Positions 1 through 64,000 of a DNA stretch of 64,000 bases are shown here, one piece after another. The DNA is taken from positions 15,066,001 to 15,130,000 of the forward strand of contig NC_087257.1 in assembly GCF_037042905.1 (NCBI RefSeq), in the 5' to 3' direction. The position numbers and the translations under genes are program-made. The DNA is from Lytechinus pictus (lineage: Eukaryota). The notes below the pieces were generated by a model that was given only the letters and a program-made list of their open reading frames with translations, ran no database searches and was not told where the DNA came from. Position 1 is the stretch's first letter; every line of letters starts with the position of its first letter.

Positions 1-456
1 CATGTCTGGACAACATAAGATCGGCTTAGCTCTAATTTAGGTAAAATTGGCTTATATGCGCGCAGCTACCGTCAGCTCCCAAGCATCACTCAGGTGCGGC
101 GGCTGTATTAGTGCTAGTGAGTAATTGTGTGGTATTCGGTTGGACAAAAAATAGTTAAAAAAAACTATTCTACTCTGACGTCACAAACTATTTTGATCTC
201 CAATGAACTTTATTTTTCTGGTAAAATTAATGTGAAGGGCTCTCAACCATTCAAATAGCAACAAATTTTCAGTAAGGGATATAAAAAACACTAGACTTGT
301 AAACAGTCAGTATTTCAAGGTTAAGTTATCGCAATGAGTAATCAAATTCATGCCATTTGTTTGAACCACATGCTTCTTTCGACAATCAATATTTTTTCAT
401 TCATTACATGCTGACTGTATTTGAGTCAAGATTTATGTATTTATATCTTACTCTAG

Positions 457-633
457 ATTACGTGGTGATGAGTGGTGTCAATGTATGGGCTTCTCAACTT
501 AATGAGCAAACATTGGATGAAATATCATTGACTTGTCAGCCCGCCCTCTTTGGTGATATCGTGTCATGGACAGATGTCCTGTCTTCAAAAAACATTACCT
601 CTTCTCAAATAGAATCTCCATCAATGTGTGATG
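457..633 (+). CDS. Gene 1 exon: C-terminal part of pentraxin/LamG-like domain
   Basis: MSGVNVWASQL...EISLTCQ...GDIVSWTD resembles the pentraxin C-terminus; ctctag|...G|gtaag. Confidence 0.65.
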
Positions 634-3600
634 GTAAGTTTTTTTTTTATTATTATCATTAGCTATGCCATTTTAAAGGATTGAACCCTTGATACCAGTA
701 AATCATGAATTAAAAAATGAAAAATCAAAGAAAGATGTGTAAAAAAGTGCATTTTTATTGCTACAGACACACAGACACATTTCGAGCTCCAGATTACATT
801 TACTTCTCTCTCCTTCTTCATCATGATTATGTATGATGCTGATGTTTGTGTTCATGTTGCAGATTTTTTAAACTTCTATTATTATACTCTCACCAATAAT
901 GCATCCCTACAATTTACTAATTCATGTATCTATTCACCCCTTTTCCCTAGCTGTTAATGAGTGCACATCAAACCCATGCATCCATGGAGCTTGTGAAAAC
1001 AAACTAGATGGTTTCCATTGCGAGTGTGAACATGGTTACAAAGGAGAACTATGTGCAGACACGCAAGACCTGTGCAGCGATGAACTGTGTAAGAACGCTG
1101 CATCATGTCAAACAATAGAAGGGGAACCTATTTGCCTCTGCAGGGATGGATTTTCCGGGAAGTTCTGTGAAACGAGGAAAGGTAAATGCTCCAATAATGC
1201 AGGCTGTATTTCACTAAAATATATATTTTTTTGTGTGTATGGTTTTGAATTTATTGGAAAACGTCATCATGATTTTTTTTCTCCTGACAGGCTGTTTGCA
1301 TATTGGTTTGGATTGGGTACAATACCCATTACTTCTTTCCTTCAGCACTCTAAATATATGCATATGCAGGTGCACATTGCCCAAGTGTGCACCTACGTCT
1401 AATACATAATCGGATCATATATTCACAATTAGGTAATTCACAGTTCTTTGGGAGGGGGCTTTCACGCATAAGCCTTTTAGTCAGCATGCTATGATAAGCT
1501 TTTTTCATCATCCTTTTCTCAATAACAAGAGTTGCCCCAAGTGATTCTTCGATTCATAAATTGAATTTGTGATATTAGTGTTGTTAACAAAATGTAATTG
1601 TTGTTATCAAGAAATGGAATTAAATTAAGGAGAATAAAAAAAGTGCTGGCGCCTAGCAGGTTGCAAGCACTTTTTCTGGTCTGTATTTATGTGCTTTATT
1701 ATTTATGTTCTCTGCATTACTTGAATATCAACTTTGAACTATCATTTGAGTATTCTATCAGGATTGAGCAGGACAATTTTTAGTCAATATCTGCACAGAA
1801 CGATTGAGATAAACAGGGAAACATTTTGTAAATGATTTTTTTTTCCAAAACCTCTACATCTTATAGCTTTCCATAGCTTATTCGCATTTGCACCATTATC
1901 TTGATTATACCATAATATCTTAAATTCATATGTGTAACTGTTGTTGTAATTTCTTGATTCTTTTGTAATATTATTTGTTAATTTCATGTGTATTTTTTTA
2001 CTCTGTTTTGTAAATGATTTTTCAATTCAGCTGTTACTAGCTGTGATCTTTGAATAAATCTTCAGTCTTGAGTCTTGAAATTGGCTTTCCATAGCATACA
2101 TTGGCCCGTGGGGAGTTATATATATTGCTGTACACACGCGTGACCCAAAAAATGCATTTAAAGGGGTGTTTTTTCAGTTAAGACTCACTAAGGGTATCAA
2201 AAACACAGATTTTCAAGAAAAAGGGTGGTATTGTGAAAGACTGGTCAATGGTCAATCGCGGGGTCAAACGTATTTAGGGTATGTTTTTTCCTCCAAAGCT
2301 TTTTTTTAAAGACTAGCCAAACGTGTTTAGGGTATGTTTTTTTTTCCAAGCTTTTTCCCCGAGGTCATATTTTTGCAAAATCTTGTTCAGGGGCCAAAAT
2401 GTGTAAATATTATAAAGCCAACAAAAAACTTGTTTAGGGGTTTATTTTGCACACAGAGAAAAAGTCATTTAGGGGGTGTTTGAAAGTTCTTGGTCATGCG
2501 CGTGTACAGCAATATATTTAACTCCCCCCCCCCCCTGCAGGGGTGTCGATCCATTTTTCAGATTGGGGGGGCAAAATCATGAATCGTTCTAAAGGCGCTC
2601 GATCACACCAAACAAACTCACCCACACACAGGCCTAATTATATATATATATATATATATATGAGAAACAGACTCGGACACATATCTCACCAACAAATTAA
2701 TGCGAGCGCGAAGTGTGAGCTGAAAGTTGTTAGAATGCTGACCTGAAAACAGGAATGGTACCTGTTTAGGACTGTTTGTAGCAGTAACTCATGTGGAGGA
2801 TACATATCTCACTACACAGATAATGCGAGTACCGAGAGCGAGCTGAAATTTCTTTATATTCTGACCTGAAAGATTCATTTTTTTGAACTAATGATTAGGA
2901 TGGGTATCTAAAATAACAATAGATGCGAGAGCGAAGCGCGAGCTGAAAATTTTGATATTTCGATCTGAAAAAAATTGACGGGTTAATGGACGTTTTTAAT
3001 AAAGAGCAAAATATATATTCAACACAAGATTATTGCAAATCGGAGCGGGAGTTTTTTTTAGGTTTAGAACTGAGAACGGGACATTCTGTTCACCTAATTA
3101 ATCATGAAAAGTATGGGTTTTGGTACATAAATGATGCGAGCGCGAAGCGCGAGCTGAACATTTTTATATTCCAATCTGAAAAACTGACATTTTGAGCACG
3201 ATTTTAAATAAAGAACGAGTTGTGTATCTCAATCTCGCTTGCTGATTTTTGTGTAACACTGCAATCTTATTTCATTTTTGCACATGCATTCGGAATTATT
3301 GGGGGGGCAAAACGATATGTTTGCCCCCCCAATATTTTAATTAGTGGGGCGATCGCCCCCCCTGCCCCCCCCCCCCCCAGGATCGACACCTCTGCCCCCC
3401 CCCCCCCCAGGATCGACACCTCTGCCCCCCTGGGACATTGGCAAAGGCCTGTTGAAACTTTCAGGTGTTACAGCCCCTTTGATGGTAAATTCCCATTTTG
3501 ATTGTCATCCTTGTGATTGTAGTTGATGGAGCCTGGTCCCACTGGTCCTTATGGTCAGAGTGCAGTACTACCTGCGGAGGTGGCACCAGATCACGGTCCA

Positions 3601-6600
3601 GGGCCTGTACCAACCCAGCCCCACAGGGAGGAGGTCTAAACTGCTCAGGCAAAGCTGAGCAAGTTGGAATGTGCAACGAGTTTGAATGCCCAGGTAACAA
3701 ACGTAAATCATAGCATAGAATGTCAGATTAACAATCATTGTATAAATGTTGGGTTGGCTATAAAAGCCTGAATCGTAGCTTACCTCTCCTATTTTCCAAG
3801 CTTAAGGCTTGTGGATTGCGCAATCATGACAAAAATTTGCATCAAAGGTAAAGAATGACATAATCTATGCCGTTGCACAGGTAAATTGAACAGAATTCAT
3901 ATATTTTTTGTATGAATCAATTTTGCTAATTTATTCATTAAATCATACTTTTTGCTCTAATTCACAGAATCAAGCTTCTAGAAAGCTATTTGTGGTGAAA
4001 ATATGTCCATCATAAGAATTTAACCAATATTAAAAGTATTTTATTAATTTAATTTGAAAGGGCATATGTAAAATATGGCCCTATGGAAAGCATTTCACAA
4101 AGTGACATTTCCTTGGAACGTGAATTCCTTTAGATGTGACAGTTCAATGCATGATTATTGATGATTTTTTTTCTTCCATTCTAAAGGTTGTTTGAGGCTA
4201 CGAAGACCCCTCCGAGGCTACCTCAACTGTGACGAACAACCCGAGATGACAAACTGTACCATCAGCTGTCGTCATGGTTATGGCTTTGCCGAAAGGGTCA
4301 TGAACAGCTACTACTGTGGGAAGGATACCAACTATCGATGGAATCACCAAACTTCCAAAAATAGAAGGGCTGTTTTTCCTTCATGTACAGGTAATAATGA
4401 TAACATATATATGAGTATATGAAATATATATGATTTAACAAAACGTTCAAGATTTACTCAATATTTGACATGAGATGCAGGATGTAAAAAGCTTTGTTAT
4501 GCTATCCTGAAAGGCATATGATATGAAAATATAAATAGCTTTATGTGCTAAATGGGATGCATGACAGCATATAAATGCTGCATATGTGCAGATGGCAAAT
4601 GTATTCAATTTTTATGAATTCTTCCCTTATCTTGTCACTCACTCTTATTGATGGAAGTAAATTTAATCAATTGGAATAAATTTCAACTACAAGTAAGCAG
4701 AACATTTTACTTTTTAATTTCTTTCCAAGGATGTCATAGACCTGTTAATCAATGTTTCATAAAGAAATAGGCCTATCTATTGTTAAAGTGGAACAATTAA
4801 AATTCAAATTTGATTCAAATTTCAGAACTTTCTAAGAGTCGTGGATCCACGGGGGTAGTAGAAGTTGGCTTCCCTGGCGCTGTTTGTTCTTCAGCCAGTG
4901 ATAAGGAAAGTTTAAAGCAAGCCGCGTATCAGTCACTCAATACACATTCGGAAGATATAGACTGCCTCAAAGACAAATCATGCAAGATTCTTCGTATCCA
5001 GGTGAGCTTTTCATGACAGTTACCATAGTGATAGTGCTTCTTAGCCAATCCAAATCAAGGAAAGTTGTCAGATCTGTCAACTTGTCAGATGGAAAATATT
5101 GATGAAATGCTCCCCAGGTAAACCAAAGTGTTGTGAGTTCATGTTCCCACTTGGTCTACGCCTGCTTGTGTCTACATTTGGTTTCAGCTATTATTGTCTA
5201 ATCCTTCCCTATCGGAAAAGACACAGTGTCCCACAGTGTTTTCACATTGTGGAACATGATGTGAAATCACCTTCACACTGTGACAGTGAAATTTGAGCAT
5301 TTCAAAAGTGTGAATCACAATATTCACATAGCCGACCATGTGAACGCGCTGTGAACAGTCACAATGTCGAGGTGTCCACAGTGCGGTAAAAATCTTCAAT
5401 CTGTTGAATTTGAGCATTTTAACAGTGTGAATAGTATAGGAACACACCGTAATCACACTGTGTGATACTGTCTTCTTCCAGCAAGATAGGTCACTTCCAA
5501 CCAGTTGGTCTAACAGCCATTTGATCTAGATGCCATTTAGCCTATTCACAATTTTGTCTAATTTGAAGTTAGTCTACTTTGGATCTACAGGTGAACACTC
5601 TAAAGACATTCCAATCAAGTGTCAAATATTACCTATTTTCACAATCATATTAGTGAAGTCAATGTCTTTTCCTCATATATTATGAATGTTATGTTTGATG
5701 ATTTTTAATTGTGAATATTTTTAATGTTTTCGTTTATTTAATATGTAGCGCATTGGGTAATGATTCATTAGAAAGTGCGCATTAGAAATATTTATTATTA
5801 TTATTATGTCATGTAGATATAATATCCACATAGTCTAACTCCATATTGTCTTTTTGGATGATGTCCACTGTCCATGAATCAAATTTTCATTTCACGAAGT
5901 GTAAAAAAATTTAGTAGGCAAAGTAGATATTAGACTAGCTTGCCACTAGCCTGAATCAAATGGCATTAAATTAAAAATCTAATTCTGTGACAGTGTTGAA
6001 TATGTGTATTGTCCCTTTTGAAAATTAGTTGTCATGTCATTATACACTTTTTACATGTTCCTGGAAAGTAAAGAAACCTAAACATCTCTTTTCATTGTAA
6101 TTTCTCTGGTCTGTTTCTGTGAGTAGGTGTTGAACTGTCAGCTGGAAACCAACAAACGTAGGTCGATCCATTCACAAGGAGAGGTCAGAATAAGTATCAC
6201 AGTCTCTGAGAATGATACCTACGAGCAATATTACCCGGAAGCTGGTGAGTGACGTATAACTGTCAGTGCAGTAGAATGTCTCATGAAGCTGTTCGTGATT
6301 TATTAATAACTTTACGAATGACTGGTGATACCGTTTTAGGTTCTGTTTCTCATTTATTTACATGTACATGTAGCACAAGAAGGTATTACCAGACCAGTCT
6401 TTCATAAAGATGTTAACTCACGACCATTTTAATGAAACACCTGGGGGTGTTTCACAAAGATTTAAGTATGACTTAAGTTGCGCTTAGATGCCGACGTGCA
6501 CAAGATATCCAATGTGCAATCTGATTGATGGAAACGTGGTAGTGCGCGTCCTGTGCGCATGATCTGACCAGTGTAGTGATGTCTTCTATACCGTACGCAA

Positions 6601-9600
6601 CTGGGAATTTAAGTGCAACTCTAAGTCACACTTAAATCTTTGTGAAACACCCCCAGGTCATATTTTGATTCTTTTACATTCATCATATTTAATTTTGATT
6701 TTAAATTTAAATTAATTTCACATTTAATATTAATCTTTCAAATAAACAAAATCTTTTTTTTCTGTATTTCCTAACAAATGAAAAATTGATCAAAGCTTAT
6801 GTTGTAAATAATGTGCGTGCCAAATTTTCGGCACGATCGCGCAAACGGCGGCCAAGATCAGAAGGGGGTCGTCATGTCCATCCCCAGTCCTCAATACATC
6901 TGCAATAGCCCAGTTCTTTCAGGGTTAAGTAACCCAGGCAATAAAACTTGGTTTGCCTTAATGTTCTGCATGTTGCACAAATTTGCAATATAAGGTTCTG
7001 GTTTGTATGTTTCTTTGTAGTTATTTATATTGTGAGAATTATAAACCTAGGCTTCCAATGTCTTATCTATATTTTGTGTTGTATCTGTGTTTAAGTAAAA
7101 TTTTCATTTGTATCACCAGTGAAATTCATTATTATGATTATTGACCATTTCAGGTCATTATATCTGTTAGATATTTATACCTATCAAGCAATGATTACAA
7201 AATTTGTAAACAATAACTTTGGGCAGAAATGCTGCAGAATAAAAAATAACAATATTTTGAAACTAATAAATGTATTAATATATGTATCAAATAATCTTTC
7301 TTTCAGATAACATTACAGACTTGGAGATTACAGAGCCACTGGACATATTCTATTATGATGTGTCTTCACTACTGATGAATGATTCATTGACGCTTGAGAT
7401 CAATGATGAAATCTTACATAGTGATCCATCTTCCTTCACGGGAGATGTCTGGGAAAATTGTCCGCCTGGATACATAGAGGGCAGTCTTGATGGATATTGC
7501 GGTGAGAAAATCATGTGCATTTCGTTAAAAAAAATAATCTTCTATCTATTTTCTTTTTAATATACACTTGTGTGTAAAAATAAAATTCATTCAATATTTC
7601 TAATATTGTTTGCATTTCTGTAACCTTTTCAAGAAGGCATTTTGAAATATATTATTATAGTAAATAGTGGTTGTAAAATACGAGTTGTGATTGGCTAGAT
7701 TGGTACCACGTGACCTCTCTTCAAGAAGGTATATTGTACATATGTACAATATAACTTTCAATTTTTGGAGGGTTAACCCGTGTTATATGAATGGGGAGAA
7801 TATTGATTAAAGGCAAAGCGCATTTAGCCAGTCAGTCCTGCAGTGCGCATGCAATGCGTTGAATCTTAATTTTTATAGTGCCGTCACCTTTTCCTCACTT
7901 GTGCAACTTTACATTATAGACGGTACATTTTGGATGGTACGTGTGCAACGTTACAAATATTTGACATTCAGCCTCCCATTTGCTTGCGTACAACCATGGA
8001 CCTAATAGGTCCATGGTACAACAAGCTAAGTAGGCGTTGTACAATTTACTATAATGAATAGTAAAAGTTCTATCATACAATATTACTGGACTATATAAAC
8101 TCCAAATATAAAAGTATCCCTCGTGCAGGTCTATTTCATGATATAAACCTGCACTCAGGATAATTTTATATATGTCGTACATATAATCCAGTATATTTTA
8201 CAATAGATTGTATATAGATTATATAATAATAATTTGAGATAATTCGACACTTATTTATGATTTCGACCCAATATATGCTCTTATTTCTTTGTTTCACATG
8301 CATTACTTTCTTTTACAAGACTGTTTGTCTTTGTATTTGAGACAGCGATCCTGGAAATATTAAGAAATAAGATATCATTTTATTAGCTAAGCTTATAAAA
8401 TAAAGTGTTATTTTATTCTACTTTTCTGCAGTACCATGCGGGATAGGAACTTACTATGGAATGGAAGGCAATGCCACCGATTATGAGTGCTACTCGTGTC
8501 CTTTGAATACCTATCAAGATGAAGAAGGTCAAGATGAATGCATTCTTTGCCCTCCAAATACATTCACTGATGATTTCCATACATCTAACATCACTGATTG
8601 TACAGGTAATGTCACAAGCTATGTCATATGAATACATTCTCTGTAATTCATAGACACTCGATTGTGTATTTTACTTATTATGAATGTTAACTATGTCCTT
8701 TGAATACTTGCCATGATGAATGCATTCTCTGTAATCCAGAAAAACTCACATAACATCACTTATTGTATTGTAAAGAAAATGTCATTGGCTATGAATGTTA
8801 TCAAAATCCTTAGAATACGTACCGAGATGAACGTATTATCTGTATTACAAAGACACTCGCCTAACATCACTAACTATAAATCAAATGTCACTATGAATGT
8901 TATAAATGTCCTTTGAATACTTTGAAATATGAAGAAGAACAAGATGGATGCATTGTCTGCTCGTTGTTGCACTGATTGCATTCTCACCCCTAACAGAACT
9001 GATTTTTAATGTTGCCCATATTTTGTTTTGAAGAAGACAGTCAAGATATGTGCATTCTATGTAATATTTTGACACATTCACGTAACACTGATTGAAGGAA
9101 ATGCCACTGACAGTAAATATTAGCTACATGTGTATCCTTTGAATACTTACCATTAAGATGAATGCATTCTGTGTGTAACCCAGAGACACTTGCCTAACAT
9201 TGCTAATTGTAAGGTAAATATCTCTGATTATGAATATTGTAAAAAATCCTTTGAATACCTACCAAAAATAAATGCATTCTCTGTTATCTAGAGACATTCA
9301 CCTAACATCACTAATTATAATACAGCAAATGTCACTGACTATGAATATTATCGATGTCTTTTGAATGCTTTCCAAGATGGAGAAGGGCAAGATGAATGCA
9401 TTCTCCGCCCTCTAAGCCACTGATCCACTGATTGCTTTCACACCCCTAACAGAATTGATGTTACCCATATCTTTACTTTGATGATGAAGACAGTCATGAT
9501 GAATGCATTCATTGTATTCTCGATACCTTCACTGATGATTTCCATGCACCTCCCATCGCTGATTGAAATTATGAAGATACAGTTCCAGATAACTGCTAAT

Positions 9601-11246
9601 CATGTTCCATAATATAGTAATACAAGTTCAAAATTAATCGGTAACATCTGATTCATCAGCATGTTATGTAAGTCTTTATCATGATCACTGATTTGGTATT
9701 AGACTCTGTAGGAAGTTAGTATGAAACGTTGTTCTTGGAGTATCTTCATTTTCTTTTCCACAGTTCCTCCACCTGTCCCCGTTATCATCACACTGCCTCC
9801 TACTCAACCACCAGATCATTTCCCCCTTCCTCTCATTTTATCGGTGACGACAGGGGCCATCGTTCTCCTGGTCCTCATTCTCCTCCTCGTCACTTGGTGT
9901 AAACGCAGACACCGGTACGTAACTGGCAAGGGCCCCATATTAACAAAGACTTAAAATCATTATTGTGTCATTATGGTAGTAACCTGAAAATCCTCGTTTT
10001 AATTCGTTACTAACTTACCATGAAGCCAAGTTATCCTTATCAGTGGGGATTCAAGGGGGGGGGGGCATTTCCGGCCTGTGCCCCCCCCCCCCCCTTTTGA
10101 GAGTCACAGCAAATATTATTTAATGGGAATATGTGGTCCACATCCAGGTCAGGACCTTATTTTTGTCAAATTTTACGCTGAAAAGAATGATCTGCATTTT
10201 TAGTGACAACTTTTTTTTTTCTTGTCAAATTTCCCTTGGGAAAATATATCCCCCCCCCCTCTTTTTTTTTGAAATCCTTGGATCCGCCCCTGATTTGAAA
10301 TAACTGCTCCTTGCACAATGATGTCTAGCATAACAAAGAAGCTACAATATCAATTTGTAAATTATCAGTTATGTATAGTATATATTTATAGGGGGATAAT
10401 TTTTCATGTACCTGGCATAATTTTCAGTGGTGGCACAATGGTTGATTGCCAGTCTTGATCTATATTTATAGGCTCGGATTCATATGAAAATGAATTTTAA
10501 ATAAAATGATATGAATCTTAATTAGATCTTTGGCTGAAATCCGTGTCACGAACAGCAATCTATTTATTTTAGCAGGAAACTTTGCTGACTGCTAATAATG
10601 ATTGGAACTAATAACTTGATCTATTGACCAGTCTGGGTTTTGAAATGAGCTTGCTTTATCAAATAACAAGGAATCACACCAATGTCTTATAGGGTATATA
10701 TGGTACACATCATTTACTTGGGCATTATGATAATTGCTCACACGTTTTACCTTTGAAATGGTCCAAACATTCTCGGCTTTGCCTTGAGCATGCAAGAACT
10801 GCTCCAAAGGTACTTTATGCTTGTAGTTCTTAATGCATAGATGACAGAATTAAGAATCATAACTCATACTGTTTAATTCCTCAAAAACTGAGGGTACTAA
10901 AGTTGAAATTTATATCCCACTGTCCATTCCATCTTCCAGAAACAAGACAGGCTCATTTCCCACCCAAGATATTCAGATGTTAAACGCAGCTACAGTCGGA
11001 ACCAAAGGAACCTATAAATCCCCTGATGAACAAATTCCAGGAATAACGAACCATGCATTCGTCTTTGGAGGCGATGATACCTCCTCTTCTAAAGAGAAGA
11101 TGTCCACCATGGACAGTGAAGACACTAACTTCACCTTCAGAGAATCGTCTTCAGATTACCCGACGCTTAGAGTTGGCACAACGCCGCATGACGACTTGCA
11201 GGTTTACTTACCACTGAAAACGCCGACTACATTTGGAACAAAATAA
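457..11246 (+). CDS. 5'-partial multi-exon type I membrane protein: pentraxin-like tail, 2x EGF, TSP1, Sushi-like, GCC2/GCC3 (ephrin-receptor-like), TM, cytoplasmic tail (SVEP1-like module set)
   Basis: Exons 457-633, 951-1181, 3523-3693, 4187-4390, 4826-5001, 6127-6244, 7307-7501, 8432-8605, 9764-9914, 10940-11246. All are AG/GT-bounded with compatible phases (1,1,1,1,0,1,1,1,2). Stop TAA 11244-11246. Start lies upstream of the window. Confidence 0.85.
951..1181 (+). CDS. Gene 1 exon: two EGF domains
   Basis: VNECTSNPCIHGACENKLDGFHCECEHGYKGELC and DLCSDELCKNAASC...CLCRDGFSGKFCE. Confidence 0.92.
2104..2535. mobile_element. MITE; second copy at ~48170-48595 (inverted)
   Basis: TIR ...ATATATTGCTGTACACACGCGTGACC; shared internal sequence. 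Confidence 0.75.
2538..3424. mobile_element. hAT-type non-autonomous element with GCGAGCGCGAAGCGCGAGCTG internal repeats
   Basis: TIR CAG(G/A)GGTGTCGATCC; 8-bp TSD CCCCCCTG; right end duplicated as a 30-bp tandem. Confidence 0.8.
3523..3693 (+). CDS. Gene 1 exon: thrombospondin type-1 repeat
   Basis: VDGAWSHWSLWSECSTTCGGGTRSRSRACTNPAPQGGGLNC. Confidence 0.93.
4187..4390 (+). CDS. Gene 1 exon: Sushi/CCP-like domain
   Basis: C..LRRPLRGYLNC...CTISCRHGYGF...YYCG...W...PSCT; phase 1-1. Confidence 0.82.
4826..5001 (+). CDS. Gene 1 exon (linker domain)
   Basis: ttcag|AA...CAG|gtgag; open frame, phase 1-0. Confidence 0.75.
6127..6244 (+). CDS. Gene 1 exon with basic KRR|S putative convertase site
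   Basis: VLNCQLETNKRRSIHSQGEVRISITVSENDTYEQYYPEA; tag|GTG...G|gtgag, phase 0-1 fits neighbours. Confidence 0.72.
6444..6653. mobile_element. CWG-flanked MITE
   Basis: TIR GGGGTGTTTCACAAAGATTTAAGT; relative at ~63775-63957. Confidence 0.8.
7307..7501 (+). CDS. Gene 1 exon leading into Cys-rich region
   Basis: ...LTLEINDEIL...CPPGYIEGSLDGYC; tttcag|...G|gtgag. Confidence 0.8.
8432..8605 (+). CDS. Gene 1 exon: GCC2/GCC3 (Ephrin_rec_like) repeat
   Basis: VPCGIGTYY...CYSCPLNTYQDEEGQDECILCPPNTFT...SNITDC. Confidence 0.88.
8606..9565 (+). repeat. Degenerate intronic tandem copies of the preceding GCC2/GCC3 exon
   Basis: Repeated CCTTTGAATAC, GATGAATGCATTCT, TAACATCACT, AATGTCACT motifs matching 8432-8615. 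Confidence 0.8.
9764..9914 (+). CDS. Gene 1 exon: Pro-rich stalk, transmembrane helix, basic stop-transfer
   Basis: LPLILSVTTGAIVLLVLILLLVTWCKRRHR. Confidence 0.87.
10940..11246 (+). CDS. Gene 1 terminal exon: cytoplasmic tail
   Basis: ttccag|A AAC AAG joins in phase 2 to ORF 10977-11246. Confidence 0.8.
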
Positions 11247-11460
11247 CAAGTGGAGCAAGAGATATAAACGATCAAAATCAATCTCCGTGTTGACTGTGAA
11301 CCGTGTGTAATCCAAATAGAAAACTATTTGATAAGTATAATATTCTGCTTTTGCATGGTGCTTAATACATTGGAACATCTCTCTGCACTTTACATGTTTA
11401 CATGTTTCTCGTGATCTTGGTTATCGGATCCTGGTCTGCCCGCATACAAAGTACGCTCAT

Positions 11461-11787
11461 TCTGACTCTCGCCTTGTAAACAGAGGGTCGTGTGTTTGAA
11501 TCCCACCGCGGTCTAGCGTCCTTTGGCAAGGCCTTAATCCACACTTTGCCACTCTCGACCCAGGTGCTAAATGGGTACCCGGTAGGATGCGAAAGATATT
11601 GTATGTTTGATTTTGCCTGCGCCATGAGGCTGCGATGAATGCAAGGAATGCTCCCCAGGGAGTGGAAATTGTGCACTTTTCGTGCGGGATTGAAATTAAT
11701 CCAATGACCGGGGTAATAATATGCTGTAGCGTGCTTTGAGCCATTCTGGGAAAAGCGCTTTATAAAAATTGGCTATTATTATTATTG
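11461..11787 (+). mobile_element. tRNA-derived SINE downstream of gene 1 stop
   Basis: B-box-like GTTTGAATCCC, conserved CCCAGGTG..AAATGGGTACC core, (ATT)n tail. Confidence 0.7.
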
Positions 11788-12719
11788 TTCTCCACTACAT
11801 TTGGAGTATTCCAAGGAGAATTTCTGAATTCATCTAGGCATGAAACGTCTAAGTTGATGGGTAGAAAGTGACAAAATGTGGATTTACTATGATCATTATG
11901 GCACTGGGCCTATATGGTCGAGATGTGTTTCAGGAGTTTAAGAGCGTGTGCTCTTCACGATTTAGCCATTACCAGTTTTCATGCAAGTATTTTTCTTGAA
12001 CTCTTCAAGAAGGAAGAAGTGCTCATACAAGCTGAAACTTTTGTTGCCAGTAATATTGTCATTCGCTTAAAAAGACTTGTACCAATATATAATTGTGCAA
12101 AAAAGCCTCAGGATAATACAGAAATTTAATTTTACAGGATTTTTGAAAAACCGTCTATAAAATTTTCTATTGATTTTAATTGTATATTTTCAACCATGAT
12201 CTCATTTGTATTAATCAAAATATTAAAATTTGTATAAAATATTGATATGGGTCCCGATGAAATGTTTGGCTGAATCCAATGTGACAGGTAATTTATAGCT
12301 TAGCTTGAGTATTTTCTAAAGACTGCTACTTATGACTATCTCTATTGTCTGGACACAGTTTTTTTTAATCAAATAATAAGGATCCTCATCACTATCTTAT
12401 AAAACATATAAAACAAATCGATTTCCTCAGGCAGTATAATAATTACTTGATGATGTAAATATTGTTTATACATTAACAGCTGGTTTTACCCTGATTAGTG
12501 ATACTATTTAGTTACACCCTGCGGGATATAGGAAAATATATGTTCTGGTTCCATATGGAATATGGAACCAGAGCCAGATATGTTGTGTATTTCTTAAGAA
12601 CAAGCAGGGTGTGATGATCTTTTCTCTTTAATTGTATCCATATATTACTGCAGAACAAGGGAAATCAATAGAATAGAACGTAAAAAACTGCAAAAAACCT
12701 GCATTTCGAGAGTGATTTT

Positions 12720-13157
12720 TTTTTGTCTTGCCTGAACGAAGTTCGGCAGAGACCTAGTAATCACTTTTCCTGTTGGTCTGTTAGTCCATAAAATAGTCTG
12801 TTGGTCTGTTCGAAAATGTTAAAGTTTTTGTTCAACTTGCTTTCATTTCTTTATTTTTGCATAAATTATCTTCATACTTAATACATATGATCCTTTGGCA
12901 ATACCACATGTGAACCCATAAGAATTATGGGGTCACAGGTCATCTAGGGGTCAAAAAGTCAAACAATATGAGGTCATGTCCATCTTTTTTCAAGTTTGTG
13001 TTCAACTTGCTCTCATTTCTTTATACCTGCATCAGTTATGTTTCAATATGTGTTTATCTTTGATAAGGTCATAGGTCATCTAGGAGTCAAAAGATCATAT
13101 TCCATATTTATTGATCACAAAATCAGGCGAGACTCATGGTTGGTAAACCAGCATGTT
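12720..13157 (+). mobile_element. HINE-like element
   Basis: TTTTGTCTTGCCTG...CAGGCGAGAC subTIR, CTGTT/GGTCT microsatellite, 3' hairpin. Confidence 0.55.
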
Positions 13158-14759
13158 GAAAAGAAATCATTTTACGTCACAATGATCACAGTAAAAAGAA
13201 TTTGATTTTGCTATTGAAATTGATACGCAAATAGTAGTGTGCAGCGTTATGCTTGAATACGCACATAATTCTGCCTCATATTACGTGGTTGAAATCAGCA
13301 CTGGGCATGCGCGTTAGAATGAAAACAACAACAGCCAAACACATCTAACAGGTGATACGGGCTCATATTACCTGTTTGATCTTTCTGACCAAGTACAATC
13401 AGTAAATACAGGTTTGTCTAACAAAAAGATTGACCAATCAGATTACAGAATCAAAGAGAAAAAAGGCCCAATAAGAGATAAACTGTTACATGTGTATCGC
13501 ATTCTCAAAGTTATGTGGCGCTGTATAATTATCTCTCTCCGTTGTAGTGAATTTACATTCAGCTTTAATTTGTGCGAACAACTTCAAAACATGGAATCAT
13601 TTCATTTTTTACTTGAAGAAGTGTCCTTCCAAATCATTTATTTTAAAGAACCAAATATTCAGCTGACGATTTTGATTTTTTTGTCACTGCGAATTCTATA
13701 TTTGCAACATTTTTCACTAATTACATCTGCATGAAGTACTATTCTTATAAATAAACATGAACTTTTATATTAAATGTAATTGATTCGATCTCATGAATTT
13801 TATTAGAGGAGTTTTAAAATATTGAGGAGAGAAGAAAGATTATGAACAAAATAGAGAGGTAATGAGTTTTATTAAATGATATAAATTGAATATGAATATT
13901 TGAGAGTTGGCACTTATTTGAAAGTGTTCCTTTAATTTAACAAGTAAAGACTATTCAATGTCTCTCCACAAATAATATATAATCTATTACAAAAGACGCA
14001 TGTGATACATAACATACAATATTTTACATGTGTAGAAAAACAAAATTTTAAACAGATTTGATTTTCCTCAATCCATCAAGGCCTACAATAAACGTAATGT
14101 TTGCATATTCATAGTTCCTTCTAACTGGTGCTGATATTAAAAAATAATTTTATGATGAAAACGAAAAATGGCCTTTTAAACATCTAGTTGAAAATATGTA
14201 ATATATTGAGCATACAAAATTCCAAATAAAGGGAATAATAAGTTCAATCCGGTATGCCCAATACAAAATCATTAACTTGATATGACCAAGCAGGCCTGTG
14301 CTTCGCACTTCTGGTTCAACTTTGACTATGGGTTCATATCTACTGCAGATAGCTTCTATAATTTAATAGGATTTTTCAGAAAAAGATCTTGTTTGTTACC
14401 TCCTAGCTGAAGATGCAATTATTCTTCGGGACATGGGGCACTACTCCCCACTCAACAATTTTCAAAAATGAGAAAAATAGGAAGAAAATCGAAAAAGGGA
14501 CGGTAAAAAAAAGATGAATGCCCGCGAGGTATGTCTTTATATATATATAGGCATATCCCTAATATTCAAATGGTAAAATGACGTCACCTTCAGTCAGATC
14601 GCCTTGTATCTGCTTTGTTTAGATTTAACGATATTTTGCTGTAGGTAAAGTTACTCTTTAAGGCAAGCCAAGTTATATTTTCCTAAGTAATCAATGACTA
14701 GTTATTTTGTCATATTACAATTTTTTCTTGTACTTTATTGCGGACTCTTGGCTGATCGG

Positions 14760-15324
14760 TCACTTTTTAATATGGAGAGATGTGTAAGCATTTGGGATCG
14801 CAGCACTCTTGGCATCAAAGACGGTATCTTGCGTTCCAGCGGAGTACGAAATGGTGGCATTTGATGGCCGTGAAGACGTGGAGCTTGTGCTCGTTCCACG
14901 TGATCCACCCAGCCTTCTGCCCGTCAGTAGCCGAATGACACGGGATAATAGACGTATCAACTGTTGCCGAACCTCAGGAAGACGAATGCAGAAAAGAATG
15001 AAGATGAAAACGCCTTGCAGAGAGGTGAAAATGACGAAAAGAGCGGTGAAGAAGAACCGTGCGCCACCGATCGCCATGAATCCACACACCCAGCTCAGAC
15101 CGACCAACGTCCCGATGGCTACCGCGTTCTGCAGGCGGCGAAGTAGCTCAGCACGCCGACCCGCGGCATTCGAGTCTTCCATCGTGTTGGTAAGCGACGC
15201 CATTTTCCTTCTACATGTCACTTTGTAGATGACGAGAGTGAAGATGATTGTGTTGATGGTGAGGATGAGGGCGATGGGAAGCAACTGGGCAAAGTAGAAT
15301 GACTCCAATGGAATCATGAAGCAG
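14760..15324 (-). CDS. aGPCR exon 15: TM5-TM7 and C-tail
   Basis: YCFM...PIALILTINTIIF...LVGLSWVCGF...FTSLQGVFIFILFC. Confidence 0.93.
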
Positions 15325-18300
15325 CTGAAAAGACACAACATAATTTTTTTAATGACATATACAATCGGATGGTTTGGATTCGTTTCATCGGTGTGACTAT
15401 TATTAATCATCCTATTAATTACTAAAATGCCTTTGTTCTGGCTTTGTGCAGATGTTGATTTTCATTTTAAAGAAAATGTCTCAGATCACTAGTCTCTGAT
15501 CTTTTAAGGCCAAAAATCTATCAACGAGGGTACAATACTGCCCTATTCACTCGCATGGAATGCAAACATTTTTTTGGCGGCAATCGATCGCTAATTCCAA
15601 TGGACATAATGGGGATGCCGTATCCGTGTTCGATACCCGGCACGTTTATGCCCTTGATGAAGGGATTTTATCTTCATTTCTACAATCTTGCGTCAAATAA
15701 ATACATGAAAAATGTTGTATGTGTTATTAGTGACGAAAAAATCTCTTCTCATACCGGGGGGGGGGGGGGTCCATATAATCGGCCAACTGCGTGAAGTATA
15801 CATTTACGGTGTGTGTGTGTTTTTGTGTAGTGACTAATAAGCCAAACGTGTTTTACGGGTGCAAAATAACATGATAAGCCTATATTGGATGAAATATCTG
15901 ATTATTGAAAAAGGTCGAGTATTAGACTCAAATGGCTATCTAATTAACTTACTAGTCTGGATTTCTGTAAGCGTTCAGGTCTACGGCAACGGTAATACAA
16001 ACGATAACCAGTGGACAACCTACATAAATATTCAAAATGATAGTTAAATGAAGCATAGGAGAACTGGGAGAGGGAGCAGGAGATGTATGGCTAAAAAATA
16101 CCAAGTTAAAGCTGTAAAGAAGTGACCTGTACCCCAGATGCATATCCTATAAGGAACTTTTATAATACGGCCTTTCCTCTTTTCATGTCATGTCCTCATA
16201 TAATAGTTGACCAGGTATAGACAGGTCCTTGGTGAATATTTAAGTGAACCTTTTTTCAGCTATGTCTATTCATTCTTTATACATGTTACTAGAGTAACAT
16301 GAATTTCACTTTATTTCACAATCATCAATACCAGACTCGCCTTGGATTTCCTCCATTTTTCATTTTATTATATTGCATGAGATTCAGAGATCCATGGGAA
16401 GATAGAGTTGAGATATTGTATTTTTTCTTTAATAAAGTTAGTCTGTTTTGAATATTCAGGAGTAGGCCTAGGATAATATTTCTTGACTTCGCAAAAATTT
16501 TAATACTAAAAAGGTGATAATATCCCGGGAATGTTCACGTCCTGAAACGTTAATAATTCCTTATTGTCCGAAATCACTAAAACGTCCATCTTTCATGATT
16601 GTTTACTTGAATGGTAAAAAGAATTTATTCTTACCCCATGCAAAGAAACAGGATTTCAAAAGCATCTTGGGCATGTACGTGTTCATCACTCTAACGAACA
16701 TGAGATACATGCTAAATGCCTCGACACCCATCCACGCTACTGCTGCTAGACTGAAATAATGCAGCATGATTGCGATCACTGTGCAACCTAGTCCCCAGGA
16801 CGGTTTGTCCACGCCAACGACAAAGACCAAGTAAAGACCGAGCAATGCGGAGCTGAGGTTGATCATTATCTGTTGGGGAAGCCTCCGACGTAAACTCCTG
16901 AGAATTTGAAAAAAATCGCATAAGAATTAATGAGAACGAGATTCAATGGATACATGTTTCATCAAACTTCTGCCGCTGCTACCCCCCTTCCCCGTGATGT
17001 CCAAGTAGTACCAAATAAGACTGAGAAGAAAAATGAAATTTATGGGAGAGAAAGAGAAATGAAAGAGATTATTTATGCGCAGTGTAGATATAATTTTCAT
17101 CACTGTCATTTTTAAGGTAGTTTTTTTCTAATTATAGAATTGTAACATCAATGCATTAATATTAAGTGTATAATCAAGATTATTTATATTGCTAGAACGA
17201 CGATGAGTTATTATTCATTATGGACTTTTCAATGTGCACGTCAACTATTGGACTAGTACTTCTTTCGCCAGGAAAGCAGACGAGATATATGTGCTGCGCA
17301 TGCGCTTTGTATCGCTGAACTTTATTATACCGAGTCCTAATCCATGAACACAATGTAGACTATTAAGGCTTAACTACGTATTAGTCCAGAAGTAAACGTG
17401 CAAGTCGAGAAACAAGGCATGTGATGTTGGGAAAAAAAATTCAATCTCACCTTATGCCAGCAAGGACTCCGATCGTAATGATCAAACAGATAATGGAAAC
17501 ACTGCATCCTAGTATACTAATGATATCCAGGGTCCTCGAACTAAATCCTCCTTTGGTATCCTTCAATAACAAATTAACCAAAAAAAAAATCCGTTGTCAC
17601 CATTCACATATCTCAATGTACTGCAGTGGGGTACAGATGGGGGGCTTGAGGTGCGCTTGCCCCCCCCCCCCCATTTTTCATGACCAAGAAAAAAAAGAGA
17701 AAAGGAAAGAGAAAAGTGAATTATGATATTATTTTCTGAATATGATGTCAAAATCTATTACAAAATTGGATTTTTATAATCAAAATATCGATTTTTTTTT
17801 TTCAATCGCCTACGTCACGTCTGGTCCCCTGAAGATTTTTGGCTCATTACGCCTTTGATGTACTGTGAAACAAAAGTGATTGCTGCTTGGTTTACAAAAG
17901 CTTCAGAGTCTGCACGCAGAACGATTTTGAAAGTGGGGGTGGGTTGAGCAAAGAGTGTTCAGGGCTGATTATGCTGAAAATCGCAATTTGATGGACATTT
18001 TCACATGTTTGTACATGGTTGCTGAAAACGATGGGGATACCCCCCCCCCCCTGGTTCCGTGGCCTCTGAGGTCGTCACCTTTTCTTTTGGTCACATCCTA
18101 TATGTTGGTATCTTAGTACATTTACAACCAATTCGTCATAAATTTGGTCTAATTTGCCATTTAGTCAATTTACAAAATCGTCTAATTTCCATTTAGGCTT
18201 TATCCAATCGGTCTAACATCCACTTGGTCAACCCCAATTAGTATAAGATTTCATGGGTTATTTAACGGCGTGAAACAAAATTTCATTTATAAAAGTCAAA

Positions 18301-21300
18301 TCTGACAAGAAAATGAAAATAAGACAAAAGGGGGTATTACACCCGAATTACTAGTATTGTAGTGTAGACAATCATTATTTAATATTTCTTGGTAATACTG
18401 AACAATGGACACAAACCAATAATACGGCAAAACTTGTTAGATGGGTACAATGGCATGATACCAATCCTCTAGGAGAAAGTGGGCCAGTCTGGCACCCCTC
18501 TTGAGACCACACCCCTCCTGGCACACCCCTATAGCTTTTCCAGTAGACACATCGGGGGACAATCTCATCTTTCGTTCTGTCCAATATAAGATCCTAATTA
18601 CAGAAAAAATATGAGAAAGGCTTTGTGAGAGGGGTTTTGTGGGTTTGTGTATGGATATGTTTGTGCAAATACGAAACAAAATTGAACTAATTGAGCAGAA
18701 TGATAAATTCGGGGAATCATAAAATCATCTCACGCTACGAGTTTAGAGGTTTTCCCCCTCAAAATCTGGAATTGACACTTCTTTTGATTCGTAGGCTGTG
18801 TCAAGAAAAGGACAATTACATGCAAGATTCCTGTTTCCATGGTGAAAGGGTTCGTGACAACAGCGAGCATAAATACGTATCAGTTGGACAAAATAAATTG
18901 TTTGAAATCAATTAATTTGTTAAATCTTTTTAGTTAATGGAGGTTGTTTACTTAGTACTGTTTAAAAAAAATGTAAACAATAAGCACAAATGTTGACCAC
19001 ATTATACAGAAAAGGTAGCGTAAGTTTTAAAATACATTTATATTGGTAAACATTTTGAACTTTTCCATCGTTTATCTAGATTTTTATACTTTTATTCAAA
19101 AATAGAATACATCCGTTCACTGCTCGATTTGTTTGTCTCGAATTATAAATTCTCATCAGTACAAAATATTCTGCTCCTTATAGCTCTACAAAAATTAAGA
19201 TGCCTTTATTAGCAAGAAGAAAACTGAAATTATTACCCTTTTAATTTTGAAATGTAAAACCACTGGATCAGAGAGATTTTTAATATCAACGCCCTCTATG
19301 GTAATAGATAAGACGGGTGAAGCTAAGATGGCGTCCTTCTTCAATCCCTCGTTGGTTGACGAGTTTGAATCAAATAATTTGAGAGAATCTAATACAAATA
19401 CACTGACTGCCACGTGACTATTTCCATCTGAAGTTGACGAAGAAAACAAATTCATACACAGTACAGCACGAAAAAAATATCTGGGCGTTTTATAACTAAT
19501 TATATCATTCAGAAATTGAATATGATTGTTTTTTACGGTTTACAATGTAATACAGTTACAATTATTTTTCTATTAACTGAAACCTTAATTATCAATTGGG
19601 TGCAGATCTTAATTATAAGATTCTTTCTTTATCGACAGTTCATTTCTTCTCAAAAACACCGAGTACACATATATCAAACGTTAGGGAGAAGAAAATTGCC
19701 CCCCCCCCCGACTCTATTTCTCCCTGGGGTTGATCTTTTTTTTCGCATTTAAATTACAACTAATCAGCAAATATTGAAACGTAAGGAAAAACGCTCACGA
19801 TTTTACGTGGACCAGGTGGGTGTTTCATAAAGCTGTTCGTAAAGTGACGTACAACTTTACGCACGACTGCAACATAACATGTTGTTAGCTCATAAATCGA
19901 TTCTATAGGGATATCGCTTAGCACAAGAAAGGATCACCAGTCGTGCGTAAAGTCATTCGTATCTTACGAACAGCTTTATGAAACACCCACCTGGTATGTA
20001 ATCCAGGATCTCTTCTGGCAAGAATACCGATGATAATCCCTCTTCTTTAACGGTCTCCTCATTGGACGAAAATGTGATGACGTCATCGTCCTCATGGCGA
20101 CTTGGCGCACTAATACTTGCCGTAAGAGGGAACGTTGTTCTCTGTACCTTTACCGCCGCTACAACGACGTTCTCGCCGCGGAAGGTTAAGTTGCTGCTGA
20201 CATTGGTTGCCTGCAATCGGCTAATGAAAGCATTGACGGACGACAGGATTGAGTCCGCCGCTCCTTGGTTGTCTTCAAAGGTATCACTGTCTTTGTCAAG
20301 AGTCGTATCTACCAGGGCCAAAACTTTCTGGAGATCAATAAACAAATTTAAAAAAAAACAATAATGAATCGTAGAAAAATCAAGCACCGAAACACTTCTA
20401 AATATTGTCTATCAATGGCGTATGGAGTCTAAGATTTAGAAAGAGTAGAACTTTAGTATACGGGGTATTATCAATAGGCGTAATGAGTATAGCAGTAGGC
20501 GTAATGAGTACACCATTTTGATGGGCAGAACATTCGCATACGATGGTCGATTAGAAATTCTACTTCAAACCCATTAAAAGATGTAAAATATCGCAAATAT
20601 TAGTTTTCAGTGGTGTAATGAGTCCAACATTTGAGGATGGCAGAATGGAAAACATGGGCAGGGAATTTTCTAAATAGTCGCAAAGCGCAAACGAGCGATA
20701 AATAATTATAATCTTTACATTTTTGTCTCACCTGCATAGCAGAGTGAGAATATTTAGGCACGGCTTTTCCGACGACGGCATCAACATCAAATCTTAACCG
20801 AAGGTTAAGTCTTTGAAATTATGGCATAACTTAGAAAGGATATAGACCTAGTTCATGAAATTGAGACATAGGGTTAATCAATTATTGCTGAACATCCTGC
20901 CTGACTTTCAAGTCACATGATTAAGGTCAAAGGTCATTTAGGTTTAATGCACTTTGACCAAGTTGGGGGTATTTGTTGAATTACCATCGATCATAACTTC
21001 GAATGTTTATGGATCTGATTCATAAAGCTTGGACGTAGGTGTAATCAAGCATCACTGAACATCCTGTGCGAGTTTTAAGTCACATGACGAAGATCAAAGG
21101 TCATTTAGGGTCAATGAACTTTGACCAAGTTGGGGGGCATTTGTTGAATTACCATAACTCTGAAAGTGTATGGATCTAGTTCATAAAACTTGGACATAAG
21201 AGTAATCATCACTGAACATCTCGTGCGAGTTTCAGGCCACATGACAAAAGTCAAAGGTCATTTAAGGTCAATGAACTTTGGCCATGTTGGAGGTAATTAT

Positions 21301-24300
21301 TAAATTGCTGTCATAACTTTCAAAGTTTATGGATATAGTTTATGAAATGTGGACATATGGGTAATCAAGTATCACTGACAAGTCTTATGTCACATGATAT
21401 AAGTCAAATATCATTTAGGGTCAACGAGCGTAGTATTGTATCATTATACGAATGGTGTTTTTTGTGAATAATCATTTTATAGAAGTTTTCAAAGGCAGCA
21501 CTGCTGCTATATTGAATCGCGTAATGCATGTGAGACTGCCAAAGGCGTTCCACTTGTTTCTTTTTTTATAACCGGATCTTGAAAAACAAATTTGTAAACG
21601 GATCTTGAAAAACAAAATACTTGAACATGGAAACTTATCGGATCCAATGAAGAAAATCTAATCTCTTAGGAAATATAAAACTTTATAAACAGAAAGAATG
21701 GCTACTACACTCGCCTTGAATTAAAATTTAGGCAAAAAAAAAACAGGATGTTATTTTGGATATGATATTCATCGCGTCAGCAAATTAGGGGTGGTGTTTA
21801 ATTTCGTTTGGTAAAGAGTATTCCTCCCTGGTGTTACAATCAGGTATAAATAATACAATCGTAACGCCGCGACAATTTTAACTAAGTTTCGCCAACGGTC
21901 TTCATCGAGTTATTCCCGCCAATAGTCAGATAATTATCGTCTGTGGTATCATCATGGAAGGACGCGGTAAGTTCGTCTCGGTTTGGGCGTTGATTCTCTT
22001 CGTCGGTCCGTCCATCGTCAGGTTTTCTGGAGTGGATGCGACGACGTGTGGATGCCCACCGCTATGGACTGGCTTTGATAGCAATTGTTACAGGTTAGTT
22101 ATTTTTCATTTTTCTCGATAGCGTATTTTCGCAATCACTGCGCAGACGCTTTATACAAATTAACGCACAAAATAATGGACGGCCGAGAGGTTTTTGTCGA
22201 AAGTCGGTGGACCGGGACAGTAGATCGTCCGAAAATTCGGACCGGACGAAAAATTGCAAATGATTATATTGCGTGTCCAGAGTCCAGGACGATACTGACG
22301 TGCCTTGATTCATCGATTTTTGACAAAGCCTGTTTTGTCATGGTATGTCTTTGAAAAAAAATATCCGCGTTATAGAAAGCGTCATCGCAGTGACTGCGAA
22401 AACTCCATAATTACACTTTAGGTTAAATGTATGTATTCTTCCCATGTGTACATTTGTTATGTCAATGCACTACTATTCGACATACGGCATTTATGCACCG
22501 GTATGTGTATGGGAGGGTGCGTGTGTGGGTATCAGAAGCGGCACTATGGGGACAGAGGAGACTTCCCTCTCCCCCATTATTTGTTAAGTAGTGGAAAAGA
22601 GGGAAGTGTTATAAAAATAAATATACCCGAGCCACTTCTGAGGGGTGTGTGAATGGAGATATAATAATAATAATCCGCTTTTTAGCATCCGAACGACGTG
22701 TCTAAGCGCTTTACAGATTATATCTGATATAAATTATTACCCCGGTCATCGGATTCAATCAGTCATTAGTATATATTAGTTGATGTCCAATTTGACATTC
22801 ATATATTCATTAATTATTGTCATGATCATGAATGATTTATATAATAATTTTCATGTAGAAAAGTAAATAACATGCCATTTACACAAAAAGGGGAAAAGTT
22901 TGACCCGTAGACTATAATATTTTACAGTTTTACTCCCCAAAATGACACAAAAAGTGTTGTTTCTTGTTAAATCAGTGCATTTTTGTTTTACAATTACGTA
23001 GATTTGTTAAACTTTTGTCCTACTGTAGGCCCAGTTTCGGTTGCGTTTATTAGCTTGGAATCACTCCGCTTTATCATGTTCCATTACGTTCTTTAGCTTT
23101 TAAGCCTTTTTCTATTTTGGAAGCCATTGCCAGTCCTCCGTCAAAAAAAAATCGAAAGCATAATGACAATTTGAAAACAAATCATTCATTTTCATTCGAT
23201 TGCTTCACTCGCACGCAAGTTCTGTTTATTTTTTATTTTTAATCATGTAAGTCTATAGGGTCAAATGTCTAACATCTGAGTCCCCTAAAGTATTCGGCTC
23301 ATTTTGGCCACTGGCACTATGCTAACAAAAAACAACTTTGAAGTCTACGATTGAAATCGGACACACTTTGATATCAATAATCATCTGTAAAAAAAAAATA
23401 CAAAAAAAATAGAATAAAATAAGACCCTGCAATTATACTCGTTGTACGTTAATACTGGGTTGTTATATACTTTCATTATATACCACCGTATCTTATTTTT
23501 AGATACTTTTCTTCAGAGAACATGACCCAGTTTGATGCCGAGCTAGCCTGCCAAACTTTCACTACGCCAGGTTCTATTGGTCATCTTGTTTCTATCCATT
23601 CCCAAGACGAGATGGACCTTATCTCTGTCATGTACGAGACACTAAGACCCAAAAGGGTATGTATTACTAGCGAGTACCGGGTCAGATGTGGCATATGGGG
23701 CAAACTTATTTAAAACTGCGAGCGAGCAAAACTTTTGGTCTCTTTGATCAAAAATAATTACTTTTGTAATAAATTTATACATAATATTGATAAAAGCATA
23801 TATATTACACCCCTTTCCTATCCTTTTCTCCTTATTTTCTTGGTCACGAACTTTTCGAATGCTACGTACGAATTTTGACGGGAAAGTGCTCCCAAAATAC
23901 AGATGAACTTTGGCCTTTGTTAGAGAAAGTGCTTCCGGAAATGACAGTCGTATTTTTCATATTTTTAGCAATAAGGCCGCATTCTTTGTTTAATGAAACA
24001 TTTTGCAAAAGTGGGGCATAACAATTTGATATACATAAGAAATATAAAACTTATTGACTTATGATAATATAAGATAAATGGATAAGTGGAGGCTTGCAAT
24101 GTGGGGGGTGGGTCAGGCGAACCTTGGCCCCTATACGCCAGTGTGATTAATCGTAGAAAATAGCCCCAAGCTTCACTGGCGTAAATCCGTGTTGATGGGT
24201 GGGGGGGATGACTGAAATATTTTGGCATTTTTTGCAATCATGTTTTTAGATATGCAAGGAATTGTCATTGATATGTCCACAGTGGCGTACCGTGGGTCAC

Positions 24301-27300
24301 GGCATTGGGGAGGGGGGGCACCAGCAAAATTTTTGAATCACTAAGTGAGTGCGCTAAGTTGCCAGTTATACTGACCTAATAGAGACATTTTAAAGACAAG
24401 GTCATTAAACGGATATGTAGCTCACTGATCAAATAATGCGAGCGCGAAGCGCGAGCTGAAATTGTTTTATATTCACACCTAAAAAGGGACAATATAATCA
24501 AATTTGTGTAATCATGATAGGTACCTGTCTCGCTAAACAATGCGAGCGCGAAGCGCGAGCTGAACACTTAGATAATTCAGACCTGAAGTGGGGCATTCTA
24601 AGGTTTCTTTGTAGGAATTAACTAGGACCATACGTATTTCATTAACCAAAAGATGCGAGCGCGAAGCGCGAGCTGAAAATTTTTGATATTCAGATCAGAA
24701 GAAGGGACATTTTAAGGACTGATTTTAGGAATTCATGAAGAGCAGACATATCTCACCAATCCACTAATGCAAACGTAATCACGGACAGGAAATGTTTCAT
24801 ATATACGAAGACCTTAACATGGGGCAATCACTTTTGAGTCATGAAAAAGAAGCATATGTCACTACATAAAACAATGATAGCTCAAGTGCTAGGAAATATA
24901 TTTGGTTTATATTGACTTGAAAACGATATGTTACAGGATTATATATCTCGTTAAACAGACAATGCGAGCACCAGGAACAATAAAAATAGACGTAGGCCCT
25001 GGGCAAATTATGTTTCATAAAGTTGTAATGTAACATAACATAATTATGATATAATATAACATTATTTTGAATAATATAACATTATAATGAATAATATAAC
25101 ATTATAATGAATAATATTTTCTTCTTTCCCACTACGTTTCTCTTCCTTTCTCGCTCTTTTCTCCTTTTCCCCCTTTCCTCGTTTTTGTTTTTGGTCAGCC
25201 GATGGGGGGGGGGAGGATGTGCCCCCCATGTCCCCCGTAGTTACGCCACTGTATGTCCATATGGCAAATACCCCTCCAATATTATTATCTTTTTTTTACC
25301 CCATGATGGTATAATGGTTTTATTAGAGATTACATTCAAAATTTTTTGACATTCCATCTTCATCCCTTCCCAAAGACCCCAACATTGATGAATTGGAAGA
25401 AACAGGGGTTTCTCTTCAATGTTATAATAAGGACATAAGTATTTCGTTTGGAAATGGTGAAATGGCTCTTTATTTGCATTTTATGATTTAATAATATTGT
25501 TTTATTTGTTAAGCGGTATTTTAGGAAGAATTTTCACCAATAAAACAATTATCTCTTGTGATTTTTTTTTCATTTCTTTCGTAAAAAGTGGGGGGGGGGG
25601 GATGTTTGTACAGGCCATCCCCCCCTCCTCGAAAAGTGGGGGGGATATATCCCCCCCCCCCATCCCCCCCCCCCGGGATTTACGCCAGTGCCAAGCTTTA
25701 TGTTACGGGGCACACATTAATGACAGCAAGATCGAGAAATTTCGTTCATTTCTTTTTTTACACAGCCGGGGCGAGGCACACGGGTGTGGATCGGCCTACA
25801 CGATCGTGCTCTGGAAGACTCTCCAGATTGGACCGATGGAACGCAATACGATTATTCAAACTGGGCACTTGGCCAGCCTAACGATCAAAATGGAGCAAAT
25901 GATTGCGTCTTCTTTTCTAAATATCACCTTTACAAGTGGAATGACATTGGATGCAGCGTTTCTAGCCTTGTCGAAGCTTTTATCTGTAAGATTCCACAGT
26001 GGTAAATTTGTGTACCAACATACGCAGCGAGGAGAGGGGGGATGCAGGGTGACAACTAAATTTTGAAAACTCAAAATTTGTACAGAAATATTTCACAAGG
26101 TTGACATAGACTGTATATATATATACACGGAATCCTTCAATTTCTCTTTTAAAAATGCAAAAGTTCCCAAATACTAACAAGTGCAGTCGCTTTGCTCCCT
26201 CGCTTTTGGTTTCGTCAAAAATGATGCTTGATGCACGTACATTCTGCACCCCCCTGAAAAATATATGTATGACCATATGTAAAAGTATGGTTTATAGGCT
26301 GTACTGAGGATTATACACTGACTGTTGGTAAAAAAAAATGGCTGCATGTATATGAATTTATCAGCTAGTTGTAATTGATATTCTAGTAATTTAGGTCCTA
26401 CTGTTTTCTAGTCTCATATCTCACTGAATACAATCATGTAAGAAATATGAACTGATCTAGTCAATTTGGCATATCATGTTTTTTAGTGTTTTAATGATGG
26501 CGACTGTCATAGGATGTGCAATGTAGATTAAAAGTAGGCGTATCAATTTTCAGGAATCAGGCATCAAAATGTCCCGAAACCCAGTAGGCATACATGTTGT
26601 TTTTATAACATTTCCAAAAGGCTCAAAATTTGTTAAAGATGTTCTAATATGTATATTGGTACATTTCAATTGAGGAGGGCAGAATGGCATAAGGGGACAG
26701 GGAATTTTCTCAAAAGCCGCAAAGCGCAAAACGAGCGAGAACAAAAAAATAATTATAACCTTAACAAAGCGGAAACCTATTTTATGTAAGAGATTCTGTC
26801 CTCATAATGACCGTAAATCAACTTCATAGTTTAGCTTTTCGCCTTATTTCTTTTTTTTTCATATCAGTCTAGGCATATTGTGGGGGAGGTGGAGACTTCC
26901 ACAAGCCATAGCTGTGTGCTGGTGTTAGCTATTACTATAAAAAATAGTTGTTCTTGCCTAGTAAGACCTCAGAATCTCCCACAGTTTATTATCATTCATC
27001 ATCATCCTAATCATCCTCAAAATAAATAGGATAGTGGTAACAATAATGATATTGAACGTCCTCTTTTTATGTGTGTGTGAGGGTGTGCGTGCGTGTGTGT
27101 GTGTGAGGGTGCGTGTGTGTCAATGAATAAAATGAGGCGGCGGGACGTAGCAAATGAGTTCATTCTCCCGTGTTGCCAAGCTTTCGGCCGTTTACATGCT
27201 GTTCAAGGTTTGATTATGGCAAGAGGAGGGGTAATATGGGTTTGGTGGTATATGGTTGTGTCTAGTGTAATGCGTAACGAGTGCGCTCGGTATTATTGAT

Positions 27301-30300
27301 GTTATCATTAATGCATACATCATCTTGTAATTTATATCTAAATCTAGAGTTTGACCGGTCACTATTTGCATCTGTTTAATCAATGAAGTTAGAGTGTTGA
27401 ATGTCTGTTAACTAAACTGAAATGACATCTAGGTTATCTTCCTGGAAATGTTTTCTAAGTGTTCGATTTCAAATAATATTTATGTTTAAAAAGTGCATTG
27501 TCAGAGACTAAAACCGGATCTTGAAAAACAAAATACACGAACATGGAAACTGTAATCGGATCCACTGAAGGAAATCTAAATTTACTTTATAAACAGAAAG
27601 GGTACCTACTGCCGCCGACTTAAATGACAATTTTAGGCAGAAAAAATAGGTTGTTATTTGGGATATGATATTCATCACGTCAGCTTAGTTTTTCCTGTTC
27701 TATTGAGGACTGTGAACTCTCACAGCCACATTGCAACCCAAATATAGCAACTAGATATATAAAAAAAAAAACACGCATATTAATCCGAGCCAATATGAGG
27801 CCAACGTTGTTAAATTCCGTTTGGGAAAGTACATTCCTCCCTGGTGTGACAAAGATCGCGCAGATGCAATGGATGATAATTTCCATGATATCAGGTATAA
27901 ATAAAACAATCACAATAACGCAGTGACAGTTAATTTTAACTACGTTTCACCGACGGTCTTCATCGAGTTATTCCCACCAATAATCAGATAATTATCGTCT
28001 GCTTATCATCATGGAAGGACGCGGTAAGTTCGTCTCGGTTTGGGCGTTGATTCTCTTCGTCGGTCCGTCCATCGTCAGGTTTTCTGGAGTGGATGCAGCG
28101 ATGTGTGGATGCCCACCGCTATGGACTGGCTTTAATGACAATTGTTACAGGTTAGTGCTTCTGTCTTCGTAATTAGACCTTTCTCCATGTTACTTCTAAG
28201 TTAATAATAATAATAATAAGTATTTTATAAGGCGACGTTTACCAATTTAAGTTTATTATTGAAATCGGACCAATTACAATTTTTATAGCCATTGTGATCT
28301 GTAAAAAATGTATATACTTGTTGTACATTCCACTGGGCTACTATATATATTCGTTATATGCCACCGTATCTTATGTTTAGATACTTTTCTTCAGAGAACA
28401 TGACCCACTTCGATGCCGAGCTAGCCTGCCAAACTTTCACTACACCATGTGGCGAGGAAACATCTTCAAGTTCAGTGGGTCATCTTGTTTCTATCCATTC
28501 CCAAGACGAGATGGACTTTATCTCTGTCATGTACGAGACACTACGATCCAAAAGGGTATGTATCACTAGCGTACCGTGATTTTGTTTTGGTCTATTTTTT
28601 TTAGTTGGGTGAACATTTCTAACAGGAAATAGGCAATTGCTTTCGGAGATAGAAATGAGCTTGACCAGTGTCATTAGACCAAAAAATGAGGGGGATCGAC
28701 ATGGCGTATAGGGCAAAAAGATATCTAAAGCTGCGAGCGAGCAAAAATGTTAGCCTTTTAATAAAAAAATATATTTTTGTAATAGATTTGTACATAATAT
28801 TAACAAAATTATATATTACACCCCATTTTTTTCATTTTCTCAATTTTTTCTTGGTCGCGAAACTTTTCGACGGCTACGATCCCAACCCCCTCCCTGTTTT
28901 AGTAGTAAAAAAAGTAACGGAAAGTGCTTCCGGAAATGAAGGTCACTTTTACTTTCGTTGTTCGTTTAATATAATATTTTGCACAAATTGGGGCACAGCA
29001 ATTAAATTTACATAAGAAAACAATTTACTGACTTATGATAATAGAAAGATAAATGGATAAGTGGAGGTTTGCAAGGAGGGGGTGTGAGGCGAACCGTGGC
29101 CCCTATACGTCAGTGCCGTAGAAAATAGCCCCAAGCTTTATGTTACGGGGGCAAACATTTGACAGCACGATCGAAAATGTTTAGTTTCTCTTTATTTCTT
29201 TTACACAGCCGGGGCTAGGCACACGGGTGTGGATCGGCCTACACGATCGCGCTTTGGAAGATTCTCCAGATTGGACCGATGGAACGCAATACGATTATTC
29301 AAACTGGGCACCTGGCCAGCCTAACGATCAAAATGGAGCAAGTGATTGCGTCTACTTTTCTAGACATCAACTTTACAAGTGGAATGACATTGCATGCACC
29401 CTTTCTAGCCGTGTCGAAGCTTATATCTGTAAGATTCGACAATGGTAATTTTGTGTACCAACGTGGCAGTACACATCGGGGGGAGGGGGGGGGGGTCATG
29501 CAAGGTGACAGCTAAACTTAGAAAACTCAATTTTTTACAGAAATATTTTACAAGATTCGCCAAAAGTGTTCGCGGTATCTTACAATTTCTCTTTAGAAAA
29601 CGCAAAAGTTCTCCAATAACAAGCGCCGCGGTCGCTTCGCTCCCTCGCTTTTGAGTTTCGTCAATAACATATGATACGGGTACGTTCTGCCCCCCCCCCC
29701 CGACAAAAAAATTGTGTGTACGGCCATATGTAAAAGTTTGGTTTATAGGCTATACTGAATACATCAGCTAGGTGTAATTGATATTCTAGTCCTATTTTAC
29801 TGTTTTTTTACTATTTTTTCTTATATAGCATTTCTCACTAAATACAATACAGTAAGAAATGTGACTGATCTAGTCAATTAGACATGTTGTGTTTTAGAGT
29901 GCTTTAATGATGGCGACTGTCATAGGACGTTCTAAATGTGGATTAAAAAGTAGGCGTATTATTATTCTGGAATCAGAAATCCGTATGTGCAGAAATCCAG
30001 TAGGACTATATGATGTTTTATAACATTTCCAAAGGGCTCAGAATTCTTTAAAATGTCTTAATACATACATTAATACATTTCATTCCTCATGAAACATTTT
30101 TTTATCATGTCTGTTTCTTGATATTTTTGTTAAAATGAATGAATGGTTTTTCGTATTCGATTTTGAATAAAATATTTCTATCGAAGAAAAAGATAATTTT
30201 TAAAAGACATTTTCGTGTTTTAAATGTTTCAACTCTCTGTACAAAACATCCACTTTGACTTTTACAAGATATAGTTTCCGAGAACCCCCCCCAAAAAAAA

Positions 30301-33300
30301 AAAAAAACATAATAAAAACAACATCTAAAAATATCATTGCTACGTATTATCTTTTAAAAGGCTCTTAGAGTATCATCGGGGGAACAAATAAAGCATGAAC
30401 ATCTAAAGAGAGGAGAGCGTCATACCTCTTAAATCTGATTTTTGCTCCAAGAAAGTTTTTTTAATAGAAATGGTTAAATCTCACTATGCTAATTTGTGCT
30501 AATTTATGAAAGATATCGTTCTTTTTATTTAAATCCGATGATCACGGACACAATAACAATCTCACCGAAGCATCATATCATCATTATATTATTCTTTTAT
30601 CTATCCTCTATTTCAAGTAAAACTATGATAGAAAAGAACAATTAAAAAAAAAAAAACAATCATCCAAATTCAAACAAGAAATTATGGTGATATATTGTTA
30701 CAATCTGTAATGAACCCAATTTTGCAGTTAAAATTGTAGCCGTGGTGTACTTAGTTTGCTTGATTATGATTACCTATCACATTATAAGGGTGACCAAGAC
30801 AAAAACATGATGAGATCAACATAGATGGCAGACAAGGGTCGGAACATATTTTCAATCACATTTTCCCCGATCTGCCGGTCGAAGAGCTATAGGATTTTTT
30901 GTGGAAAGGGAATTATTTCGTTATTTTTGTTTACCTTTGGCGTGAGACTGGTATCTTCTAGGAGTGAGGCAACGAAGTCGAGTTGGATGTTATCGGGGTT
31001 CGAAATGAGAGCATCGATGGTAGAAGGCTGAGTTTTGTTGGAGTTGGCGTTAGATCCATTCTAGAATGTGCAAAATATCAATAACATTTCTTACGGAACT
31101 ACCATTGTGAAAGAATTCATGATCGTACGAAACGTAATCAAAATCATTCTGTTTGAATTCACACTAAGGACAAAATCGTTCAAGTTCGCACCCTGAGTGC
31201 CACTCTGCATGGCCGCACATGCAATCTTGCACCCATAGCAAAAAAAGTTTCCAAAATGCACTTCTTGTTCCTATCAGGACCATGGCAGGTGAAACTATGC
31301 ACCTTTCGGATGCATAATCATTTTGCATTGAAAAGGTCCACATTTTGTGTTTTTTCTCCTTACTCTCTTGTTTTTCTTCTCCATCCTTCTTACTCTACCG
31401 TTTTTATCGAGCATCAGAGATCATATCCTTGCAAGGAACAGATGGACCAATATAACACGTCGGTCACTCTTGACTTGCGTAGTATATGGGCAATGACAAA
31501 ACGCACACAGACATGTTACAGCATCTGCATTAATTTTTTTTTTTTGCACGATCACTCAGATTCAGCAAAATCATACAAGAATTGCAGGCCAAATATAATT
31601 TAGTTACCCGGCAGTATCAACGCCATTCTCTATGCACAAATCGTACGATATCTTACAAATTTTATGCAGAGATTACACGGGACCGCGTACTGGCATCGCG
31701 ATCTCCGTACGATTTTATTTACCCCGCGTGTCTACCTAAGATCATACAATCCCTGAGCAATTCTATTCTATCGGCGCAGTCTGTCGATAGCGGCCCTTTA
31801 CGATTCTTCCTGCGATGATCGCACGACACCATCTACGATGATTCTACGGGATTACAATTTTTTCTAAATTTCCACACTTATTAAAATCGTAGGCACTGCG
31901 ATGCACGTAAGGGACCCCGTAAAATCGTACGATTATCGCACGGCAAAAGCTTGTCCCTGATGAGCTTACGGGGACCGAATGTCATCGGGATCATCGAAAG
32001 GCAAATAAGACCGAATCTAATCTACTTACAGTTGGATTGTTGGCCAAGCATTGCTGATATAAAGGATCCAGCCAGGAAGCCCCTGCTGACTCGTTGTAAT
32101 AACACAGACGGCTTACATTGTGAAAGTGATCTGTTTGGAGAGTTTGAAAAGATCTATTGATTAAAAACCATTCACATCACGAAATAATGCAGACAAAAAA
32201 TAATAAGGCGGGAAAAATTCAAAACCCCTAACCTTTCGATTGATAATGGACGGCAGATCTTTACAACTGTGATCGTGAAGGGTCTTGTTTCATAATTGCC
32301 CCTCCCACTGGAATATTATGGGATGTATCATGAAGAGTACGTGTAGTTAATGCCAGTTACGTGACCTGCCTGCCCCTATATACTTATCGTCATCTATCAT
32401 GTGTTTGGACACAGAACAAATAAACTTCATGATTTATTTTTATTCATTTGGATTATAAAATTAAAATTCCTATGGTATGGCTTTCTTCACAAAATATTTA
32501 GCCCTGAAACTAAAAGGGCTGTGAGCCGTTGCATCGTGCTTGACGCCTGCATGTAATCAAGGCCTCATTAAGAAGTTCGAGGTTTCGAGACCCGGTCAAG
32601 TCTTTCCCGCGTTTTGATAAGGTCGGTCAAGATGCATATCTGACTGATTACACGTCATTCTGTAAAAACTCAATCATACACACACACACACACGCACCCA
32701 GCACTCACCCTCGTACACTTGATCACACACCCTTCTACCCACCCTCCCAAACGAACGCACACGCATCCACATACCCACACACGCATGCACCCTCACCACG
32801 CTCACACAAATCTCTTTCATCATCTCACCAACCTGCGTTGCTTGTTGCGCAGATGATCGGGGCATTAGCGCGCTTTCCTACTTCCGTTTGGTTGAATATC
32901 AGCGTTTGGCCGTTCGGGAGAAGCACTTCATCTTCTTCGCATTGTAAACCTAAAGACACCATTATATATAAAATTAAAAAATGATAATGGCAGGAAAAAA
33001 ATTACTGATTGCTTGCCTGAAAAAAATATTAAAATAAGTGTGTATCCCCTTGATCATCTTTCGATTCAAATCTCGAAAAAAAGCATAACAAGTTTTGTCA
33101 AGGGTATAGAAGTTTAAAGTGTCACCTACTTTATTGCGAAATACTAAATCTTGCCAAATCATCTTGATTCCTTATTATTATGTAGACATGGCAAGATACA
33201 TTATCTTGCCAAATCGATTTACAAAAAAGTTGCATGACGCACTGGAGAGTTCAATACATTATCTTGCAAAGTCGACTTATAAGAAGTAATTTGTTCGACA

Positions 33301-36300
33301 TACAACTTAAGTTGGCATGATAACGTATATCATGTCAACGAAATGAGTATTCAAGTCGACATGGCAAACCAAATATCTCGTCACGTACACTCTCAAAACA
33401 AATCAGTCAAAATGACTAGTTAATCGGGTCAGCTGGATGCAACTTTTATTCTAGTCATATTTGATTAATTTTTAGTCGTATTTTACTAGAACAAACTTAT
33501 TTCTGACGAGAATATACGTCAGAAATGTGACTAGATTTACCAGTTGCACCCAGCTGACTACTGATCTAGGCAATTTGACTGATTGTTTTAAGAGTGTAGA
33601 TGCCACTTTAAACTTCCTTACATGTCGACTAAAAACGTGTAATTATGTAGTTATATGGCCAGTGTCGTTTCTACTACGTAGGCCTATTTCGAAAAGAAAA
33701 TAGCAAGTTCAAATATCTCGTCACGTAAATGGCACTTTAAAGCTTCCGTACATAGAGGATATAAAACACTGTTTAATTGTTTTTTAATAAATTTCTGTTT
33801 AATATATGAATCTTATTTGTATAGAATTTCAAACAACGTTTTTACTGCGTACAAAAATCTTTATTTCTCTCGAGTTGCGTCCAAAGTCGCCAGGCGTACC
33901 TAGGATTTTCTAAGGGGGGGGCAAATTCGTCCGCCAAAAGAAAAATGGTCTTCAACCGCAAGTAAAGGACATTTCGCACCAGAAAAAAAATTGACAAGCA
34001 AAAAAAAAAGGTCTTCAAGTTCAAAGGAGGGGTCCACTTAGCTCGTGAGGGATCAGTTTTGACTCGTCAGGGGGGGCAGACAGTGGCGTAACTACGGGGG
34101 GGCATGGGGGGGCACGTGCCCCCCCAATCGGCTGGCCAAAAAAAAAAAAAAAACGGGGAAAAGGAGAAAACGAGGGAGAAAGGGAAAGAAACGTAGTGGG
34201 GAAAGAAGAAATTATTGTTAATTATAATGTTATATTATGTTATAATTATGTTATGTTATATTACATTTAAAAAAATCATAACTTTATGAAACATAATTTG
34301 CGCAGGGCCTATGTCTCCATTGTTCCTGGTGCTCGCATTGTATGTTTAACAAGATATATAATCCTGTTGTACTAAAACCTCCCGTTTTCAAGTCAATATA
34401 CACCAAATATATTTCCTCGCACTTCGAATTATTATTGTTTATGTAGTGACATATGCTTCTATTTCATGACTACTTAAAGTGATTGCCCCATTTTAAGGTC
34501 TTAATATAAACCATTTCCTGTCCGTGCTTACGTTCGCATTCGAGGATTGGTGAGATATGTCTGTTCTTCATGAATTCCCAAAATCAGTCGTTAAAATGTC
34601 CCTTTTTCTGATCTGAATATCAAAAATTTTCAGCTTGCGCTTCGCGCTCGTATCATTTGGTTAGTGAGATGCGTATATGATAATGACTACAAAAAGTGCT
34701 TCATGTGTCATTTACATGTAATTCTAACAAGATCAGCATGCGTTTGGCACTCGCATTAGATGACTATGGTGAGATATGTGCTCTTAATGGATTCCTTAAA
34801 AAAATAGTCCTTATATCCCTGTTTTGGGTCAATGATATGCAAAAATTTAAGCTTGCGCTTCGCGCTCACATATTTTTGTTAGTGAAATACGTATGATCTT
34901 CGTGAATTCCTACAAACAAGCCTTAAAATGTCCCTCTTCAGGTCTGAATTTCCTAAATTTTCAGCTCGCGCTTCGCGCTCGCAATATTTGATTAGTGAGA
35001 TGCGTATGTTAACCATGATTACAATGATTAAAAAAAGTGCTTCATGTGTTTAGATGTATATTATTCTAACAAAATCAGCAAGAGATTGGCACTCACAATA
35101 GATGACTATGGCGAGATATGTATACTCTTAATGGATTCCTAAAATATAGTCCTTAAAATGTCCCTGTTTGGGGTCAATATATACAAAAATGTCAGCTCGC
35201 GCTTCGCGCTCGCATGGTTTGTTTAGCGAGACAGGTATGTATTATGATTACAAGAATTTGCTTATAATGTCCTTTTTAGGTCTGAATTTCAAAAAAATTC
35301 AGCTCGCGCTTCGCGCTCGCATGATGTGATCAGTGAGATACATATCCGTTTAATGACACTGTCCTAAAAATGTCTCTATTATGTCAGTATACCTGGCAAC
35401 TGAGCGCACTTTAAGTGACTCAAAATTTTTGCTGGTGCCCCCCCCCCCCCCCCAATGCCGTGACCCACGGTACGCCACTGGGGGCAGAGATACGTCCCTT
35501 GCATGTGTTGTGACTCGTCAGGGGGGCAGTCTGCCCCCCCCCCTTATTTGTACGCTAATGGCTGAATCCCTTTATAATACTCTTTATTTCTCCCTTTACT
35601 CCCCGTTTTCATCACACTAAATGTCAATGGGTAGTGATCGCCCCACCCTAGTCGATTTCAGGGTATTTTTGTAGGGTGAGGGCAAGAACAGCAAATCTAT
35701 TTGAAATTATTTTATATTTTGTTTGTAATTATTTTCATGAGCATTGTATTCTGATTTCCATGTACACTGGATTCTTCATTCTTGGGACTGTTTTTCATCG
35801 TTTTTTTTTTCTCTCGATTCAATAAATACTAAATTCTACTGGCACTACGAAATAAAATTACAGGAATATCAGTTTCCAGACCTCTCTTTTCTATACTCTT
35901 CTATATTTTTCCTCTCTATATTTCTTCCCCTTTTCTTCTCTTTTCTCCTATTTCTCTATCTCTCTGTCTCTCTTCTCTTCGGTAAAAAATGGTATTTTCC
36001 CTGCCCCCTGAGGTGCCGCCCCATCAAAACTATCAAATTAATACTAAATATCAGTACCTATACATGAAGGAACAGGTCCATCCCATGATGCATCTGAATT
36101 CATGACAATACAGAGTGGGGCATTATGGGTAAGATTGAAACCTTGATCGCACTCAAAATCGCATCTAGAATCCTTGAGTCTCGAGCAAATCCCTTTAATT
36201 CTACCGTTGTTAGGAGGAGTTAGAAGTGGACATCGCAGAACTAGATTTAAAAGAAAATAAACAAAAAAGACTTATTCATATATCATAAGAATAAATGCTT

Positions 36301-39300
36301 GTTAATATGGCTCTTAAAAATAACGGTCCCAGTCAAATCTAATAAATTCAGATGAGTAATCGATGATACGTATGGGTAATGGGTTAATGGGTCGTATCTC
36401 TTTAGCTGATTCAGCCACTACATCACCAAATTGATGGTTTCACAAATTCCAATGAAACATAATAAAATCTCAACCAAAGTCTTGTAGCCTATAATCCTAG
36501 ATAATTTTGGTTTTCATCCAAGATGTGAATTCGAAATTAATAAAAGAGAATTACCACTTTCTAGTATCAAATATTACAGATGACGTTTTGAACTTTCGCT
36601 CTGAAATTAGGAAAATTTACTATCTCGTAAATTGATTATTCTTCTTTCGATTTCCAAAGGCAGGCAATCAATCGAAACGAACAAAACTTAAACAACGAGG
36701 GTGCAGCACTGGTGGACCAGAAGGGGGGGGGGGTCGAAAAACCCAGGAAATGCCTTCAAACATATTACCCGATGACCCTTGAACTCAGGTTGCCAATTTA
36801 CTCACCGCTTATAGTAAAGGTTACGATACATTCTGCCGTATTTCCCGATCCATCAGTGGCTGTATACACGATAGTGTGATTTCCTTCTGAAAATATTGAT
36901 CCGGACGAACCGCCCGATACTCCGCTAATAAATTAAATAAAACATATTGTATTCGTTGTAACAACAGGATAACCGCAATAAAACTACAAACAGTTCCTTC
37001 CCAATATTATGGATGAAAGACTCTTGAATCTCCCCCTTCTCTCTCTCCCTCCCACTCCCTCTACATCCATCTCTATTTCTCTAACTCCCACCCCTCTTTA
37101 TTTCCCCCGCTTTCCCTTCTCTATCCATAATGAGTAAAAAAAATGATGGGGGCACATCATGGCATATGTGAGAAAAATTCTAAATAGTCGCGAGCTAGCG
37201 AAAAAAAGTCTTTTTGTGAAAGAATATTACATAATATACAACCACAGATAGTATGTGTAACCATTTTCCTTCCCTTTTCTGTCCATTTCTCCTTTTTGTT
37301 TAGGTCGTGGGACTTTTTTTTTGGGGGGGCGAACCCTTCAATACTCCATCTGTATGCTAGTGTCTGGGAAAGAGGTGTACTTTGTTCGAAAAATGTAACA
37401 CAAACCAGGGGTGAAGTTACAATAGGTTTGCCCCTGTGATTTTGAATAAGTGAAAATATATCATAGAGGAGGAAAATTCAAATTCAAATTCAAATTCAAT
37501 TCGGTTTTATTAAGCAATACTCATCAAAAAGTCCGAGGACTAACAATGTGAGTTTACATTTTAAAAAATACATAACAAAGAAATAAATAAATGCATAACA
37601 TGCAGTGACCATTAAAGAAGAAAAAAATATACATTATGTTTAAAATGCAATAATAGTATAAAAAAAGAAGAAGAAGGAGGAGTTGCATGTAATAAGACAG
37701 ATTTAATTTGTATATATAAAAAAAGCAGGTGAGGAGCAAGAAAGGGGAGCAAGAATGGCAAGAGTGAGCATGTGAAAAGGTGAGAGTAGAGAGTGGTGTA
37801 GCAAAAGATAAAGAGGGAAAAAAGGAATGAAGGAGGAAAACAAGAAAGACCCACAAGTAAACAATAAATTGCAGATTAAAAACATATCCTTAAAAATAAG
37901 AAAACAGGAAAAACAGGAAGAAAGAAGAAAAGGTGTATAAAAAGAGATGCAGAGCTTTGTTGCATAAAGTAAATATTATGGTAACTTTGCCATCCAATGG
38001 TAACTACTATGGTAACGCTGATCAACAGCCAATCCAAATGCATGGCAAAGTTACCATAATGGCAACTCTTATGCAACGGGGCCCAGGTCTGGTTATTATG
38101 TATAACCATTAATCTTTATTTAATTTAGAAAAAATGATATGCCACCTAAATACCATCATACTCTGCCGTCCCTTTGGCGTACAAAAATCTTTGATAACTT
38201 TTAGTATCCTATTTCCCTATAACGACTTCTGCAATTTGAACTTTAAAAACGTTTCCTCATTTTCTTTTTTCTTCAAGTTGTAGTCTACACAGAGTGAGAC
38301 CTCAGTCATTATTTTTTACTCGTTTCTCACACTAAGCATAGTAATGCCCGTTTATATTAGGTCTACGATAGGTTATCTGCCCGTAGGATGATAATTAGAA
38401 AAGAATGGCTAACGGTGTTCGTACGATTTTCGTACTGATTCACCATCATCGTAGGGTCTATCGTTTTGATTGGCGTGGATTTAGATTTGTTTTCAAAATC
38501 TTAAAATCGTATCACTTTAATAAAAGTGAGAGACATCTTATGATCAGCTCACGGTAATTTTACGGAAAGAGCAGGGACATCGTACGATCTCCATATTCAG
38601 TCATCTACGGTGCCCAGCACAAAAATCGCACGATGGCCGTAAAGCCCCTTTCACAATTGACGTACGACCTGTTTACGACCGCCTGCAACAGATTTTTCTT
38701 GTTGTTGCACGATCGATCTCTTGGTGTCTTGCGAGCACTCGCAGTGGTTGTAGACGAACGCACGAATTTGAGGTGGTCGGAGGTGGTCGTGACTGGTCGC
38801 ATCTGAATCTGAACATGTTCAAAATCCAAACGCGATCAAATACGATTGGTTTACTCGCATCAGGTCGTACCATCGGTCGGGCGATCATCGTGTGAGTGTT
38901 GTTCAACGTTGTACGACTTGGTGCGAGAGGTGACACAACTACGTATAGTCGCATTTAGTCGACTGGAGGTCGTACAACACTTGCACATGCGCTAGATACC
39001 TACAGAGACCAGTCTTGCGACTGGTTGCGATAATATAAGACTGTTGCAAGACCGATCGAAATTACGGCTTACAACATTCCACTACCGTTGCATTCGCATG
39101 TATGCGACCGTACAGCCCCTTTCACAATTGACATCCGACCAGTTTACGACCGCCTGCAACAGTTTTTTTCTGCTGTTGCACGATCGATCTCTTGGTGACT
39201 TGCGAGCACTCGCAGTCGTTGTAGACGGTCGCACGAACTCGAGGTGGTCGTGACTGGTCACATCTGAACTTTGAACATGTTCAAAATCCGAACGCGATCA

Positions 39301-42300
39301 AATACGACCGATTCACTCGCATCAGCTCGTATCCGGGGTCATACCATCGGTCGGGCGATCATCGTGGGAGTGTTGTTCAACGTTGCACGACTTGGTGCGA
39401 GAGGTGGCACAACTAAGTAGTCGCATTTACTCGACTGGAGGTCGTACAACACTTGCACATGTGCTAGCGACCTACATGTACAGAGACCTGTCTTGCGACT
39501 GGGTGCGATAATATGATGTGCCATAAGACTGTTGCAAGACCGATCGCAACGGCTTACAACATTGCACTACCGTTGTGTGCGACCGTTCCCCTCGCAATCC
39601 CTCGTGCAACACTCGCATGTGATCGCACGAGCACAATAGGATCATAATCGACTTACTCGTGCAACGGGTTTTACTGGTTGTTTTTGTTGTACGACAGCTG
39701 TTGCAACTGTGAAAGCCTATGTGCGATATTATGAGATGACTGGCGATTGATGCCTGTTGCAGCCTGTCGCACGACCAAAAGGTCGCAAGTGGTCGTACGT
39801 CAATTGTGAAAGGGGCTTAAATAAGGTTAAAAAGACAAATCGTAGCCAACTACATTGTCACAAAAATCTTAAACTAATCCATCGTACGATGATCGTAGCA
39901 AATGTAAACGAGGCATTAGGCCTATAATATACTGAGCATTATAGTACTTTATTGCTTAAGCCCCTTTCACAATTGTTGCCAAACAGACTACAACGGCTTG
40001 CGACTCGAAATTTTTCCCGTTGTACGACTCGTTGTAGCCGTTGTACCACTTATTGTACGATCCAGATGCGACAAAATGGTCGCATCTTGGTCGGGAAAAA
40101 AAACCGTGCTGCTCCGATATTTTGAGCGACTGACGCGATGACAAATAATTGCACGACAGGCAGTACGAGTGTTGTGCGACTTTGCACGCACTCGTAAGAC
40201 CCCGAACGAGTGTTGCACGAGTATTTTCATGTCGTACGATGATGCATCCTGTCGTACGAGTCCGTTGTACCACCCTAAGACTATTGGAAGACCTGTCTTG
40301 CCCCCTTTGCAACGTTGTACGATTTTTTTTCACCCCCAATATAAGCTCGAGAACTCCTGAGCTTTCATCCCAAATGTCTGGACCATCCACTGTAAACATG
40401 GCTGCTGCTCAACCAATAGCTCCTGGGAGGCTCTTGCATTTGCTAAGTCTGAGAAGGCAAATCCAAAACGTTCAAGACAGACATGTCATATTGATGGCCT
40501 TACTCATCCGTAGACGTCAAAGACATGCAAGGCAAAGAAGAAGGTGATGGGTCAAACCCAGGATTGAGAGACGTGTGCTGTTTGGACAGTATGATAATCT
40601 GATGACGGAGTTGCAGAGAGAATGTCAGGGTGACTTCCTGAACTACATGAGGATGCCACCAGAAACGTTCCTTGAACTGTTGCAGCGCATCACTCCGAGG
40701 ATAGAGAAGTCCTATCGCTACCGGCAGCCACTGGATCCTGGGCTCAAACTGGCCATCACCTTGAGATATCTTGCGACCGGCAACAGCTACAAAACCATGC
40801 AGTATGCCTTCCGTGTTGCCCATAATACCATCTCTCTGTTTATACCAGAGGTGTGCCAGGCCATCATCAATGAATACCAAGATGAAGTATTTTCCTGTCC
40901 AACTACCCCAGATGAATGGAGAGAAGTGGCACGGACTTACGCTGACAGATGGAACTTTCATCATGTCTGCGGAGCCTTGGACGGAAAACACGTGGCCATC
41001 ATAAATACACCAGGCTCTGGTACGATCTACTACAACTACAAGGGTTTCTACAGCCTCATCCTCTTGGCCCTAGTTGATGGCAATTACAAGTTCCTCTGGG
41101 CTGACGTTGGTAATCCCGGTTCATCATCGGATGCCCAGGTCTTCAACCACAGCCCGCTGAGACGTGGACTGGAGAATGGTACTCTTGGCCTGCCAGATCC
41201 AGAGCCCCTGCCAGATGATGACCGAGACACCCCTTACTTCTTAATTGGGGACGACGCCTTCACTCTCAGGACATGGATGCAGAAGCCGTACTCCAACCGT
41301 GAGCAGACCGACGAGGAGAGAATCTTCAACTACCGTCTCTCGAGGGCTCGCCGTGTGGTGGAGAACAGCTTTGGCATCCTTGCCCATCGCTGGAGATGCT
41401 TGTTGAGTACCCTACAGCTTGATCCAGAAAAGGCCAGGACAGTCATTATGGCCTGCATGTGCCTCCACAACCTAATGAGAGATCGTTTTCCTGGGCTTCA
41501 GAACATTGACGTTGACCATGAAGATGAGTTGGGCAACCACATCCCTGGGGCATGGAGAAACGCAGCAGTTCTGCACGATGTTGAACGAGTTGGCGGAGGC
41601 TACCAGGCAAACAAAGAGGGCAAGAAGCTGAGAACTTACCTGAAGCACTACTACAACAGTCCAGTTGGAAGCCTGCCCTGGCAACAACACATGATATAGA
41701 CTGCCACTTGGCGCACTACTTGGGATACAGCACAGACTCTGTCATAAAAATGGCATGTAAACTTCGATCATGATTTTGTGGAATGAATCATTTCAAAGTA
41801 GAAATGAATGACCATGTCAACAGTTATTTTAAACATACATTACTTTTACATCGAAAGGTAGTTTGAAATTTAAAAAGTTAACTCTCCTTAATAACATGTG
41901 TTCGAAATAAAATAATGAAGGAGAACATGTTTGAAAAAATGTGATTTATGAGAATAAAAAAGATGTACAGATATAACATATTGTGGCGTAACCGGGCCCT
42001 GTCGGGGGTAGCGTTCTGCCGTCTCGCAGTCTCCAGAACCCGGTCCACGCTTCTACTCACTTTTATATCTCTTTTTGGGCAGGTTCGTTCACAAAAGTAT
42101 ATTGTGCAACGTGGTACAATCTCTCGCTCCTCTGAAATACACCGAAACACCCGCTCACTCACCCTAAATCATGCAAATGAAGCAACTTGGGAGATATTCA
42201 GTATACAGTTCAACTTGATTTATTCGGAGCTTACATCTTACAACCGCACGCCACCGCAGCTCCCAGCGAACTGACGTACTTCTCCAATAATCGCAAAGCA

Positions 42301-45300
42301 TATCACAACTAAATCATCGCCCTCTACGATTAAACTATGAAATACATCTTAAAGGTATAACTCATTATGCTACACAGCCCCTCCCCAAGTCTGGGCTGTC
42401 CTCGGACCAGGTATATTAACAATAAAACATAAAAATGAATTTCTTTAAATGTTATCTCGCTCTTCCAAAGAAGAAAATAAAACATTAAGACATCGTTAAA
42501 AGTATACAGGTATATACATTGGCATAGTACATAAAGGGAGTACCGTTCTTACATTAACAACCAAAACAATCTATATACAGAAATAGATAGAAAGAGCAAA
42601 CAGAGTTGTATTGAGATCAGAAAATGTCAAGATGAGAATGACATAAGAAAGGTTAGAAAAGAGGAAAAGGAAAACATGGAAGCAAAAATATAAAGCATAC
42701 ATCAATTAGGCATAAAACAACATTTTGAATACAAAATCAAATGCATCAGAGTCTTTTACTGTTTCTGGCACAAAGTTATAGCGAAAGTTATGTCCAATAT
42801 CTATTCTGCGGATTGAAGTGCTAGAGGATTTCTTCTCGGGGGTTTCTTCAAGGCGCATGTCTAGAACTACTTTTCATCATCTCGATCTCTCTCTATAAAG
42901 ACTTCTTTGGAGGCCAAGGCGTTACCCTGTCGTAACAATCAGCGGATGTGCATCCAACGCAATTCCTTCGAACTATCTATCTGAAGAACAACATCACATG
43001 CCAGGTTACATTCCGACCTTGGTCACACTCCTACTTCCTGTAGAGTATGTCTTGCTTCATCTCTAGCTGTGCATCCTCCAATAGGACTTCTCCACACTAG
43101 ACTTTGAAGCCACCGTTGACCAATCGGGCCGGTCGACTGACTGATGCTCTGCTTCCAAGATCTACCTGATCGAAGGTTCTTTCTGTTGCATGGTATCTGC
43201 TCATTGCTGATGTCAAGTTCCACGGCAACCACCCTTGCGTCTGCAAAGATCCAACCAAGTGCCCGATGATCCGTCCTGATCTCCGCCCATAGAAGTTCTG
43301 TTGCAGCTCCGAAATACTACCATGGCCCATGACTCCTTTTGAGCCCCATAGTAGTTTTTTCTCTGCTTTCTGAATGCAGTACCCCACTAGCATAGGATAT
43401 GACTTGCTCCTTCCCAACATAGGACAGCTCCAGTTCCCTCGTTGCTAGTATCTGCATATCCAACAAGTACTTCTCTTCGACGTTCAGAGATCCCCATCTC
43501 CATGCTGCACTTATCCTGCAAGGAATTTCAGATCCATTCTTCATAGCCACTCGTCGTAGGCGCTATACATTTACATGTATAGGCGCTATCCACGCTGTCG
43601 TCTACACACCGACTCAATAGGCGCTATTCACCCACGTGTATAGGCGCTATTTCCGCCACAACACTCAAGGCGCTATTCACCAACGTGTATATAGGCGCTA
43701 TCTCCGCCACACACACCCAAGGCGCCATTCACCAACGTGTGTAGGCGCTATCTCCGCCACACACACCCAAGGCGCTATTCACCAACGTGCATAGGCGCTA
43801 CCTCCGCCACGCACACTCAAGGCGCTATTCACCAACGTGCATGGGCGCTACCTCCGCCACACACACCCAGGGCGCTATTCACCAACGTGTGTAGGCACTA
43901 TCTCCGCCACACACACCCAGGGCGCTATTCACCAACGTGTGTAGGTACTATCTCCGCCACACACACCCAGGGCGCTATTCACCAACGTGTGTAGGCACTA
44001 TCTCCGCCACACACACTCAATACGCCATTCACCAACGTGTGTAGGCACTATCTCCGCCACACACACCCAGGGCGCTATTCACCAACGTGTGTAGGCACTA
44101 TCTCCGCCACACACACTCAATACGCCATTCACCAACGTGTGTAGGCACTATCTCCGCCACACACACCCAGGGCGCTATTCACCAACGTGTGTAGGCTCTA
44201 TCTCCGCCACACACACCCAGGGCGCTATTCACCAACGTGTGTAGGCACTATCTCCGCCACACACACCCAGGGCGCTATTCACCAACGTGTGTAGGCACTA
44301 TCTCCGCCACACACATCCAGGGCGCTGTTCACCAACGTGTGTAGGCACTGTCTTCTTGCCTCTCTCAAGGCTCCCTTCCTCTGCGCTATCCACGCTGTCG
44401 CCAACACATGCACTCCGGGTGCTATTCACCAACGTGCATAGGCGCTCTCTTCTTGCCTCTCTCCAGGCAATCTTCATAGGCCTTATACGTGGCGCTCCCT
44501 GTAATACAGGCGCCTATAAGTTGTCTGAGCTTCCAATACCACGTTGTTCAATCCCACCGCGGCCACCAGTGTGGCGTAACCGGGCCCTGTCGGGGGTAGC
44601 GTTCTGCCGTCTCGCAGTCTCCAGAACCCGGTCCACGCTTCTACTCACTTTTATATCTCTTTTTGGGCAGGTTCGTTCACAAAAGTATATTGTGCAACGT
44701 GGTACAATCTCTCGCTCCTCTGAAATACACCGAAACACCCGCTCACTCACCCTAAATCATGCAAATGAAGCAACTTGGGAGATATTCAGTATACAGTTCA
44801 ACTTGATTTATTCGGAGCTTACATCTTACAACCGCACGCCACCGCAGCTCCCAGCGAACTGACGTACTTCTCCAATAATCGCAAAGCATATCACAACTAA
44901 ATCATCGCCCTCTACGATTAAACTATGAAATACATCTTAAAGGTATAACTCATTATGCTACACAATTTTCTTTTGTCATTAATCATGTTGTTTTAAACAT
45001 GATATATATTTTTCAAAGACATTTTATTAACGATGATTAATTGTATTGACTATGTTAATGTTTAAAATAAAGTTTGAAATAAATGTTCCAAAATGGGTCA
45101 GTTGTAAATTAAATTGAGAGAGTTCATCAAGTAACAATAACAATCCAAACAAAAGTTCACTGTTTATTTTCTTTATTTGACAAGTCTGACAAGTTCAAAT
45201 GGATGATGATTGATGTGACGGCGCTGTTGCTGCCTCCTTGATTTAGTGGAATGAATCATTTCAAAGAAGAAATGAATGATCATGTCAACATTTATTTTAA

Positions 45301-48300
45301 ACAAAAATTTCTTTGACAATGAAATGTTTGAAATAATAAACGTTGATTCTCCTTTAATAGCATGTATTTGAAATATAAAAAAAAGAATATTTTTGAAAAA
45401 AACGTGATTTATGAGAATAAAAAAGATGTACAGATATAAAAAAATTTATATTGTCATTAATCATGTTGTTTTAAAAATTATATATTTTTTCCAAGACATT
45501 TTGTTAACGAAAATGAATTCCATTCACCGAGTAAATGTTTAAAAAAGTTTGAAATAAATGTTCCAAAATAGTCAAATTATAATTTGAGTTGAGAGAGTTC
45601 GTCAAGTAACAATAAAAACAATCCTAACAAAAGTTCACTGTTCATCTTCTTCATCTGACAAGTTCAACTGGGTGATGATTGATGTGTTGGCGCTGTTGCT
45701 GCCTCCTTGCTGCTGCTGCTGAAAGGGGGCCTGCTGTTTTTGCTGGAAGTGGGGGTGCTGCTGCTGGAAGGGGGCACGCTGCTGCTGGAAGGGGGCCTGC
45801 TGCTGGAAGGGGGCCTGTAAATTGGGCTGCTGAAATCCTCCCTGAGGGTTCTGAGGGGTCCAGGTGCTGCTTGGCCCGAGCATCCCAAGGAAGGAAGCAG
45901 GTGGAGCGTCCTGGGTGAAGCCGATCGGCGCTGACTGAGGCCTGAGTGGCTGGATCATCTGGGGAGTGCTGGGGCGAGATACTGGGGTGGTGGAAAGGTG
46001 GTCCGCCCGATCCTGGTAGCGGCTCACCAAGTTGAAAGTGTCCCTGGTGAACTCTCGCCAGAGGGGTCTTGGGAGTGGGCGGACGGCCTGCAGCATCCAT
46101 TCTAGCCAGGCCTGCCTCTCGTCAGCGCCTTGGGTGAGTGCCGCATCCACCTGGCTCCGGATGGCCGTCTGCTCGGTGGATGTTCTGATGAATTCCAGGA
46201 GGGCCTTGTCCTCATCGGTGGGCGACCCCCTCTTCTGCCTCTTCTTGGGAGGTGCAGCCCCCTGGCTGGAGACTTGGATGGAGCTGGGTGCTTGGCTGGC
46301 ATCTGGACCCTCCTCATCTAAACCCTCTTCGTCGGAGGCGGCTTCAGTAATTCGGCCACTGAGGTGGCCCAGTTGGCAGCCCTGTGACCGATGGACTATG
46401 TGCTTCGTCAGAAAACCAAGGTTGTTATTGACCCATCTCTGCCCGGGGGTAAGGACGATGGCCTTCTGACCATTCTTCTTTCCAGCGGTCTTCATCTTCC
46501 CCAGGATGGTCCTCTGGCCTTTATACCATGTCGGCCACTGAAAATATACAAAATGTAGAAGCAAGAAATTAGTCAACATCCAAAAAATTGGCATGTTTAA
46601 CTAATAAACATCATCAATAAATCGGAATGTGCATATTTTTCAGCTACTACTTACCGGTGACTCCCAGCTTTTCCGCCATCTCCATGTACTTGCGCTCCTT
46701 CTTCTTAGAGTTTTTGAAGTCCACCTTGCTCTTGTCGTAGATGAACTCATTGTCAGCGAAAAACTCGGCCAGCTCCTGCTCCATGGCTTTCCTGATACCG
46801 CAGGTAGCATGGCCATCTGTCACGTTGTTCTCATCACTGGCGGCGGCTGGTGGATCTTGGCCCCCTTCCTGCAGCATTTCATCATCCTCGGTCTGGGCTT
46901 CACCAAATTCATCACCCTCATCACCAGCTATGACAGAAGCAGTAGCTTTCTCCTCGGCCACGGGTATAGGCTGGGGCCCTTCCTCCTCATCAGGCTGATT
47001 TTTCCTCTTTTTCCTTGACTTCTTTGGGGCCATGCCGATGCTTGTATTTTGGTTGTGTCTTGTTCACTGTAGCAGCGTCTCGTCAGGCATCAGCGGTTGT
47101 AATGAAGAAAGTCGCATCGCGTGTCGTATTTATAGGCCAACACCTCGCGCGACAGGTGGTGCGGTGTGTCGCACAATGGGTCGTAGCCTTGTACGATCGG
47201 TTGTAGTAGTCGTACAACGGGTCGCTAGGTCGCGCGACATATGGCGCTACAAAACGGATATGTCGTGCGACTTGGTCGCATCATCGTTCAACCGTTGAAG
47301 CCGTTGTACGACTGTTGCACCCGGAAACATGAAAATAATCGCACGATTACGTCTCACGACTGTTGTATCCTGGTGCAGTGGTCGTTCACCTCTCGTACGA
47401 TTTTATATATTGCTTGCGACTCAAAGACAACACTTCTACAACAGGACGGAAAAAATATTTTCGAAAAAAAAATTATCGCACGAGTGAGGCGCCAATTGTG
47501 AAAGGGGCTTTACACGGTAACCGAAGTATCGGTGTCATCTGTTACCGTCGGAGTCTTCCAAGATACAAATCTCGATGTGGTCGAGGTCGGAAAATCACCG
47601 ATGTCACTCGGACAATAGGTAAAGGTCGGCGCCGTTGTATCTACTAAATGACAAATAGATGTTCACTATAACATGTCATTATATCATAGCAAAAGTGAAA
47701 TGCTATTGTATTAAATAAACCAAGACAAGATTCTTATTTTGGAAATTGCAATTATGAATTATTTTCTTCTGGCAGCGTAATCCTTTTATTTATGGTATGT
47801 CTGCCCAGCACTTTCTGGCGAAAATGTATTTAATGAAGCATTATTATTTATGTTTAGTTCCTATACCAAGCATTCATTATCTTCTTGTGAAATTATGTAG
47901 CATTATGTTGCTGTCCATGGGAATATTATCCTATATGGTGAAATGAATAAAACAATTTTTCAGAATATGGAAAATACGTGTTTAAGGTGCTTTTCGAGAC
48001 CCCATGGGGGGGGGGGCATGGTATCCACTCGTCAATGGAAGTGCCCCCCCCCCGGGCCGGTGGTTCGAGTCCCACCGAGAAACACACTTCCCTCTTTATC
48101 CACGGTGTTTAGTTAACCGGGTTCCCGGTATAGGAGGTGACACAAAAGCCAATACTGTAGTTGGTCTAGTTGGGCAGTCAAATATATTGCTGTACACACA
48201 CGTGACCAAGAAAAAAGAGTTTTTCTCTGTGTGCAAAATAACCCCCTAAACAAGTTTTTCGCGGGCTTCGTTATATTTACACATTTTGGCCCCTAAACAA

Positions 48301-51300
48301 GATGTCGCCAAAATATGACCTCGGGGTAAAAGCTTGGGGGAAAAACATACCCTAAACACGTTTGTCTAGTCTTTAAAAAAAAGCTTTGGGGGGGAAAACA
48401 TACCCTAAATACGTTTGAACCGCGATTGACCAGTCTTTCAAAACCACCCTTTTTCTTGAAAGTCTGTGTTTTTGATACCCTTAACGAGTCCACGCGCGGA
48501 CCGCGTCCAAAACTGAAAAAACACCCCTTTAAATGCGTTTTTTTTTTGGCCACGCGTGTGTACAGCAATATATTTGACTGCCCCCCCCCCCGGGTTATTG
48601 TATGAAATTTACATTGTTTAACAGTGTAAACAGCCATGCTTGAATTATTGAAGACTATGGCCCATATTCGGAAGTCAGGTTTAAGTTAGACCACGGAATA
48701 AACCAGTGCTAAAATTATGATAAGCAAACAATGTCAAGATTTGTTTGTATTGCACGTGCACCTCTTATAGTTATAAGGATTTTTTTCTCCATGCTTTAAT
48801 GACAAAGAAAAACATTTTATCAATCTTATTGTGAATTGCTGAAGTGTCAAATTCTGTCATAAACCAAACCTGTATCGTTAGAGTTTTGTGTCACAATTGG
48901 CTATCCATAGTCAAACCCCAAATTTAGACCAGGGTTTAAATTAATCGTGAGTTCATAATACGGACCGTATAGGCCCGTATTCTGAACCCGGGTTGAATTT
49001 AAACTTTGTGTATTAAAGATTTTAAACATTTGTTTAAACTGTTAAACAACTGCTTTAAAATGCATTTAGTGAACAGCGCTTATTAACAATTTTAAACAGA
49101 CTTTCTACTCAACTGTGACGGAATATTAGTATTATTGTTATCATTATCATTAATTATTCACGAACCTGGGGCGACCTGTGGTGGTGGGTGACTTGGGACT
49201 GGTGTCCGGCGTCTTCTTCTCCTCCTCCTCCAAGCATCTGGAATTATTTAAGAATATAAAGAAAAAACATGATTTTATCTGTTGGGGTTGCATGCAGTTC
49301 CAGTATATAGATCATAAAATATAATTGCTATAAAATAAAAATCACAAATGCAGAAAATAATTTATGTTAACTAATTATACTTTCGATATATTTTACTTGA
49401 AAATAAATCGTATTTCCCCTGAATTTTCAACGATGGGTGTTGAATATCTATTCCACATGGTTGATTAAAAAGGATGAAATGTAAAAACTTATACATAATT
49501 ATGTTAGGTCATTACTAATTCAAATAATTGTATGGTCCTGTGGTCGAGTAACCTAAGGTAGGCCTACCTGATCAGGGTTAGATGTTCGATACCAAGCACG
49601 GCGCTTAATTATGCCATCGAGCGTAATACCTATATTATGTGCTTTTCGGTTTAATTGTTTATCAACTAGTGAAATGCTGAAGACACTAATTAAACTTCAT
49701 AATAGAACTTGTGCATTTTTTATGTCAACCAGTCTTCATGAAAGGAGCTCTGGTATATTATAGCTGATCAAAGATAAATTAAAAGCCCTTTCTAATCAGG
49801 GGGTGTTTCGCCACGATTATTTTTCGCCGACAACAGTCAGTGCTGACTATTTGAATCAGCGGAGAAAATTGGATAGGTCGGAATGTAAAGGACCACCGAC
49901 GAATTTCCAGAAATTTGTTTAGGATTTTCTCCAACAAATCTTCATGAAATGAAATTTAGTCGGAAACAGTGAAATGTAGTCGGAGATGATGAATTTGTCG
50001 GAGAAAATGAAATTAGTCGGAGAAAACCTCCGACTATATTTTCATAACCCCCCCCCCCGGCCCCCCTCCCTGAACTACTATTTTTTGTATATCACTTTTA
50101 AGAAAAAAAAAAGTGGATTTACTGTATAATAAATCAACTCTTTCAAACGTGATATCACACAAGTTGTACGCACCAGTGGCGGATCTAGGGGGGGGGGGGG
50201 GGTTAAACCCAAAACTCGGGTCCCTAATAATCAATTTTAAAAAGGAGTTTGGGGTCAAACTCCAACACCCCTTCCCTGTTTACAAGGGTCGCGCAAGCAG
50301 AACAGTGTCTGATCTACGGGGGGAGGTGAGATGCATTACGTCGCACCTCATCGTACTTGGGTCAAACATACTTAGCAAACCCCCGGCCCCCCACTCAGAG
50401 TTATTTAGGGTACGCCTGCATGTGCTCGTTCCCTCCCTTTGAAGGCACTCCCTATCTCATGTCTGCCAAATTTTCTGAACACCCCGTTCGCGGGCTTTCC
50501 CTGACTTGGAGACCCCCCTTGATCCGGAACACTGCTCAATGACCCCCCCCCTATCTCAGGTGACCTCTCATTCCAACCCCCCTATCTCGGGACAGACACC
50601 CCCCCCCCCCCCCACCCCCTTCATCTCAGGTAAGCTGTCAGTACAATGATGGAGGACAAGCTTTCAAAACTAGCAGGAATTTCAGAAATTTGATCCCGGG
50701 ATTTGATCAATTTTTCTATGATATTCAAAATATTTTATAACCCCCTTTCTAAATTTCCCAGGAGTCGAAAAATTAAGAGAGAGAGAGAACACCCACTTTT
50801 TAAAGAAATATCCGAGTGAAAAGTCAAATACACCCCCTTTTTTACAATTTGCGGGCAGGACTTGTCCCGCGAAAAAGCACCCCTTTACCGGACATTTTGG
50901 GAACACGCATGCGAGTCCCTCCGACCCCGGAGTGGGGGGGGGGGGGAGCAAACCCCCCCCCCCCCTCCCCCTCTTAGCAGAAAGCTAGATCCGCCACTGG
51001 GCGCAAGGCGTGAACAGGGAGCTTCACAGACAAACAAGACATTCTCGACATTTTGTGTTTTTTTTCTCTGAACTATGAGATCATTACCAGACATTCACTT
51101 CCGAAATATATTGATGAAATGGTTTCTTGTGACTAGGTTTCGTTCAAAGTTCTTATAACCCAATAAGCATTTCCTCGTATAGTATAAAATTAGCTCGTAT
51201 AAAGTTCTCTTTTTTATTCATTTTTTGCTCTAGAAATGATCAAAGGAACATGATATATCGTTATAACGGAATATAATACACCGTTATAATTTATCATGCT

Positions 51301-52637
51301 CATCAATCTCAATGTGTAAATCATCAATTAAAGTAAGAGTAATGTTAAAAATCAAGAAGAAGAAGGAGACTAATAATAAGAAGAAGAAGAATTAAGAAGA
51401 AGAAGAAATAAGAAGAAGAAGAATATATTTCTGAGGTTTACTATTTAATTATAAAGATAAATAACTGATATTTTGCAAGCTGGAACCCCGTACTGTTTTA
51501 TTATATTCTCCAGATCAGCAGTAACTCGCTTTCTCTCTTACTCACCACGTGTTTGTCTGTACGAAAGCTGTTGTTTGACGATTCTTTTATTCAAATGTTA
51601 ACATAACTTTTTAATTACTGGAAGCTGTTTTCCTGATACAAGTCAACATAAAATTACAATTTATGAATCAAGTCTAGAAGATAGATCATAAGTTAAATAT
51701 TGAATGTAAAAACGTTTGCTTTCTTTCAATTGTCAAAACCTAAAAATACGAGCATATGCCCAGATCTATAATCGAGAATGATTCAGAATTCATGATGATG
51801 TCGCCTTTAAACCACGGGACTTTCCATTACAAAACGAAAAGGACACTACCAACTTTCATTTTGCTTCTGTAAAAACAGGAAAGTAATCGCATGTGATGCC
51901 CTCAATGAAAAACTAACCCAATGTTTTTGTCTCGCCTGCTTTGCATAGCATAGACTTTAAGCGCCGCTTTTCTGACGGTGACGGCGGTGGCGCGTCGTCG
52001 ACATTGAAATCTTTACCGAGGTTAAGTTTGTTTTTTAAATGCCGTCATAACTTTAGAAAGTATATAGACTTAGTTAATGAAAATTAGACATAACGGTAAT
52101 CATTTATCACTGATCATTCTGCATGTGATTTAGGTTACATGATGAAGGTCAAATGTCATTAAGGGTCAATGAAGTTTGACCATGTTGGGGGTATTTCTGA
52201 GATGTCATCATAACTAATAAAGTTTATGGATCTAGTTCATGACACTTGGACATGAAGGGTAAGCAAGTATCATTGATCATTTTGCATGAGTTCTGGTCAA
52301 TGAAACGTTGACGGTGTTGTGGTATTAACACTGAAATCTGAACCATGTTCATGATGGTTAAGTTTTCAAAAAGGATTTTCATAAGGGTAAGCAATTATAA
52401 AGAGGTAACTTCAATTTTACCCGTTTTACTGACTATAACCGGTGATGTATCTCAGAATAGGTTCGATTAGGCATCTTTGTATTTAAAGTAAAGTAAGTAA
52501 ATGTAATATATGGATGATTGCTTTACATAGTTGTGAAATAATTTTTTAAAGGATTATTAATTACTTTTCTTACCAGTATCTCCGCAGAAGAGAAAGAAAC
52601 AAACAATGAGCAACACGCAATTATCAAAGATCAACAT
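14760..52637 (-). CDS. Adhesion GPCR (~872 aa): signal peptide, W-R8, HYR, Sushi, HRM, GAIN/GPS, secretin-family 7TM
   Basis: 15 coding exons: 52637-52574, 49237-49166, 47640-47514, 36924-36806, 36240-36058, 32949-32833, 32130-32030, 31060-30935, 20327-19991, 19427-19237, 18593-18417, 17560-17451, 16897-16635, 16019-15953, 15324-14760. They sum to 2619 nt, all GT-AG, with consistent phases. Confidence 0.87.
15953..16019 (-). CDS. aGPCR exon 14: TM4/ECL2
   Basis: GCPLVIVCITVAVDLNAYRNPDY. Confidence 0.85.
16635..16897 (-). CDS. aGPCR exon 13: TM2-TM4
   Basis: IMINLSSALL...CTVIAIMLHYFSLAAVAWMGVEA...FAWG. Confidence 0.93.
17451..17560 (-). CDS. aGPCR exon 12: TM1
   Basis: LDIISILGCSVSIICLIITIGVLAGI. 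Confidence 0.9.
18417..18593 (-). CDS. aGPCR exon 11: GPS motif
   Basis: CVYW...GVWSQEGC...CHCTHL|TSFAVLL canonical autoproteolysis site. Confidence 0.95.
19237..19427 (-). CDS. aGPCR exon 10: GAIN domain
   Basis: VFVLDSLKLF...LASPVLSITI...IKNLSDPVVLHF. Confidence 0.88.
19816..19990. mobile_element. Palindromic MITE (CWG-flanked) at aGPCR exon 9 donor
   Basis: TIR GTGGGTGTTTCATAAAGCTGTTCGTAA; relatives at 58211-58372 and 58410-58597. Confidence 0.88.
19991..20327 (-). CDS. aGPCR exon 9: GAIN domain
   Basis: KVLALVDTTL...SILSSVNAF...NVVVAAV...SVFLPEEIL. Confidence 0.85.
20721..21556 (+). mobile_element. HINE/pearl/Tsp-like element with ~160-bp internal tandem cores
   Basis: Sits in a T-run; subterminal IR GTCTCACCTGCAT/ATGCATGTGAGAC; CATAACT at 20825, 20993, 21154, 21313; relatives at 51924-52330 and 12720-13157. 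Confidence 0.7.
21954..26005 (+). CDS. Secreted echinoidin-like C-type lectin, copy A (177 aa)
   Basis: Exons 21954-22093, 23503-23656, 25766-26005. Signal peptide, CGCPPLWT...NCYRYF, GHLVSIHS, WIGL, QPN, WND, FICKIPQW. Confidence 0.92.
24280..25251. mobile_element. hAT-type non-autonomous element in lectin A intron 2
   Basis: TIR CAGTGGCGTA; 8-bp TSD TATGTCCA; internal GCGAGCGCGAAGCGCGAGCTG repeats. Confidence 0.9.
28011..29448 (+). CDS. Secreted echinoidin-like C-type lectin, copy B (184 aa)
   Basis: Exons 28011-28150, 28381-28555, 29209-29448. Same motifs as copy A plus a 7-aa longer loop (CGEETSSSSV). Confidence 0.92.
30935..31060 (-). CDS. aGPCR exon 8: start of GAIN region
   Basis: NGSNANSNKTQPSTIDALISNPDNIQLDFVASLLEDTSLTPK; phase 0-0. 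Confidence 0.72.
32030..32130 (-). CDS. aGPCR exon 7: HRM C-half
   Basis: NVSRLCYYNESAGASWLDPLYQQC. Confidence 0.78.
32833..32949 (-). CDS. aGPCR exon 6: hormone-receptor motif (HRM) N-half
   Basis: LQCEED...LIFNQTEVGKRANAPIIC. Confidence 0.75.
33388..33596. mobile_element. TA-flanked MITE
   Basis: TIR CACTCT(C/T)AAAACAA(A)TCAGTCAAA; TA TSD; empty site visible in the neighbouring repeat at 33711-33750. Confidence 0.8.
34081..35480. mobile_element. hAT-type non-autonomous element (same family as 24280-25251, inverted), nested in another MITE
   Basis: TIR CAGTGGCGTA; 8-bp TSD GGGGCAGA. Confidence 0.9.
36058..36240 (-). CDS. aGPCR exon 5: Sushi/CCP domain
   Basis: VLRCPLLTPPNNGRI..IC...SRCDFECDQGFNL...C...SWDGPVPSCI. 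Confidence 0.87.
36806..36924 (-). CDS. aGPCR exon 4: HYR domain C-half
   Basis: GGSSGSIFSEGNHTIVYTATDGSGNTAECIVTFTIS. Confidence 0.87.
38344..39916. mobile_element. Older TIR element hosting the Harbinger MITE
   Basis: Imperfect TIR ATGCC(T)CGTTTA(T/C)ATT...CTACGAT, flanked by TA; CGTACGAT-rich. Confidence 0.55.
38643..39817. mobile_element. Non-autonomous Harbinger element (MITE) with duplicated left arm
   Basis: 27-bp perfect TIR AGCCCCTTTCACAATTGACGTACGACC; TAA TSD; second internal left end at 39114. Confidence 0.92.
40398..41699 (+). CDS. Harbinger DDE transposase (HARBI1-like family) with in-frame TGA at 40545-40547
   Basis: GALDGKH, YYNYKGFYS, IGDDAF, FNYRLSRARRVVENSFGIL..RWR, LHN motifs. 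The N-terminus reads RRR*WVKPRI in frame with the upstream ATGs (40374/40398). Confidence 0.92.
41982..42374 (-). repeat. 3' LTR
   Basis: Direct repeat of 44570-44962; TG...CA; adjacent PPT. Confidence 0.93.
43220..43490 (-). pseudogene. Decayed Gypsy pol RNase H fragment
   Basis: Across frameshifts: YLLD/ADTSNEGTGAVL/GKEQVISYAS/KAEKNY..AQKE.WAMV/FYGRR/IRTDHRALGWIF. Confidence 0.72.
43618..44350. repeat. 50-bp tandem array (~14-15 units; degenerate flanks to ~43555 and ~44445)
   Basis: Unit TAGGCACTATCTCCGCCACACACACCCAGGGCGCTATTCACCAACGTGTG recurs at exact 50-nt spacing (43691...44341). Confidence 0.95.
44550..44568 (-). promoter_or_regulatory. Primer binding site, tRNA-Leu type
   Basis: TGGTGGCCGCGGTGGGATT is complementary to a tRNA 3' end AATCCCACCGC(G/T)GCCACCA, matching the eukaryotic tRNA-Leu 3' end as recalled. 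Confidence 0.8.
44570..44962 (-). repeat. 5' LTR
   Basis: Direct repeat of 41982-42374; followed on - by C + TGG-starting PBS. Confidence 0.93.
45635..47033 (-). CDS. Harbinger ORF2, MADF/Myb-SANT-like DNA-binding protein (2 exons, apparent frameshift at the junction)
   Basis: Exon 47033-46655 (NLS-like MAPKKSRKKRK; ELAEFFADNEFIYDKSKVDFKNSKKKE) and exon 46537-45635 (WYKGQRT.LGK; Q/P-rich tail); GTAAGT...CTAAT...TTTCAG intron. Confidence 0.8.
47514..47640 (-). CDS. aGPCR exon 3: HYR domain N-half
   Basis: DTTAPTFTYCPSDI...FVSWKTPTVTDDTDTSVTV. Confidence 0.85.
48170..48595. mobile_element. MITE, same family as 2104-2535
   Basis: TIR GGGCAGTCAAATATATTGCTGTACACAC. Confidence 0.78.
49166..49237 (-). 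CDS. aGPCR exon 2: DAWRRRRRRRRTPVPSHPPPQVAP
   Basis: ttccag|AT...CCA G|gttcg; GC-rich 72-nt island, phase 1-1. Confidence 0.7.
51355..51422. repeat. (AAG)n microsatellite
   Basis: Directly visible. Confidence 0.85.
51924..52330 (+). mobile_element. HINE-like element, 3'-truncated
   Basis: Same 5' end and core repeat as 20721-21556. Confidence 0.6.
52574..52637 (-). CDS. aGPCR exon 1: signal peptide
   Basis: MLIFDNCVLLIVCFFLFCGDT G|gtaag; an upstream acceptor at 52652 implies a further 5'UTR exon. Confidence 0.7.
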
Positions 52638-52805
52638 CTTCAGGTTTATCGCTGAAGGGAAAATAAGAAATGAAAAAAGTTTGTGAATTTGAATCTAAAT
52701 GGGGTTAGATTCGTCTTAATTTATTGATAATTTCTGTTTTAAGGTCCGCTGATACTGGTGATGTTAAGGATGGGTGATGGAAATGTTTCTGATGATGATG
52801 ATGAT

Positions 52806-52973
52806 NNNNNNNNNNNNNNNNNNNNNNNNNNNNNNNNNNNNNNNNNNNNNNNNNNNNNNNNNNNNNNNNNNNNNNNNNNNNNNNNNNNNNNNNNNNNNNN
52901 NNNNNNNNNNNNNNNNNNNNNNNNNNNNNNNNNNNNNNNNNNNNNNNNNNNNNNNNNNNNNNNNNNNNNNNNN
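52806..52973. other. Assembly gap or masked N run
   Basis: N run flanked by (GAT)n. Confidence 0.98.
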
Positions 52974-54933
52974 GTGATTATGGTGCTGGTGGTGAAAGTG
53001 GTGTTGCTACTGGTGATGATGAAGTAATGATAGAAATTATCATACTCAAAGTTACAGACATTGTAAAATTTTAACTATTGTCATGAAATTTCTCATTTGA
53101 TTTTTTACTCTCAAGAATATCTTAAATGTGCTTAAAGATACGGTACTTGATTGCAGTGAACACAATGGTTATTCAGATATTATGTAAACTGCATAGACAG
53201 AAAAGAGAAAATCTTTTTCAAACACCGTATTCTGAGAAAGGTTTACTCTCCCAATTAATATATGGTAGAACTTAAAGTTATAGGCCTATAATCAACCAAA
53301 GAACGTCGATGAGACACATTAAAAAAATACGCCTCTCGGTAAAGTACTTTGAAATGATATATAATGGTGAATAACTCATAGGCGAAATTATCTTCTTGGA
53401 AATAATACCCTAAATAACGGCGAGCTTAAAACTTATTGGCGAATTAAAACACACGTACTGTGAAACGATAACCGACCGTGAACTATAAACCCATGGGCAA
53501 GGATAAAAAAAAACACGTTTACACTAATTGCATATCCAGTCATCTCCGACGAGACATTGAATATTATAAATAATAGGCCTAGAATGCAAATATGTAGATC
53601 CCAAATATTAGGGGACGCTCATCAGCACAGCCTATCGAACATTATACCGATTATAACTGGTATACATCTAATTAAATTTAAAATAATTATGTAGAAATTG
53701 ATGTTCCTTTGACCTTAATCTATTTACCTTCATATATATTCCGGATGAGCTCTGTACCGCATACTTTGATTGGTAGATAATGATTACTCCAGCACAGCAC
53801 TCCTTTAAGCCTAAAAGCTAGCTAAGTAACAGACTCGTCATGCTACAGATGTAGTGGCAAAAAGTCAAGCAGCATTATAAGACAACTCCATCCCGACTGA
53901 GTTCAGGAAGTTATGAGAAATACAATCGGGTGAAAGTGCGAGCTCAATAGCGGAAACGATACATTTATTTTGGTTAACATACCGAGTTTGTTTTGTATAT
54001 TAAAAAAAATGACTTGCCAAATTTACCGCAAGTATCATACAACCTATTGTTTTTTTGCTTATTGGATATTTGAACGATAACTGGCTAACATACCGAGGTT
54101 CTTGTTTGAATTTTTAATCTGACATCTCTTTGTAGCAAATGTCATGTTACCTCAACTTGTTTTATTTTTAATTGGAACACTCGAAGAACACGAGGAAGAA
54201 CATCAATAGGCCTACTGTTCATTCCTGCTCCCTATATCTTCCATTCTATCTTCTGAAAAATGCTTATCTTGGGGGCATAGCCAGTGATGCCAACCTGATC
54301 AAGAACATTTCAGTATTTTAAAGGCTGAAAATCAGTATTTTGGTAAGAAAATATACCATAGGACAACACATAAACTGAAACTTTAGAAATCAGTAATTTG
54401 CATGAAACCACCAGTATTCTTCGTCATTCTTCGGTAATAATTACTGAAAACCAGTATTACTTGGCAGCTCTGTATAGCAAACAGCGAGTAATCATTATCT
54501 ACTTTGACCACCCCCCCCCAAAAAAAAATAGAGGGGGTTGTGGATACTGAAAATTACGACTAACAGCAAGTTCCGAGTTTTAACCTTTCTTGAAACTCAT
54601 GTACGTTGGATGGTCCTTAGAATTACAATGAATTTTAAAAGTAAAATAAAACTAGTTTATTATGATGTGTAATTGAAATAAATATTAATCAATTTCAGAA
54701 ATTATATATTTTTTTAAATTATAGATGGCATTGACAAATTAAAGTTTTTTTTACAAGTGGACTCATCATCACTGGCGTAACAGGCGGGGGCATGGGTCAG
54801 AATCCCCCCCGGAAGATTTGGCAGGGACTGAATTAAAAAAAAAAAAGGGAAAAGAAGGAAGGAAGGAAAGAAAGAAAGGTAGGTGATAAGTGATAAAGAG
54901 AGGGAGAGATGACTTTCATTCAAACACATGTTG

Positions 54934-55090
54934 GNNNNNNNNNNNNNNNNNNNNNNNNNNNNNNNNNNNNNNNNNNNNNNNNNNNNNNNNNNNNNNNNNN
55001 NNNNNNNNNNNNNNNNNNNNNNNNNNNNNNNNNNNNNNNNNNNNNNNNNNNNNNNNNNNNNNNNNNNNNNNNNNNNNNNNNNNNNNNNNN
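54934..55090. other. Assembly gap or masked N run
   Basis: N run flanked by purine-rich low complexity. Confidence 0.98.
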
Positions 55091-55191
55091 AAGAAAAAAA
55101 GGAAAGGGGGAATGAAAAGAAAAGGGAAAGAAATAATACATGGAGAAGAAATCCCAAAGACTATGTAGATTTCAAATTGGCAACTCTTTAA

Positions 55192-55780
55192 AGGGATGCT
55201 CCGGGCTGAAAATATTTATATCTAGAGTAAAATTCACAGAGCAAAATGCTGAAAATCTCGTCAAAATCTAATAACAAATAGCGAAGTTATTGAATTTTAA
55301 AGTTTAGCAATATACTGTGAAAACAGTTTTATGCACGTTGTCATGAATATTCATGAGATGGGCTGATGATGTCACATCCCCACTTTCCTTCTTTTATGTT
55401 ATTACATAAAATCATAATTGTTTCATTTTTTCATACATGTGTGAATAATGTCTCCCTTGTAATGAAATAAGTTGCACCAATGAATATCTGATGCACTTAA
55501 TCAGTTGTTATTCCAATATTTTTGTTCTTGAAGAAAAAACTTGAATAAACCCAATTTCATATACGGTAATAAACTACAAAAGGACAAGTGGGCATATATC
55601 ATCAGCTTGCTCATTGAATATTCATGAACACATTCCTAGAACTGTTTCACCGGAATAATGCAAATCTTCAAAATACTATAATTTTGTTATTCCTTGTCCG
55701 ATTTTGATCAAATTTTTTTGTGTTTTGTTTGTCTGATTTTTCTGAATCCGTGCAAATCATTGTTTAGCCTGGAGTACCCT
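55192..55780. mobile_element. Kolobok-like non-autonomous element
   Basis: TTAA|AGGGATGCTCCGGGCT ... AGCCTGGAGTACCCT|TATA. Confidence 0.6.
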
Positions 55781-57404
55781 TATAAGTAAATTATGACAAG
55801 AGTCGAGGACAACTTTCCCATAGGCCATATGTACTTATCAGGGATGTGTGGTTTTCTCTTAAGTACCAATTCCCCTGGGGCAGTAATCTAAATATGAGGT
55901 ATTATATTGTTTTATGTCCTCATGAAAGAAAATTATAATTTGAAGTAAAAATTTTGAAAAAAGACATTTCATTCATTTTATGTATCGGAGTACATGGAAG
56001 AGTCGTCCTTACCTTTACTATGACATCACATATGCGGCCAATTTGAAGTCTCCATGGGTACAGTGATTACCAATATTTTCAACTTTTAAAAATTCATAAC
56101 GTTTTAATTGTTTGTCCGATATTGTTCGAACTTTCACCTATCAACTTGTCTGATTTCTCTTTTTCTTCTAAAAACATTTTTTTATTTGGGTTGGATTCAC
56201 CTTGAAAGGCATATGACAAGACATTTACTCTGTTCTTAAATAATAAATATGTCGCTGAACGAGGAGTCCCTCATGGCGAATGTGAATGGGGTACTGAAAT
56301 AATAATTAGACAAAAAGTCAAAATGAAATATGATAAATAAAAAAAACGAGTATAGAACATTTTTTTTGCATAGTTAATCCATGGAGCTACTGTGTTGATA
56401 GCTCCATGGTTAATCTATCAACGTCCATATTTTATTGAGTAATGAATATAACAAAAATACAACCAACCTCTATCCTCCAGGCCATGGTTTTAATAGAAAG
56501 ATTCAGCCATTTTGGAAAATTATTAGGTCAAAAAGTGGTATTCTAATAGCAGTGGGTTATTTAAACCTGGGTTAACTTAGACAACACTTTTATGGAGTGC
56601 CAGTTGTGAAGTGGGTCATGATATGGGAAGGATAGGAATACAATAAATATAATTGATACATTGAAATTGCCACGGAAATGGAAGAAATATTATGAAGCCC
56701 AGCATTCCATAATAGTGTGGTTTACAAATTCTAGTTTAGACTAGGATTAAACCTAGGTTTAATTATCAGAATACTGCCCAAAGGGTTTGGAGCAGGACGG
56801 GAAGGCAAAGAAAATGGCAGATCTTTTATATGAAATATGAATGTGCATGCTTACTCGATATAGAGTAGCATGACCAAAACTTGTGTTTGGAGTCACCAAG
56901 AGGCAGGGATCGCCTATCAGCACACAGGAATAGAAAAAAAGGGCAAAAAGAAAAACTATACATTTTATATAATACTTTTGTTACCATTTTGCCCACTTAA
57001 CCCCCAAATGCCTGAACAGATTAAGAACTTTGCATCTTGTTATGTTCCACCTACAAAAGAAATAGCTATTGAGAATGACTTAAATTAGTCCATAATTGCA
57101 TGGATGAGATTAATCATAAGGTTAAAGGTCAAGTCCACCCCAACCAAAAAGTTCATTTGAATTAAAAAAAAATAGAAAAATCAAACTAGCATAACACCGA
57201 AAATTTCATCCAAATTGGATGTCAAATAAAAAAAATTGCAGAGATTATTTGGGGACAGAGAATGTTCTTATGAGAACAAACTATTTTACATTATACGCTA
57301 TCCTCAATGAACTTTAACCTTTTTTTACTTCACTTTTTGACCCCCAAAGTCTGATCGAATCATTACCATTCTCACCTGCATATGTGAACCAAGGTTGAAC
57401 TTAA

Positions 57405-57988
57405 AGGAGAATGAAACTCTTGGAGCAAGTTAGCTTGTGTGAAAGCAGAAAAATCAAAGAATAAGATCAACAAAAGTTTGAGTAAAATAGGACTAGCAAT
57501 AGAAGAGTTATGAGCATCTGAATGTCGAGATCACTAATGCTATGGAGATCCTCACATTGGCAATGCGACCAAGATCTATGATGTCACAGATGAACAACTC
57601 TCCCCTTTTGGACACTGAAAATATACCCCAGAACATCTCTTATTGCTCATTCTAATCATATGACAAACGATTCATCAATGATATAATGTTGTGAAACCTC
57701 TGTACTTGTCCTCTCATAAAGAGAACACCTCACCTTGTGATAGACTCTATAAAAGTGAGAATATAAGTGAAATAAGTACTAAAGTAATGAGGGAGTTGTA
57801 CGTGTGTGACATCACAGATCTTGGTCGCATTGCCAATGAGAGGATCTACATGGCATTAGTGATCTCAATATTCAAATGCTCATAACTTTCTTATTATTCA
57901 TTCAATCTTCCTCAAACTTTCAACAATATGTTTCTTTGATTTTTCTCTTTGATATGGATTCAGCTGGTTTCAAGGGTTTCATTCTCCT
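57405..57988. mobile_element. Kolobok-like palindromic MITE
   Basis: TTAA TSD; TIR AGGAGAATGAAAC; long internal inverted arms. Confidence 0.8.
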
Positions 57989-58210
57989 TTAATCTGTTTT
58001 AAGTTATTGTGAGAGCAAAATATGACTGACGAACAATGGGATAGGTGACCCATAAATTGGATGCTTTTTGGAACAAGCTTTGGTCGGCTGAGGCATTCAA
58101 GCTCAAGGTGAATTATGCAAGGTAAAAGTAAATACAGCAGTCAATCTGATAGTATACAAATCATACACTTCATCATCATCATCAAGGACATCAGTAAGAA
58201 TAAAACACAC

Positions 58211-58597
58211 CAGGGGGCCGTTTCATAAAGCTGTTTGTAAGTTAAGAACGACTGGTGATCCTTTCTTATGCGTTAAACCATCGCCAATAAATATACTATT
58301 TACCATAAGAAAGGATCACCAGTCGTTCTTAAGTCGCTCTTAACTTCCGAACAGCTTTAAGAAACACCCACCAAGGCCAGGTAACAAATGCATGTAATTC
58401 TTCTAATGCCTGGTGGGTGTTTCATAAAGCTGTTCGTAAGTTAAGAGCAACTTTAAGAACGACTGGTGATCCTTACTTATTATAAATGGTATATGCACCA
58501 AAATGTTCATTGGCGATGGTTTAGCGCATAAGAAAGGTTCACCAGTCGTTCTTAAAGTCGCTCTTAACTTACGAACAGCTTTATGAAATTGCCCCCT
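58211..58597. mobile_element. Two inverted copies of the same palindromic MITE
   Basis: Same TIR as 19816-19990; internal segments are reverse complements of each other. Confidence 0.8.
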
Positions 58598-59339
58598 GAT
58601 CAAAATTATGTGTATCACACGTATTATAAGATATTGATGTGGATCCTTGGTATTTGATAAACCATCATCTAAAGACTATGACTGGTCAAAAGAACTAGTC
58701 GGTCATACCTGTCATTGCTAAATTTCCTGTAAGCGGCTAAGCCCCAAATCACATATAGACGCTGGAACAACCGGATCAGGTCCGAAAGATCTGGGGAGAG
58801 ATCGTTGTAGATGCCTTGGGCATCTGGGGCAAAACTATCCTGGACCTCCCCGGATCATGCCGGCATGATCCGTTGATTGCCGTGTAAGTAGATCCTTGAG
58901 GATCCATGTTACTGTGACAGGGGCATCAGCTAAAATGATTGACTGTTTACATGATATATATTTCATTGATTAGGATATATATCAACATTTCATGGATTAT
59001 AATAATATGAATAACAACAATTTCTAATATTTACCCAGGGAAGCCACTTCTCCCAGAAGGCCCTGCATATATATTCATATAATGTTATCATTTTGTTACA
59101 AGATTTAATTACACAGTGCTTTCACAATATGTACATAACGTTTCATGAAAGTGAATGCGAATAAAAATACTTTCAGCCTCTTTTTAAGTAGCACAAATTT
59201 GTCAAAGATGTAAGATGTATTAACTATTCACAGTAATGAACTACCCTGTGTGGTACAATAGTTATGATAGAAGGCTTTTAGATTAACACATTAACATAAT
59301 TAGCAGCTACTTGAAAATATATGTGTCTGCATCATGTGA

Positions 59340-59948
59340 ATAATAATAATAATAGTTACATTTATACAGTGCTTAATACTTTGCAGTTTGCACTTCTAAG
59401 TGCTTTACATGAAATTATTATTACCCTGGTGATCTGATCCTGGCATGCCTACACACAATGTATGCACTTTCTCCACTCCCTGTGGAGCATACCAACAACA
59501 CAATTACTATGCATACAACAAAGGCTTTCACATACTACTGGGTTTACACCTGGGCCCCCGTCTTACAAACAGTTACGATTGATCCGATCTGTCTCAAGTA
59601 TATGGAAATCCATAAATGTCATAATATATTCTTCCGGAAATTTGCTCAATGTCCTTTGAAAACTGTGAGAAGCATACTGAATTGTTAAGAAAACAGTGAA
59701 TGTATGAATATGCGTCATTTATAGAAAATATTTTGGACAAACATGTTTTTTAGATGTTGACGTTGCTGGCTTTCCATAATTGCGATTGATCAGATCAATC
59801 ATAACTCTTTGCAAGACGAGCCCCTGGATGGATAGTGGCATAGTTTGGATTGATGCTTTGCAAAAGGATGCTAGACCATGGTGGAATTCGAACACAAGAC
59901 CCTCTGATTTCAAGGCGAGAGTCAGGACCGCTACACCACGACACTTCC
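59340..59948 (-). mobile_element. tRNA-derived SINE interrupted by a MITE (59553-59823)
   Basis: A/B boxes on - strand (GTGGTGTAGCGG; GTTCGAATTCC), (TAA)n tail, MITE inserted at CTGG. Confidence 0.7.
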
Positions 59949-62195
59949 AAATAATTATATCATAGTCACAATTCATGGCATATAAATTTAGTAGCAGTTA
60001 GTAGAGTGGATCAATTCAAGAAACTGCAAAACGTAGATGTGTGACATTGCATGCTTTTAGACCGACTGAAAGAAAAAAAAATACCTCGGCCCCGTCTTAC
60101 TAAGAGTTGCATAGGTCAAATCAACCACAACTATGGACGGCCAGCGATGCCAATATCTAAAATGCCATTTTTTTCCAAATCATTCTTTAGATGAAAGGAA
60201 TACTCCTACATTCATTGTTGACAATTCAGTGTGCATCTCTTCATTTACAAAGGACATTGTGCAAATTTCCAATAGGAAAAAAATGATGAAATCATTGATT
60301 TTCATAGTTGAGATTGATCAAGTCGATCACAACTCTTTGGAGGACAGAGCCCAGGGCCCCGTCTCACAAAGAATTGCGATTGATCCAATCAATTACAACT
60401 CTGGATGGCCAGCAACGTCAACATCTGATATGCATGTTTGTTCAAAATATTTTCTAAACTATGATGTATATTCAAGCATCCATTGTTTCCTTGAAGATTC
60501 ACTGTGCTTCTCTTTGTTTACAATGGATAGTGTGCAAATTTCCTGTAGAAAAAAGTTATGACACTGATGGAGTTACGATTGATTGGATCAATCGTTGGAT
60601 CAATCGTAACTCTTTGTAAGATGGTTCTACGAAATATGGCTGTACATTATGAATCTACGGTCAGGTCCGTCAGTCGGACATCCCTGCAACAGCCAACATG
60701 CCCATAGGGACAGGAATAAACGTGTTTTAACTTATGTTTATAGTATTACATGTACATGTATTATCAAATGATTTCAGTTATTGAATTAAATTTTAAATGA
60801 GCATTTTATCAAATTTGTAATTTCAATTTGGCTTATTTTAATTTTTATGTAAGGGTGGTTATCTCGACAAACCTTGATAGGTTTTTATGACCACCTGATT
60901 CCAATATTGTATCTCTCTATTGTCATTTGTATCTGTTTAATACTTGTTTTACATGTACCTTATATTTTCTTGCCTTATTATTGCACATTGTATTTGTTAT
61001 TACTGTATTCTATACTCTGTATTGATTTTTATTGGAATTGAATAAAACATTGAATTGAATTGAATTGAATTGAATAATAAGAGTATTCTTCTTTTACGAA
61101 CCCTTCTTTGATCTGACCCGCCACGCAATGAAGCCAAAGGAACATGTGAGTGACTAACATTAAAGTTATCATTTCACTTTGTTCTTATTTTAAAAATTCT
61201 CATGTTTGTTCTTGAAAATGGGCTGAACATTGATTGGATCAATCGTAACTCTTTGTAAGACGAGGCCCTGGTATGTTTGTGCATCATCTTTGATTTTAAA
61301 ATATCACTGAGGTCACAGTAAACCATCTCATATAATATCAAATACAAAGTTTACAAAACACATTTAGGTTTAACTTCTTCCCCTGAGATAAAAGTTTCCC
61401 CATATTAAGTCCTAATCTTGGATCTACTTTGCGACCTTATATAGCCTAAAACATGGATGTCACTATTGAGCATCTACCAGTGATCTTTTTTAGTTATAAG
61501 AAGCCAAAAAAATTAAAAGGACACAAATTTATTTTAAAAAGACGAAAGCTAAGGGAAATAGAAAGATTGTAGTGTTTTTTTACGGTACACCATGTATTCT
61601 TTTGTGGGCATATTAAAAATTTGGTCCTGAAAAGGACCACCCAAACTCAACATCTCAACAAGAGTATTCTTGTCATCTTCAGGATGATAATAAGTTTATA
61701 CAGACAGGAATATGCAGAGTGGCTTCTCTCTTCATTTCAGAAAATTTATCCTGGTTGTTTTTAAGTGTAAGGTAGTTGGATTATTTAAGATGATTTTTTT
61801 TAATTAGTTTTAAGTAGTTAGGTTGTATATAGTAAATTGCTTACACAATGTTACATGTATGAATGTGTTACATGTATTCAATGATAAATGAAAGATAAAA
61901 ATGAATATAATGGAAGACAATATAATAAACCTTGAATTTCAATAATTTTAGAGGTAAGGCAATTTTCTATCGGTCATACTTTTATACATGTAATACAGCA
62001 TAAATTGGGGGGGGGGGGGCACACAAAACAGCATTGGATACCCTTGGGTAAATTTTAACCCTAATATCAAGAGAACCAACAAAGAGATTACTACAAGTAC
62101 GGCTAAATATGGAAGAGATTTTTACTGAATAAGATTACCCTGTAGTAGACGTTAGCACACCTCAATATGATTCTTAGGCCCAAATGTGAATTGCT

Positions 62196-62510
62196 TTATC
62201 TTCTTCCTGTTACTGCAGGCAAACTCCTTAATCGGGATATAATTGCTGCAGGCGTGTGTGGCTAGTGATGAATTTGAATTAATGATGTTCCCCCCGGATG
62301 AAAGTAGACATTTGAATTTTGTTTAGCCTTGTCTTAAAACCATCGACCGATTTAGCTTCATGTATGTCTACTGGTAGCAGATTCCATTCTGCTATAGTCC
62401 TTGGAAGGAAAGAGTACTTGAAGCAGTCTTTTTCGGTTGTTGGTTGGGAGAAAGAGATAGACGATGATTTCTGTGTCCTGACAAAATTTTGAGAGGGAGT
62501 TGCTTTATTG
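62196..62510 (-). mobile_element. 3' end of CR1/L2-group LINE (ORF2 C-terminus and 3'UTR)
   Basis: KDCFKYSFLPRTIAEWNLLPVDIHEAKSVDGFKTRL, then a CTGCAG-bounded stem-loop and GAAGAAGA tail. Confidence 0.8.
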
Positions 62511-62614
62511 AAAAAAACATTGAATCAATAGAACATTGATTGAATGGTTGATATTTACGTGGTCTACTGGTGGTACTTTTCAGATAGCCAACTATCACAT
62601 GGGCTAAATCCACT

Positions 62615-62929
62615 GGCCCGTATTCTGAAGTCAGGTTAACTTAGACCACGGTCTAACTCTGTGCCAAAATTATGGGAAGCCAAACGTTTCAAAATTTTGT
62701 TTACAGTGAATGCTTCTCATGGTAACTGTGCTCTTCACAAATTATTTAATGGTAAAGACAACTGTCATACTTATCCTTCCCAGACGGTTAATAATGTTTT
62801 TGGAGTCAAATAAGCTGATCAATGCATTGAACCTCTACTGTTATAGATTTATGTAACAACTGGCTTTCCATAGTTAAACCACAACTTAAAACCAGAGTTT
62901 AAATTAAACCTGACTTCAGAATACGGGCC
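62615..62929. mobile_element. MITE (relatives at ~48658-48970 and ~56480-56780)
   Basis: TIR GGCCCGTATTCTGAAGTCAGGTT. Confidence 0.8.
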
Positions 62930-64000
62930 ATTTGGTCTAACTGCTGTTTGGTCTTTGTCTAATATTTATTTGGTTCACAACCTGTCCATTTGGTTTATTT
63001 TCATTTGGTCTAATGCCAATTCGTCCAATTGCCAACTCGTCTGCTATTGTTTGGTCTACCTTCAATTCGTCCACTATCCACATTGTCTAATTGCCATTTC
63101 GTCCACTCACCATTTTGAGTAATAAGCAGTTGGTCCAATGGCCATTTAGTCCATATACCATTTGGTCTAATTAGAATAATGACAATAAAATAGGTATTAG
63201 ACCAACTGATTATGAGAAGAAAATGGTCATAGACGAGCTGGTGATTACGCAAAGTGATGATTGGACCAAATGGTTGATAGATAAAATGTTGGACGGAATG
63301 GCATTAGACTAAATGAAGCTAGACCATATGCTGAGTGGACGAGTTGGAAATAGATGAACTGGCAATTTACCGTCCATTTAACCATATAGACTAAGTGAAG
63401 TTAGTCCAAGTGGATATTGGAAATTAAATAAAATTGAAAATGGGATTAATGGCAGCAATGAGACTAATAGTAGATGAACTGGCTGGAGACAAGGTAGGAT
63501 TAGACCATGTGAAATAAGACCAAATGGAAAGTAAGTAGAAGCAGGTGTTAGTAGACCAAATCACTTTGCAGTTTGAATGAATAATCAAGAAACACTGTAA
63601 TACCATTATTTGGTTGAACACAACATGACAATGACGGCAAAAACCTAATAGTAGGTGGCACTGAAAGCAGCATCAATATTTGGTTGAAAACATTGGTGTG
63701 AATACCATTTGAATCCTTGAGCAAAACGGTCTCACATCTCATCATTTCCTACAACCAGGCGAAGGGGGGGGGGGGGGTGGTTTCACTTAACAGTCAGTAG
63801 CGTACAGTACACATGTATAATGCGTCAACGCATTTGTCAGATCATGCGCTCTACCGCATATCCCTCAATCAGATTATGCGTTAAATAACGTGTGAACGTC
63901 GGTGTTTGAGCACGACTAAGTCTCTCTTAACTTTTTGTGAAATACCCCCCCCCCCCCAGGTTCTTCAAGTATATCAGTACAAACTATCCAATAGTCCATA

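Follow-up and report, generated by a model that had tools for sequence, protein, structure and literature searches.

What becomes of a gene when a transposon enters one of its 5' splice sites and leaves the coding sequence untouched? This question is raised by a 64,000-nucleotide stretch of the Lytechinus pictus genome (assembly GCF_037042905.1, contig NC_087257.1, positions 15,066,001 to 15,130,000; hereafter the window), in which a PIF/Harbinger element sits inside the splice donor of an exon that encodes half of a HYR domain. The anatomy of the insertion can be stated with near certainty; that the insertion also impairs splicing is a prediction, and the two taken together form an explanation that is regarded as probable rather than secure.

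The host gene lies on the minus strand, and its HYR domain is divided between two half-exons. The first half-exon by itself gives no Pfam match, and its 78–82% identity to S. purpuratus orthologues covers residues 30–70 and 49–81 of these proteins. A HMMER search with the 41-aa first half against 1.8 billion representatives returned a protein of 720 aa, 78% identical over its residues 30–70, and a further search returned an 878-aa S. purpuratus model named "adhesion GPCR G2" (P0088), whose Pfam domains are HYR (50–131), GPS (514–559), and 7tm_2 (570–810). The register of the first half within the domain is given by its alignment to the section of P0088 in which the HYR domain at 50–131 corresponds to profile positions 1–81. 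The 15 coding exons of the window gene all remain open and follow the 878-aa protein collinearly, and when joined they give an open product of ~872 aa, which shares 67% identity with P0088 and 93% with a partial L. variegatus model. Judged by its exons collinear with the P0088 domains, the host gene is an adhesion GPCR with a GPS and a secretin-type 7TM region, and it is, by the same sequence comparison, the orthologue of the S. purpuratus model. Its introns hold many transposable elements and nested lectin genes, and a further intron, besides the one that splits the HYR domain, is 10.6 kb long.

The joining of the two half-exons was examined with a spliced-alignment script, which scored all GT/AG pairs against orthologous proteins without being supplied with the junction, and 47514→36924 emerged as the best junction. 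This join gives the full HYR reading frame, and the phase-2 donor proposed in the preliminary description of this DNA does fit the acceptor at 36924. Across the junction (marked here and below by a slash), P0088 (...DSSITV/ETSGG...) and the window product (...DTSVTV/GVSGG...) align without a gap, and the S. purpuratus protein P0036 is likewise gap-free through this point. L021 and L022, two paralogues located on the same chromosome, contain a phase-2 intron of ~0.7–0.85 kb at the homologous codon, with the donors TC/GTAAGT and TC/GTACGT, respectively. As the paralogues share the phase-2 intron and the S. purpuratus orthologue is gap-free at the junction, the HYR-splitting intron is considered ancestral, and the earlier concern that an orthologue might use a different donor was not borne out by either comparison.

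Read on the minus strand, the junction between exon and element is ...GAT ACT TCG GTT ACC GT / G TAA (AGCCCCTTTCACAATTG ... CAATTGTGAAAGGGGCT) TAA GCAATAAAG, where the parentheses enclose the element. In gene-strand order, the host CGT/G is followed by TAA, by the element starting with its 17-nt terminal inverted repeat (TIR), by a second TAA, and then by GCAAT, which places the element directly after position +4 of the HYR-splitting intron. In silico excision of the Harbinger together with one TAA copy yields the donor GT/GTAAGC, and the donor present with the insertion is GT/GTAAAG (47513–47508), so that CGT/GTAAGC has become CGT/GTAAAG. The insertion has kept the host GT together with +3A and +4A, and has swapped +5G and +6C for an A and a G of the transposon; GTAA is preserved because TAA is itself both the target and the target site duplication (TSD) of Harbinger. 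Unspliced read-through gives GTG TAA, with a stop at once. The preliminary description had placed a 7.5-kb Harbinger within this donor at 47508–47520, and re-reading of the sequence found these coordinates right to the base and the element to be 7,551 bp long, with TIRs, a DDE_Tnp_4 transposase, and TWA flanks; the restored donor, the loss of +5G with GT kept, and the immediate TAA were all recovered as it had described them. The features are collected in Table 1.

Table 1. Features of the host gene and of the inserted element (positions in the window; a dot indicates that no strand is assigned).
Feature	Position	Strand	Details	Basis
W-R8 exon (upstream exon, DAW-R8-proline-rich stretch)	49166..49237	-	phase 1 to phase 1	
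First HYR half-exon	47514..47640	-	127 nt; phase 1 in, phase 2 out	splice script; 78–82% identity to S. purpuratus orthologues
Present 5' splice site, GTAAAG	47508..47513	-	G+1 from host; +2 to +4 (TAA) from TSD copy; +5 and +6 (AG) from the start of the TIR	sequence reading; U1 duplex energy
TSD copy adjoining exon	47510..47512		TTA on +, TAA on gene strand	X2 and X4 contig matches end at 47510
PIF/Harbinger element	39959..47509	.	7,551 bp (~4.57-kb canonical element plus nested LTR element)	TIRs, TSD, copy comparison
TIR, exon-proximal	47493..47509	.		17/17 nt perfect
Second Harbinger ORF region	45638..47063	-	host-gene sense; open stretches 47063–46650 and 46600–45638	
Nested LTR-type element	41982..44962	.	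2,981 bp	100% identical direct repeats; 50-bp satellite
Transposase ORF, DDE_Tnp_4	40575..41699	+	antisense to host gene	PF13359, 108.5 bits, E 3.2e-31, profile 1–158 of 158
TIR, distal	39959..39975	.		17/17 nt perfect
TSD, distal copy	39956..39958		TTA on +, TAA on gene strand	sequence reading
MITE of the same family	38643..39817	.	1,175 bp; same intron; own TSD (TAA on +)	
Second HYR half-exon	36806..36924	-	119 nt; phase 2 in, phase 1 out	PF02494 profile 48–81 of 81, E 9.2e-8
Sushi exon	36058..36240	-		P0100 alignment, splice script

The HYR-splitting intron measures ~3.0 kb (3,035 nt) without the Harbinger and 10.6 kb with it, and 1,857 nt when both the Harbinger and the MITE are subtracted. 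Transposon insertion in a splice donor is a neat example of an already known, ordinary kind of mutation; a literature search did not find a Harbinger inside a splice donor described, which is not proof that none exists.

The element belongs to a large family. At least 27 other long copies, 96–99% identical, are present in the genome, and the nested LTR-type element is private to the copy at this locus and missing from the others. As the two arms lie directly side by side in other long copies, the canonical element is estimated at ~4.57 kb. The 17-nt TIR has 1,726 perfect matches genome-wide (0 for the reversed control), of which 1,177 have a TWA flank, the remainder being mostly the internal third TIR of the MITE; the TWA-flanked TIRs therefore represent some 590 elements, of which most are MITEs of ~1.17 kb. 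The family is young, and it is probably still mobile in L. pictus. The start of its second ORF resembles the MADF profile PF10545 (MADF/Myb-SANT-like) at 20.8 bits (E 5.2e-4), below the cut-off of 22 bits, with a match to the first 37 of 84 profile positions only, up to a likely intron. PIF/mPing of plants and Harbinger3_DR of zebrafish share with this family a DDE_Tnp_4 transposase, short TIRs, T-W-A flanks, autonomous copies from which many MITEs have arisen, a slightly extended target preference, and probably a second Myb/SANT (MADF)-like ORF, to which the ORF with the sub-cut-off match would correspond here. Unlike them, the present family is echinoid, with the TIR AGCCCCTTTCACAATTG, and its copy at this locus holds a nested LTR element. 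Exact TWA duplication across the family, as in the textbook Harbinger, was considered and rejected, since the middle base of the two flanks differs in 7 of the 16 sampled MITEs. A recently moved, autonomous-type PIF/Harbinger has entered the TAA that occupies positions +2 to +4 of the intron, and the nested LTR element enlarged it later.

The state of the site before insertion can be approached through other animals. Four sequencing runs were compared with window positions 47000–52700; their share is low (0.05–0.08), and the assembled animal is not among them. Two DNA runs from separate studies of the same organism (organism A) contain contigs that reach the insertion point: a 1,090-nt contig of run X2 matches 47510–47802, and a 240-nt contig of run X4 matches 47510–47682, both at ~92%. 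Both matches break off precisely at 47510, the TSD copy's outer base, beyond which the sequence is unlike that of the window, for 802 nt in X2, as oriented by the strand convention set by three ~2.09-kb Harbinger contigs, and for at least 28 nt in X4, in either orientation. As X2 and X4 also contain the Harbinger end at >99% identity, the TIR would have aligned if it had been present, and the two contigs look like the unoccupied site in organism A. Since TTA lies within the matched part of the contigs, the donor of the unoccupied site reads GTAAG. The flanking intron differs by ~8%, which points to organism A as a sister species, probably L. variegatus. The insertion is younger than the split between L. 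pictus and organism A, a comparison that says nothing about polymorphism within L. pictus. Within the assembly itself, no empty-site haplotig was found, the exon and its flank being unique in the genome, and the 135 bp between the Harbinger and the MITE contain an ~80-bp repeat with 29 copies, none of which is an empty-site copy.

These contigs also bear on whether the junction could be an assembly artefact, with a Harbinger copy misplaced at this point. The element is a multi-copy repeat and the matching runs come from animals other than the assembled one, but the TIRs are clean at both ends, the TAA flanks are identical, a consensus-class donor reappears at a conserved intron position when the element is removed, and the TSD is exactly where the empty-site contigs break. 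A misjoin would not yield all these features together, and an artefact is considered extremely improbable.

With the anatomy established, the consequence for splicing depends on the strength of the altered donor, which was judged by U1 duplex energy and by a two-class rule. Among the 14 donors of the host gene (12 obtained with the splice script, and those of exon 1 and exon 2 read directly), the present donor is the weakest: the duplex energy changes from −4.4 kcal/mol for the restored GTAAGC to −2.1 kcal/mol for GTAAAG, and the other donors range from −5.5 to −13.3 kcal/mol. It is also alone among the 14 in lacking both −1G and +5G, one or both of which are found in all the others. Human donors fall into an NN//GURAG class (53.6%) and an AG//GUNNN class (45.1%), in which −1G and +5G compensate each other, and the sizes of these classes imply that donors with neither feature are rare (PMC11732430). 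The restored GUAAG fits the NN//GURAG class and the present GUAAA does not, and the AG//GUNNN class accommodates the donor neither before nor after the insertion, as the exon ends in CGU. The pre-insertion donor, an NN//GURAG donor without an exonic AG (CGT/GT), would have leaned on +5G. A donor that had no exonic AG and has now also lost +5G should be recognised poorly, and the splicing of the insertion allele is predicted to be impaired, an effect that is plausible and slightly more likely than not. Another donor of the gene, AAG/GTAAAC, works without +5G, but has −1G. Rescue by a cryptic donor was also considered and rejected; the exon contains no in-phase GT, and all downstream GTs lie past the TAA stop.

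The insertion may instead be real but neutral for splicing, with GT/GTAAAG being used efficiently through +3A and +4A, exon definition, and nearby enhancers, and with the 10.6-kb intron being removed normally. Intact codons throughout the exon and the entire ORF are consistent with such neutrality, as are the presence of another 10.6-kb intron in the same gene and the fact that weak donors are usual at the HYR intron position, as exemplified by that of L022 (−3.4 kcal/mol). Also in keeping with neutrality, a further run, X8 (organism B), behaves like RNA in that no unique intron bin is covered, and it holds a 260-nt contig whose positions 53–176 match only 47517–47640, flanked by 52 and 84 unlike bases. 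The bounds of this match indicate that the exon is spliced at 47640 and no more than 3 nt from 47514 in the X8 animal, which may or may not carry the insertion. Neutral splicing would have to be reconciled with a donor that is unique among the 14 and of a rare kind, and with the sole L. pictus model over the 5' exons, which skips the HYR exons; it is held to be possible but doubtful.

If splicing is impaired, as the preferred reading holds, the transcripts that would result can be derived from the exon phases. Skipping the 127-nt exon alone leads to a stop after 78 codons, and the joint skipping of both half-exons removes 246 nt in frame and leaves a 790-aa ORF. No skip other than the double one preserves the receptor, and this outcome was absent from those listed in the preliminary description. 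A receptor without its HYR domain, produced by the double skip, is predicted to be the most likely stable product, and some normal splicing would probably remain. Skipping of the 127-nt exon only, read-through to TAA, or polyadenylation at AATAAA signals of the Harbinger would give degraded or truncated forms; premature polyadenylation of this kind is possible because AATAAA signals, at 45296–45028, lie 3' of the second Harbinger ORF, which is in host-gene sense. Both HYR half-exons are still open, a state compatible with a very recent insertion or with continued use.

The model that skips the HYR exons was retrieved with the N-terminal 195 residues of P0088, for which one L. pictus RefSeq model was returned (P0100, LOC129274071, 238 aa). 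On the window, P0100 runs from a 5' exon (54145–54089) through exon 1 and the W-R8 exon, which it matches at 100% identity, and continues straight into the Sushi exon (36241–36056), with both HYR half-exons omitted. Assembly gaps, or joining ab initio, could account for this junction. P0100 stems from an older, different L. pictus assembly, with 4 differences in ~190 residues, and may or may not carry the insertion. The L. variegatus model is also without the HYR part and starts inside the Sushi exon, and poor 5' annotation may be general in the genus Lytechinus.

The same annotations enter into a different reading, according to which the 5' module was already dispensable or decaying in Lytechinus, either as an optional HYR cassette or through breakup of the locus, and the insertion was simply tolerated. 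RefSeq divides the L. pictus locus into two models, one of 238 aa on the 5' side and one of 555 aa, flagged "LOW QUALITY", on the 3' side, and in L. variegatus the model takes in nothing upstream of its start within the Sushi exon; 4 of 4 exon differences between the window and organism A change the amino acid when the codons are read, and the introns are rich in transposable elements and nested lectin genes. A decaying module is hard to reconcile with 15 open, collinear coding exons, with the presence of the exon in the RNA-like contig, and with the retention of the same split HYR in the paralogues, and this reading is judged improbable.

Whether donors are preferred targets of this family was examined at the TIR termini genome-wide, where G precedes TAA in 36% of cases (background 18%) and C precedes TTA, equivalent to G after TAA, in 41% (background 14%); among the sampled copies with matching TSDs, 3 of 9 lie in GTAAG. 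With this preference for G/C at either side of TWA, GTAAG is perhaps ~4–6 fold likelier to be hit than an average TAA. By a rough estimate, GTAAG donors make up about one thousandth of all TWA sites, so that one or a few donor insertions would be expected by chance among the ~590 insertions. The earlier suggestion that donors are natural targets of Harbinger therefore stands in a modest sense, through the preference for G/C flanks that favours GTAAG, and one donor among ~590 insertions is close to chance. The stronger claim, a special attraction to donors, was rejected, as the preference is for G/C flanks generally and not for GTAAG specifically.

Harbinger excision is usually precise, and since the family is active, the allele could in principle revert. 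That the family acts in L. pictus as a recurrent, excision-reversible mutagen of GTAAG donors, with a segregating HYR-less adhesion GPCR allele at this locus, is a speculative and rather unlikely extension; if it were true, such an allele would be a polymorphism by which a domain is naturally deleted from a member of a fast-evolving family of receptors. The locus represents a base-exact natural experiment on the logic of the 5' splice site, in which +5 and +6 alone have been changed in a donor without an exonic AG. Should the allele segregate, comparing carriers with non-carriers would reveal the extent to which such a donor needs +5G in an echinoderm, and would also show whether the HYR domain of the receptor is dispensable. 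L. pictus, a sea urchin, can be bred and genotyped in the laboratory, and a probably mobile Harbinger family is relevant to the makers of its inbred lines and transgenics. Beyond these points, the insertion is one more transposon insertion allele, of modest general interest.

In the classical Ds/dSpm alleles of maize and in disease-causing Alu and L1 insertions in humans, insertions at or beside splice sites cause exon skipping or cryptic splicing. The present case resembles these in that a splice signal is altered while the coding sequence is untouched, and skipping, cryptic sites, and truncation would be expected. It differs in that the element lies inside the 6-nt donor core, where it has replaced +5 and +6 only, and in that the effect is a predicted one. 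A likeness also exists to introner-like elements, in which the end of a DNA transposon coincides with a splice site; unlike in those elements, the intron here is ancestral and was not made by the Harbinger.

The Harbinger family with the terminal inverted repeat (TIR) AGCCCCTTTCACAATTG shows, genome-wide, a preference for G or C immediately outside its TWA target-site duplication (TSD). The base before TAA is G in 235 of 653 termini, compared with a background of 18%, and the base before TTA is C in 216 of 524, compared with 14%. Among the nine sampled MITE copies with matching TSDs, GTAAG is the insertion site of three.

Exact duplication of the target would be expected to yield TAA and TTA termini in equal number; the genome-wide count of termini of the TIR family, however, is 653 to 524 (binomial p 2e-4), and in 7 of the 16 sampled MITE copies (L038-L053, contig C1 of G000) the middle bases of the two TWA flanks are unequal, reading TTA...TAA or TAA...TTA. 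One possible cause of the unequal middle bases is that overhangs from the donor site are carried along and that each end is then resolved independently.

The end of the Harbinger interrupting the receptor gene (window 47000-47512) matches contigs of organisms A and B (sequencing runs X1, X2, and X8) at >99%, and the unique intron adjoining it matches contigs of the same organisms at ~92%. By these alignments, the family is common to the organisms, and the copy at 39959-47509 lies close to the common sequence of its family. This copy also harbors an LTR-type element that is missing from all other long Harbinger copies and holds a 50-bp satellite of 12-17 units (see the table).

Coordinates of repeats and runs of N in the window
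Feature	Position	Location and remarks
~80-bp repeat	39841-39918	within the 135 bp separating Harbinger and MITE; at least 29 genome copies
LTR-type element	41982-44962	nested, between the two Harbinger ORFs; direct repeats 100% identical
N run	52806-52973	upstream of / around 5' exons
N run	54935-55090	upstream of / around 5' exons

The common ~1.17-kb MITE, as seen at window 38643-39817 and in L038-L053, contains a third, internal TIR ~472 bp from one end, which is flanked by TAC rather than TWA and is absent from the shorter ~700-bp MITE forms; the ~1.17-kb form resembles a partial tandem dimer. The neighboring ~80-bp repeat is probably the relic of a different MITE family.

The host receptor gene (window 14760-54145) is split into pieces by the RefSeq models. 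The L. pictus 5' model P0100 (238 aa) has a foreign C-terminus, the 3' model P0090 (555 aa) is labelled 'LOW QUALITY', and the L. variegatus model P0089 starts within the Sushi exon. Despite these fragmented models, the window encodes a single open receptor of ~872 aa. Following the signal peptide, a DAW-Arg7/8-proline-rich stretch (window 49166-49237) is conserved both in P0088, the orthologue from S. purpuratus, and in P0027, a Lytechinus paralogue whose architecture is quite different; its retention in these two proteins gives it the appearance of a common N-terminal module. The HYR half-exon of the window differs from the contigs of organism A at four positions (47553, 47557, 47594, and 47607), all four of which change the amino acid by codon reading (T>I, K>E, D>E, and S>N). 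At position 47607, the S. purpuratus residue is also carried by the other organisms.
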